Origin: a cyanobacterium endosymbiont of Rhopalodia gibba
GTDB taxonomy: Bacteria; Cyanobacteriota; Cyanobacteriia; Cyanobacteriales; Microcystaceae
Length of the DNA stretch: 64,000 bases
NCBI GenBank assembly: GCA_045159875.1
Contig: CP067995.1
Coordinates: forward strand, 1,888,001-1,952,000
Direction of reading: 5' to 3'
Under the pieces are notes generated by a model that did not search any database, was not told where the DNA came from, and was given only the letters and a program-made list of their open reading frames with translations. Made by a program: the position numbers and the translations under genes. Below are positions 1 through 64,000 of the stretch, piece after piece. Position 1 is the stretch's first letter, and each line of letters starts with the position of its first letter.

Positions 1-2
1 CG

Positions 3-1076
3 AGATCTCGTAATGATCAAGTAGGGACTGATATTCGTCTTTATCTACGAGATCAAATTAATCAAATTCGGAGTCAATTACGGGATTTTCAACAAGTCTT
101 GCTCGATCATGCTCAAAACCATGTAGAAACCCTTATTCCAGGTTATACCCATTTACAACGGGCTCAACCGATCAGTTTAGCTCACCACCTATTAGCTTAT
201 TTCGAGATGGCACAACGAGACTGGGAACGGTTGGGAGAAATTTACGCTAGGACAAATATTTCTCCCTTAGGATGTGGTGCATTGGCAGGAACAACATTTC
301 CCATTGATCGTCGTTACAGTGCCGAATTATTAGAATTTAAAGGGATTTATGGCAATAGTTTAGACGGAGTGAGTGATCGTGATTTTGCGATCGAGTTTCT
401 CAATGCTGCTAGTTTGATTATGGTTCATCTTAGCCGTCTGAGTGAAGAAGTAATTCTTTGGGCTTCTCATGAATTTAAGTTCATCAACCTTACCGATAGC
501 TGTGCCACAGGGTCAAGTATTATGCCCCAAAAGAAAAATCCTGATGTTCCTGAATTGGTCCGAGGAAAAACTGGACGAGTCTTTGGCCATTTACAAGGAA
601 TGCTAGTTTTAATGAAAGGGTTACCTTTATCTTACAATAAGGATCTCCAAGAAGACAAAGAAGGAATTTTTGACGGGGTAGCAACGGTTAAAAGTTGTTT
701 AGAAGCCATGACGATTTTTTTAAGAGAAGGAATTGAGTTTTGTCAAGAACGTTTAGCCCAAGCAGTAGCCGAGGATTTTTCCAATGCGACAGACGTGGCC
801 GATTATTTGGCAGTCCGCGGAATTCCTTTTCGGGAGGCTTATAATTTAGTAGGAAAGATAGTTAAGACTAGTCTAGCATCGGGTAAGCTCCTTAAGGACT
901 TATCTCTAGAAGAATGGCAAGCCTTACACCCTTTGTTTGAAGCTGATATTTACGAGGTGATCTCCCCCAAACAGGTAGTAGCAGTTCGTAATAGCTACGG
1001 TGGAACTGGTTTTAAGCAAATTCATCAAGCTATTACAAGGGCGAAAGCACAAATAGAATCTTCCCAACTGCACTAA
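3..1076 (+). CDS. argH: Argininosuccinate lyase (5' end outside the window)
   Basis: Frame is open from position 3 ([16 protein letters not shown]); contains [11 protein letters not shown] and the signature [12 protein letters not shown]. Confidence 0.97.
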
Positions 1077-1132
1077 GATCTTAGTCTTATCTTTTATTCC
1101 TGTAAGTTAGTTGCAGCAATACACTAAACCAT

Positions 1133-1539
1133 TATGAGAGTTATATCTCATTTTCTTGCCCCGTAACCTAAGCAACCATTATTCTCATTCTTCCTAATGA
1201 ACGTATTGTCTTTATACGACTAAGGGGGGCAAGATAGTGGAGACTTTCTAGAGTACTTGTGGACTAGAGAGAAGATATTCTAACAACAATCAACGGAAAT
1301 TGTTAAGATAAACCGACTTAAAATTGTTGCGAATTTACCGTGTAGTCGGGATTGATTCTTCTCCTCATCAAAATAATAAAGTTCATTTCTATCTGTCGAA
1401 GCAGATGTGATCGGAACTTTATAGATTAACAATCTCTATAAAAGTTAAAGCATTTGATCCCGATAATTTTTCCTTGGATAATCTCATTCATGATCATCCA
1501 TTAAAAGATTATTTACGAGGATTGGTGATTCTGACTTAA
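1133..1539 (+). pseudogene. NUDIX hydrolase pseudogene
   Basis: Manual translation gives LPNERIVFIR..W...LVD*REDILTT..RVVGI..VEADV..HDH.LKDYLRGL, with stops and frameshifts. It resembles the NUDIX gene commonly found after argH in cyanobacteria. Boundaries approximate. Confidence 0.7.
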
Positions 1540-1779
1540 AATCCGAAAAAATACAATACAATTCACGGAAATCAATGCCATCATCTTCCTTCAGGAGAAG
1601 AAATAGAGATGATGACAACAGTAAAAATTTGAGTTGGAATTAGAATCTGTTGAAACTGTTCTGTTTTCTCTTTTAATCAGTCAGTTTAAGAACTTTGTCT
1701 TTTTACGGTAGGTAGTATTGACAGTGGCTTCAATCCCTTATCACACACCTTTCGGAATTTCCCATGACCCGTTACCTCG

Positions 1780-2520
1780 AATAGCGAATTTTAATCTCAT
1801 AATAACTGCAGTGGGTAAATTAGCTAATTATGTCTTTATCGGTTACTAAATCAATTGTTTCCTTGAGACTTTTAAAATTTTTAGATTTTTCAATCAGTAA
1901 ATATTCTTTAATTTTTGTTCAACAGTTTTCAATGAAGTTGAAATCAGTGGGATATATAGAGATGAAAATACTACTTATGCTCCTATAGATTCCATCAGTT
2001 ATCTAACTTTTGTTGTTTGATGAGCTGATAAATTTTCCATAATGACACAAGTTTTTGTCCACAGTTATAATATAAACATTTATTTTTTTTAAAAAAAAAC
2101 TTGTTTATTTGCCCATCGTTAAAAAGTAAAAATAACTAAACAATCGAATGTAGCAAGCGCTCTGATTAACGTAATATTTTTCTCTAAATTAGAGAAACAT
2201 CTGCCATAAACTAATTTTCCTTTAGTCGCTCTAGCACAGTAACAAGTCATGGATAGATAACTCTGGTTTTGTCAATAAAAACTAAATATGAAAGTGTGGT
2301 TTGTTTAAGTATAGTTTAATATTTTTGTCTTAAGGTTTGCACTCTATCTGCGTAAACTTTAAAACATAAAGTATTTTTGGGGGTTAAGTTAAGTTTTGGA
2401 TTAAACAACATATGGGGATAATGCTAAACTCTAACATCTATTTTTCCGTGTAGAAAGTACTCAGTTCTTGTCGATTAGCATCGTTATTTGGTTCCAGAAA
2501 CTATTCTATAATGTTAAGTA
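1780..2520 (-). mobile_element. Degenerate IS630-family transposase remnant
   Basis: Minus strand reads LVFIDK..YLSMT..ARATKGK..YG..NITLI, CVIMENLSAHQ, DFNFIENC*TKIKEYL and FTHCSY, with stops and frameshifts. Boundaries approximate. Confidence 0.8.
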
Positions 2521-3715
2521 GTTCTATCCAAATTAAAAGTAATTATTCTCTACTATAGTAGAGGATAATAATTCTACAATTTTTATTGCTTTCTAAGGTA
2601 TAAGGAGACAATTAATAAAACTATAACTGGTTTGAAAATATCAAATCAGTTGTTGGGTTTATTTATTGGTCTTATTGTTAGCTTTTCTAATTCTAGTGGA
2701 AATATCTATATAGTACAATCTCATTCTTTAGTTAAACTACTTTTTTTATTTTTTTTAGTTCAATTTATCCAGATACTCCACATAAATTAGTTTTTTATCT
2801 TTGTCGACTTTAACTAAAAACTTAATTATAGATCATATTTACAGTCTCGATTTCTGTGAAAGATCGATAACTATAATTTTTATATGAGTTAACAGCTTTT
2901 AAAAAAGGACTAGTGACTATTTTTATTTAAATTTATTAAATCAATAAAGTAAGTACTGATATTAATAATTATATTTTAATATTTTACTACAGAAAACTAT
3001 CTACTAACATCTGCTTTTAAAAAATCATTATCAGCTTCTTCAGATTGCCACGATAGATTATATTCTGTTAAGGTTATTGTAATAATCTTTACTGCTGCTA
3101 GGCGATCACTTTATTTTCAAATAGAAAGTTTGTACAGAGGTTAGATAGACTCAACTATGGATTCTAAATTTAGGGTGTAAAATAAATAAAATGTCGCTCC
3201 AAACTTCAGATAATTGCCTCAATTTTTTAAGAAATTCAAGATATTACGTTGCTTATCAAGCATTCTCATAGTAAGTGTTTTAGCTGACACTAGAATTGTA
3301 CTAAATTTTCTTTTCAAAGTAAGTACTTGCTAACATCCAGTATGGACTACGATGTCTTGTTTCTGATTTTATTAAACTACTACGGTTAAATATTCTTAAT
3401 TCTAAATTAAAGACAGTGAGTGCCTAGTAACTCTAATCATTCATAAAGTCTTATTTTAATTAAATCTAAATCTTGATGACAAATTCAACAAATGACAGTT
3501 TTTTTACTCTAATTTATAAATTTAAGTTTTTCTTATAGGGGGAATAAGCAAGAGAGATTAAAGTAATATTTTTCTTATATAAACATTGGTTAACTTGCTA
3601 AACATACTAGAATCTTTATTTTAAAATTAGGTCCAATTTTCACATTAATAAAATAATAGACGGATGGTGAGATATAGAGTTTAAGTTTACTAATAAAACT
3701 TTTTATACACACTAG

Positions 3716-3758
3716 AAATAATCGCTAATTTAGATACTATCTAAATTAGCGATTATTT
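3716..3758. repeat. Perfect hairpin, 21-bp arms with 1-nt loop, overlapping the ATPase stop codon; possible terminator
   Basis: aaataatcgctaatttagata-c-tatctaaattagcgattattt. Confidence 0.9.
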
Positions 3759-5073
3759 ATTCAATACCTTTAACCTTTAATTCTCCTTGTAAAAAATGGA
3801 TAAATTGTCGAGCAGTTCTTCCTGAACGTCCATTTTGTTTAATTGCCCATTGTTTTGCCCTAAATTCTAATTCTTCTTGAGGTAAGTTAAGTCTTATTTG
3901 TTGGGCTAGATGATTAACAATTGAGAGGTATTTTTCTTGATTTGCCGGTTCAAAAGTTAAGGTTAAACCAAAGCGATCACTAAAAGATAATTTTTCTTGT
4001 ACAGTATCCCAAGCATGGACTTCATCCGACTCACTAAGTTGAGGGCGATCACCAAAAAATTCTCTAATCAAATGTCTCCTATTAGAAGTAGCATAAACCA
4101 CGACATTGTCAGCTCTAGCAGTCACACTTCCTTCTAAAACAACCTTTAATGATTTAAAAGTATCGTCGTTTTCCTCAAAAGATAAATCATCAACAAAAAC
4201 AATAAATTTTTGAGGATAATCCCTTAATTTATCGACTATCCAAAGTAAATGATTTAATTGAGATTTACTTACTTCGACCAATCTCAATCCTTGGCTACTA
4301 TATCTATTTAATAATCCTTTAACTAAAGAAGACTTACCCGATCCCCGACTTCCATATAATAAAATATTAAGAGCAACACAACCAGCCAATAAAATTTCTG
4401 TATTTTTAACTAATGTTTCCTTTTGTGGCTCATAACCAACAATCTCAGTTAATTTAATTGGATCTGAATTTTTAATTCCTATTAATTGTTTTTCTTCCCA
4501 TTTTAACACCTTGTATTTAGCGAAAATACCTGTTCCTTGTCGATTATAATGGTCAGCTAATTCTTCTATTGTGTCTTGCCAATTATTAGATCGATGTAAA
4601 AAAGTATTATCAATATTTTCTACTTCCCAAGCTACAGGAATATACTCTATTAATGTGAATTTTTTGACCCATTCAGCAAGTTGTTGAGTCTGACAATTAT
4701 AAATAATCTGTAAAATGCTCAGATCATGCTTGACTGCATCAATCAAAGATTTAGGTAATTCTTGAAAAGGAATTGATTGTACTTGCTGGCTAAAAGAATT
4801 TTCATTAAGTAAAATCTCACTAACAAAGTAATCTTGCCAACTTTTTCTTGTTCTTGCCAAAGCTTCAAAAAAAAGTCCATAAGCTTTCAAAGACTCTAAA
4901 TTTAAGGTATGTTTATCTCTAAAGTAGAGGGAATATAACAGGGAAATAAAAGTTTGACAGACTTCACTTTTAAAAAGTGATTGATAAAGGAGTAACGATG
5001 ATATTTGAGGGTAGAGAAAATACTTAAACTGGTTTAACTCATTCATTGACTTAACTGTGGCTAATTTTTGCAA
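3757..5073 (-). CDS. AAA+ ATPase, DUF815-like
   Basis: Walker A GSRGSGKSS, Walker B FVDDLSFEE, YATSNRRHL and SFSDRFGL motifs. Confidence 0.85.
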   Translation of the reverse strand: MQKLATVKSMNELNQFKYFLYPQISSLLLYQSLFKSEVCQTFISLLYSLYFRDKHTLNLESLKAYGLFFEALARTRKSWQDYFVSEILLNENSFSQQVQSIPFQELPKSLIDAVKHDLSILQIIYNCQTQQLAEWVKKFTLIEYIPVAWEVENIDNTFLHRSNNWQDTIEELADHYNRQGTGIFAKYKVLKWEEKQLIGIKNSDPIKLTEIVGYEPQKETLVKNTEILLAGCVALNILLYGSRGSGKSSLVKGLLNRYSSQGLRLVEVSKSQLNHLLWIVDKLRDYPQKFIVFVDDLSFEENDDTFKSLKVVLEGSVTARADNVVVYATSNRRHLIREFFGDRPQLSESDEVHAWDTVQEKLSFSDRFGLTLTFEPANQEKYLSIVNHLAQQIRLNLPQEELEFRAKQWAIKQNGRSGRTARQFIHFLQGELKVKGIE

Positions 5074-5169
5074 ATTTAAAAGTAAATATATGTGAGTAAG
5101 TATTTCTAATAAATAGATTTTTTTAAATCTATTTATGTTCTAATTCACTTAGACTGAGGACATAGTATA

Positions 5170-6290
5170 AATTCAAAATATAGAAGAGTTTTCTACAGCA
5201 AATATAACGAGATTGCTGATAATTTTTTTAAAAAAATTTTTTTACGTCTAAACTTAACCCAACCACTGAAAATACTTAATGTTAACAGTATACCGGCTAT
5301 GGTCAATATTATCAACAGTAGTCATAAAATGCCTATCAATTCGGCGGTTTGCACTATTATACTCCCTGTACACAAGGCTATTAATAATGACAATGGGGGA
5401 ACACTAAGTTCTAAAGCTAGAACAAATAAATTAAAACGTCCTTGGACTATTGTTCCCTTAATTAATTGAGAAACCTGGGATAAAAGAGTTTGAAGACAAC
5501 CATATTCCCAACGAGTTCTTTAAGTTTTTGTGGCGTAACTTTGTTCAGCAATAATACCTATTATTTAAGTATTAGAACAAAATAGAGTAGAAAATCATGC
5601 TAGAACTGAATCAATTTATAACTGCATATCTTCCACAAGATTACCATTAACCAAAGATGTTTTTGAATAACAGACCAAAGGAAAGCTATTCCTATTTCTT
5701 CTAATGAGCAAGAAAGTCATAAAAGAGATAAACTTGTATAATAAAATTTTTGTATCCCAAAATCGAATGTAAAAATAGCATTTTAGTACTGAGATTGGTG
5801 GGTATTTAAATGGGTAAAGATCCTGTATAGACTTCCCTGTTAGTAATACTTTTTAGTTATTTTTTTTTAAATTTTTCAATTTTAAATCAAAATCTGTACT
5901 CATAAAAATAACAATATCTAGAGGTGCGTTTTTTATTAAGTTTAGTTCATAGTAAAGAGCATATCTTTTTCCTATTTTTTATAAAACTATCGTTTAATTA
6001 CAATTTTTTTATGTTGATGATAAATTTTAGCTATATTATCGTTATGGTTGTCATTATTATTGATAATAATGACAGGATTATTAACTTAACTCAATTGAGA
6101 TCTAAAAGTATATTTAATGATATTTATTTTATGATTGACTAGAATTTAAATCTTTAAACTTAGTTTGGATATAACTTGTGAGTTGATCTTATGAAATTTC
6201 TAAACCCGAGCAACACAACATTCTAAAAATAGAAAGTAACAAAGAATAAACAAGATTAAAAAAACAGCTAAGAATGAAGTTTATAAAAAA
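5170..6290 (-). pseudogene. Glycosyltransferase family 2 pseudogene
   Basis: Fragments GIAFLWSVI..NGNLVEDMQL* and *RTRWEYGCLQTLLSQV..LALELSVPPLSLL retain the (Q)RxRW motif; multiple stops. Boundaries approximate. Confidence 0.75.
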
Positions 6291-6295
6291 AATAA

Positions 6296-7488
6296 TCAAG
6301 AAGAAGATAGGTAAACAGATTCAAATAATTGATGTAATTTTTGTGCTTCTTGAGTTACATTATGTCGTTGTGCAACTCGTTTAGCTCCTAGAAACTCCCA
6401 TTTCTTCTAATCGAGAAATAGGAGTTTCTAGGAAACTTTTCATCGCTATCACTAAGAATCCTACCGATCACGCAAGAATTAACTCTCCTAACTCGTTAGG
6501 GATAACAAGTTCAGGAATCCCCGCCACGTAAGTATTAATGACTAACGGACCTAAGGTCAAACTTGTTATAGTAGCAACAGGTAATCCTTCTCCGAAACTT
6601 GGTAAAATCATTATTTTGGATGGGAAAATATGCCGTTGTACTCGTGCTTGAGTTGCTCAACCTTTCATTTTAGTAACATCTTCCAATTGATAGTATTTTT
6701 AAATCTCTATCTCCGACTAAAACTACCTTAAATTTGTTTATAGATATATAAATATAGCAAGAGTTTCTATTGATAGAATTTTCTACTTATGCCGATAAAT
6801 ACAATCAATGCAAATAAAATAATTCTATTTAGAAAATGTTTAAAAATTGGTTATTAAGGCAAGTTAAAAAATAATTTATCAAACCCATAATAAATAATCT
6901 TAAGTTTTTGCTAGTTAGTAAATTTGGACCAGCGATCAAGCTTACTTTTTCTATAAGAATTAATTGCTACAACAAAACTAGCTCATTTTATCTTTATCTG
7001 GGAAGGAAATGGCCTCAACCTTATCAAATTCTTCAGGTCCATGAACGGTGAAACTATAAAATGATTTTCCTTGAATAGAATTTTATAAAACGACCGTTGT
7101 TGAATTAGTTCCAAAATGGGGATGAAAGTGGGCAATATTTAACCTAAAAAATCTATCTAATAGAATACAAGCTTAGACTAAACAAGCACAGTAAGGTCAA
7201 ACTCTCCGCTCTGAATTTTAACCAATTTTTACAGTTAGTTTTAACGCTGTTAATCAATACTCCGGTCGAGTTAAAGCAACTTTAAGAAAAATCGATAATT
7301 CCAACGCTTAAAACAACTTCTATTGTTTCTAGTTCTTGCTGATATTATTCATCAATAACCTTACCAACACATGATTATAAAGAAAGTCGAGTAATGGGAT
7401 CTTCGAGAGCTTCAAGAGCTAAAATCTCTCGCCGAATAAAGCAATAGCTGATAGTCAGATATTGATTGACCAAATAAGCAATTTTCAT
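6296..7488 (-). pseudogene. Glycosyltransferase family 4 (WcaL-like) pseudogene
   Basis: Starts MKIAYLVNQY..FIRREILALE; contains HFGTNSTTV, YSFTVHGPEEFDK, LPSFGEGLPV and TYVAGIPELV; stops and frameshifts. Confidence 0.85.
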
Positions 7489-7849
7489 GCTAGAAAATAT
7501 TTAAACTAACCTGATCTCTGATTTTTATTTTATTGTCCTTACTTCAGGATACAATGACATATACTAAAGTTTACGGCTTATTTCCAGCTAAAAGATAGTT
7601 AGAAAGTCACAACAGATATATATTTATCTAATTTGTACAGAGATGCATAATAGACGACTAACAGATACTTTTATCCATAGATAAAAGTACATAAATTTTC
7701 TAAATAACCTTTGAACTTAAGTCATTTATTTAGTTTTTCCGTTCCGATGGAGCAATATCTAATTTATTCTAGATTACATCTCCTACAGTTTTTAAGGTCA
7801 AAATATAATAACAATTTTTATTATATTGTTAATTTTTATACAGGAGTTG

Positions 7850-7990
7850 GAACTGCGATTAGAACCGGCTGGAGTCGACTATTAGCTAAGGGAAATGTTA
7901 AAGTGTTAATTGCTTGTGATGGTTAGGGAATTCCTTTGAGGAAAAATTTTACTATTTATCGAGTCAGTCATGATGAGTTTACTCATTAGA
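7850..7990 (+). mobile_element. Possible IS5-family transposase fragment
   Basis: KGNVKVLIACDG*GIPL...SHDE resembles the IS5 'GxKxxxxxDxxGxPL...HD' segment; short and weak. Confidence 0.3.
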
Positions 7991-8604
7991 GTCCAAGTTT
8001 CTTAGGATAAAGTAAATGGAAGTTTTTCTGGTAATCCATCAGTAGAATATTTAGATTTATGGCGATCATCCCGAACGGTTATGGGTTGGAGAACTCAAAC
8101 AATAGTTAACTAAAAAAAGTCTCGATAGTTATTCTTCGTTAAACGATTTTGTTGCCTATTTATTAATTTAGTAAAATTAGAAGATGTTTTATCGTCTTTA
8201 AATCCATGAAGAAGATTACAACATTAGTTAAATTTTTGGCATTTTCCGCATTCATCAATATTCATCAATTGGACTATAATTATAGTCGTTAAGATGAGTT
8301 AAATCCTAGCATTCTCATAGTAAAAGCATCTGACCGAACCTACAGCCTCACTCGTTTATTAATCGTCGGTAACCTAAGACGGGCTTTTGGATTACCATGC
8401 AATATTCTTTTACTACTTTTAACCATTACTTCTAATCGAGATCATCTAGAAACTGTGAAGGTTGAAAGTGTTTTAATGAAGCTAGTTTACATAATCTTCT
8501 TATTAGTGACGTTTCTCCTTGTTCTTAGGGACACTATAAGCTGTTAATTTTTTCCTCAAATTAAAAAGAATTTGACTTAATCATTTTGTGAATTGCTATT
8601 CATC

Positions 8605-9468
8605 TTAGACTTTCCGATTTAATGCCTCCATTACTGCATATTGACTTATATTTTTATAAACTTGTTGTAGATGCTGTTGAGCTACTCGCGCTTCTTCATA
8701 AGTTAAAGTAATTCTTCCTAAAATATTTAACACTGTTTGATCATCAGATGTGGGAATAATAACGATTAGTGAGGAATCTAATCCTCTCTTATACTGCCAA
8801 AATTTAGTAAGATCGAAAGTATTAGATTCTTCTGTTTTGTGATTTAGTTTCTCTGTTGTTTCTGCTAATATATCCTTATCTTTCATTAATTTTCTATCTT
8901 TTCGTTGATTAATTTTCTGAAGGCGTAACTGACGTAAAGCGTCAAGAATTTGCTCTTTTGTTCTCCCTCTTAATTTAAAGATTATAAAAGGATCTTCACT
9001 AAAATACTCAGCTAATTGATAATAAACTGCCCCAATATGTTTACAAGGGTTGGCTTTATCGGGACAACTACAACAAGCATTAATATCTGACAAGGTAAAA
9101 GGAAAGACACTAAGTCCATTATTAATAAAAACTTCTTCAATATTTTCTGGCATTCTACCCGCTAATAATTGGGCTGAAAAAATTGCTTTTTTAGATAAAC
9201 TTTCAATAATATAATCCCAATCTTCATCAGTAAAAGGAAGCAATGAAAATGATACTTGATATGGATTGATATCACCGCCTTGAACTTTTGCAAATACTTT
9301 GGCGTCTTTAAATTCAATACTTAAAATTTTTCCTTCTCTTGCATAAATTCTGGCTCGTTCTAACCGCTTTTTAAATCTATAAGAATCCAGTAATTCCAGC
9401 CAACGTTCTACCCACCATTCTTTGTGAGAGAAAGTCGCGTCACTGTTTGATAAATTAGAATTAGTCAT
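8605..9468 (-). CDS. SWIM zinc finger family protein
   Basis: CSCPDKANPCKH SWIM motif and RLERARIYAREG. Confidence 0.9.
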   Translation of the reverse strand: MTNSNLSNSDATFSHKEWWVERWLELLDSYRFKKRLERARIYAREGKILSIEFKDAKVFAKVQGGDINPYQVSFSLLPFTDEDWDYIIESLSKKAIFSAQLLAGRMPENIEEVFINNGLSVFPFTLSDINACCSCPDKANPCKHIGAVYYQLAEYFSEDPFIIFKLRGRTKEQILDALRQLRLQKINQRKDRKLMKDKDILAETTEKLNHKTEESNTFDLTKFWQYKRGLDSSLIVIIPTSDDQTVLNILGRITLTYEEARVAQQHLQQVYKNISQYAVMEALNRKV

Positions 9469-9482
9469 AATCTTATTGTCTT

Positions 9483-10256
9483 TTAGTTAGAAGGGGTTTT
9501 TTGTAAATTTCTAGCTTTATAAAAAGTCTCTAAACTTTCTTGATCTCCTACATACCGCCAGTGCCAGGGTTCATAACTAATACCTTGGTGGTTATCAGGT
9601 GGAAAAGACAGCTCAAAACTGTACTTAGCAGCATTATTTCTTAACCAGCTAAAAGCAGCTGTTTTCTCAAAATCAGGGCTTAAATGGGTAGCAGGGGTTT
9701 TAGCATCGCCAATATCTACCGCATATCCAGTATGGTGTTCACTGTAATTAGGGGGCGCACTCACTTCAGCACGTTCACTAGGATTTTGGTTCCGTTGTCG
9801 TTGGATTTCAAAAAATAAGTAATTTTGTTCAGAAACCGTCCTAAATCCTGAAATAGGAGTTAGAATAATTCCTTGGTATCGAGCTGCCTTTTGCATTTCT
9901 ATAAATTGTTCAGCTGCATTAAGGCACAATCGGACGCGTCCGTCAGAAGTAATTGCTTTTAATTTTGATATGGGAGCTTGTTTATATTCTAAATGTCCAA
10001 GAACATTTTCTAATGGCTCGGGAGAAGGATTAACTACTGAGATTGATTTTGGGGCGGAAGAAAGTTTCGCGGAAGTTCCAGAAGATGAGGATGAGGATGT
10101 GGTTGATGGTGAAGGCACTAGACGCATGAAGAAAGTTCCTCCTAAAATTAAAATAGGCCCTATCCCTAGGATACTTAGCACTAACAATCTTCGTTTTTGT
10201 TGTATTTTGGCTTGACTGATAGAAGTTTCTCTTAAAGCCTCTGGAATATCATCCAT
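9483..10256 (-). CDS. D-alanyl-D-alanine carboxypeptidase (VanY/M15 family)
   Basis: ISGFR, SEHHTGYAVD and YEPWHWRYVG motifs; N-terminal transmembrane helix. Confidence 0.9.
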   Translation of the reverse strand: MDDIPEALRETSISQAKIQQKRRLLVLSILGIGPILILGGTFFMRLVPSPSTTSSSSSSGTSAKLSSAPKSISVVNPSPEPLENVLGHLEYKQAPISKLKAITSDGRVRLCLNAAEQFIEMQKAARYQGIILTPISGFRTVSEQNYLFFEIQRQRNQNPSERAEVSAPPNYSEHHTGYAVDIGDAKTPATHLSPDFEKTAAFSWLRNNAAKYSFELSFPPDNHQGISYEPWHWRYVGDQESLETFYKARNLQKTPSN

Positions 10257-10899
10257 GTCATGATCGTATGATTAATAGTTCATTGAACATTGTTGATGTA
10301 TTATCGTTTTTTGTCTACTCTCACATTTGCCAATTTTATAGGAATTTTCAATTTGGTGTAACAGATTGACAGTAATGAGTAAATCTGTCAATTATGTTTT
10401 ATTCAGTCCTTAAATAGATGGCGGATAGCTTTATTGAACATTTAATCGAATCTTGTCTATTATTTAGTTCAGATTTAGTAAACTCTACATTCAGAAATAT
10501 AACTTTGGAAAATATCACTGTTTCTTTGTCTCTATAGTTAACTTTAAATTATAGTAATTACTTATAATTAATTTTTTGATTTAAATTCAATATTAGATTG
10601 AATAAATAGTAAATAATAACTAATTTACATATTTTTTCGTACTATTTGGTAGTGAGTTAATAATTTTAGTAAAATTTTTAAAGTCAATTAGATCTATCTC
10701 TATTTTTAAACTATAAATATCCTTAATTTTCAGGCTATTTCTCCCGATAAATCCATTAAATCTAGCACTCAAGTCCTGAAAAGGTTGGATAACAGAATCT
10801 TAATTTTAATTATTTTATGATAATTTTGATTAAGCAATCTTTGTCTTAAATAAAACATGTCGGCCATTAAATATATCGAGTATAAAATTGAGAAATTTT

Positions 10900-11850
10900 A
10901 GCAAGAGTTGTTTATGGTTTTAAAAAATAATTTGATATTATTGTAATTCTTGACTTTAGCTAGATCAAAAATTAATGCAAAAATATACTGGCAACTAAAA
11001 ACACAACCATCATTATTAACTTTTAAAAAGTAGAGGCAATTTTAATTTTGACGTTAAAGATCGATGAATATACCTATGGTCTTGTTGTCAAAAACAGGTA
11101 TCTAGGCTCAAACACTAATGGAACAGCCTATTTACTGCGTTTTTATGTAATATTTTGGTGTTCAAATTAACTTATGAAAGATTATCAAGAGTAAAGACAA
11201 CTTGGAGTTTCTGTTGATTCTGCTTAAGATAATACACGGATATTTAATAGTTTGCAAGGAAATATTAAGAGATATACAGTTTATACTAAATCTTACGTCA
11301 GAGTTCTGCAAAAAATATTTAAAGTAGGAATCGGCTAATTAAAAATTGCTATCGAAAATAATTTTCTTAAAACAAAGAGTAAAGCAAAACATTAGCAATT
11401 TTAGAACAAATCATCAATGTTTGAGATTTTAAAAAAATCGCTATTTTTAAATATTTCAAGAAAGCAAGAGCAACCGCTAATTTATTATTTTTTTTAAAAA
11501 AATTCTAGCCTATATTTAGATAAATTTCAAGCTTGTACTCAACAATCACTTTTTAACAGAAGCATTTATTTCAGCTTTTTAAGCTTGACATCAAGTGTGG
11601 GTATTGTTTAAAGATGTTGACGTGATTATTGCACCCACGACCCTTTATGTTATCTCGCTATTAGGATACTAAACAATATAAAAAAAATTATGATTAACTT
11701 CAATTTTAGAGCAATTTATTCAATCTCTATCTTTTATTAGATTACCGGTGTTATTGGTTTTAATTTTATGGGCTCACCAATTAGTTTTGAGAGTTCAATT
11801 GATTGCTGCATCTTACCAAAAGTCTTCAATTTTATAGATTGCTTAATCTC
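10900..11850 (+). pseudogene. AtzE-like amidase-signature enzyme pseudogene
   Basis: LKIDEYTYGLV (11054-11086, cf. LNMDEYAYGF), LGSNTNG (11102-11122, cf. LGSDTNGS) and VDVIIAPTT (11616-11642). The GGSSGGS segment is deleted. Boundaries approximate. Confidence 0.65.
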
Positions 11851-12676
11851 TACAATAAAAATTCATTAAAATAGAATGCATCTAATATCAGTAAATATTT
11901 TAGATATAAACTATAATTACAGCCAATATTTATTGAAAAAAAAAGCAGATAATTAAGATAAATATAAGTAATTCTAACAAAGAATGAATGTAGCTTATGT
12001 CCTAGACAATGATTTTAATACGCTGTTTTCTTATGGGCTTATAAAGAAGAAATGGTAGTAATTAGTTTCATCCATGTTATTTCGATATAAATCTAGCACT
12101 AGACTAGTATTTAGTAGATAAAATTTTTAAAGATTTAGTCGTATAAAAGTAAAATTTAATAGTCTGATATCATAGATTTAAACTATATTTATCAATAAAA
12201 TATGACAGTTAATTATTAACTTTAAAGTACCTTGAAGTCAATATAGATAATCATCAACTAGTTCTTGATTAAAAAAACAATTTAATTAGTAAATTTTTAA
12301 AACCCCGAGTATATATTGTTCAATGACTTTTTCAAAAACTATATCAATAACGACTTTAATTAATTACTGGTCATCAACAGAAGATAAAAAAAGTAGTTGG
12401 TAAAACTGGCTATTATTAGCCTACCTTATAAGTGTTCTTTGATTGAAACAGTTAACGATCAACTTGATAAGAGCTCTCAGGTTGAATATTAGAGAAATAG
12501 AAGTGTTTGAAACTATTTAAGGTAAAAATATCAGTTTGTATTGTGTCCTGCTGAGTTCAAATAATCATTTTTATCTTGCTTGATTGTTAGTAGTTACTAT
12601 TTTAGGTAATCATAAATTTCGTCTTGTTTTTAATAAAAATATTGAGCAACTGTGTTTTAAACCTCGTTTAACTCAC

Positions 12677-12720
12677 GGATAAATAGTCTCTTAGAGTATA
12701 CTCTAAGAGACTATTTATCC
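12677..12720. repeat. Perfect 44-bp palindrome
   Basis: ggataaatagtctcttagagta|tactctaagagactatttatcc. Confidence 0.95.
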
Positions 12721-14106
12721 CTACAAAATTAGATAGATATTGGTATAATTAATTGTGGCTATTCTTGTCGTACCTAATAGCTATAGTTAGAAACATGTTT
12801 AATGGTTATATTTATAACAAGTTCCTCGGTTTTGTAAGTATCTTTTTCTACAAAATAGAATTATTCTCTTTCTCAATTAGGAAGGAAAAAATATCTAATT
12901 TTTTCAAGAGGTTCGTTGGTTCAATAGTTTCCCAAAGAAACTCAACTCCTATAATGATTAATTGCCGTAATAGATGCATCTAATTGAGAGACAGCTTTTT
13001 TATATGCTTGTATGTTTATTGTAAATGCAGATTCATCAATTGCTATCTTAGTAAATACTTAAGCAATCACATAATAATTATTTCTCTAAAAAAAAATAAT
13101 AGTAAATAAGGTTGTTTAAAAAAGTCAATATACTGGCTTTTTGTTAAGTGTTTATAAACCAATAATTACTAAAAGTATTCAAAAAAATCAATTGATCAAT
13201 AATTTAATTTTTTTTAGAAAAATTACAAGTTAGTTCACCTATTTAATTAGGGCAATCGAGAATATATTTTCCATGGCTAAGTCCCGTGACTATATTTTGT
13301 ATATCTTCGATTAATTCTGTAATTGAACAAAATTTATTGATTAAAGTTTACCAATTTTATTGACCCTTTATAAGTTAAAATGAACCATTTGATAATTTTT
13401 TTAAAAATACTATTATCTGATGCTGTCAAACATACCAAAATTCAGTCAATTTATGCAACATTAACATCAAACTTTCCTCTCCTTGAATCACTATAGTTGA
13501 ATACCGTTAGTTTTAACGTAGCTATAATGCTACTTAAATTTTAGAAATAAAAACATAAATTTTTCTATTCATTAATCATCAAGAGACTAGCATATCAGGT
13601 ATTTTAAATCTATTTTTTTAGCGACAAGAATTAATTATGGTAAAACTTAAAATTTTTGAAATAATTGTAGAACTTTTAGTTAGGATCAATATGTTTTTCA
13701 ATAGTTTTTTATAGTTATCAGTGTACCAAATTCTAAAAAATAGAATAGAATAACTGAGAATAATACAGTTTATTTTTCTATCTCTCTTCATGGTTTAAGA
13801 TTTAATTTTAGAAATCTTTATTTACTACTTTTATCTGTTTATTGATCAAACAACAAGATCTTTTTTATCGAAATCTATTAATGTGTTTGGTGCTAAATTT
13901 ATTAGATATGTTAGCATTGCTTTTAATAAAGCTAAATAGGATTTGTTAATGTTTTTTATACATTTAATTTCTCTAGTTTTCTCTGCTTATAAATTCCGAC
14001 TTAGCTGTTCTGCAATTCTATTATCATAATAACTAAAATTAAGGAAGACTCTCCTAAGTTATAGGGGAAATAAAATATTTCAATCATCCCCTACGTTTTT
14101 AGATAA

Positions 14107-15498
14107 TTATTCAGAAGCTACCCCATCCTGACGGGCTGCACGACAAACCGCCCCCGCAACTGCTTGATAAACCCTTCCATCAAACACCGAAGGGATAATA
14201 TATTCTCGATCAAGTTGACTAATATTCACCAAAGACGCGATTGCCTTAGCTGCTTCTAAATACATATGCTCAGTGATAGTTTTAGCCTTACAATCTAATG
14301 CTCCACGAAAGATTCCGGGAAAAGCTAACACATTATTAATTTGATTGGGGTAATCACTACGTCCAGTCGCTACAACTGCTACATCATCGATTATTAATTC
14401 CGGTTGAATTTCTGGGATGGGGTTTGCCATGGCGAACACAATGGGCTTACTAGCCATGGATTTGACCATTTCTAGTGTCACTACCCCTGGCGCACTTACG
14501 CCCAAGAATACATCAGCTCCCTGCATGGCATCTACTAAAGAGCCACTGATATTAACTGCAAATTCCCGTTTTTGAGGGTTTAAATCAGTACGGGAATGGG
14601 AGACAAGTCCCTTAGAATCACATAACCAAATAGTAGTAGCTCCGGCAGTGCGTAATAAAGCCGCTATTGCTATCCCTGCCGCTCCTGCCCCATTAATCAC
14701 AATTCGCACTTTTTCTAGAGACTTCTGGACTAGTTTCAGGGCATTAATTAATGCCGCTAAACTGACAATGGCTGTTCCGTGTTGATCGTCATGGAAGACT
14801 GGAATATCTAATTCTTGTCGCAGTCGCCGTTCAATTTCAAAACAACGAGGGGCAGCAATATCCTCCAAGTTGATCCCTCCAAATACTGGAGTAATGCGTT
14901 TAACAGTTTCAATAATTTCTTCAGTGTCCTGGGTGGCTAAACAGATGGGGAAAGCATCAATACCAGCAAATTCTTTAAATAACATGGCTTTTCCTTCCAT
15001 GACAGGGAGGGCAGCTTCCGGACCTAAATTTCCTAATCCTAGGACTGCACTTCCATCAGTAACAACTGCAACAGTATTTTGCTTAATAGTCAGGTTAAAC
15101 ACTTGAGAGTGATCGCGGGCAATAGCGTTACAGATACGTCCAACCCCTGGAGTATAAGCCATGGACAAGTCAGCTTTAGATTTTATGGAAATACGACTGG
15201 TGACCATGATTTTCCCCTTACTATGGAGATCAAAGGTGCGATCAGAAACTTTGAGAATTTTAACGTTAGGAATTTCTCGAACTGCTTCTAGAATCTCCTC
15301 GGCATGTCTTTCACTCGAAGCATCTACTGTAATTTCCCTTTGGGTGATTGCACGAGTATGTTCAATCAAAGAAATTTGTCCAAAACTTCCTCCTGCTCCG
15401 GCTATTGCCTGGGTAACATTGGAGAGAGTTCCTACTATGTTGGGAAGTTCAATGGTTAAAGAGAGACTATAACTTGAATTGGGATTGAGATTTGCCAT
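14107..15498 (-). CDS. NAD(P)-dependent malic enzyme with N-terminal ACT domain
   Basis: AYTPGV, VTDGSAVLGLGN, PVMEGKA, INLEDI, FHDDQHGTA, GAGAAG and TGRSDYPNQINN motifs. Confidence 0.95.
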   Translation of the reverse strand: MANLNPNSSYSLSLTIELPNIVGTLSNVTQAIAGAGGSFGQISLIEHTRAITQREITVDASSERHAEEILEAVREIPNVKILKVSDRTFDLHSKGKIMVTSRISIKSKADLSMAYTPGVGRICNAIARDHSQVFNLTIKQNTVAVVTDGSAVLGLGNLGPEAALPVMEGKAMLFKEFAGIDAFPICLATQDTEEIIETVKRITPVFGGINLEDIAAPRCFEIERRLRQELDIPVFHDDQHGTAIVSLAALINALKLVQKSLEKVRIVINGAGAAGIAIAALLRTAGATTIWLCDSKGLVSHSRTDLNPQKREFAVNISGSLVDAMQGADVFLGVSAPGVVTLEMVKSMASKPIVFAMANPIPEIQPELIIDDVAVVATGRSDYPNQINNVLAFPGIFRGALDCKAKTITEHMYLEAAKAIASLVNISQLDREYIIPSVFDGRVYQAVAGAVCRAARQDGVASE

Positions 15499-15771
15499 GT
15501 TTAGAAGAGGTTAGGGTTACGAGTTACGAGGTAAGAGCCAGAGAGTCCAGTCTACTAAAGATAGCTTGGGAGAACATATGTCAAGACAACGATCATAGAT
15601 TTTAAACTAATGAGACGACCTCTTCTCTCAAGAAGAATATAGTTAACTGAAAATTTGGAGAAACATAGAAAATTATTTGCGTTACATTGAATTGCTGAAT
15701 TGCTGCTGAAGATTTATCTTCAACTTAGTTTATTGTTCTCTATATAGCCATTTCTTTCCTCATCAAATACA

Positions 15772-15809
15772 GTGAACAGTTTCAAGCTTGAAAAGGCAAA
15801 ACTGTTCAC
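15772..15809 (-). terminator. Stem-loop just downstream of pntB
   Basis: gtgaacagttt...aaactgttcac, 11-bp arms, 17 nt after the stop codon. Confidence 0.35.
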
Positions 15810-15826
15810 CGATCAACAAAAACAGT

Positions 15827-17257
15827 TTATAGTTGCTTCACCTGAGCAACTAACTGGGATAGCATATCTTGCGCGTTGCCAAAAAGCATCATGGTTTTAT
15901 CTTCGTAGAAAAGTTGATTATCTACCCCAGCAAACCCAGTGCTAAGACCCCGCTTAATAACGATAGTATTGTGAGCTTTGTCCACTTCGAGAATAGGCAT
16001 TCCGAAAATTGGACTATTCTGATCGCTTTTTGCAGCAGGATTAACCACATCATTTGCCCCAATCACCAAGGCAACATCGATAGTATCAAATTCAGGGTTA
16101 ATGTCTTCCATATCATAAAGTTGATTGTAAGGAACATTTGCTTCAGCTAACAGCACATTCATGTGACCAGGCATTCTCCCGGCAACAGGATGGATAGCGT
16201 ATTTAACTTCTACACCCATTTTTTCAAGTTGATTGGCTAATTCACGCACAGTGTGTTGTGCTTGCGCCACTGCCATTCCATAACCAGGAACAATTACTAC
16301 GGAACGGGCGTATCCTAATATCATTGCTCCTTCTTCAGGATCGATGGAGTGAACAGTCTTATCAGCTGTTTCCCCAGAACTTCCATCATTAGCGATAGTT
16401 GCACCACCAAATGCGCCAAATAGAACGCTTAAAAGGGAACGGTTCATAGCTTTACACATGATTTCCGTTAAAATAATCCCTGATGCTCCTACTAACGCTC
16501 CTGCAACGATGAGCATATTATTTATTAAAATAAACCCAGCAGCACTAGCAGCTAACCCAGAAAAGGAGTTTAAGAGGGAGATAACCACGGGCATATCACC
16601 ACCCCCAATAGGAAGAACAAATAAGACCCCAAAAATAAGTGAAACGAAGACCAATCCCAAGAAAATAGAGATGTTGGTGGGATCTAAAAAGAGATAAACA
16701 CTACCGACAATAAAGCTAAAAAATAGCAGGACATTAAATGGCTGTTGTAAGGGGAAGGTAATAGGAGAACCACTGACTATTCCTTGTAGTTTCCCAAAAG
16801 CTAGTAAACTCCCAGTCAAAGTAATACCGCCGATAAAAACCCCTAAAATTGCCACTATAGTCGCGTCAACGGGGATAGTCTTTTCAACTTCTAATAACCG
16901 CCAAAATTCTCCAACGGCAATTAAGGCACTGGCTGCTCCTCCTAACCCGTTGAAAATACCCACCATTTGGGGCATAGCTGTCATAGCAACTTTTTGGGCA
17001 GTAATCCCCCCGATAAGGGAACCAATTACCACACTAATCAAAATCATTTGATAGTTAACCACTGACTGATTAATCATGGTGGCAATAATAGCCAGCAGCA
17101 TTCCGAATGAAGCAACAATGTTACCCCGACGAGCAGTTGCCGGAGAACCCAGTTGTTTTAACCCGATAATAAAAAGGGCAGCGGCGGTTAAATAGGCTAA
17201 TTCGATGCCAGTAGTTAATCCTGACAGGATATCCTTACATAAGATGGTATCGTTCAT
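15827..17257 (-). CDS. pntB: NAD(P) transhydrogenase subunit beta
   Basis: PGYGMAVAQAQH, IHPVAGRMPGHMNVLLAEA and IGANDVVNP motifs; multi-pass membrane N-terminus. Confidence 0.97.
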   Translation of the reverse strand: MNDTILCKDILSGLTTGIELAYLTAAALFIIGLKQLGSPATARRGNIVASFGMLLAIIATMINQSVVNYQMILISVVIGSLIGGITAQKVAMTAMPQMVGIFNGLGGAASALIAVGEFWRLLEVEKTIPVDATIVAILGVFIGGITLTGSLLAFGKLQGIVSGSPITFPLQQPFNVLLFFSFIVGSVYLFLDPTNISIFLGLVFVSLIFGVLFVLPIGGGDMPVVISLLNSFSGLAASAAGFILINNMLIVAGALVGASGIILTEIMCKAMNRSLLSVLFGAFGGATIANDGSSGETADKTVHSIDPEEGAMILGYARSVVIVPGYGMAVAQAQHTVRELANQLEKMGVEVKYAIHPVAGRMPGHMNVLLAEANVPYNQLYDMEDINPEFDTIDVALVIGANDVVNPAAKSDQNSPIFGMPILEVDKAHNTIVIKRGLSTGFAGVDNQLFYEDKTMMLFGNAQDMLSQLVAQVKQL

Positions 17258-17263
17258 AGTTAT

Positions 17264-17551
17264 CTATGCTCCCTTCTTTTTAAACATCTGCAACATACGG
17301 TCAGTAACTAAAAAACCACCCACAACGTTAATGATAGCGAGGACAACGGCGATTAAGCCCAAAATCACGCTAAGACTCCACTCTTTAGGTCCAGCAATTA
17401 ATAACGCTCCAACAACGGCAATACCCGAAATTGCATTAGCCCCTGACATTAGAGGAGTATGCAGAGTAGGGGGAACTTTATTAATTACCTCAAACCCCAC
17501 AAATGAGGCTAAAACGAATACTACTAAACCAACCAACAGTCCAGTTGTCAT
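17264..17551 (-). CDS. pntA: NAD(P) transhydrogenase alpha subunit, membrane part (alpha2)
   Basis: LHTPLMSGANAISG and INVVGGFLVTDRMLQMF motifs. Confidence 0.93.
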   Translation of the reverse strand: MTTGLLVGLVVFVLASFVGFEVINKVPPTLHTPLMSGANAISGIAVVGALLIAGPKEWSLSVILGLIAVVLAIINVVGGFLVTDRMLQMFKKKGA

Positions 17552-17664
17552 AAATAATTACACTCCTAAGCAGGATTCAGCATTATGGTATTGAGGTAAA
17601 AAACTCTAAACTAGATCTGTTAAAACTGTTGCCTTTTTCCTTCCCGATAGGCTAACCTTAGGCT

Positions 17665-18816
17665 TTAAGCAAACGTAGATAGAGCTTCTTTTACTTTGGG
17701 ATGGCGCAATTGTCCTTCATGGGTAACACAAGCTCCACCGATTATGTCATCGTCGAAATTAAGCTGCATTACTCCGTCTTTAACCAGGTATTTCACTAAT
17801 GTTAAGAGGTTCTTTGCATAAACTTGGCTGGCATTAACCGGAAGACTAGATGGTAAGTTCAAGGGGCCAATTACATGAACCCCGTTGTAAAAAATATTTT
17901 TTCCAGGTTCAGTACAGGCACAGTTGCCTCCACGATCAGCTGCAATATCGACAATTACCGAGCCAACTTTCATTTCTGCGACCATTTCCTCGGAAACGAT
18001 AACGGGAGCTCGTTTTCCTTGAACTTGAGCAGTTGTGATCACTACATCGGACTTTTTAACATGCTCAGTTAATACCTGACAAATAAGTTCTTGTGTATTT
18101 TTGGTGACTTCTTTGGCATAACCCCCTGTGGTGGTAGTGTTCTCCTGTATGGGAATTTCCACAAATTTAGCCCCAACACTTTGTACTTCCTCTTTGACGG
18201 CGGGACGAATATCAAACGCTTCCACTACAGCCCCTAAACGACGTGCAGTGGCGATTGCCTGTAATCCGGCAACTCCTGCCCCAATTACTAAAACTTTGGC
18301 GGGGGGAATGGTTCCAGCCGCTGTTGTCATCATGGGAAACAGTCGGGGGAGAGAAGCTGAGGCGATTAGGGCAGATTTATAACCGGCAATATTGGCTTGA
18401 GATGAAAGGGCATCCATACTTTGAGCTCGACTAGTACGAGGGATTAACTCCATGCTAAAAGCAGTGATTTGACGCTGTGCCAATTCCTGAATTTTCTCTG
18501 GGTTTCCCAAGGGATCAAGAAAACCGATTATCTTAGCTCCTGATTTAAGCCAATCCATTTCCATTTTTCCATGCTGTTCCCCTGGAGGAGCAACTTTAAG
18601 GAGGATATCGGCTTCTCCCCATAATTGTTCTGGAGAACTAATGATCTGTGCTCCTGCTGCTGTGTATTCAACATCGGTAAAATGACTTCCAAGTCCTGCT
18701 CCTGATTGAACTAATACCTGAAATCCCAATTTGATAAAACGGGCGACGGTATCGGGAACTAGAGCTACTCGCAATTCTCCTATTTCACTTTCCTTCGGAA
18801 CAGCAATTTTGAGCAT
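17665..18816 (-). CDS. pntA: NAD(P) transhydrogenase alpha subunit, soluble NAD-binding part (alpha1)
   Basis: RAQSMDALSSQANIAGYK, GAGVAGLQAIATA and GGYAK motifs. Confidence 0.95.
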   Translation of the reverse strand: MLKIAVPKESEIGELRVALVPDTVARFIKLGFQVLVQSGAGLGSHFTDVEYTAAGAQIISSPEQLWGEADILLKVAPPGEQHGKMEMDWLKSGAKIIGFLDPLGNPEKIQELAQRQITAFSMELIPRTSRAQSMDALSSQANIAGYKSALIASASLPRLFPMMTTAAGTIPPAKVLVIGAGVAGLQAIATARRLGAVVEAFDIRPAVKEEVQSVGAKFVEIPIQENTTTTGGYAKEVTKNTQELICQVLTEHVKKSDVVITTAQVQGKRAPVIVSEEMVAEMKVGSVIVDIAADRGGNCACTEPGKNIFYNGVHVIGPLNLPSSLPVNASQVYAKNLLTLVKYLVKDGVMQLNFDDDIIGGACVTHEGQLRHPKVKEALSTFA

Positions 18817-19424
18817 GCTTAAACTTTCCTTCTATACTGTTATCGGTTAAAAAGAGCGTTGCTAGTATTTTGAGGGTTATTTTGGGGTTAAGAGCAAACC
18901 TTAAACCCTTCTTCGTTTTTGAAGACGTTTGCTTCATAGAGTTTAGCAAAACTTGATTAGTGTTTTTCCGTCAATGTAATTAACTACACTTTGATTAAGT
19001 TTTAAATAAACTTTGATCCTAGTTCTACACCATAGATCGTAACCTATGGAAAACCATGTAATTATAACTAAATGATTTAAATCAATAAATTTTTTCTCAT
19101 CACTAATTCTCATTATTTAAGATAAGAAATCTGTCATTAAATTCAATATACACAAATTCATTAATTTATTTTTTTTAAAAAAAGCTACAGTTTTTGTCAT
19201 TCAATCGTAATAAAGATACTATAATTTAATAGTTTAAAAAATATTTTTAAGTATATTATGTTACAATAAGGTTCAAAAATAAAGTAATTTTTTTTCAAAA
19301 AAAACTAAATAATTTTAGTTAAAAATCGCTTAAATAAATAATTTTAAAAAATAAACTATTGTTTATTTATCCTCTATTGTATAACTTGTAAAGCTAATTA
19401 TTTTAGGAGATTTTAAAATAAATT

Positions 19425-20210
19425 ATGATTATAAATAGGAGAAAATTTATAGCTTTTAACTTAGCAGTCTTAACGACGGCTTGTACAGATTCTAATTTAT
19501 ATAAAAAACAACAAAAAATTAATTTAACTGTCTCAGTTGCATCTAGTGTTCAGGATGTAATGAAGGATATTCGAGTCCTTTATCACAAGGAAAACCCAAG
19601 TGTTTATGTCAACTATAATTTCGGTTCCTCTGGTTCGTTACAACAACAAATTGAACAAGGGGCGCCAATTGATATTTTTCTCTCTGCAGCTCCTAAACAA
19701 ATGAATGTGCTACAAAGAAAAGAGCTGTTGTTAACAGAAACTAGACAAAATTTACTAAAAAATAGAGTTGTTTTAATTGTTCTTAAAGAGAAAGATAATA
19801 ATGTAACTTTTGAAAGCTTAAACAATGCTGACTTTAAAAAAGTTGCGTTAGGAGACCCCGCCAGTGTTCCTGCTGGACAGTATGGAAAAGAAGTTTTAAA
19901 TTTTTTAAAGCTATACAAAAAAATTGATTATAAGTTAGTTTTTGGGAAGAATACCCGTCAGATTTTATTTTATGTAGAAACAGGTAATGTTGACGCAGGA
20001 TTGGTCTATAAAACTGATGTCAAAATTTCTAATAAAGTTAAAATAGTAGATACAGCTCCTGAAAATTATCATTCTCCAATTATTTATCCTATTTCTGTTA
20101 TTAAACAAAGTAAATATCCAGAAGAAGCTAAAAAGTTTACAGAATTTCTTTTTAGTGAGAAAGTAAAAGATGTTTTTAAAAATTATGGATTTGGCTTAGT
20201 AAAAGATTAA
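19425..20210 (+). CDS. modA: Molybdate ABC transporter substrate-binding lipoprotein
   Basis: Lipobox LTTAC; NFGSSGSLQQQIEQGAPIDIFLSA, GDPASVPAGQY and AGLVYKTD motifs. Confidence 0.93.
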   Translation: MIINRRKFIAFNLAVLTTACTDSNLYKKQQKINLTVSVASSVQDVMKDIRVLYHKENPSVYVNYNFGSSGSLQQQIEQGAPIDIFLSAAPKQMNVLQRKELLLTETRQNLLKNRVVLIVLKEKDNNVTFESLNNADFKKVALGDPASVPAGQYGKEVLNFLKLYKKIDYKLVFGKNTRQILFYVETGNVDAGLVYKTDVKISNKVKIVDTAPENYHSPIIYPISVIKQSKYPEEAKKFTEFLFSEKVKDVFKNYGFGLVKD

Positions 20211-20237
20211 AACAATGATAAATCGATCAATCTTCTC

Positions 20238-21224
20238 CTATTCTAGATGTTTCCAGACAATTTGGAGAAGTTCCTCTAATCTTGTTCTTGTCACTGCAGA
20301 AATGGTGATAATTGGGAATGAATTAAGATTTCCTAATTCTGTTTTAATAGTTTGAATAGTTTCCTCATCTGCCGCATCTACTTTGTTAAGAGCAATAATC
20401 TGGGGACGATTGCTTAACCCTTTACCATAAGCGTTTAATTCCTCTTGAATAATCTGATAATCAGCGATCACATTGGTGGAAGTTACATCTACTAAATGCA
20501 ATAACAGACGAGTTCGTTCAATATGACGTAGAAATTCATGCCCCAACCCGATTCCTTCATGAGCACCTTTAATTAACCCTGGAATGTCTGCAAATACTGT
20601 TCCATCTCCTGTGGGTTTACGCACTACTCCTAAATTGGGAACTAGTGTAGTAAAAGGATAGTCGGCAATTTTAGGACGGGCTGCCGACAATGCAGCCATC
20701 AAGGTAGATTTTCCTGCGTTAGGTAAGCCGATAATTCCCACTTCGGCTAGTAATTTTAGCTCGAGGCGTAACCAGCGATGTTCCCCAGGAAGTCCATCGA
20801 GGGCATAGTCAGGAGCGCGATTTTGGTTACTGAGGAAGTGTTTATTTCCTAATCCTCCCTTACCTCCAGCCACTACACAGAGGGTTTGTCCCTTTTCTAC
20901 CAAGTCTCCCAAAATTTCTTCGGTTTCACCATCGTAGATAAGAGTTCCACAAGGAACTTCTATGATACAGTTTTTGCCATTGGCTCCTGTCCTATTGCTG
21001 GGTCCGCCTCGTTTCCCATCATCGGCCTTAAAACGACGCGCATAACAAAAGTCCAGTAAAGTTTGTAGGTTTTGATTAGCTACGAGAATAACTGAGCCTC
21101 CCCATCCCCCATTACCCCCTGCAGGTCCTCCAGCCGGAACATATTTTTCTCGTCGGAAGGCAACTAGACCATCCCCCCCTTTACCTGCTTCAACTTCAAT
21201 CTCAGCGCGATCAATAAATTGCAT
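20238..21224 (-). CDS. obgE: GTPase Obg/CgtA
   Basis: [36 protein letters not shown] and NKVD motifs. Confidence 0.97.
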
Positions 21225-21311
21225 AGAAAATTATTGTTGTAAGTCCCTAAATATGTCCTTTTCAGGGGTCAACACCTGTCGACCCTTACCTTAGTTTATT
21301 GTTTACTTATT

Positions 21312-22010
21312 CTAAACGTACTCTGAAATATCTTCCTTACAATTGTCAGACAAATAGCATAAAGCACGAAAACGCAAGCCGACGAGTTGTTCATAGAGAG
21401 GGTTAAGCTTACATAAAGCAGGAATGTGAACAATTTTATGTCCAAAAAGCTTAACATCTCGTTCAAAGGGACATTGAGAAGGGACCATCTTACAAATAAA
21501 TCTAGCAAGGCGAGGGTCATTAATATCCATTCCATCGAGCCAGTCTTTGAGAGGATGCAAGAGATCAGGATGGGGATGAGGCGGACTTGACAAAGAGATA
21601 GCGGCCCTGTCAACCTGTGCTTGTGGGTGTTTTTCCAGAGGAATGCACAGAGTATGTTCTAGGGATTTGAAGGCTTCTATCTTGAGTCCTAAAGCGTCGT
21701 TAAATTGATGTAATAACTCTGCTTCGGAGGGGGAGTAAATTCCATCAGCAATTGCCACTAAAACGGCGGTTCTTAAGAAATTTTCGGCAGTATTTTTATC
21801 AGGACCTAATGCTCTGGCTAATTTTTGGGGAGTAATCCCGCTAAAAGCTACATCTGTTGTATCTTCTAAAGCTAAATCTTGAGTAAGTTGAGAGATTAAA
21901 TTTTGTTCTTCGGTATCATAATGCCCGTCAGCCCAGGCAACAGTTAGTAAACCTTGTAACCAAGCAGAAATTTGAGTTTCAGTGTAAGAAGAGCGAGCAA
22001 CGCCAGCCAT
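21312..22010 (-). CDS. TerB-like N-terminus plus 'Mo-dependent nitrogenase C-terminal' domain protein
   Basis: VAWADG / VAIADG TerB-like motifs; C-terminal CKMVPSQCPFERD..HIPALCKLNPLYEQLVGLRFRAL. Confidence 0.8.
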   Translation of the reverse strand: MAGVARSSYTETQISAWLQGLLTVAWADGHYDTEEQNLISQLTQDLALEDTTDVAFSGITPQKLARALGPDKNTAENFLRTAVLVAIADGIYSPSEAELLHQFNDALGLKIEAFKSLEHTLCIPLEKHPQAQVDRAAISLSSPPHPHPDLLHPLKDWLDGMDINDPRLARFICKMVPSQCPFERDVKLFGHKIVHIPALCKLNPLYEQLVGLRFRALCYLSDNCKEDISEYV

Positions 22011-22121
22011 AATAATATTCTAACTAAACACATTAAGTAAGGGATGGAGACAGTCGATTGCACGATAAACAATTAGTTTTTTCTATCTCCCTCCCTTACA
22101 AGTTTAACTTTGTACGTCACC

Positions 22122-22721
22122 CTATGGTTCAACAATTACCGGAATTCCTTTATCTACCAATTTAAATAAAGCTTTTACATCAGCATTCCTCATACGAACA
22201 CAACCATGAGAAACTGCTTGACCGATCAAATGTTCTCCAGGGGTTCCATGAAACCCAATATAATTCTTTCCGTTCGTCCAAAAGCCGATCCAACGTTCTC
22301 CGAGGGGACTATTTGTCCCTGGCGCACTTATTTTCCCATTCCAAGGATTTTCCCATTTTGGGTTTTTTATCATTTGAATGATTTCAAATTCTCCTTGTGG
22401 GGTCTCCCACCCTTTTTTACCAATCGCCACTCGATAACTAGCTAACAGTTTATCATCTTGATATGCGTAAACCTTACGCTCTTTTAACTTCAGTACTAAG
22501 CGCGTTGCTGATACTTTAGTTTCTGCCGGAGTTATTTTTTCCGCTAGACTAGCTTCTTTTAAAACAGCTGACGTAATTGGAGAAGTAGGGTTTTTTGCCG
22601 TTTCTGCCTTGAATAGTGCAGCCGTTTCTTTTGCTCCGACCTGCTTATTGATCAGGGATACGGGCAAAAAAAGACTCACACCAGCTAAGGTCAATGATAT
22701 TAAAAGTTGTTTAAACTTCAT
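22122..22721 (-). CDS. L,D-transpeptidase (YkuD family)
   Basis: Signal peptide; PLGERWIGF, IGFHGT and SHGCVRM motifs. Confidence 0.92.
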   Translation of the reverse strand: MKFKQLLISLTLAGVSLFLPVSLINKQVGAKETAALFKAETAKNPTSPITSAVLKEASLAEKITPAETKVSATRLVLKLKERKVYAYQDDKLLASYRVAIGKKGWETPQGEFEIIQMIKNPKWENPWNGKISAPGTNSPLGERWIGFWTNGKNYIGFHGTPGEHLIGQAVSHGCVRMRNADVKALFKLVDKGIPVIVEP

Positions 22722-23318
22722 TTTCTTATAGTTCTATGTAAACTTCCAATAGTTAGTTGGCAAACAACAATCGCACTGGCTCACCAGTATCTTAGAAGAT
22801 ATTTCAGGCAATAAAATCTAAATTTAATATTATTTTTTCCATAGTTCCTTTTCCATCTTCCCAACTCCACTTTATCTGTCCATCTCCTAAATGCGGTTTA
22901 GCAATTGCGGTAATTCCTGTTATCCTAATTCCTTCATTCCATAAACTTTTAAGAAAACTAGCATAGGAAAAATAGTGTCAATGATTAGTTAGTAACTTTG
23001 CTTCTTCTCTTACAAACAATGATCATAAATTTAAATTAAAGTTGTTGCTTTTCTAGTCGCTGATTTAACCATAGCCCAAATATTATTGGTACCTATCTAG
23101 GGAAACCCGCCTCTAATTTTTTTCGTGCAACAAAAGGCTTTTCATTGGGTTTACTTTAGCTCAATCTATTTTTTAATATTATGTGCTCAGGGTAAACGAC
23201 GAAACCATAGAATAGAGTTTATCCGACTAAACAGACATAAAGCATGGACTTTTTTTGATAAGGCATAGTACAATGGCAACCATTACTAAAAACTTCGGTG
23301 TGGGAGTTAATTTAAATA

Positions 23319-25007
23319 ATGTTACAGATTAGAAATGTAGTCCAATTTTCCCTAATAATCCTAGGAATAGTGATGATAACTCCATCTAATTCCCAGGCTT
23401 CACCTGATACATCTAATTCCCCTATTTTATCTTTACCTAAGTTGCCCAAAAACAACTTAAGACTACAACAATTAAGTGATGGTTTCTTAAATAATACTGG
23501 TCCTCGTCAGCAATCACAGTTAACCAGTGTTTCAGAGTTACAAGATCTTTCTCCGACCCAATGGTCCTACGAAGCATTAAGGGGGTTGGTAGAACGCTAT
23601 GGTTGCGTTAGTGGGTATCCTGATGGACTTTTTAAAGGAGGCAGAACCCTATCCCGTGATGAATTTGCTAGCGGAATAAGTTCCTGTTCCGATGAGATAG
23701 AAATTTTATTAAAACAAAATGCAGCGGTTTTACGAGAAGACATAGAAAAAATAAAGCGTCTAGGGCAAGAGTTTGAGGCAGAAACGGGCTCCTTAGGAGC
23801 ACGAACGAATAATTTGGAATCACGTACAGCATATTCTGAAAATCATCAGTTTTCCACTACTACTGTTCTCACTGGTGAGATAATCATGGGGTTAACGGGG
23901 ATCACCAGTGGAGAGAAAAACCAAGGTACTGAAGACATCTTTAAGGTAACTAACCTAGGGTATCGGGGACGACTTAAATTAAATACTACTTTTGATGGAG
24001 ATGACTCGCTCTATATCCGTTTTGCAACAGGTACTACACCGTCTTATCCTGACATTACAGAAACATTTGAAGGGAAATTAAGCTTTTCACAACCTGATGA
24101 GAGTGATTTAGGTATACAACTGATTATCTATGATTTTGCACTCGCAGAAAATGTGCGGATGTTTGTTGAACCAGTCGGGGGTGCTTTTGATGACTTCGTT
24201 CCCACAGTGAACTTCCTTGATGGGGATGCAGCGTTTGGGGCGTTATCTTCATTTGGCACCCGTAACCCCCTTTATTATATGCCCGGGGGGCCAGGTATTG
24301 GTTTCCGAGGGCGGATTTTTGAAGTGTTTGAATGGAGTGGAGGTTATTTAGCCGACAAGGGTGCTAGTCCTCATTTGGGTGCAGGGATGTTCAATGGACC
24401 CTATGGTGTGATGGGACAACTCGCTTATGAACCCAATGACGATTTTAAAGTGGCGTTTACCTATTTGCATGGATATAACAATCTTGATTCAGGAACTGGT
24501 AGTCGTCGTTCTAATTTCCAAAGCTTTATCGAGGAAGAGTTTAAAGACTTTGGAGCCTCCGTTAATACAATTAATAATTCCTATAGAATGGAATTTAGTT
24601 GGCATATGTTTGACCAATTTGTTCTAGGTGCTTGGGGAGGCTTTACGACGACCAGAACCTTAGGGGCAATTGATTTAGGGAAAGATTTAAACCCCATAGG
24701 CAGAGGGAATCTAGATATTTGGAACTGGTCGATGAATTTAGCTTTTCCTGATGCTATTTTTGAAGGAGATACCGCCGGAATTATTATTGGGATGGAACCT
24801 TGGGTTTCTAAGTCTAATCTCGTCTTACCTAACGGGTTAAGAAATAATGACCGCGATAGTTCTTTTCATGTGGAAGCAATTTATGAATATGCGATCAATG
24901 ATAACATTTCAATTACCCCTGGTTTGATTCTCATTACTTCTCCTGATTATGACAACAGTAATAATTCTTTACTTATTGGAACAATTCGCACAACTTTCAC
25001 TTTCTAA
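23319..25007 (+). CDS. Cyanobacterial outer-membrane porin (SLH plus OprB-like beta-barrel)
   Basis: SLH segment WSYEALRGLVERYGC..GYPDG, coiled coil, FSTTT motif and C-terminal RTTFTF. Confidence 0.92.
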   Translation: MLQIRNVVQFSLIILGIVMITPSNSQASPDTSNSPILSLPKLPKNNLRLQQLSDGFLNNTGPRQQSQLTSVSELQDLSPTQWSYEALRGLVERYGCVSGYPDGLFKGGRTLSRDEFASGISSCSDEIEILLKQNAAVLREDIEKIKRLGQEFEAETGSLGARTNNLESRTAYSENHQFSTTTVLTGEIIMGLTGITSGEKNQGTEDIFKVTNLGYRGRLKLNTTFDGDDSLYIRFATGTTPSYPDITETFEGKLSFSQPDESDLGIQLIIYDFALAENVRMFVEPVGGAFDDFVPTVNFLDGDAAFGALSSFGTRNPLYYMPGGPGIGFRGRIFEVFEWSGGYLADKGASPHLGAGMFNGPYGVMGQLAYEPNDDFKVAFTYLHGYNNLDSGTGSRRSNFQSFIEEEFKDFGASVNTINNSYRMEFSWHMFDQFVLGAWGGFTTTRTLGAIDLGKDLNPIGRGNLDIWNWSMNLAFPDAIFEGDTAGIIIGMEPWVSKSNLVLPNGLRNNDRDSSFHVEAIYEYAINDNISITPGLILITSPDYDNSNNSLLIGTIRTTFTF

Positions 25008-25108
25008 TTTTCTAATTTTCTAATCACTGTAGATAACTTCTCCATACATATTTTTCTTCTAAAGAAAGGACTCTGAACAAGTATCAAAACTGAATTTAAT
25101 TGTCATTT

Positions 25109-25154
25109 GATAACAATAATTATACAAGACAGGTTTAGTATAATTATTGTTATC
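25109..25154. repeat. Inverted repeat with 17-bp arms downstream of the porin; possible terminator
   Basis: gataacaataattatac-12 nt-gtataattattgttatc. Confidence 0.8.
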
Positions 25155-26381
25155 CTCATTTTGAGGTCCTTATCATATAAGATAATTTGAGTTTCTGACA
25201 GTTAACATTATTGTCATTGCCAAACTAAGCTCTGTTAAGCTCTGGCAGACTTTCGTTATCCTAAGTTTAGTAGCTCCAGAATGATAGCCGTTTCTATTCT
25301 TTTCTCTTTACCATAGTTTCAATTTTATCTGCTTCTTTATTTAAAATTTTTTTGTTCTTTGTAGTTCTTCTTCTTTAGAAGATGGATAAGTCCTTGTACT
25401 AACTTTTGTGATTTAGTTATTTACAGCTTTTTTACTTACGGATTCTCTCCAAAGCTCATTTTAAACATAATATTTTTATCCTTGTTCTTGTTCTGAAGAA
25501 ATTTTTTTGCACAAGTCAACGTTGATAGTTCTTACTCTTCCAATTCTGTTTGCTGGATACTAAGTAAGCTGGTATCCAGCAAACACTCTCTTTTGATTAT
25601 TTTATTTGTGGTTTTTTTAAAAAAGTTCACCTATTTTAACTTTAAAAAAAGATAATGCAAACGTAGTTTTTCTAGACTTAATATTCTAAATTAACAGCTA
25701 ACAACTTTTAAAACTTTTATTTTTAATAAATTCCGTAATTTTAGAGATCTGATTTATATAAAAATTAAATTTTTTGATTCTTTGATACCTTGCAAAGTAA
25801 CACTTTTTTGTTCACTATGTTTTTCTGATAACTATCAGATAATAATTACATAAGTTTACTTTTGTAAAAAAAACAGTATTTTACAAGTTTCGATAAACTT
25901 TTGATTCAGAGAAAAGATCTCTATCAGTTTTGTTATATTCCCGATAGTCAACCAGAAAAATGAAGAACTCTTTACTTTGAAAGTGTTGTGCTAAACTGAT
26001 ATTATAATTAATGTTTCTAGCATTATCATGTAAATATAAAAGAATGCGATAACTGTTTCAATCAGTGGATATCCAACATATATAGATGTGTTTTTTTATT
26101 ATCTACAATCAATATATTTAACCCAAACTTATGGTAATCTAATCCTAAGTTTTAAGAAAAATAATTTACCTGACGAGAGGTAACAAAAATTAATTGCTTT
26201 TCTTGAATTACTAGCTCTAAATAAGCAACTTTTATTTGGAATAGTTCCAGCTCACTGACTATCTATCCTAAAATAAAATCGACGATACATACCTCAAAAG
26301 TCTTCTTTGAATAATTATTCATAAATTAATAGTTTTAATTGATAATACATGTTTTATCAGCTATCAAAAATTAATTGTTCA

Positions 26382-27830
26382 CTACTTTAACGTTGGTTTT
26401 TGATTATGCCAATCAGTGGCTTGTTCATAAGCGTAACCGACTTGAAATAGTTTCCCCTCTTCTAAAACATTTCCAATCAACTGTAAACCAATTGGCAAGC
26501 CATTTTCGTCGAAACCGCAAGGAATATTCATTCCTGGAAGTCCAGCTAGATTAACAGGAATTGTCGTTAAATCAGACAGATACATACTTAAAGGATCATC
26601 GGTTTTTTCACCTGCTTTAAATGCTGTAGTAGGAGACGTAGGACAAACTAAAACATCAACGGTTTCAAAGGCTTTGTCAAAATCCTGTTTAATTAAAGTA
26701 CGAACTTTTTGCGCTTTTAAATAAAAAGCATCATAGTAACCGGCAGACAACGCATAAGTTCCAATCATAATGCGTCTTTTAACTTCAGGTCCAAAACCTT
26801 TAGCACGAGTTTTAGTGTACATTTCCAAAAGATTTTCTGCTTCTTCTCGAATACCGTATTTAACCGCATCGTAACGGGCTAAATTAGCTGATGCTTCCGA
26901 TGGCGCAATGATATAATAGGCAGGTAACCCGTAGCGGAAATGAGGACAAGAAACTCTCTTAACTTTTGCTCCCAATACTTTTAATTGATCAATAGCGTTA
27001 TTAACGGTTTTAGCAACGACAAGATCTAAACCTTCTTCAAAGGTTTCTTCAATAATGCCAACTGTTAACCCTTTTAAACTTCTTTTAAGAAAGGTAGTAT
27101 AGTCCGGAATAGAAACATTGAGACTGGTAGAGTCTTTAACATCATAACCTGCGATCGCTCCCAATAGAATCGCTGCATCTTCGACACTTCTTGACAACGG
27201 GCCGATTTGATCCAAGGATGATCCATAGGCGATTAACCCAAACCGTGAGACTAGTCCATAAGTCGGTTTTAGTCCGACAACGCCGCAGAAAGAGGCCGGT
27301 TGGCGGATAGATCCTCCTGTATCTGAGCCCAAGGCAACGACGCACTCATCAGCTGCCACTGCCGCTGCAGATCCCCCAGAGGAACCACCTGGAATCCGTT
27401 CGAGATCCCAAGGGTTAGCAGTGACCTGATAGCTGGAATTTTCCGTAGAACTTCCCATGGCAAACTCATCTAAGTTCGTTTTTCCTACTATAACTGCACC
27501 AATTTCCTGTAATTTCCGAGTGACAGTCGATTCGTAGGGAGGAATAAAATTTTCTAATATTCTCGAGGCACAAGTGGTAGGAATACCTGCAGTACAAAGA
27601 TTATCTTTTATACCGATAGGAATGCCCGCTAACAGTCCAATTTCTTCTTTGGCAGCAATTCTTTTATCTACTGCCTTGGCGGTTTCTAAAGCGCAATTTG
27701 CGGTAACACAGAGGAAACTCTTTACCTTTGGTTCTACCATTTTAATGCGTTCTAATACTTCTATAGTAGTTTCGACAGCAGAACGTTCTTTGGTGATTAA
27801 TTGTTTATGTAGTTCGCGGATAGATGTCAT
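26382..27830 (-). CDS. gatA: Asp/Glu-tRNA amidotransferase subunit A
   Basis: [36 protein letters not shown] and [17 protein letters not shown] motifs. Confidence 0.97.
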
Positions 27831-29469
27831 AAATATAACCTAATATGTTTTGGATGGGATAACTTAACACTCCAACTCCAACGGGTCAGATAATACTAGC
27901 ATTAAATGCTATCATTTTTTAGGGAATGAGTCACTGAGTAATTGACAACTCAAAAGATGCCTTAATTAATCATAATTCTGGCTTGACAATCAAGTCCGAA
28001 TCTCCTATTCTAATCGAGTTAATTTCATAAAAAATAGTGGTATTAAATTAGATAACTTAGACTACTATCTGAAAAACAAAATTTTCTATGACGGATATAA
28101 TAGTTATTAACGTAAACCTATTTATAATAACTATTGTGAGTAGATTTGTATTTTTTATTGTTATTCTTGATAGTGCTACTATGATTATTTTTTAAAAATT
28201 CTTTTTAAAAAATAATCACGACGTTTTTATAATAGGAGTAGCTAGCCTACGTCTTTTTATTATTTTTGTTTTATTTAAGTTAAAATTCATACAAATCTCC
28301 ATTAGGATAACTATAGTTATTAATAGTTACTTGGCAGCAATTTGATATTCTTGCTATTTTTTTATTCTTTATATATTAGGAACTACCGTAGTAAGTGCCA
28401 ATTCAATGAAAATTCAACCTAACTTATAATCTAGGATGAAATTTATATATTTAAATTTTTATGAACTTCAATTTATTGTTAATATTTTCTACTATAAGAC
28501 CTCATTATTCTATAGCTTTATCAATTAATTGATTTAAGTGGTCCTGATCCTCAGTTTATTTCTTTTAACAAAGAAACTATCTTGAGAAAACTAGTGATGT
28601 TTTATACAGTATATAAATTGAGTTTTTATTTTTTTACTTAAATTTTTTAAATTTTTTTAATTCTTAAGTAAAATATTTAACTTCTGTTTAGAACTAGCTT
28701 TTTAAGCTCTCTATTTTATAATTTTATTTTTTTAAATTATCTTATTGAAGTTTTAGTTATTTTATTAAATTCAACTTATTTATTGCTACTACAGGTTTTA
28801 ATGTTGAATTAATAAACAATATTAATTAATGACATTTATATAAAACTTATAACCATATTTTACCTAAAACTTTAACTATTTTAATGTTTTTTTAGATGTT
28901 CTTATTTATATAAATATTTTACTTACTCGGTTATCTAAATAAACTGACACTACATAACAACTTTTTTGTCTTTTAACTATAGTGATTTCATTAGTTTCTA
29001 ACGATTTTAATTGCTGCTATTTTTTGTGTTTGTGTTGTTTAAACTAAATTTTTAAATATCATTTCTAATCTATTCTTACTTACCTATTTCCTTTAACTCT
29101 TTTTTAAGAGGTACTATTTGAAACTCATTCAAAAATTATTATCTTACATATTTTAGTGCATATTCTTTGTTTAAAAAGTTAGCTTAACTCTTCTATCAGT
29201 TTGCATATATATTGATTAAGTCTCATATAATGATAATTAATATTGAGCTATAAAGCTTTTTCTGCTCAAGGTTAATTTATTATTCTGATGGAGTTTTTCT
29301 ATAATTTTACCCCTAAAAATAAAAATTTATATTTTTTTATTATTTAAAAAATTAGACTATTACTATCTTTTATAAGTTTTCAATAATAGGTAATATTTAG
29401 TTTTTCTCAATTTAGAATCTCATTAATTAGACTACTTTAAGCATTTGATGTAGTTACTATAAAATTAGT

Positions 29470-29511
29470 AAAAATATGTATTTATTTTAATTAAAATAAA
29501 TACATATTTTT
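29470..29511. repeat. Perfect 42-bp palindrome
   Basis: aaaaatatgtatttattttaa|ttaaaataaatacatattttt. Confidence 0.9.
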
Positions 29512-30591
29512 TATTTTTTAATTTCTATAAATAAATTTATAGAAAAATTAACTACTTTAAGAAAAAACCTAGCAATTAATTTTATGGCGTCATAGCGAAT
29601 AAATATTTTTTATTTAATAAATATGTTAGCCTGCTTAACAGGACTTTTTGTAGAGTAGTTTTACCGAAATTACTCTACAAAAAAATTAAATTTTATAAAA
29701 AAAATATTGATAGTTGCATTTAATTTTTTTAAAAATTTAGATTGATTATAAAGTTTTTATAAAAGCTAAATAAGTGATTTTTCTAAGTTACTAAGATTTT
29801 TATAAAGTCATTACTGAAGATAAAAAGACTTTTATTTTTTAAATAATTTAAAACAGTATTAATGGTACTTGATGATAAATTTTTTTAATGTAGAAGTAAT
29901 TTCGATCAATCTTTAATTAATAATCTAAGATTTATACAAATTTAAGCTAAAATATGTGTTTTTAAGTTTTCAAAGAGGGAATATAAAACTATTTATATTA
30001 ACTTTTCTATTGCTATTTTATATTTATTTGAAGCTACTATTTTTAGACATTAAAACTAAATTTTTATCTTGTACAAAATTAATTAAAGCTAATCATTAGT
30101 TATTTGAAAAACTATCAATATCCAATAGACAAATAATTTATCTTAACATATTTTTTAAAGTTATAAGAATTTTAATACTATCTTTTTATGAGAAAGTAAC
30201 AACAGATAAATATCTCTAAAAAGCAATACTTTTATTTAGTTTATTTCAATTATTTGGTTGACTTTTAATATCTTTCGTCAAGTTGTTTTTGACTATAGTC
30301 TATAGGGTTGAGTTGATATAAAAATTAGATCTATAGAATCATTAATTACCAACATTAATTTTGTTTTTGAACAATATTAATGTTGGCATTACATTAATAT
30401 TGTTATCGTTAAGACTTTAGCTAAAAGTTGGACTATTAACCTAATAGGAGCATCAGCCAGTTTTAAAATCGGAGGTTTTACGGTTATCTTCGTGGTAGAA
30501 TAAGTCCTTGAACAACTACCTCTTTTCTCGAATTAGTTCTGCTCCCTAAGTTCTAGATATTGAAATCCTAGATTAATTAATCTTATATTTA

Positions 30592-31986
30592 TTAAGCTAC
30601 TTCTCCCCCTACCATAACCTCTTTAATCCGTAGGCTTGGTCCCCCACAACCAACAGCTAGACCACTTTGTCCTCCCTTACCACAGCCTCCTGATTCATCC
30701 CAATAAAAATCATTCCCGATCGCCTCAATATTATTTAGTGTTTTAAACACATTCCCTGATAAAGTTACATCTCTGACAGGTTCAGCTAGCTTTCCCTGGC
30801 GAATCATCCAAGCTTCCCCTGCACTAAAAGTAAACATCTCCCCATTTGTCATTCCCCCTAACCAATTTTTGGCATAAATCCCCTCTTGAATATCCGTAAA
30901 TAAATCTTCTACTGGAGTTTTTCCTCGTTCGATCCAAGTGTTTGTCATTCGTACTAAAGGAGAATAATGATAGTTTAAACAACGGGCGTTTCCAGTAGGT
31001 CGTTCATTCAATTTTCCGGCAGTTTCCCGCGAATGTAACCGTCCAACCAAAATCCCATTATGAATTAATTGAGTTTTGGTTGCAGGAACTCCTTCATCAT
31101 CATAAAAATAACTGCCTCTGTGACCTTGAGGAGCAGCCCCATCAAAAATTTGTAGAATCTCAGGTCCAAATTGTCTCCCCATACTCATCAACTTTAAAAG
31201 CTCGGGATTGTCGTATAACATATCCGCTTCAGAAAGGTGTCCAAATGCCTCATGAACAAATAAACCTGTAAGAACAGGGTCTATCACAACTGTATAGTTA
31301 TTTCCCTTCACAGGGGGCAAAACTAAAGCATTCAGCGCGCGTTGGGCTGCTCCTTGCATCTGTTGTTCCAAGCCTATCAAATCTTCATACCCCCGACGAG
31401 ACCCTATAGTTTCCCTTCCTGTTTGTAAGGTTTCGCCACTTCTAGCCGTTGCTGAAAACCGCATTTCCAAATCTGCCCAAGACTGTTTAATCAATGTTCC
31501 TTCAGAGGTGGCCAAAAGAATGTTTTGAGTACTGTCCCTATAGCGAACTGAGGTAGTCGCAATTTGGTTACTCAAACTGCAGAGGATAGCGTTATAATGA
31601 TCACACAGGGCTTTTTTTTGTGCTAAGGGAACCTGGCGAGGATCAGTTCCGGTCAAGGGCAACTGACAGTCGATCTGGACGGGTTCAATGGGAGCTAATC
31701 GAGTTTCCTCATCCCCCACCAAACGTGCTGCTGCAACCACCTCTTCCACTCGCTGGTTTAGAGTTGATAATTCATTGAAGGTGGCAAAACCCCATCCTCC
31801 TCTGTAACAGGCTCTGACTTGACCTCCACTAGCAATACCTTCACTCAGAGTGTCTATTTTATTCCCTCGCAATATAATATTTGTCTCTTCAGAGTATTCG
31901 ACCCGAATTGCTAAAAAATCTACGCGATCGCGGTAACGGTGGATGATTTCTGTTAATCGATTTTTGTAGGTAGTAATCTCAGTCAT
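30592..31986 (-). CDS. tldD: TldD/PmbA family metalloprotease (TldD-like)
   Basis: HEAFGHLSEAD, YDDEG, RMTNT and C-terminal GCGKGGQ motifs. Confidence 0.88.
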   Translation of the reverse strand: MTEITTYKNRLTEIIHRYRDRVDFLAIRVEYSEETNIILRGNKIDTLSEGIASGGQVRACYRGGWGFATFNELSTLNQRVEEVVAAARLVGDEETRLAPIEPVQIDCQLPLTGTDPRQVPLAQKKALCDHYNAILCSLSNQIATTSVRYRDSTQNILLATSEGTLIKQSWADLEMRFSATARSGETLQTGRETIGSRRGYEDLIGLEQQMQGAAQRALNALVLPPVKGNNYTVVIDPVLTGLFVHEAFGHLSEADMLYDNPELLKLMSMGRQFGPEILQIFDGAAPQGHRGSYFYDDEGVPATKTQLIHNGILVGRLHSRETAGKLNERPTGNARCLNYHYSPLVRMTNTWIERGKTPVEDLFTDIQEGIYAKNWLGGMTNGEMFTFSAGEAWMIRQGKLAEPVRDVTLSGNVFKTLNNIEAIGNDFYWDESGGCGKGGQSGLAVGCGGPSLRIKEVMVGGEVA

Positions 31987-33039
31987 AGAGGCAGCCGTAG
32001 CTAATTTTAACTTGCATTTCTTTTAGTTTAAAGGACAGATGGAAAGTGGAAGACGCGAAGAGAAATAACCATTTTTTAGAAAAAGGTTATTTCGTAATTT
32101 TTGGATATTTGCAAGAGAAATGACTTACCCTTTTGATGTTAATTATACTCTTCATTATGGGGATATTATGACAAGTCGTTAATCTATATAATTGCTCTCT
32201 TAGCCTCCAGTATAAGATTTTCACTAAAAAACAAATCTAGTTATTAGCTACTATTGTCATAACCCTACTTTTTTTTATAAGCATTAACTTCTAAGTATAG
32301 CCCTTTTTTGCGTTAGCACTTGGAGATTAGGACTAGCTTTTGGACAACTTTATCATTTCTGTATACTTGATGAGTTTAGATATTATTTGTATAATAAATT
32401 GGGGCTAATTAGTAGTCTGTCAATACACAAGATATTGAGAAAAAATAAATTGCTATTACTTGTAATGATAAAAAAAATATCTTGTGTCAACAAATAATAA
32501 ACTTTGCTTGTTTCTACTTTATTAAAATAATTTAACAAATCTCCTTTGAAAATGTATCATGTATTTTTTATTGTCATAGATTCATCCTAACTGGAGTTTT
32601 CTTTGTTTTCTTGTGTTAGGCAATATTTGATTTGTCAAATTCTTGATCAGCTACTGTCAATCCATTTTTTTACTATGGAATAGATAGATAAGAAAGTAGA
32701 TCTTATCGTAAATTTTAGCTTAAATCTGAATGTGAAGTTAGTTGTTCTATGTAAATACTCATTATTTTTAACTCAGTAGCAATAGTTTATGGAATAAATA
32801 GAGATATTTACTCTGCCAAAATACTGCTTTTATCTCATCTTTTTACTATTTAATAAGTCAAAAAAAATTCAGTTAGAATATTACTGTAATTTTTTATTTA
32901 GTTGTCCAAAATAAGTTTGCAGTAACTTAATACTAAAAATATTTAATGTAAAGATAATTATTATGATAACTTTAGTCCTATAATCATTTTTCTAAAATTT
33001 TATAATTGATTGGCTCTTATGCTAACTTAGCTTGACGAA

Positions 33040-33810
33040 AAGAATGTAATTAACACCAGTTAGTCCAGTAGGAGTTATGCCTTAAGGCATAACGGATTAA
33101 TATTAATTTCTAGAAGAAGATAACAATGCTCTTATACAAGAACTAAGTACTAGCTTATACAAAAAATAAGCGTTAAAGTCAATGTACTTATTATACATTG
33201 TTTAGTCCAAAAACTTAAGTTAGCATCGAGAAGATTCTTAATTCCTCGAAAGCTTACATAAATAGGGTAGGGGTCAAACTCAAAGAAGGGAATCTTTGAC
33301 TACACTTGTACAACTTAAATTTTTAGACCTAGTTTTGAATAACAAAATTGGAGTTTATCTAGCTATGACTCGTCACTGCACCAGAGCAACCAAAGGAAAA
33401 CAAGCTTACGGGAAAGTCCCAATAGTTGAGGAAAATACTACCTACGTTAATTAACGTAGGTAGTATTTTTATTTTTTGATTTTTTTATACTCTTTAAAGA
33501 TGAATAAGTAAGGAAGTTTTTCTTACTTATGTTACATAAGTACTTATATTATAATTCTGGATAGACATCTATCTAATTAGAGATAATTTATTAGTTAGTA
33601 AAAAAATAAAAAATAATAAAATATATAGAGTTAAAATTTGTATTTTTATATCCTAACTTAAACCCTATTAAAAATTTTTACTTAAAAATTAAAAAATATT
33701 TGTGAAGCCAAGAATCTCAGAATTCTAAAGGACTCAATCAAGCTATCTATTTAGCAACTATCGACATTTTGTTATAGTGCTCAGAAAGTCTACTTGATTA
33801 CAAACATGGT
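33040..33810 (+). mobile_element. Degenerate IS630-family transposase remnant
   Basis: GVYLAMTRHCTRATKGKQAYGK, FLTYVT*VLI..W....IRDNL and YPNLNPIKNF..KIKKYL; same family as 1780-2520. Boundaries approximate. Confidence 0.75.
33432..33469. repeat. Perfect 38-bp palindrome inside the IS630 remnant
   Basis: aaaatactacctacgttaa|ttaacgtaggtagtatttt. Confidence 0.95.
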
Positions 33811-35205
33811 CATAGAAAACCTTTAAAGCACTCAGTTTAATCAATTCCACCATAAGTTTATTAATGTAATTCTGCCTTGACTTTCAGTTTACTGCTGATC
33901 GTTCAGACCCTCCAGGCTTCTTATTTTTGATAATCCTAAGTTTTTGTCCGCAAAATTAGCATGACTTTAATCATCAAAGGTATTTCATTGCATCCACTTG
34001 TTTTATCAACTCATTCCAAAACTAATAAACTTGTTTAAAATCAGTATCATCGCTCATTTTTTCTTAATAAATCCGATTAGAATAGGGAACTAATTTTAAT
34101 GCTACTTCCGAGATATCTGAGATATTTGAATTATCCTCTCTAGCCTCTATCGCCACTGTTTTGATAATTTATTGATACTTTTTTGGTAACCCACCCCAAA
34201 CAGTTTCATTAATTTAAATTCCTAAAACTGTGTTTGGTTGCCACTATACTGGGATAGTAATAATAAAAGTCAACTTTAATTTGAACCTAGTTTTTCATCC
34301 TTAATCAGGGCATATCCATTCTACTGTATTAATCGCCTCTGCATTTAGGGCTAGAAAAATTCTTCCCGGTAAAACTTAAACATCAACCTCAAAACTGGAA
34401 ATTATCTCACTTCCAAACCAGAAATATGTATTTTTGACTCTTTGAGATCTCTTACAAGCTTAACTTCTATTTTAAATTATCCCTCCATTTTTGTGTATTT
34501 GTGCCCCGTATTGCCAGTCAGGAAATTAATCACATTAAAATCAGCACAAAGCCTATGCATAACTTCGAGTCCACTTCTGTGATACAGCCAAAAACTGTAT
34601 TGTTAATAACTTAACTCGAAAGGCATAGACTTCCCAAACCCTAAAACTAGATTGCTGCCTATATAACAATGACTTGCTGTGTATCTAGATTCAAAGGTAT
34701 TTTGTTGTACCACATAGAGAACCTATAACCTTAGTACAATTCCTTTCCTTGCATAGGCAATAATAGTAAACTTTTCTTTCGTCGATATCCAGAACTTGAT
34801 TGCAAACTGTTTGCACTCCCCAAAAGTGTATAGAGGAACTTAGTCCAACTAGTGGCCACTTCCACCAAAAATAGGGTAAGCTATTTCTTGTTACTTCTTT
34901 TGAGTTAGATCGAGCATTACAAGAGTTAAAAATCCTAGTAGTGGCAGCTATTCGACATTACTAAATAAAAGAAAAGAGCGGCGGTTCGTTTATATATGGA
35001 TAAATTATTAATGGTTTTCTTACTAAATTAGTATTCAATAAGAGTCATCGACTATGTCAAAGTTTATATTAATTTATAAGTCTCCTAATCAAATTAAATG
35101 AAAGGTTGGTATTGTCTAGCAACAGGCTTTTGTTCGTTAACTTATCCTGAAATTTCTGTTAAAATGGACTGAACATATAACTTAACTTTTGTTAAAAACA
35201 TTATT

Positions 35206-36639
35206 ATGTTTAATTGGTTTGACCGTAAAGTTGAAACGCCGGCTAAATCTCAAAAATCAAAACCTATTGAAGAAAAAACTCCTCCTGATTCTTCACGAGC
35301 CCAAAAACCAATCCTAGAACAAACATCCCAGCCAAGTCAAGAGGATTATCTTACCTGGGCTAAGTTCGCTTATAAAAACATTCAACAATGCAAAGAAGAG
35401 TCTCAATCAGAAGAAACTCTAGAAACGTTTGAAACTGAAGCTGATTTACAACAAGAAAAAACTACAAAAATCGAGCCCTCAAAGACTCCTAAACCCTCAA
35501 AACAAGAAGTTAGGAAAGAACCTGCTTCTGTTGAAGAAAGAACCACACCTGCTTGGCTACAAAAATCTGATCGTTTAGAAATCCTTAAGGAAACAGCGAT
35601 AGAGACGGAAAAGGGAGAAGAATCAGAATTAGTCTTGGATGAAGAATTTATCTGGTCAGTCAAAGTTCTTGCGGCTCAAGGCCGTGCACCTAAAGATATT
35701 TCTGCAGAAGAGATCAGCTGGTTAAAAAAACTACGTGAAGGACTTGGTAAAACCCGTCGAGGGTTAGTTAACAAACTTAAAGCGATTGTTGGCCAAGGAC
35801 CCCTTGACCAGGATGCGGTAACAGAAATTGAAGCTCTGTTGCTGCAAGCAGATGTAGGGTTAGAGGCTACTGATTATATCATCGCAAGTTTACAAAGTAG
35901 ACTTCGCGAAGAGACATTACCCCCCGAACAGGCAATTGCCTATCTTAAAGAAATTCTACGCGATATTCTTGATGCTCCCTTAAAACAAATAAAGAATCCA
36001 GGGTTTGCTCCTGAGAAAGATACCCTCAATATTTGGTTAATGACAGGGGTTAATGGTGCTGGTAAAACAACCACTATTGGAAAACTCGCTTATTTATCCC
36101 GACAATCTGGTTATAGCTGTATAATTGCTGCGGCGGATACTTTTCGAGCAGCAGCTGTGGAACAGGTAAAAGTATGGGGACAGAGAAGTAATACTCTAGT
36201 CATCGCCAACCCAGGCAAAAATACTGATCCGGCGGCAGTAGTATTTGATGGCATTGTGGCTGCCCAATCTCGCCAGACAGAACTCTTGTTAGTAGATACA
36301 GCAGGACGGTTACAAAATAAAAAGAATCTAATGGAAGAATTATCTAAAATTAGGCGAATTATTGACAAAAAAGCCCCTAATGCTCAAGTTGAAGCTTTAC
36401 TAGTTCTTGATGCTACTCTAGGACAGAACGGATTACGCCAAGCTGAAGTTTTCTCAAAATCAGCCAACTTAACGGGAGTGGTGTTAACTAAGTTGGATGG
36501 AACTGCTAAAGGTGGGATAGCCTTAGCAGTTTCTCAAAAATTTAATTTACCTATTCGCTTTATCAGTGCGGGAGAAGAAATTGAAGATTTACGTCCTTTT
36601 TCTAGTTACGAATTTGTAGAGGCCTTACTCAATGCCTGA
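35206..36639 (+). CDS. ftsY: Signal recognition particle receptor FtsY
   Basis: Acidic N-terminus; GVNGAGKTTT, DTFRAAA, DTAGR and TKLDGTAKGG motifs. Confidence 0.97.
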   Translation: MFNWFDRKVETPAKSQKSKPIEEKTPPDSSRAQKPILEQTSQPSQEDYLTWAKFAYKNIQQCKEESQSEETLETFETEADLQQEKTTKIEPSKTPKPSKQEVRKEPASVEERTTPAWLQKSDRLEILKETAIETEKGEESELVLDEEFIWSVKVLAAQGRAPKDISAEEISWLKKLREGLGKTRRGLVNKLKAIVGQGPLDQDAVTEIEALLLQADVGLEATDYIIASLQSRLREETLPPEQAIAYLKEILRDILDAPLKQIKNPGFAPEKDTLNIWLMTGVNGAGKTTTIGKLAYLSRQSGYSCIIAAADTFRAAAVEQVKVWGQRSNTLVIANPGKNTDPAAVVFDGIVAAQSRQTELLLVDTAGRLQNKKNLMEELSKIRRIIDKKAPNAQVEALLVLDATLGQNGLRQAEVFSKSANLTGVVLTKLDGTAKGGIALAVSQKFNLPIRFISAGEEIEDLRPFSSYEFVEALLNA

Positions 36640-38359
36640 CATCTCCAAGAATTTTAGTCCTTAGGTAAGCATTGTCCAACTTATTTTTATTGATCGAACT
36701 TTAGTAATTACTCGCAAGTTGATTGTTTGTATAGAATCTACTAATGTGTTAGAGACACAATAACACTAGTAAACTGATACTTTCAACTGTAGCTACACGT
36801 AATATTAAATGTTATTAGTTAAGGTAAGTTGGACTAATGTTACTATCTAAAAATAAGTACTTGTATACGCGTATACAAGATTAATAGTGTTTCTACTTTT
36901 GAGATTTTTTAACAGAGTTATAGATTTGACAAAAGTGCTATATACCGAATTAACAATACAGTAAAAATGATCAAAGAAATTTAAATAATAATAGAATATT
37001 TTTTGTTGTAGTAGTATTATTTTTTATTTGATTCGTAAAGGTATTATTAATAATAAAGCTGATGTAATCTACCAATTTAACTCTGGTTATATTCAGACAA
37101 TTTTATTTTTTAGATATACAACATATAAAAAAATAAGACTTTTTTTACAAGATAAGTTTTATAAACTTTAATTAATAAATTTTTTTTCTGTGTAACATCG
37201 AAAATACTACAGAAATAGTCAACATTAATAGTTCTATCAAACTGGTGATGTTGAATGAAATAGTAAAATCTTAAGTTAAGAAACTTTGGAGTTAAAAATA
37301 GACTAGTTTTTTGAATCTATAAACTTTATTTTTGATCAACTTTAATTTATTATTAATACTTTTTACCGTTCCCTAAGTTGTTCTTTAGTCGAAATAGATA
37401 ATAAATTTTATAATCCAACGTCTAGTGTCTAGACTAATTTTTTTACGATTATTTCGCTACAATAAATAAGTTTTTTGACACAGGTTAGTCAAGTTCAATA
37501 GTCCTAATATTCAATCTTAATTTTTATCAAAGATATTTTTTATTGATATTATCAAGAAAATTTTAATAGAACTAAAATTCTCTTTAGTTTTGTCTATATA
37601 GAACTTTTAATTGAATTATTTTAAAATTATTTCTATCTTTTGTTTACTCATTCTATTTCTTTTTTAAAGCGAATTCACTCTTCTATAAATTTATTTTTAC
37701 GTTGATTAAATCCAATTCAACGACGATTAATTATGAGATGCAAGATTTTTTTTAATTCAAGTAATTTCTTAATAGTTAATTTATGATTATAAAATATCTT
37801 AGATGTAGACTTTTTTAAATGTTTTTTACTGCTGTAAAAATAAATTTTAATTGCAATTAAAAAATAAAAAAATTAATAAGTTTTAAAAAAAATTAAATAT
37901 AATCAATAGTAAACTTTTTTATTAACTGATAAATCTTTTAAGAAATAATCTAACTAATTAAAATTAAGACTAGTAGATCGAGGAATATAAACATAATTCA
38001 AAATAATTTGTTTGAGAGAAAAAATATGTAAAAAAGTTTGGAGTCTCGTTCAAGAAAGATCAACTTCTCCAATAAAGCTACAGGGTTGTAAATAGTCATA
38101 TACTTATATATTTATTAAATTTTTTACGAAAAAACTCTATAGTATTAAGTCCAAAGAGGGGATATAAAATAGTTGAGTTTAGTTAATAAATATTCGATTA
38201 AGAATATAGCTCTATCTAAAAAAAGTCTTATTGATATAAGCGAGTCTCGTCTAGTTTTATATCAATAATAGAAAAATTTATTCATAAATTGCTAGAGGGT
38301 ATTTGCTGGCTTTCTATTCATAATTAAAGCTAATACAAAGATTGTGGATGTTAATAGAC

Positions 38360-38690
38360 AAGCCTTGAGTTAATGAAGATTTTTGAACAGTTGATGAGAT
38401 GGAATAAGTATTACTGAATTGTTGTAATATCTTCAGTTAAATAAAAAAAGAAATTAAGAATCTAACTTATTAGAATTGGCTAAATTTTTAATTTCTTTTT
38501 CTGGGAGGATATATCCGTCAGATTTCGTATCAGACAATAAGTAAAGAAGTTAACATAATTGTAGTTTATTTTGAAAATCGACCTTCCGAAGGAAGTGATA
38601 GAAAATATTAATCAGAAAATTAAATTAATTATAAAGATAAGCTTATGGCTAAATTAACTTCGATAGTCTTAGAAGAAAAGTTTGATCAAA
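38360..38690 (+). mobile_element. Degenerate ISL3-family transposase C-terminal remnant
   Basis: YQTISKEVNIIVVYFENRPS..IENINQKIKLIIK.SYG..NFDSLR resembles the ISL3 'YFxNRTTNGxxEGINNKxKLIKRxxYGxxNF' segment. Confidence 0.55.
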
Positions 38691-38784
38691 CTAGTATTTC
38701 TCCTGTGAACTTATGACACTTAATCTAGAAGAGTTTTATTCATTAATATTTTCTGAGTTCAACCTAAAAATTAGAGTTTAAAAA

Positions 38785-40302
38785 TTAGGGCAACCATTGA
38801 GGACGAAATCCAATTAGAGGTAATTCTTTCAGTTCCACTTGAGTATTCGAAGTATTCTGTATTGGTGGAATCAGTAGCCATAATTGTCCGCCGACAATTG
38901 CTTCTCCTGAATTACTAGTTAATTTATCATTAAAAATGGGATTGTCACTAGTTACAACCTGATCAAATAAAAGAGCTAAACCGTCGGGAGCTAAACTAAT
39001 TTTTATATCCCGATAGTCGGATAAAGTCGCTAAAGGGACCATAGCTCCTTTTTTAAGATCAAACTTTGCAAAATAAGGTTGTTCTTTATATTCTTCAGTA
39101 TTTACCAATTCGGTTAGTAAACAATAAAGAATAGTTCCCTTTAAATTAAACTGACAATCAATGATAGACCCTTCAGTTGTTAGGAGTTCTTTTTGTACCC
39201 CTTGATTGTTCACATAAAAAAGTGATCGCATGTAACGCAAATTAGCATCATCTGTATTAAAGTCTACCATAGCTGCCGCTGAACCATTAGGAGCAAAATT
39301 GAGTAATTGTCCGAATTTTGGCAAAAAATCTAAGGGTTCAGCCTGAGGTTCTAAGGGTAAAATGCCAATTCCTTCTCCCCTAGCTACTGCTAACGTCTGG
39401 CTATCAGGAGTGATGGAAAACTCTCCCCCCGTTACTTTTAAACGTTCTGGTTTATCTCCATATTTCAGCATCCACAGATCAAAATCAGCTGGATTTTTGC
39501 GGTTAATTCGTTGTATTACAATAATTTTCCCATTATCTGATAAATCAAATTGGTTATTTTGATAGTCTTCATTATCAAGTATCAGTTCTATTTTCCCTGG
39601 GTGGTTAGCCGTAGGGTTATCCACCCCATTATCAACTCCTGTTGTCACTTTATACAGTTGTAATTCTCGTAATCCCTCAATTCCTCGCCCTTGAGGTGCA
39701 GCGGAAAACAGGATGTAGTCACCTTGGGGATAAAATTCAAAGTCAATGACAACTAGCTCTCTAGGAGTCAAAATTCTCTTATTCTGTCGGGTTAAATTAT
39801 AAAAAACCAGTCTTCCTTCTTCTTCCCCTTGAGTTCCAATGTAAGCTAAAGCGCGATCACGACTTTGAAACTCTCCCAGAAATGGTTCCATTACTTCCCC
39901 GGGTCGTCCTTGTTGTCTAAATCGTTCCCTGGCCCCAGAAAGATGGATTTGATAGGTTTGTCCGTAGGGTACCGGATTTTTTAAGGTGTAAGCTAGTCGT
40001 CGTCCAGCCCAACTAAATTTACCAGGAACAGGAGGATCAATCACTAAATTCTTTTCAACACTAACAGTATCCATCGGGCGATCAAAGGTTAAAATAAATG
40101 CTCGATCTTTTGCCCCAATTTGCTTATTTTGCCATGTCAAATTTTTGACTCGAGGTCCTTTTCTTAAAAAACATTGACTTCCACAGTTTTTTTCTCCTAT
40201 GACCAACCCTCCAATTACAAACATTAAAGCTGCCATTATAAATAAAGAAATTCTGTCAATAGGTCGCAATACTAACTTATTCATAAGAATATGGTCAAAC
40301 AA
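38785..40302 (-). CDS. Membrane-anchored Ig-like (Big_5-type) domain protein with beta-propeller-like C-terminus
   Basis: N-terminal transmembrane helix; LTFDRPMD..SVEKNLVIDP..PGKFSWAG; third gene of an operon with a permease and a TIGR03943-like gene. Confidence 0.65.
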   Translation of the reverse strand: MFDHILMNKLVLRPIDRISLFIMAALMFVIGGLVIGEKNCGSQCFLRKGPRVKNLTWQNKQIGAKDRAFILTFDRPMDTVSVEKNLVIDPPVPGKFSWAGRRLAYTLKNPVPYGQTYQIHLSGARERFRQQGRPGEVMEPFLGEFQSRDRALAYIGTQGEEEGRLVFYNLTRQNKRILTPRELVVIDFEFYPQGDYILFSAAPQGRGIEGLRELQLYKVTTGVDNGVDNPTANHPGKIELILDNEDYQNNQFDLSDNGKIIVIQRINRKNPADFDLWMLKYGDKPERLKVTGGEFSITPDSQTLAVARGEGIGILPLEPQAEPLDFLPKFGQLLNFAPNGSAAAMVDFNTDDANLRYMRSLFYVNNQGVQKELLTTEGSIIDCQFNLKGTILYCLLTELVNTEEYKEQPYFAKFDLKKGAMVPLATLSDYRDIKISLAPDGLALLFDQVVTSDNPIFNDKLTSNSGEAIVGGQLWLLIPPIQNTSNTQVELKELPLIGFRPQWLP

Positions 40303-40337
40303 CAGTTAATTTCTTTTCAAGAAAGTTGTGTTTCAGT

Positions 40338-41186
40338 TTAATATTCATAAGGAGAATCAGGAGTTGGAATAGTCTTAATAGACGTAGCTTCTAACACCAA
40401 TTGACGTTTTTCAGTAGAGGTTTCTTTCATAGTTTGTGTATCAACTTTCAGAGTTTCTGTCATCATTAGTGCTTCTACTTCTAACCAAGTATCAGGAGGA
40501 TAAGCACTGCGATCACTCTCTAATTTTAAAGGCAACCCTACCGGATAAGCATCTACTGCACAACAAGTAATAATAAAACGACTTAGAAAAATGTAATTGT
40601 TAGGTAGAATAGGGGAGTGAACCACAAATCCTGTGACTTTAGCCTTTTGTCCTTCATAGGCATCAGGTTCGGGATAAGCATTCAAGGTACGTATCCATTC
40701 TATGAGAGATCTTTCCTCTGGTTTTAAAGTAGCTCTAAAAGTTTGGGTTTGGGTTTGAGTGATGGGCAAAGATTCAGAAATTCCCCTTTGTAGTGCCATT
40801 TGACTGTTGAAAATGGTTGGAGGAATCACTAGTCCAGCGATCGCTGTCACAATTAACAAACCACTGCTCCACCCAGGTGGAAATAAAGTAATATGTTGAA
40901 CGGACTCAAAATTTACTAAATTAGTGTTTTTTTTGCGTAAATTATTCATCAATTGCCAGGTTTTGAAACCAGCTAACGCAAAGAGAATAATGCTGGTGAC
41001 AAAAACCAGCCAAAAGTAATTAGGGTGAATCAATAACTTTAACTGACCAGTTACCCAATATTTAAACAATAAAATCGCCCAGGTCAGTAAGGCTAAAACA
41101 TCTAACCCTGGTAGAAGACGTTTCAAGAAAAATTGTAATTTCAAAGAAAAACTCATTATTATAGCTAATATCACCTGATTAGGCAC
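40338..41186 (-). CDS. TIGR03943-like putative permease subunit
   Basis: LLIHPNY, VTGFV and RFIITCCAVDA motifs. Confidence 0.8.
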   Translation of the reverse strand: MPNQVILAIIMSFSLKLQFFLKRLLPGLDVLALLTWAILLFKYWVTGQLKLLIHPNYFWLVFVTSIILFALAGFKTWQLMNNLRKKNTNLVNFESVQHITLFPPGWSSGLLIVTAIAGLVIPPTIFNSQMALQRGISESLPITQTQTQTFRATLKPEERSLIEWIRTLNAYPEPDAYEGQKAKVTGFVVHSPILPNNYIFLSRFIITCCAVDAYPVGLPLKLESDRSAYPPDTWLEVEALMMTETLKVDTQTMKETSTEKRQLVLEATSIKTIPTPDSPYEY

Positions 41187-41196
41187 TGTTTTGATT

Positions 41197-42237
41197 TTAG
41201 AAGAAATAACTATGATGTAAGGCCAAGATAAAGGTTAATTGAGCAATTAAGACAAACAAATAAATCAGCATTCTGGGTTTAAAGATTGAAAGCATCAAGC
41301 CGATCGCTTTAATATCAATCATGGGACCAAAGACCAAAAACGCGAGCAAAGAACTTGTCGTAAAGGTAGACGCAAAGGAAAGGGCAAAAAAGGAATCTAC
41401 TGTTGAACAAATAGACACAATTGCCGCTAAGAGCATCATAGCTATGATAGAGCTAATGGTTCCCTGCCCTAAGTCAAGAATCATCTCACGGGGAACAAAG
41501 ACCTGTAAGCAAGCGGCAATCGAACTCCCTAAAATCAACATTCCTCCTAATTCTCTTAATTCTTGTATGACATTATCTAAAACTAGTTTAAGTCGTTTAG
41601 TTGAGTCTGGAGTTGAGTTTATGGATGAGGCAATGGCTGTTTCTGCCATTGCCTCGATTGACAAGGGTTTTCCTGGTTTATCAAGTAAAAAAGTTCCTGA
41701 CTGCAGTAATGTTAGACTATCTTGACGAAAGCCTTTTTGAGTTGACAAATTCCTTTTACTTGTCTGATCGCGTAATCTAGTGACTCGTTGGGCTAAAAAT
41801 GGTTGCAACAGAGTACGGGGATCTTTTTGGACGCTGAAAACACAACCCATGAACACAGCAATGCTTAAGGAAAATACGATCCTAAAAACAACAATTTCTG
41901 GTTGTGCCCGAAAAGCTACCCAGGTTGACCAAACAACAATAGGATTAATGGTCGGGGCAGCTAATAAAAAACCAATGGCTGCTGAGGTAGGTATCCCCTG
42001 CATCAACAGTCGTCGCGCTACTGGAACGTTTCCACATTCACACACTGGAAACAAAAAACCAATAAAACTGCCGGCTAATGCCCCTAAAAATGGGTTTTTA
42101 GGCAATGCTTCGATTAATTTTCTCTCATCAATCAATAGCAGTAAGCTACTTGATAGTAATACTCCTAATAAAAGAAAGGGAAAAGCTTCTATCAGCAGGC
42201 TAAGAAATAATGTGAAGGCGTTATACAGTTGACTCAT
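41197..42237 (-). CDS. Predicted permease (DUF318/UPF0718 family)
   Basis: PVCECGNVPVARRL, FLLAAPTINP, SICSTVDSF and FLVFGPMIDIK motifs. Confidence 0.85.
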   Translation of the reverse strand: MSQLYNAFTLFLSLLIEAFPFLLLGVLLSSSLLLLIDERKLIEALPKNPFLGALAGSFIGFLFPVCECGNVPVARRLLMQGIPTSAAIGFLLAAPTINPIVVWSTWVAFRAQPEIVVFRIVFSLSIAVFMGCVFSVQKDPRTLLQPFLAQRVTRLRDQTSKRNLSTQKGFRQDSLTLLQSGTFLLDKPGKPLSIEAMAETAIASSINSTPDSTKRLKLVLDNVIQELRELGGMLILGSSIAACLQVFVPREMILDLGQGTISSIIAMMLLAAIVSICSTVDSFFALSFASTFTTSSLLAFLVFGPMIDIKAIGLMLSIFKPRMLIYLFVLIAQLTFILALHHSYFF

Positions 42238-42390
42238 TATCAGTGATTCGAGGATTTCTTTAGGCTTAACTTATCCTAAACCTTAACGGATATGAGCATC
42301 TTGACAAATCCCTTGATTGGTTCATTAGGGAAGCCCGTGCCGCACACATTCATAGTTCAGTGTTGGTAGTATACTAATGCCCTACCTCCC

Positions 42391-43641
42391 CTACTTTGTT
42401 GAGACCGCCCGTAATAGTATAATAGGATTTAAAGGAGAAAACCGAGTTAAATTACCGGCGGAGGCAGAACGAGAAACTTGTAGGTTTAATAGCTGATAAT
42501 CCCAGGATTTTTTCTTAAACCAGTCCACAGCAATAGCTAAGTTTTCTAATGTCGCTAGTGCTATAACTAAGATTCCATCTTCAGCTAACCTATCTTTACA
42601 AACTTCTAAAATTGGAATAATGTTTCCCCCACTTCCTCCCATAAAAATACGATGCGGTTGGGGTAAATTAGCTAGAATATTGGGGGCTTTTCCATAAATG
42701 GGAACAACATTAAAAGCTTTAAGACGCTGGCAGTTTTTTTTAATTAATGCAATTCCGACTGCTGTTTTTTCTAGGGCATAAATTTTGGAATTAGGACATA
42801 ACCTGGCAATTTCAACAGATACAGACCCTGTTCCTGCACCAACATCCCAAACAATTTGTTTATTCTGTAGGGATAATTCTCCCAGAATGCTAATGCGAAT
42901 TTCTCGTTTTGTAATCAATCCTGGTCTATCTTTAAAGGTAGAAAATAAGTAATCCGGCAAGCCAAATAAAGGTAAGTGATTAAAATCAATTTCTAAAAAG
43001 TTATTTAAAGGCTGTTGTAAGGCAACAATAATATTAAGAGAGGCAAATACATCAGGGTTCTTTCCTGATAGTTCCTTGGCAGAAAAAGACTGTATCTTTT
43101 CCGAAGAATCTCCTAAATTTTCACAAACTAAAAATTTATAATCATAAGGCAAATTTAAACTAAGATAAAGACGAGCAATTACTGATGGATTATTATTGTG
43201 ATCTGTTAAGATAGCAATTTTGTTAACTCCTTGTTTAAATAGGGGAATCAAGTTATCTATTTCCCGTCCATGAACGCTAACAATTTTAGTATCTTGCCAG
43301 GGTATTTTTAGGCTATTAAATGCTAATTGTATACTACTTATATGAGGATAGAACGTTAAATCTTTTACTGGAAAATAATCTATTAATAATCGTCCTAACC
43401 CAAAAAAAAATGGGTCTCCACTCACTAAGATAACAATACAATTGTGATTGTCTTTTTCTTTATTAATTTTTTCGATAGTTTCAAGTAAATCCCTCATAAC
43501 TATTATTTGAGCAGGATGCTCAGAAAAGTAGCTTAAGTGCCGTTTACTTCCAACCAATAATGTAGCTTTATTGACAATTTCTTGCACTGGTTTAGTTAGT
43601 CCTATTACTCCGTTTAAACCAATTCCTATGACTTTAATCAT
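42391..43641 (-). CDS. cbiET: Bifunctional cobalt-precorrin-7 C5 / precorrin-6B C15 methyltransferase
   Basis: LVSGDPFFFG, VSVHGR, ITKREIR and WDVGAGTGSVSVE motifs. Confidence 0.92.
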   Translation of the reverse strand: MIKVIGIGLNGVIGLTKPVQEIVNKATLLVGSKRHLSYFSEHPAQIIVMRDLLETIEKINKEKDNHNCIVILVSGDPFFFGLGRLLIDYFPVKDLTFYPHISSIQLAFNSLKIPWQDTKIVSVHGREIDNLIPLFKQGVNKIAILTDHNNNPSVIARLYLSLNLPYDYKFLVCENLGDSSEKIQSFSAKELSGKNPDVFASLNIIVALQQPLNNFLEIDFNHLPLFGLPDYLFSTFKDRPGLITKREIRISILGELSLQNKQIVWDVGAGTGSVSVEIARLCPNSKIYALEKTAVGIALIKKNCQRLKAFNVVPIYGKAPNILANLPQPHRIFMGGSGGNIIPILEVCKDRLAEDGILVIALATLENLAIAVDWFKKKSWDYQLLNLQVSRSASAGNLTRFSPLNPIILLRAVSTK

Positions 43642-43652
43642 AACTATCTTTT

Positions 43653-44291
43653 TTAAAAAAGGTCATCTATTTGTTTATCATTTTGCTGATATGCCAAGAT
43701 CAATAAAGCATTAATAATAGCGGATGCAACTGCTGATCCTCCTTTACGACCTTCAACTCTAATCTGAGGAATGCTGATTTTAGCCAATATTTTTTTTGAG
43801 TGAACTACAGAAACAAAACCAACAGGGCAACCAATAATCAAGGTTGGTTTAACTTTAGAAGTGACTAATTCTTTACATAAAGCTATTAAAGCAGTGGGGG
43901 CATTTCCAATCACATAAATAGCTTGAGGATATTGGTTAAAACAATTTAATAATCCAGTTTCGGTACGAGTTTTTCCAGGTAGGACATTGCTGACTTGTTC
44001 TATAGCAGCAATAATAGGATTTTGAAACGTTTTACCAACTAAAGTGGAAACTCCATGTTTAACCATCGTAACATCGGTTATAATGGTCTCTCCTTGGGAC
44101 AAAGATTTGATGGCTTGAGTAATCGCATCAGGACTAAATTTAAGTAAATCAATAAAATCAAAATCTGCCGTAGAATGGATAACACGACGAGCGATCGCAT
44201 ACTCAAATTTATTAAGAGTATGGTCTCCAATTTCACGATCAATAATCGCAAAACTTTTTTCAACAATTGGATGATTAAATTGTTGGTTCAT
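43653..44291 (-). CDS. cobH: Precorrin-8X / cobalt-precorrin-8 methylmutase
   Basis: SFAIIDREI, RVIHSTADF, IGNAPTAL and GRKGGSAVASAIINAL motifs. Confidence 0.93.
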   Translation of the reverse strand: MNQQFNHPIVEKSFAIIDREIGDHTLNKFEYAIARRVIHSTADFDFIDLLKFSPDAITQAIKSLSQGETIITDVTMVKHGVSTLVGKTFQNPIIAAIEQVSNVLPGKTRTETGLLNCFNQYPQAIYVIGNAPTALIALCKELVTSKVKPTLIIGCPVGFVSVVHSKKILAKISIPQIRVEGRKGGSAVASAIINALLILAYQQNDKQIDDLF

Positions 44292-44679
44292 TATTGATGA
44301 AAACCTCCATCGAAGAATAGAGAATAAGAGATTTATTATAAATTATTTGGTAGTTCTATAGAATATTGCTATTATGGATAGATTGATCGGCTACCAGAAA
44401 AGACTCGGTGAATATCTACAAAAGAAAGAAAAATTCGTTTCCCTGATACTGAAAAAAGTTGGTTAGTAACACGGAAATAGTCGTTCCTATTGTTTATGAA
44501 GAAATAGACTTTTTTCGTCTTCTGTTTTTCGGTGTCTTCTACTCTTGATACCTATGTTGCTATACTCAAAACTGAGCAAGTTTCTATTAATACTGTCACA
44601 ATGTAGATAACTCCTCTATCTGCACCCATGGTGCAACGCCTAAAACTAAAATCAACTAGCTGATGAACAGTAATAGTTT

Positions 44680-45852
44680 TTAACGTTCTTTAAGCCGTAC
44701 CATTGCGTTAAGTCGGTTCATCGCGGTCGATATAATCAAATTAAAAACCAAATAAGTTATCATAACAACCAACAACATTTCTACTGCCCTTCCAGTTTGG
44801 TTGGAAACAGTATTAGCGACAGCATAAAGATCATTGTAACCAATTGCAACCGCTAAACTAGAATTTTTAGCTAAATTGAGAAATTCACTTGTTAATGGCG
44901 GAATCATAACTCGTAATGCTTGGGGGAAAATTACTAAACGCATCATTAAACTTGGGTTAAGCCCTAGTGCTGTAGCTGCTTCCCATTGTCCTTTAGAGAC
45001 TGATTGAATACCGGCTCTAACGATTTCAGCAATAAAGGCCGCCGTATAAATAGTTAATCCCAATAACAATGTAGAAAATTCGGGAGATAAATTTAATCCA
45101 CCTTGAATGAGATTAATGTCACTGTTATATTGAGGCAATTGCCAATCAATGCCAAAGATAAAAGTTAATGAAACAAAGATTAATACCCCCAACAGTAGTC
45201 CTTGATAAGTTCTTTCTTTTTTTGTCAACTGAACTATCATTTGATTCCGTTTACGCCAAACTAATCCAGCTAAAAAACTATTAAAGACAATAAATCCCAG
45301 AGCCAAGAAAGTTTGTAAAGTACCTAAAGGACGAGGAAGATAAATTCCTTGATTAGAGAAGAAAATCAAACCCCAAAAACTACCAGGATCATAAATTTTA
45401 GGGAATTTTAAAAAGACGGCAAAATACCAAAAAAATAATTGTAATAATAAAGGAGTGTTTCGTAAAGTTTCTACGTAAATTGAAGCCATTTTACGGACTA
45501 ACCAATTATCAGAGAGTCTTCCTAGTCCGACAGTAATACCGACAATAAAAGCTAAAACAATTCCACTAATCATTACTCTTAGAGAATTGAGTAATCCTAC
45601 TAAAACTGCCCTACCGTAGGAATCAGTAGAACTATAAGGAATCAAAGAGTCAGAAATACCGAAAGATGCTGTGCGATCAGAATCAATTAAAAAAAACAAT
45701 CCAAAATTCAATCCTAATCGTTTAAAATTGTTAATTAAATTATTACTCAAAGTCAATATAACTAGTCCTAAAATTAGGACAACAAATACCTGAAATAAAA
45801 TTTTCAGGAAACGAGAGTCTTGCCATAGGGGTATTTTTTTTTTGTCAATCAT
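44680..45852 (-). CDS. natG: Polar amino acid ABC transporter permease (NatG/AapQ-like)
   Basis: RNTPLLLQL, EIVRAGIQSVSKGQWEAA and KNSSLAVAIGY motifs. Confidence 0.8.
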   Translation of the reverse strand: MIDKKKIPLWQDSRFLKILFQVFVVLILGLVILTLSNNLINNFKRLGLNFGLFFLIDSDRTASFGISDSLIPYSSTDSYGRAVLVGLLNSLRVMISGIVLAFIVGITVGLGRLSDNWLVRKMASIYVETLRNTPLLLQLFFWYFAVFLKFPKIYDPGSFWGLIFFSNQGIYLPRPLGTLQTFLALGFIVFNSFLAGLVWRKRNQMIVQLTKKERTYQGLLLGVLIFVSLTFIFGIDWQLPQYNSDINLIQGGLNLSPEFSTLLLGLTIYTAAFIAEIVRAGIQSVSKGQWEAATALGLNPSLMMRLVIFPQALRVMIPPLTSEFLNLAKNSSLAVAIGYNDLYAVANTVSNQTGRAVEMLLVVMITYLVFNLIISTAMNRLNAMVRLKER

Positions 45853-46003
45853 TTTAGTTAGTGATTAGTAATTAATAGTGAATAGTTTTAAAGTTACTAA
45901 TAGCTCTCAAGCATAGTACTTCATATTTAGGAAGTTGACAGTAAAACAGCTTCGACATCAGCTATTAAGTATTGATCCTTAACTATTATATGTACACAAC
46001 ACT

Positions 46004-47092
46004 CTATCGAAACGGTGGAGAATAAAGCAAACCGCCATCAGTCCAAAGCTTATTAAGTCCTCTATCTAATTTCAATGGTTGACCAATGTTGCGTTCATAA
46101 ATTTCGCCATAATTCCCGACATGCTTAATAATACGGAAAGCAAAATTATTAGGTAATCCCATGTCCTCACCTAATTTATTATCCAATCCTAAAAACCTTC
46201 TGATATTAGGATCTTCACTAGATTCAAAAGTTCCTATATTTTCGGACATAATGCCGAATTCCTCTGCTTGCATAGTAGCGAAAGTAATCCACTTCACTGC
46301 ATCAAACCAATCAGAATCTCCATCGGCGACAACTGGACTGAGTGGTTCTTTAGACATAAAGACCCCCAATATAACATGATCATCTTTTTGAGGAAAAACA
46401 GAACGACGGGCTACTAATTGAGACCGATCTGAAGTAACCGCTTCGCAGCGACCTTCTTGATAGGCGGCATAAAGGGCGTCCACATCATCAGAAATAACGG
46501 AATTATAGTTTTCTACTCCCCGTTTACGCATCTGATCAGCTAAATTCTGTTCTGTAGTAGTTCCAGCTAAAACACAAACTGATTTATCTTCCAAATCTTC
46601 TAACTTAGTTGCCCTACTCGTTTTAGTCACCATGATGCCTTGTCCATCATAAAAAACTATAGGGGCAAATGCCACACCTACTGAGGTGTCTCGACTCACT
46701 GTCCAGCTGGTATTGCGATTGAGAACATCCACTTCCCCTGCCTGGACAGCCGTAAAGCGCTCATGTGCGCTAAGCTTACGGTATTCAACTTTGGAAGGAT
46801 CATCAAACAAAGCTGCTGCGATTGCTCTACAGATATCCACATCCAAACCAGAATATTGCCCATTTTCATCGACAAAACTAAACCCTGGCACTTCCCCATT
46901 GATTCCACAAATTAGGTTTCCTCTTTCTTTAACTATTGCTAGACGACTTCCATTAAGGTCTGTTTTTCCTTTTTTTGTAGTGGTTTGAGTAGGCTTTTGA
47001 CTGCCTCCACAAGCAGTTAATGGAACCACTAAACATAGAGTTACCAAAACTAAGGAAAGCCATTTAGCCATAAACCCGGTTTGCTCAGACAT
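46004..47092 (-). CDS. natF: Amino acid ABC transporter substrate-binding lipoprotein (NatF/AapJ-like)
   Basis: Lipobox LTAC; GLDVDICRAIAAA, VGNYGEIYERN and GGLLYSPPFR motifs. Confidence 0.82.
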   Translation of the reverse strand: MSEQTGFMAKWLSLVLVTLCLVVPLTACGGSQKPTQTTTKKGKTDLNGSRLAIVKERGNLICGINGEVPGFSFVDENGQYSGLDVDICRAIAAALFDDPSKVEYRKLSAHERFTAVQAGEVDVLNRNTSWTVSRDTSVGVAFAPIVFYDGQGIMVTKTSRATKLEDLEDKSVCVLAGTTTEQNLADQMRKRGVENYNSVISDDVDALYAAYQEGRCEAVTSDRSQLVARRSVFPQKDDHVILGVFMSKEPLSPVVADGDSDWFDAVKWITFATMQAEEFGIMSENIGTFESSEDPNIRRFLGLDNKLGEDMGLPNNFAFRIIKHVGNYGEIYERNIGQPLKLDRGLNKLWTDGGLLYSPPFR

Positions 47093-47189
47093 TTGTTACT
47101 TCTAGGATTGATGTGATGTATCGATACTAAGTTATCCCTTAAAAGGATTTTTAAAACCTTCAGCTTTATACTAAATCAGATTTAGAGTA

Positions 47190-47940
47190 ATTTAACGGTC
47201 ATGTCACCGTAAGAATTGTTTTTTGATTCAAGCTACTATTTATGGTGATCTATATTTTGATGATTTTTGACAATCGCCTCAGCAATAGCTGATCCTAAAC
47301 TAGATTCTTCTGAACTTCAATGAATATGAGACCAGTTAAAACGGTATAAACAGTCAAACAGATGAGTTTCAGTGGTTTCTAGAATGCCCTTACCATTATC
47401 TTTAACAGTCAGCTGTAGGTGAACAAGGCGAGCACACTTGATTAGTTGTGCTCTCACCTTTATTAATGCTTTGGTTTTCTTGACGTTGGTCATATCTTTT
47501 CCTTTATCTAGGTTGCGCTAAAAACAAAAGATTATTGACCAGATTCCCTAACTGTTAAGTCAAGTATCCTACTACTTTGAGCTGTTGCAGTTGAAAATCT
47601 GCTTCAGAATAAGCTAAGGACATCTGAACATTAGTTTGAACGATGACGACGGGGCTTCTCAATTTGTTAAACGCATCGGCAGCAGATTAAAATTACTCAG
47701 GATTTTAGACAGGATTCCCACATGGATTTCACAGCCAGCCCAAATAAGAATTTAAGTAAAAGCCCCCACAATGACAATCCATACTCAATTGCCTGACGTA
47801 TGTAATCACCTCAAGCTAGAGATAATTTACCGTTAGATATCTTAAGACATAGCGATTACGGTCAATCTTTTGAGTAATTTCTTCTAAGAGATGTGAGCGC
47901 CTCCCATAAGTGTTTCAGGATATTGTCAATCTAGTTTATT
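47190..47940 (-). pseudogene. Sensor histidine kinase pseudogene
   Basis: ADAFNKLRSPVVIVQTNVQMSL (H-box with His lost), VKDNGKGI...HLFD and SLGSAIAEAIVKNH; many stops and frameshifts. Boundaries approximate. Confidence 0.75.
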
Positions 47941-48196
47941 TAGATAGATTTTAACGCAGAAAAAAAACCCTGTTACAAACAGTAACAACAGGATAACTGT
48001 TACAAAATTACGACAAAAAAGACTCAATTTCTAACTGTTCAAGGTTTTTAAGACTTCAAATATTCGACATTTTAACAGTTTTAAAACTCATTATCCACTA
48101 ATTTGTCACACTTAGTCTAGAAGAGCCCTAATTGTTTAATTAGGGATGGGGAATTAAAATCTATTATAATCTTTTTTTTAAAATAAAATCGTTTCT

Positions 48197-48664
48197 CTAG
48201 TTTTCTTGCTGTATCTTAACCATGGCGTTTTGGATTTGTTGTTTTAAGGTTTTGTCTCCCTGTGCTTTTTGAGTCATGATATTAAACTTACTCGCGGTTA
48301 ATCCGCGTTCTTCAGCAATAGTTTTAGAACTATTACAAAAATCAACCGCGATTTTTTGCACTTCGCTAGGTAACTTTCTGAAACTCTTAGGGCTATCGCA
48401 AGCAATTTCTGGGGGGAGAGCATCAATAATATCTTCAATTTTTTGGTATGCGATTTGACGTTGAGATTCTATACTTAACACAGTTCTAGCATAATTAATA
48501 ATATCGCTATCGGTTATCTCCGAAATTGACGACGGATTTTGTCGAGAAAAGGTGGGGACAATATTACATCCGTGGAGGATACCGATAAGTGCTAGTAAAC
48601 TAGCCATCAAAGAACGAGTCAATGTTCTGTTCAAATTCAATAAGGAACAGTGAATAAACACCAT
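48197..48664 (-). CDS. DUF4168-like conserved cyanobacterial protein
   Basis: NYARTVLSIE, IACD, FCNSSKTI and GLT..KFN pattern. Confidence 0.65.
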   Translation of the reverse strand: MVFIHCSLLNLNRTLTRSLMASLLALIGILHGCNIVPTFSRQNPSSISEITDSDIINYARTVLSIESQRQIAYQKIEDIIDALPPEIACDSPKSFRKLPSEVQKIAVDFCNSSKTIAEERGLTASKFNIMTQKAQGDKTLKQQIQNAMVKIQQEN

Positions 48665-48815
48665 GCGCGCTAACCGTCAAGTATATAATACTATTGAAAT
48701 CTCCGCCCGAGTTTCTTCTTTGTTTTGAATTATTTTAAGCATTATAAGTTCCTGTGATCTCCAAAAGAAACTTAGACTACATTGTTCATAATTTCTCCTG
48801 TTTCTAGCCATCTGT

Positions 48816-49772
48816 GTGATTCTCAATTATTTATTCTTTTCTATGACTTACTTAAATCATCCTGCTTCAATAACTTTTACCAATATTCAAGAGACTTCAT
48901 TTATCCATATTCCTGTTTTATCGCAAGAAGTCATTACCGGATTAAAAATTTGTCCGGGAGGACATTATCTCGACGCAACAGTGGGAAGTGGTGGCCATAG
49001 CTTTTTAATTTTAAATACCTTTAGAGATGTGCAGATAACTGCTATTGATCGCGATCAACAGGCAATTGCGGCAGCTAATGCCAATTTAGAAAAATTTGGT
49101 CGAGAACGGGTTCGGTTGTGGCAAGGAAACTTTGCTGATTATCCAGGAAAAAAAGCAGAGTTTTCGGGCATTATCACCGACTTAGGTGTCAGTTCTCCCC
49201 AACTTGATCTTCCTGAACGGGGGTTTAGTTTTCGTCATGAAGCTTCTTTGGATATGCGGATGGATCAAAATCAATGCTTGACCGCGGCTGAAATTATTAA
49301 TCATTGGAACGAAAAGTCTCTAGCTGAGCTTTTTTTTCATTACGGAGAAGAACGACGATCACGACTGATTGCTAAACGCATCGTACAGCAAAGGCCATTT
49401 CATACCACAACCCAACTAGCCCAAGCCATTGCTCACACAGTTCCTCCTAAATACCGTTATGGACGTATTCATCCTGCTACTCGTGTTTTTCAAGCCTTAC
49501 GAATTGCAGTGAATGAGGAACTTGTGTCTTTAGAAAGATTTTTAGATCGGGTTCCCCAGTGGCTAAAACCTGGAGGAAGAATCGGAATTATTAGTTTTCA
49601 TAGTCTCGAAGATCGTATTGTAAAGCATCGTTTTCGTGACTCTTCAACGCTGACAGTAGTCACTAAAAAACCAATTACTTCTCACCCGAAAGAGAAAGCC
49701 ATAAATCCTCGTTCTCGTTCAGCTAAACTCCGATTTTCTCAACGGATGAAAGATTTAGGAGATAGAGAATAA
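48816..49772 (+). CDS. rsmH: 16S rRNA m4C1402 methyltransferase (true start may be the ATG at 48843)
   Basis: [49 protein letters not shown] and [10 protein letters not shown] motifs. Confidence 0.97.
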
Positions 49773-49899
49773 AGATTAAGCTGTTTGTTATCTGAATTTA
49801 TAATGTTGACTGTGAGAGAATTTTGGAGCAGAAAAACGTTAAACGTCTATACTCAAATCTCCAATAAGCGATTCAAACGCATAAAAGCTTAACCATTAA

Positions 49900-51462
49900 C
49901 TACTCATCAAGGGATTTATCTTTAACTCCGCGAACAATACGGGAAAATTCGTTTTTTTCATCAATGGTAATTCGAGTGGGAGAACCACTGATGATGCCTT
50001 CGTAATTACGGAATGAATCCTGAATTCTTGGACCGCCTTGATCAATGGTGTATTCTCGAATCCCTTTATCATGCCAGGACCCTCGCATTTTAAAGACATT
50101 AATTGCTCTGGACATTTCCCCTCGAATTTCCACATATTGCAGCATGAGAATGGTATCAGTAATGGTGGAAATATGAGATTCCGTAATAGAATGAGAGCCC
50201 ATAAATTGATCAGTTGTGTTAGTAAAAAACCCTGTAATTTCTTCTTGTTTTGCGTAACCTGTTACCCCAATTACAAACTGACGAAAGGCATTATTAGTAA
50301 CTCCTCTTGCTAATGCTGAGAGAGAATCAATAGCAATTCGTGACGGTTTAAATTCAGAAATTTCTGATTTAATGATCTGTAAATGATCTTCTAATCCTGT
50401 AGATTCGGGATAGCTACATAATAATTTTAGTAGTCCCTTCCGTTCCATGTCTTCAAAATCAATACCCCAGGAAAAAGCATTTCGAGATAATTGGGCACGA
50501 GACTCTTCATACGCAAATAAAATTGACCTTTCTCCTTGACGACAACCTTCTTCTAAAAACTTACTTACCAGCAAAGTTTTACCAGTTCCTGTTGCTCCAG
50601 TCGCCAGAATAATTGAGTCTTTAAAAAAGCCTCCTCCACACATTTCATCAAGAGTTTTAATCCCAGAAGAAGCTCGAGTATTTGAAGAACGCTGAGTAAG
50701 TCGCATAGCTCCTAACGGAAAAATATTAATTCCATCATCAGTAATAGTGAAAGGATATTCTCCTTTCATATGGGTTGTCCCGCGCAATTTAAGGATTTCA
50801 GCTGTTCTTCGACGACGTTCTCCTTCTAAAACATTTCGTAAAATAACTACATTATCAGAAACGAATTCTTCTACCCCAAAACGAGCGATCTGCCCGTATT
50901 CTTCAACCCGTTCTGTAGTCATAATTGAAGTAACCTCTAGGAGTTTTAACCGTGCTACTAAACGGAAAATCTCTCGACGTACCACGGAGGCTGCATCGTA
51001 TTGTTGAAAAACCGCCGTTACTGAATCAATAGAAACAAGTTTTGCTTTATACTTGTAAATTGCATACTGGATACGTTCAATTAGAGCTGACAAATCAAAA
51101 CTTCCTACCACTTCTTGTCCATCAGGATCAGGGGAAGCATCAAGAATAAATAGTTGACCTTTATCAATAATCTCTTGTAAATCCCAACCAAAACTATAGG
51201 CATTTTGAATAACGTCTGCTGGCGATTCCTCAAAGGTTACAAATAATCCCGGATAATCAAAATATTTAATCCCATGGTAGAGAAATTGAATTGCTAGTAA
51301 CGTTTTACCAGTTCCTGATGTTCCACTCACCAAGGTGGTTCTTCCAAGAGGAAGTCCGCCATGGCTAATTTCATCAAACCCTTCAATCATAGTCCGAATC
51401 TTACGGACTCCTTTGGGAGGTAGTTTTTCTGATGTTTGCCCGTTAGGAAGCGGTTCATTCAT
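49900..51462 (-). CDS. kaiC: Circadian clock kinase KaiC
   Basis: Two RecA-like domains (GTSGTGKT, GATGTGKT); phosphosite motif SHISTITD intact. Confidence 0.98.
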   Translation of the reverse strand: MNEPLPNGQTSEKLPPKGVRKIRTMIEGFDEISHGGLPLGRTTLVSGTSGTGKTLLAIQFLYHGIKYFDYPGLFVTFEESPADVIQNAYSFGWDLQEIIDKGQLFILDASPDPDGQEVVGSFDLSALIERIQYAIYKYKAKLVSIDSVTAVFQQYDAASVVRREIFRLVARLKLLEVTSIMTTERVEEYGQIARFGVEEFVSDNVVILRNVLEGERRRRTAEILKLRGTTHMKGEYPFTITDDGINIFPLGAMRLTQRSSNTRASSGIKTLDEMCGGGFFKDSIILATGATGTGKTLLVSKFLEEGCRQGERSILFAYEESRAQLSRNAFSWGIDFEDMERKGLLKLLCSYPESTGLEDHLQIIKSEISEFKPSRIAIDSLSALARGVTNNAFRQFVIGVTGYAKQEEITGFFTNTTDQFMGSHSITESHISTITDTILMLQYVEIRGEMSRAINVFKMRGSWHDKGIREYTIDQGGPRIQDSFRNYEGIISGSPTRITIDEKNEFSRIVRGVKDKSLDE

Positions 51463-51574
51463 TGTTGATTTATTAATTCTTCTTATTAAAGATTAACGAC
51501 AATTTAATTTAAGATGTAGAGATATGCAAGTTTGTCTTGAATATATATACTAGCAAACAACGTGGAGATTTCTT

Positions 51575-51889
51575 TTACGAATTATCTTCTTTTTCTTTGA
51601 TTTCTTCATAAAGAAGATCTAAGCCAATAAGAATTTTTTCTCTATCTGAAAGATCGCCTATAATTTTACGAACAGGGGGAGGAAGAATTTTAGCTAAGGT
51701 GGGGGTTGCTGAAATTTTATCTTCCTCAGCTAAGCGAAGGTTTTTTAGCACATCAATAAGTTTGAGAGCATAAACTCCTCTAAATTCATCTTCGAAAATA
51801 TTTTTAAGCATTTTCAAAGCTCTGACAGAGTTGGTGGTATTGCCTGCTACATAAAGCTTAAGAACATAGGTTTTTTAAAAGTTGATCAT
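51575..51889 (-). pseudogene. kaiB: kaiB with a premature stop at codon 5
   Basis: ATG ATC AAC TTT TAA AAA ACC TAT GTT CTT AAG CTT TAT GTA GCA GGC = [15 protein letters not shown]. The ORF track only captures an 80-aa truncated form. Confidence 0.88.
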
Positions 51890-52190
51890 CGCCTAAAAAT
51901 TAGTATATTTTGAGATCTTGTTTAAGAATATTTTTTGTATCTTTGTAGCCCAGCTACGATAAGTTCATGATGAACAAAAACTTAAGGTCTTACTTTGCAT
52001 GGCTTCCAAGACCTCAAAGACTTGTTTTTTATAAAAAACAGAGCCTGTATCTTTATACAATACAGTCAGAATAAAAGTATGATAAGTTATTAGTTACTAA
52101 CTTATCATACCTACTCGAGGAGAGCCAACTTTTTTATTTCTTAAAAGGTCTGGGATGGGAACAATGCCTTAATCTGTTTGGTAAAGTCAA

Positions 52191-53075
52191 TCAAACATAA
52201 AGATTTCCCCTGGGAACTGACCGACGATACATTTCTCCCAAATGTGCTAAAACATCAATGATAGTTAAGCGGTAATCTAAAAGAATTTCATCACTGCGGC
52301 CTTCTATCTTAAGCTGCTGAGAAAATTCGTCGATTAACTCCATGTGAATTTCTAAAATTTTAGAAATTGCAATATCGGCAAAAAAAGCTTTATTCACAAA
52401 CTTATCAATAAACTGGTTAATTTCAGTCTCATTACTAAAATAATTAAGAACAATTTTTCGATATTCTTCAGTCAAATGTTTGATAAGTTCTTCTTGCTGT
52501 GTTTGAGAAAGATTTCGAAAAAAATGTTTGGGATTTCTCTTATAAAACACCCCTAAATAGCCCAGTCTTTCCTTAAGTTTTTCCGCCAACCGACGTTGTT
52601 GTAAGAGCAGAAAACTTAACTGTTTATCAGGAACTAAGGCTTCGGGCAAGGAAACTGGACTTTTCACTAAAGAACAACTTGGTCCCAAACGTAAAAACTG
52701 CGCAATGGCTAGCTCAAGAGATTTCTCCATATTATCCAAAGTATTTACTGGCTGTCGTACCTCCGCACTATGATAGAGGCACGTTAGGGTTCCAGTTTTT
52801 TCTGGAATAACGCCTGGATCTAACTCTGGTTCAATAATAACCACCGGAAGTAGGGTTCCTTGTTCGTAAAGTTGATTAAATAAAGGAGAGACTGTAGTTT
52901 TTTGAAAAATAACGAGACAGTCAATTTGTACGTCATGACTGTTTACTAAGTCGAATAACTCCTGAGAAGAGTCAACTAGTTGAATAGAATAGGATTTACT
53001 GCTCAGAATATTCGTCAAATGCTGGGCAATACGGTGATTACTGATATAGAGACAAATTGATAATCTAGATTGCAA
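52191..53075 (-). CDS. kaiA: Circadian clock protein KaiA
   Basis: LYHSAEV, QQRRLAEKLKERLGYLGV and LLDYRLTIIDVLAHLGEMYRRS motifs. Confidence 0.96.
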   Translation of the reverse strand: MQSRLSICLYISNHRIAQHLTNILSSKSYSIQLVDSSQELFDLVNSHDVQIDCLVIFQKTTVSPLFNQLYEQGTLLPVVIIEPELDPGVIPEKTGTLTCLYHSAEVRQPVNTLDNMEKSLELAIAQFLRLGPSCSLVKSPVSLPEALVPDKQLSFLLLQQRRLAEKLKERLGYLGVFYKRNPKHFFRNLSQTQQEELIKHLTEEYRKIVLNYFSNETEINQFIDKFVNKAFFADIAISKILEIHMELIDEFSQQLKIEGRSDEILLDYRLTIIDVLAHLGEMYRRSVPRGNLYV

Positions 53076-53294
53076 GGTTTTAAGATTAAGAACTAGATCA
53101 CTAGAAAATTAGTAAAGAACAAACTGAATAGTATCAGCAATGCCTTCCCATAAAAGTTAACATAAATACTTTGTAAACACAAATACTTTCAAATTAGATA
53201 ATTCATGGTCTTTGACTAAACTCTCTAAAAAAAAATTAAGCGAGCGCTTACTAGTTGACTAGTATCAATTTTTCGGCGGAGAAATAGATCTGCA

Positions 53295-53334
53295 TTTTTT
53301 AGTAGTAAGCTTATATAAGCTTACTACTAAAAAA
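53295..53334. repeat. Perfect 40-bp palindrome upstream of kaiA
   Basis: ttttttagtagtaagcttat|ataagcttactactaaaaaa. Confidence 0.95.
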
Positions 53335-54240
53335 AAGTTAAAAACTAGTAATTATTAGATACTAGTCTAGCCCCCAAAAAAAGTTAGCAAAATTGAAAGA
53401 GTAATAACCTTAAAACTTAACTAATGACCCTGCGAATAAAATCTAAAACAAGGACAATATTTAAGTTTTTAAGCGTAAGTTTTAAGCGATGAAAAATTAA
53501 GAAAAAATGTAGTTTATGTAATTTTTTTTAAAAATATTTGTCTATTTTTTTTAAGAGATAGATGCTTTAAGTAAAAAAAAATGTACTTTTTTATGAAAGT
53601 TAGAAGAAAGATAATTTGGAATTAAGAAGAAATAAAAATTTTCTATTTTATTTAAAGATAAAGATAAAAGTTTAATTAACTCTCGAAAAAATCTGTAATT
53701 CTTTAGAAAAGAGCCATAAATAAACAAGGCTAAAAATTAAAAATAATAATTTTATTAAAAAGAATTAAATATGAATGTAATCCTACAAAGGTGGTTTATA
53801 TTTCTGCCCAAGACATTATTATAATTAGAGTAATCAAATAATTTTAAATTTAACTCTACTTAAATAAATTCTAATTTTCTTAGAAAACCTATATTTGCTG
53901 TATGCATAAATATAAAAAAAAATTTATTGTTGAGTATAAATCTAGAATACTTCTCAATAAGTCAACTCAATTAGCAGCTAATAACTTCTGAAATTATTTT
54001 TTTGACCGTGTTATACAACTCCAAAAATTTAATTTTTATAAAAATTAAGTTTTTAAGCTCTCGAAAATCTCGCAAAGCAAAACTTCATAGTTGATTTAGA
54101 TAGTCTACAAGTTTCTCTACGAACAAACATTTGTAAATTTATTATAATAATTGTAATTATTTGTAATTTATAAGCCTTTAAAGAGCACTAATCAAGACAA
54201 GATCGAGATTAGAATAGAGAACAGAGATACCTGTCTTGAT

Positions 54241-56799
54241 TTGGACAGAATCACCCCCGTTAGGCTGATGCTGACACTAAAACAATTTCTGTACCCTGTC
54301 CCGATTTGTCAATCTTCTATCACCATTCAAGAGATTACTACCCTATTTCGCTCAGGGAACTATGAGGGAGTAGTAATGGTAGATTGTGCCCAAAAGCCAT
54401 TAGGTATGGTCTCTGTCCATTATCTTCTTTCTTTACTGCTACAACAGTCTTTCGAGGCTATGTCTTCATCGTCTAGGTTTTCTCAAAAAAATAGTCAAGT
54501 ATCTCAATCGTTGACGCTAGATAACTTGGAGAACTTCTTAACTCCTTTAGTACTTATTCCTGATGACTTAAAAGTAATAGATTTTTCTGTCTATTTACAA
54601 GACAAAAATATTGACCCAACAACTTCTCCCACCTATGGACTTGTGAATGATAGTGGAAATTTTCAGGGACTTCTCGATAGCCGAAAATTGCTAAAAGCTT
54701 TTTTGACTCAAACCCTTCCTATTGCCCCTCAACCGTCTTCATTATTCGCCTCAGGATCGTTACTGATAGAATTGTTAGAGCCATTTCCCCTACCCGTTAT
54801 ATTACAAACAAAACAGGGAAATATAATACAACAAAATTACACGTGGCGTGAGCAAATTGGGCAGTTGATTCTCCCCAATAATGCTATTGTTTGCTTTTTA
54901 TCAAGCAAAAAACTACAATCCCTCTCAGATCAAGTTGTCGCAGTTGCCCAAACTCCCACCTTCCACTTTCCTTCACCCTACTACTTAGCAGACCGCTCTT
55001 CTCTAACGACTCACCCTTCTTGTTCTCAATGGTTTCAATCTGTTCCTGAGAAGTGTAACCCTCAAGATTTTCTAACCAATACCAATTCGTTACATTCTCT
55101 TTCGCCTTCTCCTGGCTCATTGATCGATCATAATCTGAGCAAAGAAAGAGTTTGCAAATTTGTTAGATGTCCCTTAAACACAAAAGATGGAGAAGTTTCT
55201 CTAGTCTTAGCCACTGATGTAACAGAACAGCAAAAGCTGTGTCAAGAATTAGCGGCAAAGAATGCTGATTTAGTTCAGCTCAATCGTCTCAAAGATGAAT
55301 TCCTCGCTTGTATTAGCCACGAGTTCAAGTCTCCTCTCACAGCAGTGCTGGGATTGTCGAGTCTTTTGAGGGAACAAAAAGTTGGTAAACTTAATCCTCG
55401 TCAAGTCCATTATGCCCAGTCAATTTACCGCAGTAGCCGTCAGTTAATGACTATAGTGAACGATTTACTTGATCTCACTCACTTAGAGACAGGGAAGCTT
55501 AAGTTAACCTTTATCTCACTTAATATCCGAAGTGTCTGTGAACGAGCCTACCATTCCATTGCTGAAAAATACCAGGACAAAATCGATAACTCCATATCAT
55601 TTTCCTTAGAAATAGAACCAGGATTAAAGTTTTTATTGGCCGATGAACTGCGTTTACATCAGATGTTAGTGCATTTATTAGATAATGCTATAAAATTTAG
55701 CAAATCTGCTGGATCAGTCGGCATAAAAGTAAATTACTGGGATAATTGGGTTGCGTTCAATGTTTGGGATACAGGCATTGGCATTCCTGAAGAATTCCAA
55801 CACTTGATCTTTCAGAAATTCCAAAAATTAGAAAATCCGTTGACCCGTAAATTAGAAGGGACTGGCTTAGGACTGGTACTAACTCAACGCTTAGCAAGAG
55901 CTCATGGGGGTGAGATCTCTTTTATTTCTAAAATAGGACAGGGAAGTCAGTTTACACTACTGTTGCCCCCTGATGCTAAATTTCAGGATAAGAAACATTA
56001 TCATCAATCTTCTCCAACTCCTTATCCCCTAGTGTTGATTGTCGAAGCCATTCCTCAATGTATAGAAAATTTAATGGGTAAGCTGAATGAATTAGGCTAT
56101 CGAGTGGTTATCGCCCGTACTGGCACAGACGCAGTGGAAAAAGCACGACGATTACGTCCCTATGCTATTTTGCTAAATCCCTTATTACCCTTACTATCGG
56201 GGTGGGACGTATTGACACTACTCAAATCTGATCCCCGAACTCGGAAAATTCGCGTCTTTATGACAACCACTGAGAATCGTCAACTTTTAAAAGAACGAAA
56301 TCAAGCGGACGGCTTTGTATCGGTTCCCCTCGATTCATCAGTGTTAAAAACAATTTTAGGGAAAGTTAATCCTCTAAAAAAGACTTCTGATCGTGCTTTA
56401 ACTGTATTAAGTCTTTGTCCTAACTGTCCTGATGACAAAACTAACCCTGTTCTATGCTCTCCCCTAAACTGGGCGTTAACGAACTTGTCCTCTCAATTCA
56501 ATCATCGTATTCTCGAAAGCGATGATCTCGAACAAGCACAAGTATTAATCAATGTTTGGCAAGTAGATGTAATAGTCTTAGATGGACGTTGTCTTGATGA
56601 TCCAACCGATTACGTACAATCACTTTCTGAACAATCCAGACTAGCTGAGTTACCCTTAGTCACCTTAGACCTAAAAACAACCAAAGCAGCCAATCGGGTT
56701 AAGAATTTATCTGTCTTTCCTTGCTTAATTCCTCGTAATCAGCAAAATAATCAGCAATTATGGCAGATAATTTCTATCGCTGTCTCAAGTACGCTTTAA
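54241..56799 (+). CDS. Hybrid sensor histidine kinase (CBS-like N-terminus, HisKA, HATPase, receiver-like domains)
   Basis: H-box FLACISHEFKSPL, N-box LLDNAIKF, DTGIGI and GTGLGL; receiver-like C-terminus. Confidence 0.9.
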   Translation: MDRITPVRLMLTLKQFLYPVPICQSSITIQEITTLFRSGNYEGVVMVDCAQKPLGMVSVHYLLSLLLQQSFEAMSSSSRFSQKNSQVSQSLTLDNLENFLTPLVLIPDDLKVIDFSVYLQDKNIDPTTSPTYGLVNDSGNFQGLLDSRKLLKAFLTQTLPIAPQPSSLFASGSLLIELLEPFPLPVILQTKQGNIIQQNYTWREQIGQLILPNNAIVCFLSSKKLQSLSDQVVAVAQTPTFHFPSPYYLADRSSLTTHPSCSQWFQSVPEKCNPQDFLTNTNSLHSLSPSPGSLIDHNLSKERVCKFVRCPLNTKDGEVSLVLATDVTEQQKLCQELAAKNADLVQLNRLKDEFLACISHEFKSPLTAVLGLSSLLREQKVGKLNPRQVHYAQSIYRSSRQLMTIVNDLLDLTHLETGKLKLTFISLNIRSVCERAYHSIAEKYQDKIDNSISFSLEIEPGLKFLLADELRLHQMLVHLLDNAIKFSKSAGSVGIKVNYWDNWVAFNVWDTGIGIPEEFQHLIFQKFQKLENPLTRKLEGTGLGLVLTQRLARAHGGEISFISKIGQGSQFTLLLPPDAKFQDKKHYHQSSPTPYPLVLIVEAIPQCIENLMGKLNELGYRVVIARTGTDAVEKARRLRPYAILLNPLLPLLSGWDVLTLLKSDPRTRKIRVFMTTTENRQLLKERNQADGFVSVPLDSSVLKTILGKVNPLKKTSDRALTVLSLCPNCPDDKTNPVLCSPLNWALTNLSSQFNHRILESDDLEQAQVLINVWQVDVIVLDGRCLDDPTDYVQSLSEQSRLAELPLVTLDLKTTKAANRVKNLSVFPCLIPRNQQNNQQLWQIISIAVSSTL

Positions 56800-57143
56800 G
56801 ATTCCTAAATAGTGGTGTACGGCGGTTGATAAACTCCTTCGATGAATTCTAAATGGGTTAATTGGGTCTTTAGCTTCCACATGGAGAACCTCCTGCTATA
56901 AACAAAAGGAAACGCGTCGAACCGTAGAGTAATTTCACAATATATTCGGTCTGAGATAGAAATGCGCTCAAGGACTAGCGACTAAAGCTGATAAAAAGTT
57001 GACGGTGCTGACTGTGGAGGTATCTAGGTGGGAGCGGTAAATGGGAGTGTTTTCTATCTAGAAAACATAGTTAATACATGGTGAAGTAGTAGGGTTCTAT
57101 TGCGATGGATAAAAAGCCCGCACCTATCAAAACTGTCAATAGT

Positions 57144-57794
57144 CTAACGCCCTAAATCATGCATTTTGTTAATAGCCATAGCACATTGTTGGGTAACGGC
57201 TGTTAATTCGGTACGTTTAACTGATTTAGGGGGATCGATTAAGGTTCCAATGCGCAGAGTAACAGGAACAGGAAGGGGAATACTAACTCCTTTGGGTAGA
57301 ATTTTATGGGTTCCCCATAAACAGACTGGAAGTAGAGGAAGTTGAGCTTTAGCAGCAATCATGGCTGCTCCCAATTTAGGTTCATGAATACGACCATCTG
57401 TTGTGCGAGTTCCTTCAAGGAAAATACCTACAATCCATCCTTCTTTGAGAGCATTCAAGGCGGCTCGAATTGCCCCGCGATCACCTAAACTACGTTTGAC
57501 AGGATAAGCTCCATATAACTTAATTCCCTCCTTGAGAAAGGGAATCTCAAATAACTCTTGTTTAGCCATATATGCTACAGGACGACCAACTCCACTGCCC
57601 AAAATAGGGGGATCAAAGTAACTAGCGTGGTTACTGACAATAATTAAAGGATTTTTTAGCGGAACGTTTTCAAGTCCATAAATCTTTCCTCGGAAATAAG
57701 TATAGAAAATTGGAGCAATAATAATTCCCTTAAATAAATAATAAAGAATTAAATTTTTAAGAGTTTCTCGTTCACGAAATTCACTGTTAGACAT
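57144..57794 (-). CDS. plsC: 1-acyl-sn-glycerol-3-phosphate acyltransferase
   Basis: NHASYFD (HX4D) and FLEGTRT motifs. Confidence 0.9.
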   Translation of the reverse strand: MSNSEFRERETLKNLILYYLFKGIIIAPIFYTYFRGKIYGLENVPLKNPLIIVSNHASYFDPPILGSGVGRPVAYMAKQELFEIPFLKEGIKLYGAYPVKRSLGDRGAIRAALNALKEGWIVGIFLEGTRTTDGRIHEPKLGAAMIAAKAQLPLLPVCLWGTHKILPKGVSIPLPVPVTLRIGTLIDPPKSVKRTELTAVTQQCAMAINKMHDLGR

Positions 57795-57922
57795 GGTGAT
57801 TACTTATCTTTTCCTAAATTTTTTCCCTCTAATCAAGCCGCCCTATATTTTCATCGGTTAGTTCCTCATTAGATAACGAGGGTGCAACATAACGTCCACA
57901 TGAGCGCAATTGGTGACTTGTC

Positions 57923-58420
57923 TTAAGTTCCTTTAGTTTTTAGAACCATTGCTGCTTGAGACTTAAGAGAAGAGCTAGAGAAATGTAATTTTTTGGCTAC
58001 TTCAGTTTTGAGTTTATCAATCACTTGTTGTTGTTCAACTAATTGAATATCCATCTCTTCCTTTTTTTTTCGTTGTGTGTAAAGCTTTTCAAATAGTTGT
58101 TTGTGTTCTTTCAATTCTGCCTGGTATTGATTCACTTTGTGAGTATCCAGCTTAAGAGTTGTGACCAATATTTTTTCTTGTTCTAAGCTCATTTGTAGAT
58201 CATTAATTTGTTGATTAGTTTTATCTAAAGTTTCGGTTAATTTCCTGATTTTAACTTCGAGTTCAGCTTTAGTCATGTGACTTAATCTAGAATTGATCGT
58301 GAATTGCGATGAGAGGAGAGTCTGAGAACTTTTTTCTTTAGTTCTATCGGAAGTATTTTCATGAGCATCTAAGAAAGCTTCTTTCCTTAAGAAATCAGAT
58401 AAGCTTTTTTTTGTCATCAT
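57923..58420 (-). CDS. Coiled-coil hypothetical protein translationally coupled to parA; probably frameshifted near its C-terminus
   Basis: ATG overlaps the parA stop codon; a plausible C-terminus (GRYVAPSLSNEELTDENIGRLD*) continues in another frame to about 57829. Confidence 0.5.
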   Translation of the reverse strand: MMTKKSLSDFLRKEAFLDAHENTSDRTKEKSSQTLLSSQFTINSRLSHMTKAELEVKIRKLTETLDKTNQQINDLQMSLEQEKILVTTLKLDTHKVNQYQAELKEHKQLFEKLYTQRKKKEEMDIQLVEQQQVIDKLKTEVAKKLHFSSSSLKSQAAMVLKTKGT

Positions 58421-59090
58421 TTACTCCAATTTCGTTGTAACTCTTCTGTTACCCTGCGATAATGTGCTTGAGCTTCTTTGGAGAGGGAAACCCGCCATTC
58501 TGTAATAGGAAGTTTTTCCAATGCCGCTCGTTTATAGGCTTTATACTGACGAATATAAAGTATAGCAAGTGGTAATTTTCAATTCTATGAGGATGTTTTG
58601 TGCCACTAAGGTTTCTTTAAGGCGACGGGAAGCTACCTTAGTGGCACAAAATCAGGTGAGCAGTTTTAGGCGGCACTACCATGGTGTGTACTGTCCCAAT
58701 TAAAGTCCTTAAATCCATCTAAGTTGGTGGGGTAGGCAAAATTCAATAATCAGCAGACATAATCACAGTTTTTATGGCTTCTGAACGCAATGCTGGAAGT
58801 GTATTCACAATAAAAAGTCTATAATTGCTGATTTAACAGATTTTTATTGATCATTTAGGATTATTTTCTTTCGTTAAATCAAAGTCCATACTTTCTTTGC
58901 CAGGTCCCGTCCACCCAGTGGCAGACTTCTGAGGCTCAGAATCTACTAACAAAACTTCTTATTTTTTTGCTAGAATAGCCGCCCAATTGACGGCTGTAGT
59001 AGTTTTATCTACGCCACCTTGACCGTTAACGACGGCGAGAATAATCGTTTTTGACAAAGACGATGCTAAGGAAGATTTTTTCTGGCTCAT
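58417..59090 (-). pseudogene. parA: ParA/Soj-family ATPase pseudogene
   Basis: ILAVVNGQGGVDKTTTAVN (decayed KGGVGKT), KK*EVLLVDSEPQ, LPTPPT*MDL and TKVASRRLKETLVAQN; stops and frameshifts. Confidence 0.88.
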
Positions 59091-60094
59091 AGTTCGTTTT
59101 TGCTACATAGATAATTCTTTTCACCATATCATGGGGGCTGACCTTTGCTCATTAATTGTCATCAAGCTAGATTGAATAATAGTGTCTCACTATTATTTAG
59201 AAAATCTTTCTCTTGGAAGATTCTTTAAGTGATCAATGCCCGCTCCATATCTAGCATGAGTAAGTGAATTTAAATAAATTTAAAAATAAAAAAGTAGTTA
59301 AAGAAGAGCGATCTTCTATATATCAGCCTGTCTAAAAATTAAGCTAACATAATTAGAAGGACAAACACTATACAAAGTTAACTAGACAATTGACTAGCGA
59401 CCTTAAAATTCTCTCCAAAACTAGAATAAGATTATAAATATAATATTTTAATTCAAGAGTATGAGAATTTAAAGAAATAGTAAAATAAGTGAATTTATTA
59501 CTAAAAATATTACTTAGAGAATAACCAAAAAATAATTTTTAGATAGACTATTCAACAAAAATACGAATTAAAAGAGTCTCCAAAAAGCAGAAAAAAATAG
59601 GGCAAAAAACCATAAAATATCTTGTTAAAAGATAAAAAAATGATCATAAATAATAATTATTATAAACTTTAAAAGCTAAAAAATCTAAATTAATTATCTA
59701 AAAAATATGTAATTTTTTTAAAAAAAGCTGTAAATTTAAAAAAATAAAATCTATTAATAGAATTAATCCGTACTAGAGTCAAAAAAATTGTAAAAAAAAA
59801 AATAAAAATTTTTGTTGTATATCCGTAGTTTAGTTAAAGTTAAATTGTTAAGATTTAAAGTAAAAAAAGGATATTAATTTACTTTATTTTGATAAAAAAC
59901 TATGCCAAAAAGGGAATGTAATTAAACAAAAATAATGAAATTATTGGAAGGATATCTAAAAATAAATATGATAACGTCTACACATTCTCTGGCTGTTTAA
60001 AATTTAGGAAACATTTGTTTAATTGAAGTTTTATAACTGATGATAAATTTTATTTAATTTTAGAGAGTAAGAAGAAAAAAAACTATAGTTATCC

Positions 60095-60140
60095 ATATTT
60101 TTACCATGTTTATAATGTTTTATAAACATGGTAAAAATAT
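60095..60140. repeat. Perfect hairpin, 21-bp arms with 4-nt loop
   Basis: atatttttaccatgtttataa-tgtt-ttataaacatggtaaaaatat. Confidence 0.93.
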
Positions 60141-60807
60141 TTACTGGTTATTATCAAAAAATTTCTATTATAATCCATTTTATTATTTAAACCGGTAAAA
60201 ATTTTTATCTTTTTTAAGTACTAATCTTAATAATTTTTCCTTTTATTTTTTGAGACTATAACCACATAAATATTTTTTCCATTTTATTACATAAAAAATT
60301 TATCTAGATATCCTCTTTTTATTAAAGTTTCTAGTTTTTTTATTTTCAAATGCAAAAAATATATACTATTTAGTAATATTATTTGCCTATAATTTAGGTT
60401 TTTATACGATAAATATTTTTAATTTTTATTTGTTTCTAGAATCACTATATTTTCCTTGTTTTATTATTTTTAAATTAAATATAACCGTATTACTGTATAT
60501 TTTTTATCTTAGCATTAAATTTAAAGCAATATAACTAGGTTAAAATAAACAATATCAATCTATTTAAACTCTTTTTCTTTGATTTTCATTAAAAGACATT
60601 AACACAATTAATAGCGCTAGCTTGACTATTTAATTACTTATTTTTTGAGTAAATATATTTTGCTTATTAGTGAATAAAAGCTATTAAAACTATTTCTTTT
60701 TAGACTTTATTAATAAATAGTTTTACTAAAAAAATATAAAAATACAAGTACAAAAATAAAGTTTTATTGCTACCAATAGATTTGCAAAGAATTACAATCA
60801 TAATATA

Positions 60808-61466
60808 GATAACTCATGATAACATAAGTATACAAACCGGTTAATTATACTTCTATCAGTTACTTAGTTAATTGTTCAATTTAAATTTTTAGTATTCTAA
60901 AATTACCAAATTAGCAAATTATTTTTAATAAACAGCTATTGATGAAGTTCAAATCAAAAGACTAAGATTATAAAAATAATTTTTTCCGTAAACTTCATTA
61001 TTTTTAAAATCTTTATTGCTTTATGAGCTGGTAAATTTTTAGTAAATTTTCCATAGAACCGTCTTCCTTCGGTTACTCAAGTACAATAACAAATCATGGT
61101 TAAATAAACTTTGATTTTCTCAATACTAACTAGGTCTTAAAGTTCAAGTTATTCCAATGTTATCAAATATTTTTGTCTCAGAAAAAGTGTTTGTTTTAGG
61201 TGAACCTGAATTTTTAGATCAGACGATACACGGTAAAAATATTAACTGTAATATCTATTTTTTATGTAAGTAAGTTCTTAGTTTTTGTAGAGTAGTACCG
61301 CTATTTTGTTATAGCAATTATTGTATAACATTAAGCTGTTCTATTTCAATTAAAAATACTTTTTTAAACTATCAAATAAGGCTTTACACTTTTTGCTACT
61401 TTACTTTATAACGTCTAAGGAGAAGACTGACAAAACTATAACTGAGTTGACGATTCACTGCTAGTT
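60808..61466 (-). mobile_element. Left arm of ~660-bp inverted repeat; degenerate IS630 remnant
   Basis: Reverse complement of 62807-63466; encodes SFVSLLLRRYK, VYLTM..EGRRFYGK, NLPAHKA and NWF...CY with stops. Confidence 0.88.
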
Positions 61467-61503
61467 AACGCCGATTTTTTTCTTAAAATACAGAAAGTTC
61501 AGA

Positions 61504-62385
61504 TCACATTTTTCCTAAAATAAACCTGGCCCACCAAAAAGGAATTAAAATTGCTAAAGCGACCCAATCCCATTGAATTAAGCGTAATTGATACCATTGA
61601 ACTCGGTGTTCATTAGGAGTTGTAAACCCTCTGACTTCCATAGCGACGGCAATCTCTTCAGCCCGCATCAGCAAATTTTCTAATAATTTTTCAACTACAA
61701 CTAGCCAGACCTGCAAAGCGCGCTTAATTCCTAATTTTTTCCAATTAATTGCCCTAGTCCGAATTGATCTGGCTAAATTTTGTAACTCTTCTAACACCAG
61801 GGGAATAAACCTTAACGAAAGAGTTAGAGTTAGCATAATTTCTGTAATGGGTAGTTTAAGATGACGCAAAGGTTCTAGTATATATTCTAGCCCAGTAGTA
61901 ATTTCTTCTGGAGCAGTAGTTAAAAGATAAAGGTTAGTGCTATAAATAAGGATAAAAATTAGGGTACTGATACGAATTCCTAACTCAACAGATCGACGGG
62001 TAATCAACCGCCCTTTATCAAATAAAACATAGTTATAACCAGTAGGCTGTGGTAAAGATAAGTCACCATCCAAGAGTCGAGGTTGAGTATTGACCGCTAA
62101 ACCATCAGGGGCAATTGCTGTAATTATAAATATGAGAATTGAGAGAATGATTAACCAGCCCATTTGTTGTCGCCAGACTCTTAGTGGAATCCGAGCAGCT
62201 ATGGTCAATAATATTAGAATTCCAACAACTCCAAGTTGCCAGAGAGGGTGAGCTAAAATTGGGGAAGCGAGAAAGGTCATTAACCAGACTAACTTCACTC
62301 TAGGATCGAGTTGATGTAACCAAGTGATAGGTTTTTCGAGATAGAGTCCGATGGGAAGTGATCGCAGTAAGTCCATAGTAAACAA
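61504..62385 (-). CDS. ecfT: ECF transporter transmembrane component T (CbiQ/EcfT family)
   Basis: LHQLDPRVKL, LSLRFIPLV, SIRTRA and AMEVRGF motifs. Confidence 0.88.
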   Translation of the reverse strand: MFTMDLLRSLPIGLYLEKPITWLHQLDPRVKLVWLMTFLASPILAHPLWQLGVVGILILLTIAARIPLRVWRQQMGWLIILSILIFIITAIAPDGLAVNTQPRLLDGDLSLPQPTGYNYVLFDKGRLITRRSVELGIRISTLIFILIYSTNLYLLTTAPEEITTGLEYILEPLRHLKLPITEIMLTLTLSLRFIPLVLEELQNLARSIRTRAINWKKLGIKRALQVWLVVVEKLLENLLMRAEEIAVAMEVRGFTTPNEHRVQWYQLRLIQWDWVALAILIPFWWARFILGKM

Positions 62386-62806
62386 TTTAGACTATTATCT
62401 TCAACCTCAAAAAAATAACAGTTAATGTAAATATGAACAAGGTAAATACGGACAAGGTTATTTTTTTCTATATGGACCCATTCTATCATAGCTGATTAAT
62501 TTCTTGAGTTATTTTTTAAAAAATTAGAGTACAGTATTAAATAATTAATTTTTTTAACTTAAGAGTTTTTACTAATTAGTGAGATCATAAGAATGTTTTT
62601 TATAAAATTATCTTTGTTGTCTAAATTGTTTAATGCTTCAGTTATAGTCTTAAGAGACTAGAGAATTTCTTCTTGTCAAAGATAAGTATATATCCAAGAG
62701 TCTTAACCTTTACCGGGAGACTTATTTATTAGTAAAGTTGTACTCCATAAATATTCCTATTAAAACTTAGATAAACTAACAGGTAAGACCAATCAATTAA
62801 CTTGAC

Positions 62807-63466
62807 AACTAGTAGTAAATTGTCAACTCAGTTATAGTTTTGTCAGTCTTCTCCTTAGACGTTATAAAGTAAAGTAGCAAAAAGTGTAAAGCCTTATTTG
62901 ATAGTTTAAAAAAGTATTTTTAATTGAAATAGAACAGCTTAATGTTATACAATAATTGCTATAACAAAATAGCGGTACTACTCTACAAAAACTAAGAACT
63001 TACTTACATAAAAAATAGATATTACAGTTAATATTTTTACCGTGTATCGTCTGATCTAAAAATTCAGGTTCACCTAAAACAAACACTTTTTCTGAGACAA
63101 AAATATTTGATAACATTGGAATAACTTGAACTTTAAGACCTAGTTAGTATTGAGAAAATCAAAGTTTATTTAACCATGATTTGTTATTGTACTTGAGTAA
63201 CCGAAGGAAGACGGTTCTATGGAAAATTTACTAAAAATTTACCAGCTCATAAAGCAATAAAGATTTTAAAAATAATGAAGTTTACGGAAAAAATTATTTT
63301 TATAATCTTAGTCTTTTGATTTGAACTTCATCAATAGCTGTTTATTAAAAATAATTTGCTAATTTGGTAATTTTAGAATACTAAAAATTTAAATTGAACA
63401 ATTAACTAAGTAACTGAATAAAAGCATAATTAACTGGTTTGTATACTTATGTTATCATGAGTTATC
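62807..63466 (+). mobile_element. Right arm of ~660-bp inverted repeat; degenerate IS630 remnant
   Basis: 62822-63417 matches the reverse complement of 60856-61451 in every segment compared; the edges show mismatches and an indel. Confidence 0.88.
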
Positions 63467-64000
63467 CAATTAAAAAAAGTTATAAATGTATACAATTAGC
63501 TTGGTTAAAATTAAATTAAAATAATAGGGGGGAAAAATAATATTTCTTTGTATAAAATTACAGTTCAGAAGTTTTCTTGATAGAAGGAACATGGCATCTA
63601 ATAAAAATTAGAAAATTGTCATAATCATATCTAAAAAAAGATCTAATTTAGCTAGGGTAGTTAAACAGAGAGTGGCATAAAAGTAGTATTTTTAAATATA
63701 TATTAAAGCAATATAAATTTTACTTTAATTCCTTCAATGTGAAGATACAATACAATTAAAGTTGTCGACATTTATTTAATGTCATTTACTCAAAGTTGAA
63801 GTTAATGCCGCCGATTAACTTTTCGCCATCTTTTATCGTCTTCCCCTTGTGAATTTTAAATTAACGGAAACTCTTTAACTATTCTATTAATAAATACAGC
63901 GAGATTTATCAACGAACTTTTTCGTCATTAATCAATAATCAATACTTTTCAGGCTTCTCTAGGGTAAGAAAGTTGCTGAAGCGAATGCCTTTCTCTGTGT

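Follow-up and report, generated by a model that had tools for sequence, protein, structure and literature searches.

The 64,000-nt stretch of DNA analysed here (the window) belongs to a genome of 3.06 Mb that is 99.93% complete (G000) and whose proteins fall into ≥90% clusters together with entries titled 'cyanobacterium endosymbiont of Rhopalodia/Epithemia'. The minus strand carries kaiA, kaiB and kaiC in this order, and a broken kaiB lies between intact neighbours (Table 1). A preliminary description of the locus had given kaiA and kaiC as full length with the phosphosites of KaiC kept, and this holds. KaiC retains both Walker A lysines, both catalytic Glu pairs and the Ser/Thr phosphosites; all 10 sequences compared share K53, K295, E78/E79, E319/E320, T427, S432 and T433. 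The phosphosites S432/T433 correspond to S431/T432 in S. elongatus numbering (offset +1). KaiA possesses both its N-terminal and its C-terminal domain and is 294 aa long in all five reduced genomes compared.

The dispersed repeat in the spacer between kaiA and kaiB (query positions ~55-240) matches other places in G000 and in the genomes G001, G003 and G006 used for comparison. Scanning of the spacer yielded 4 promoter-like sites, compared with 2.5 expected, and the palindrome was scored as a terminator-like site. The hybrid histidine kinase gene adjoining kaiA is intact in G000 and wrecked in G003.

Table 1. Features of the kai locus (positions within the window)
Feature	Position	Strand	Description
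kaiC, intact	49900-51462	-	520 aa; TIGR02655 1007 bits (cut-off 546); PDB KaiC match E 5.5e-286
kaiB pseudogene	51575-51889	-	104 codons, TAA at codon 5 (51875-51877); assigned by frame and family scores
Longest ORF left in the kaiB frame	51575-51817	-	80 aa, TTG at codon 25, without the N-terminal strand
kaiA-kaiB spacer	51890-52190	.	~300 nt, dispersed repeat and palindrome with 16-nt arms (52077-52110)
kaiA, intact	52191-53075	-	294 aa, TTG start; PF07688 206 bits, PF21714 136 bits
Hybrid histidine kinase/receiver ORF	54241-56799	+	852 aa, adjoins kaiA

A nonsense codon in kaiB

The 99 residues encoded past the stop still belong to the KaiB family, scoring 91.2 bits with Pfam PF07689 (cut-off 27) and 182.1 (cut-off 110) and 164 (cut-off 145.3) with the NCBIfam KaiB models NF006798 and TIGR02654, respectively. 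The loci of 28 out of 29 relatives encode an uninterrupted KaiB, and G000 has no uninterrupted kaiB frame from the conserved start. At the lesion the codons read TTT TAA AAA, compared with TTC AAA AAA in the closest relatives. Because the length is unchanged, the lesion is a substitution.

The stop was checked in assembled contigs, not in a raw-read pile-up. X1 (a DNA run) and X3 (Illumina RNA-seq) were obtained from one sample, the probable source of G000; X5 is a metagenome from another study and X6, from a third study, is a strain ~98% identical to G000. Contigs of X1 and X3 are identical to G000 over 49800-53200, stop included. X5 differs at 4 positions in 3,396 aligned nt, none of them at 51877, and also contains the stop. 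In X6 an A>T difference at 51877 (plus strand) gives AAA (Lys), so that the stop is absent, and the ancestral residues are kept at kaiB codons 32, 44 and 51. The death of kaiB is therefore very recent. JGI metagenome contigs were also scanned for kaiB of the endosymbiont type by means of a degenerate 26-nt motif (Thr19 codon), with 0 stretches found.

The first in-frame ATG, GTG or TTG past the stop is a TTG at codon 25, followed by an ATG at codon 27. Any re-initiated KaiB would therefore lack the N-terminal strand, as had been anticipated. Anticodons of suppressor tRNAs (tta, cta or tca) were found in 0 of 39 tRNAs. Slippage of tRNA-Phe by +1 within the four T's that precede the stop was also considered and rejected, as it leaves the kaiB frame and meets a stop within ~10 codons. 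With the stop present in contigs of two studies, an excess of non-synonymous changes and no recoding route found, the sequences identify kaiB of the kaiABC cluster in this spheroid body (diazoplast) as a real and very young pseudogene, whose protein would be lost by an AAA-to-TAA change at codon 5. The earlier reading of this change is borne out in X1, X3 and X5, and the agreement of two studies' contigs speaks strongly against an assembly or homopolymer error.

Replacements accompanying the stop

Among 25 free-living-type orthologues, L32, V44, P51, Q52, L60 and V86 are each found in 25/25 and P19 in 23/25. The corresponding residues in G000 are F32, L44, L51, R52, S60, I86 and T19, so that six positions occupied by the same residue in every orthologue have been replaced (32, 44, 51, 52, 60 and 86). 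The replacements listed in the preliminary description are real, but not all of them are confined to G000: T19 occurs in 5/5 reduced genomes, R52 is common to G000, G001 and G006, and S60 to G000 and G006. When polarised with outgroups, the changes derived in G000 are K5stop, L32F, V44L, P51L and R100K, plus V86I; V44L is not yet present in X5. By this polarisation, four to five more replacements at otherwise invariant positions arose in the same short G000 lineage as the stop.

Between G000 and X6, kaiB has accumulated 8 non-synonymous and 2 synonymous changes (8 N : 2 S), compared with 3 N : 10 S in kaiC (Fisher p=0.012). The possibility had been raised that kaiA and kaiC are relaxed to the same degree as kaiB. 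This is contradicted by kaiC, which is not decaying like kaiB; some relaxation of both genes is nevertheless seen on the G000 and G003 branches (see below). In G001, G006 and G004 the omega of kaiB is 0.00-0.08.

Other clock genes in the genome

No second short kaiB, intact or otherwise, and no second kaiC were found in a search of the G000 genome. KaiB-domain matches were limited to sasA, an elongated paralogue and the pseudogene, and KaiC-family matches to kaiC and radA. The genes sasA and rpaA and a gene for a CikA-like kinase, for which a search had been proposed, are present. RpaA was named solely via its 90% cluster mates, and no RpaA- or CikA-specific NCBIfam model was passed. The CikA-like protein is a 763-aa GAF-HisKA-HATPase-receiver protein, called so on architecture alone; among the 60 matches listed against PDB sequences it found generic kinases only.

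Of a three-protein KaiABC oscillator, KaiA and KaiC would be available in G000 and a functional KaiB is apparently missing. With kaiA intact and kaiB broken, the gene set is not that of the KaiA-less Prochlorococcus type; with kaiA and kaiC intact and kaiB a pseudogene, it is that of a KaiB-less, KaiA-containing endosymbiont clock. The elongated KaiB-family gene is intact in G000, with a frame of 267 aa (relatives are annotated with ~252 aa). The proposal of a system consisting of KaiA and KaiC only therefore stands as far as the short kaiB is concerned, but it has to be qualified for this paralogue, for whose KaiB domain docking on KaiC CI is predicted. In the predicted complex of residues 172-267 of the elongated protein with residues 17-255 of KaiC (CI), the score was 0.76, while the best of 3 controls reached 0.01; the docking mark was reached by 116/157 solved complexes and 2/215 mismatched pairs. 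The runs agree in ≥98% of contacts, the pLDDT of the partner is ≥80, and the predicted interface involves KaiC residues 107-134 (CI B-loop region). Since KaiB-KaiC CI complexes have been solved (5jwq), passing the mark may reflect mere likeness.

The sister lineage and selection on the remaining genes

G003 is the sister of G000 (bootstrap 92 for kaiA+kaiC, 100 for 9 control genes). Its kaiB is interrupted by a stop at codon 29 and has a deletion of 1 nt; of 308 sites, 31 carry changes unique to it. This amount of change (~0.10/site) equals the dS of the G003 branch (0.107). G000 has 9 unique changes in 308 sites, and no kaiB lesion is common to both genomes. The lesions indicate that G003 lost kaiB much earlier than G000 and through other lesions, and because none is common to both, the loss in G000 is a separate event. 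Both losses fall within a single endosymbiont subclade and form a pattern there. A single ancestral death of kaiB in G000 and G003 was considered as well; it is unlikely, given the lack of a common lesion, the 9 compared with 31 changes and the ancestral state of X6. In G003 the elongated KaiB paralogue is also dead. G003 retains an intact CikA-like kinase, although its proposed partner KaiB is gone.

Selection was estimated with 9 neighbour genes only, Nei-Gojobori distances and parsimony. At the neutral rate of G003, 7-10 stops would be expected in kaiC (P(no stop) ≤0.0005), and none is observed. The changes in kaiC on the G003 branch (N20 : S18) also depart from the neutral expectation of 77% N (p=0.0009). 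On the G000 and G003 branches, omega is 0.02-0.03 for rpaA and 0.15-0.19 for sasA. These values point to purifying selection on kaiC, sasA and rpaA of G003, with rpaA nearly invariant. The omega of kaiC is increased to 0.12 in G000 and 0.21 in G003, compared with 0.04 in G006 and 0.02 in G001, a rise also supported by parsimony counts (Fisher test: G003, p=2e-5; G000, p=0.03). The raised values are about as high as those of ordinary neighbouring genes (0.15 and 0.20). KaiC of G003 has replacements at 13 or more alignment columns that do not otherwise vary among 10 sequences. For kaiA, omega is 0.52 on the G000 branch and 0.37 on the G003 branch; the frame is open in both genomes, and neutrality is not rejected in G003 (N21 : S10, p=0.11). 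The G000 stop arose too recently for post-loss selection on kaiA or kaiC to have become visible. In G019, a UCYN-A-like genome of 1.5 Mb from the same family, kaiC is intact, kaiA is a relic with stops, and there is no trace of kaiB.

Discussion

The reading that we favour, and hold to be fairly probable by analogy with S. elongatus, is that KaiB is an "off switch" which a non-photosynthetic nitrogen fixer fed by its host can do without, and that the KaiA-KaiC-SasA-RpaA axis is kept, probably without oscillation. According to the available text of bioRxiv 10.1101/283812, the KaiB ring sequesters KaiA and recruits CikA, leading to dephosphorylation of RpaA, phosphorylated KaiC stimulates SasA, and the RpaA regulon includes glycogen catabolism and the oxidative pentose phosphate pathway (OPPP). 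In the S. elongatus model, KaiA would hold KaiC phosphorylated when KaiB is missing, SasA alone would occupy the KaiC CI site, and the KaiB ring that recruits CikA for RpaA dephosphorylation would never assemble. RpaA would stay phosphorylated, and the dusk/night regulon would consequently stay on, comprising sugar catabolism and the OPPP and, in Crocosphaera-type diazotrophs, also nitrogen fixation and respiration. Since a host-fed, non-photosynthetic nitrogen fixer would always be in that (night) mode, KaiB would be the first component to become dispensable. The switch-on axis would be kept, most likely as a signalling module that does not oscillate or is driven by the host or by metabolites. 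A hyperphosphorylated, non-oscillating KaiA-KaiC state, as put forward in the preliminary description, is plausible by the same S. elongatus biochemistry. A release of N2 fixation from night gating, suggested there as well, cannot be what made the loss of kaiB necessary, because diazoplasts reported with all three kai genes, kaiB being intact, already fix N2 by day or continuously, according to the available part of PMC11070190.

The main competitor is a plain decay of the clock, in which the whole Kai oscillator is unneeded in the subclade, kaiB broke first, kaiA and kaiC will follow, and no function without KaiB is selected. The raised omega of kaiC and kaiA and the failure to reject neutrality for kaiA of G003 indeed suggest that the whole oscillator may be relaxing, as do the replacements in otherwise invariant KaiC columns, and in the UCYN-A-like G019 only kaiC survives. 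Moreover, ample phosphorylated RpaA remains in an S. elongatus kaiABC triple deletion (available text of bioRxiv 10.1101/283812), and therefore the proposed state does not necessarily depend on KaiA and KaiC. Against plain decay, kaiC of G003 has remained free of stops despite a kaiB evolving at the neutral rate, its N:S ratio rejects neutrality, and kaiC is retained even in the 1.5-Mb genome. Furthermore, the smallest of the three genes was the first to be hit, twice: kaiB accounts for 315 of the 2,763 nt of kaiA, kaiB and kaiC, and two independent first hits in it would have a chance of ~1% if all three genes were equally dispensable. We regard plain decay as unlikely, though deserving serious weight.

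The elongated KaiB-family protein might instead bind KaiC in KaiB's stead, so that the oscillator may still run in G000. Its gene is intact in G000 and in four of five other genomes searched (G001, G004, G006 and G002, broken in G003), its KaiB domain reaches 93 bits in Pfam, 1,621 homologues at E≤1e-10 show how widespread the family is, and the predicted docking on KaiC CI is in favour of such a role. However, the paralogue occurs beside the canonical kaiB in all free-living relatives examined, and since both coexist there, they are not redundant in these organisms. Its KaiB domain shares no more than 45% identity with KaiB and lies below the NCBIfam KaiB cut-offs (77.6 vs 110), the available text of PMC5520375 assigns no function to the family, and its omega is 0.18-0.34 in reduced genomes, the gene being lost in G003. 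A substitution for KaiB by this protein appears quite improbable to us. A sequencing error at the T/A run as the source of the stop is most improbable, and so is continued production of KaiB through readthrough, frameshifting or re-initiation. The change does lie at the boundary of a T-run and an A-run, and X1 and X3 may derive from the sample behind the genome; yet Illumina data (X3) and another study (X5) both show the stop, X6 reveals strain variation at the site, and four further radical replacements accompany it. Rescue is opposed by the lack of a suppressor tRNA and of an in-frame start before codon 25, and because the sequence length is kept, a frameshift would exit the kaiB frame.

Beyond the favoured reading of KaiB as a dispensable off switch, it is conceivable, and we offer this only tentatively, that its loss recurs on the way from a Crocosphaera-type diazotroph to a nitrogen-fixing organelle, as a step which selection permits or even favours. 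The oscillator would be turned into a constitutive 'night-mode' driver, in which KaiC is held phosphorylated by KaiA and RpaA by SasA and catabolism and nif are permanently on, and decay would proceed from KaiB (recent in G000, old in G003) to KaiA (relic in G019), with KaiC-SasA-RpaA kept. If this is true, closely related host strains that differ in the allele, with the stop in the window and X5 and an intact gene in X6, would provide a natural, isogenic-like pair in which the role of KaiB in an endosymbiont could be studied. The window offers a view of an organelle in the making, in which KaiC, SasA and RpaA appear constrained, kaiA is open and KaiB was dropped first, and the retained and dropped clock parts bear on the coupling of host and endosymbiont timing. 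KaiA and KaiC without KaiB are very rare in cyanobacteria, and the allele in the window was caught still varying among close strains.

Comparison with known systems

G000 resembles the KaiABC system of S. elongatus PCC 7942 in the order kaiA-kaiB-kaiC, a 520-aa KaiC, a two-domain KaiA, the catalytic and phosphorylation residues, SasA, RpaA and a protein of CikA-like architecture. It differs in a KaiB truncated at codon 5 and in belonging to a non-photosynthetic endosymbiont. With a laboratory kaiB null of S. elongatus, in which arrhythmia and highly phosphorylated KaiC are expected, it shares the presence of KaiA and KaiC without KaiB; unlike that null, G000 carries a natural allele in an obligate endosymbiont and has an extra elongated KaiB paralogue. 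Prochlorococcus, with KaiB and KaiC but no KaiA, represents the reverse, as G000 has kept KaiA and lost KaiB. In both Prochlorococcus and UCYN-A, as here, genome reduction strips part of the oscillator and kaiC stays. UCYN-A has neither kaiA nor kaiB and retains KaiC only (PMC8139342), and the state of G000 could be an earlier stage of this end state under the order of loss that we infer.

In the Rhopalodia gibba spheroid body diel transcription is reported to be dampened, and the authors left a circadian disruption to be determined (PMC11131595). The main text of that paper does not contain 'kai', though kaiB could figure in its tables of expression and of pseudogenes. For this open question, the loss of kaiB offers a concrete candidate.

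In the titles and abstracts listed on kai genes of the spheroid body, diazoplast, Rhopalodia and Epithemia, loss of kaiB is not discussed; the only mentions found are a sentence in a 2017 survey and an entry in a supplementary table. The available text of the survey (Schmelling et al. 2017, PMC5520375) reports 2 of 94 genomes without kaiB, only one of these with kaiA, namely the spheroid body of Epithemia turgida, for whose kaiB Moulin et al. 2024 enter 'pseudogene?' in Table S2 (available part of PMC11070190). This listing and UCYN-A, which lacks both genes, contradict the earlier statement that reduced clocks lose KaiA and not KaiB. Neither source, in its available part, analyses selection on or the mechanism of the kaiB loss. 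The E. turgida spheroid body belongs to the same endosymbiont group and likewise has kaiA and kaiC with a non-functional kaiB; exactly such a state is found in G003, where kaiB and the elongated KaiB gene are both broken. In contrast, the lesion in G000 is one recent nonsense codon, polymorphic among close strains, and the elongated KaiB paralogue and the hybrid kinase gene adjacent to kaiA are intact. A kaiB-less endosymbiont had already been noted in 2017 and 2024, and G000 adds an independent case from the sister lineage, the second of its kind and much the younger of the two.

A real and young stop codon in kaiB

The TAA reported in the preliminary description was found in frame at codon 5 of kaiB, on the minus strand (see table). 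The 99 residues 3' of the stop match KaiB unmistakably in sequence comparisons, scoring 91.2 bits with the Pfam KaiB model (cut-off 27) and 182 and 164 with two NCBIfam KaiB models (cut-offs 110 and 145, respectively). The codons at the lesion read TTT TAA AAA in the endosymbiont genome (G000) and TTC AAA AAA in its nearest relatives; the lesion is thus a base substitution that keeps the length. The earliest in-frame ATG, GTG or TTG past the stop are a TTG at codon 25 and an ATG at codon 27, so that, as had been proposed, a re-initiated KaiB would be without its N-terminal strand. This strand is beta-strand 1 of the thioredoxin-like fold of KaiB.

Coordinates of features in the window and of the KaiB-family paralogue elsewhere in G000
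Feature	Position	Strand	Remarks
ORF	42394-43641	minus	416 aa
ORF	43656-44291	minus	212 aa, adjacent to the 416-aa ORF
kaiC	49900-51462	minus	520 aa
kaiB pseudogene	51575-51889	minus	TAA at 51875-51877
kaiA-kaiB spacer	51890-52190		about 300 nt vs about 105 nt in free-living G002
kaiA	52191-53075	minus	294 aa
Hybrid histidine kinase/receiver gene	54241-56799	plus	852 aa, beside kaiA
Elongated KaiB-family gene	L002 1483-2286 = G000:C1:451963-452766	minus	intact, 267-aa frame

The description of kaiA and kaiC as full length with intact S/T phosphosites was correct. KaiC matched KaiC chains of known structure along its entire length (E 5.5e-286; residues 17-517 with residues 16-516 of the S. elongatus chain). 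Its two Walker lysines and two Glu pairs, as well as T427 and S432/T433, are all in place, and none of these residues varies among the 10 sequences aligned. KaiA is 294 aa long in each of the five reduced genomes of the genus vs 301-304 aa in five free-living relatives, presumably by a C-terminal or internal shortening common to the reduced genomes.

The stop was checked in assembled contigs of public sequencing runs. Contigs of X1 (DNA) and X3 (Illumina RNA-seq), which come from one sample, possibly the source of the genome, and are not biologically independent, were identical to the window over 49800-53200. A long-read homopolymer error, raised initially as an alternative, is therefore removed as an explanation, the Illumina RNA-seq contig showing the same stop. 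In X5, a metagenome of another study, a 1,572-nt contig covers the site and keeps the stop (4 differences in 3,396 aligned nt). X6, from a third study, is separated from the window by 59 substitutions plus an insertion of 8 nt over ~3,330 nt; at 51877 it has A>T, giving AAA (Lys) on the coding strand. None of the 39 tRNAs of G000 has a stop-reading anticodon. The kaiB stop is real, present in nature beyond one sample and not fixed among close strains.

Four outgroups were used to polarise the 10 differences that separate window and X6 in kaiB. K5stop, L32F, V44L, P51L and R100K were gained on the window lineage, X6 having the ancestral residue at all of these positions, and V86I was assigned to the longer G000 branch. 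Positions 32, 44, 51 and 86 are invariant in 25/25 free-living-type orthologues. V44L is missing from X5 and hence postdates the stop. Over its 315 nt, kaiB differs between window and X6 by 8 non-synonymous and 2 synonymous changes, compared with 3 and 10 for kaiC over the ~1,440 nt covered (Fisher p=0.012). The kaiB replacements listed previously are real. Of these, L32F and P51L belong to the window lineage, and T19 (in 5/5 reduced genomes), R52 (also in G001 and G006) and S60 (also in G006) are older. M27 is not a sign of decay, since it occurs in a solved Synechocystis KaiB. The kaiB pseudogene is confirmed as real and young.

A separate kaiB loss in the sister endosymbiont

The kaiB region was matched in 37 of 40 relatives searched, and KaiB is uninterrupted at 28 of 29 relatives' loci. 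Besides G000, the genus holds four reduced genomes of 2.5-3.1 Mb (G001, G003, G004 and G006). kaiB is intact in all of these except G003. There codon 29 is a stop, 1 nt is deleted near codon 48, and 308 sites hold 31 substitutions unique to this genome. kaiA was intact in 5/5 genomes searched and kaiC in 9/9 examined. G000 and G003 are sisters (bootstrap 92 with kaiA+kaiC, 100 with nine neighbour genes). They have no kaiB lesion in common, the G000 copy carries just 9 substitutions of its own at 308 sites, and X6 is ancestral; from these sequences we read the subclade as having undergone two separate kaiB inactivations, one old (G003) and one recent (G000).

In G003 the elongated KaiB gene, a paralogue with an N-terminal extension, is fragmented and holds TGA and TAA stops; G001, G004, G006 and the free-living G002 have it intact. 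The 852-aa kinase is syntenic and intact in the same four genomes; its G003 counterpart (L090) is a wreck with 9 stops in aa 1-308, 4 in aa 766-852 and the middle missing. The joint loss of kaiB, the elongated gene and this kinase in G003 hints at a possible functional link. The 416- and 212-aa ORFs are complete in G001 and G006 and almost so in G004. Their matches in G003 are partial and of low identity (57% over aa 79-318 and 73% over aa 68-209, respectively), and both are probably further G003-specific pseudogenes.

In the kaiA-kaiB spacer lie a short dispersed repeat, which recurs elsewhere in G000 and many times in G001, G003 and G006, and a near-perfect palindrome with 16-nt arms (52077-52110). 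As spheroid-body genomes are described as mobile-element-free (PMC11131595), the repeat resembles the remnant of a small MITE-like element, or else a regulatory repeat.

Remaining clock genes and their constraint

The G000 assembly (3,064,642 nt, 2 contigs, 99.93% complete), whose proteins fall in 90%-identity clusters with 'cyanobacterium endosymbiont of Rhopalodia/Epithemia' records, was searched for other clock genes, as had been suggested. Its KaiB-domain matches are sasA (393 aa; NF006800 545 bits, cut-off 342), the elongated gene, the kaiB pseudogene and a sub-threshold thioredoxin match, with no intact short kaiB among them. KaiC-family matches are kaiC, radA, which rpaB adjoins, and two short weak matches elsewhere. 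rpaA (248 aa) is named from its cluster mates, and a 763-aa GAF-HisKA-HATPase-receiver protein is CikA-like by architecture. G000 has no counterpart of the second kaiB-kaiC operon of free-living relatives, in agreement with Table S2 of Moulin et al. 2024 (PMC11070190) for other diazoplasts.

Branch omega from three-taxon Nei-Gojobori estimates (small counts, simple methods; controls are nine neighbour genes, 3,051 codons)
Gene	G000	G003	G006	G001
Controls	0.154	0.202	0.113	0.164
kaiC	0.12	0.21	0.04	0.02
kaiA	0.52	0.37	0.14	0.18

Constraint on kaiC and kaiA was weaker on both branches with a dead kaiB. Compared with G006+G001, Fisher tests gave p=2e-5 (G003) and p=0.03 (G000) for kaiC, and p=0.057 and p=0.52, respectively, for kaiA. 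Purifying selection clearly persists on G003 kaiC, with 20 non-synonymous to 18 synonymous changes vs 77% non-synonymous under neutrality (p=0.0009). The rate of change of G003 kaiB, 0.10 per site, matches the dS of 0.107 on that branch; in neutral simulations at this rate, 7-10 stops were expected in kaiC (P(no stop) <=0.0005) and 4-6 in kaiA (P <=0.015). For G003 kaiA, the ratio of non-synonymous to synonymous changes by itself fails to reject neutrality (p=0.11). rpaA is almost frozen (omega 0.02-0.03, 99% protein identity across reduced genomes), sasA is steady (0.15-0.19), and the CikA-like gene has 0.41 on the G000 and 0.18 on the G003 branch.

G000, unlike G003, may not be functionally KaiB-free, a reading that we keep open on the basis of a structure prediction. 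The elongated protein is annotated at about 252 aa in relatives, and such proteins, whose N terminus is extended by a conserved stretch of about 150 aa, are described from Oscillatoriophycideae and Nostocales by Schmelling et al. 2017 (PMC5520375). Among homologues (1,621 at E<=1e-10), a conserved ~170-aa N-terminal region holds most of the 60 invariant columns (32 sequences). The predicted complex of its residues 172-267 with KaiC CI residues 17-255 scored 0.76 (best of 3 controls 0.01), a mark met by 116/157 solved complexes and 2/215 mismatched pairs. Runs showed at least 98% contact agreement and a partner pLDDT of at least 80, with the interface at KaiC residues 107-134 (B-loop region). 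Because KaiB-KaiC CI complexes are already solved, the prediction shows likeness, not binding.

KaiB loss and lifestyle

In the S. elongatus model (bioRxiv 10.1101/283812), KaiA stimulates KaiC autophosphorylation, phosphorylated KaiC stimulates SasA, and a KaiB ring on KaiC sequesters KaiA and recruits CikA as RpaA phosphatase, turning off the night programme; the RpaA regulon takes in glycogen catabolism as well as the oxidative pentose phosphate pathway. Extrapolating from this model, KaiC would be phosphorylated and SasA engaged in the absence of KaiB, and, with no KaiB-dependent CikA phosphatase, RpaA-P would stay high. A non-photosynthetic endosymbiont fixing nitrogen on host sugar would always be in this mode, which would explain why the off switch was lost first and KaiC, SasA and RpaA retained. 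A constitutive night-mode output is a plausible hypothesis, for which the retention pattern gives partial support. Against it, a kaiABC triple deletion still has ample RpaA-P (same preprint), the CikA-like gene is intact in G003, and kaiA and kaiC are relaxing. Moreover, diazoplasts reported to carry kaiA, kaiB and kaiC already fix N2, either continuously or in daytime (PMC11070190), so that the suggested release of fixation from night gating does not require KaiB loss. We therefore take the lifestyle to have allowed the loss; daytime fixation is not regarded as its consequence.

A KaiB-less, KaiA-containing state is already known, if barely described, in the sister endosymbiont, and G000 is a second, independent case. 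Of the 94 genomes surveyed by Schmelling et al. 2017 (PMC5520375), two were without kaiB, and only one of these, a cyanobacterial endosymbiont, had kaiA. In Moulin et al. 2024 (PMC11070190), KaiB and the KaiB-family protein of the E. turgida diazoplast are marked 'pseudogene?' in a supplementary table, and the E. clementina diazoplast keeps one copy of each kai gene. For the R. gibba spheroid body, Abresch et al. 2024 (PMC11131595) reported dampened diel transcription and left a disruption of circadian regulation open; their main text never uses the term 'kai'. The polymorphism of stop and intact kaiB alleles among close strains makes the KaiB-less state testable. UCYN-A is without kaiA and kaiB (PMC8139342). 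In the UCYN-A-like 1.5-Mb relative G019 (locus L102, C5:75731-80278) a C-terminal kaiA relic riddled with stops (E 2e-13) lies 295 nt upstream of kaiC, with no recognisable trace of kaiB in these 295 nt, and kaiC itself is intact and 79% identical.
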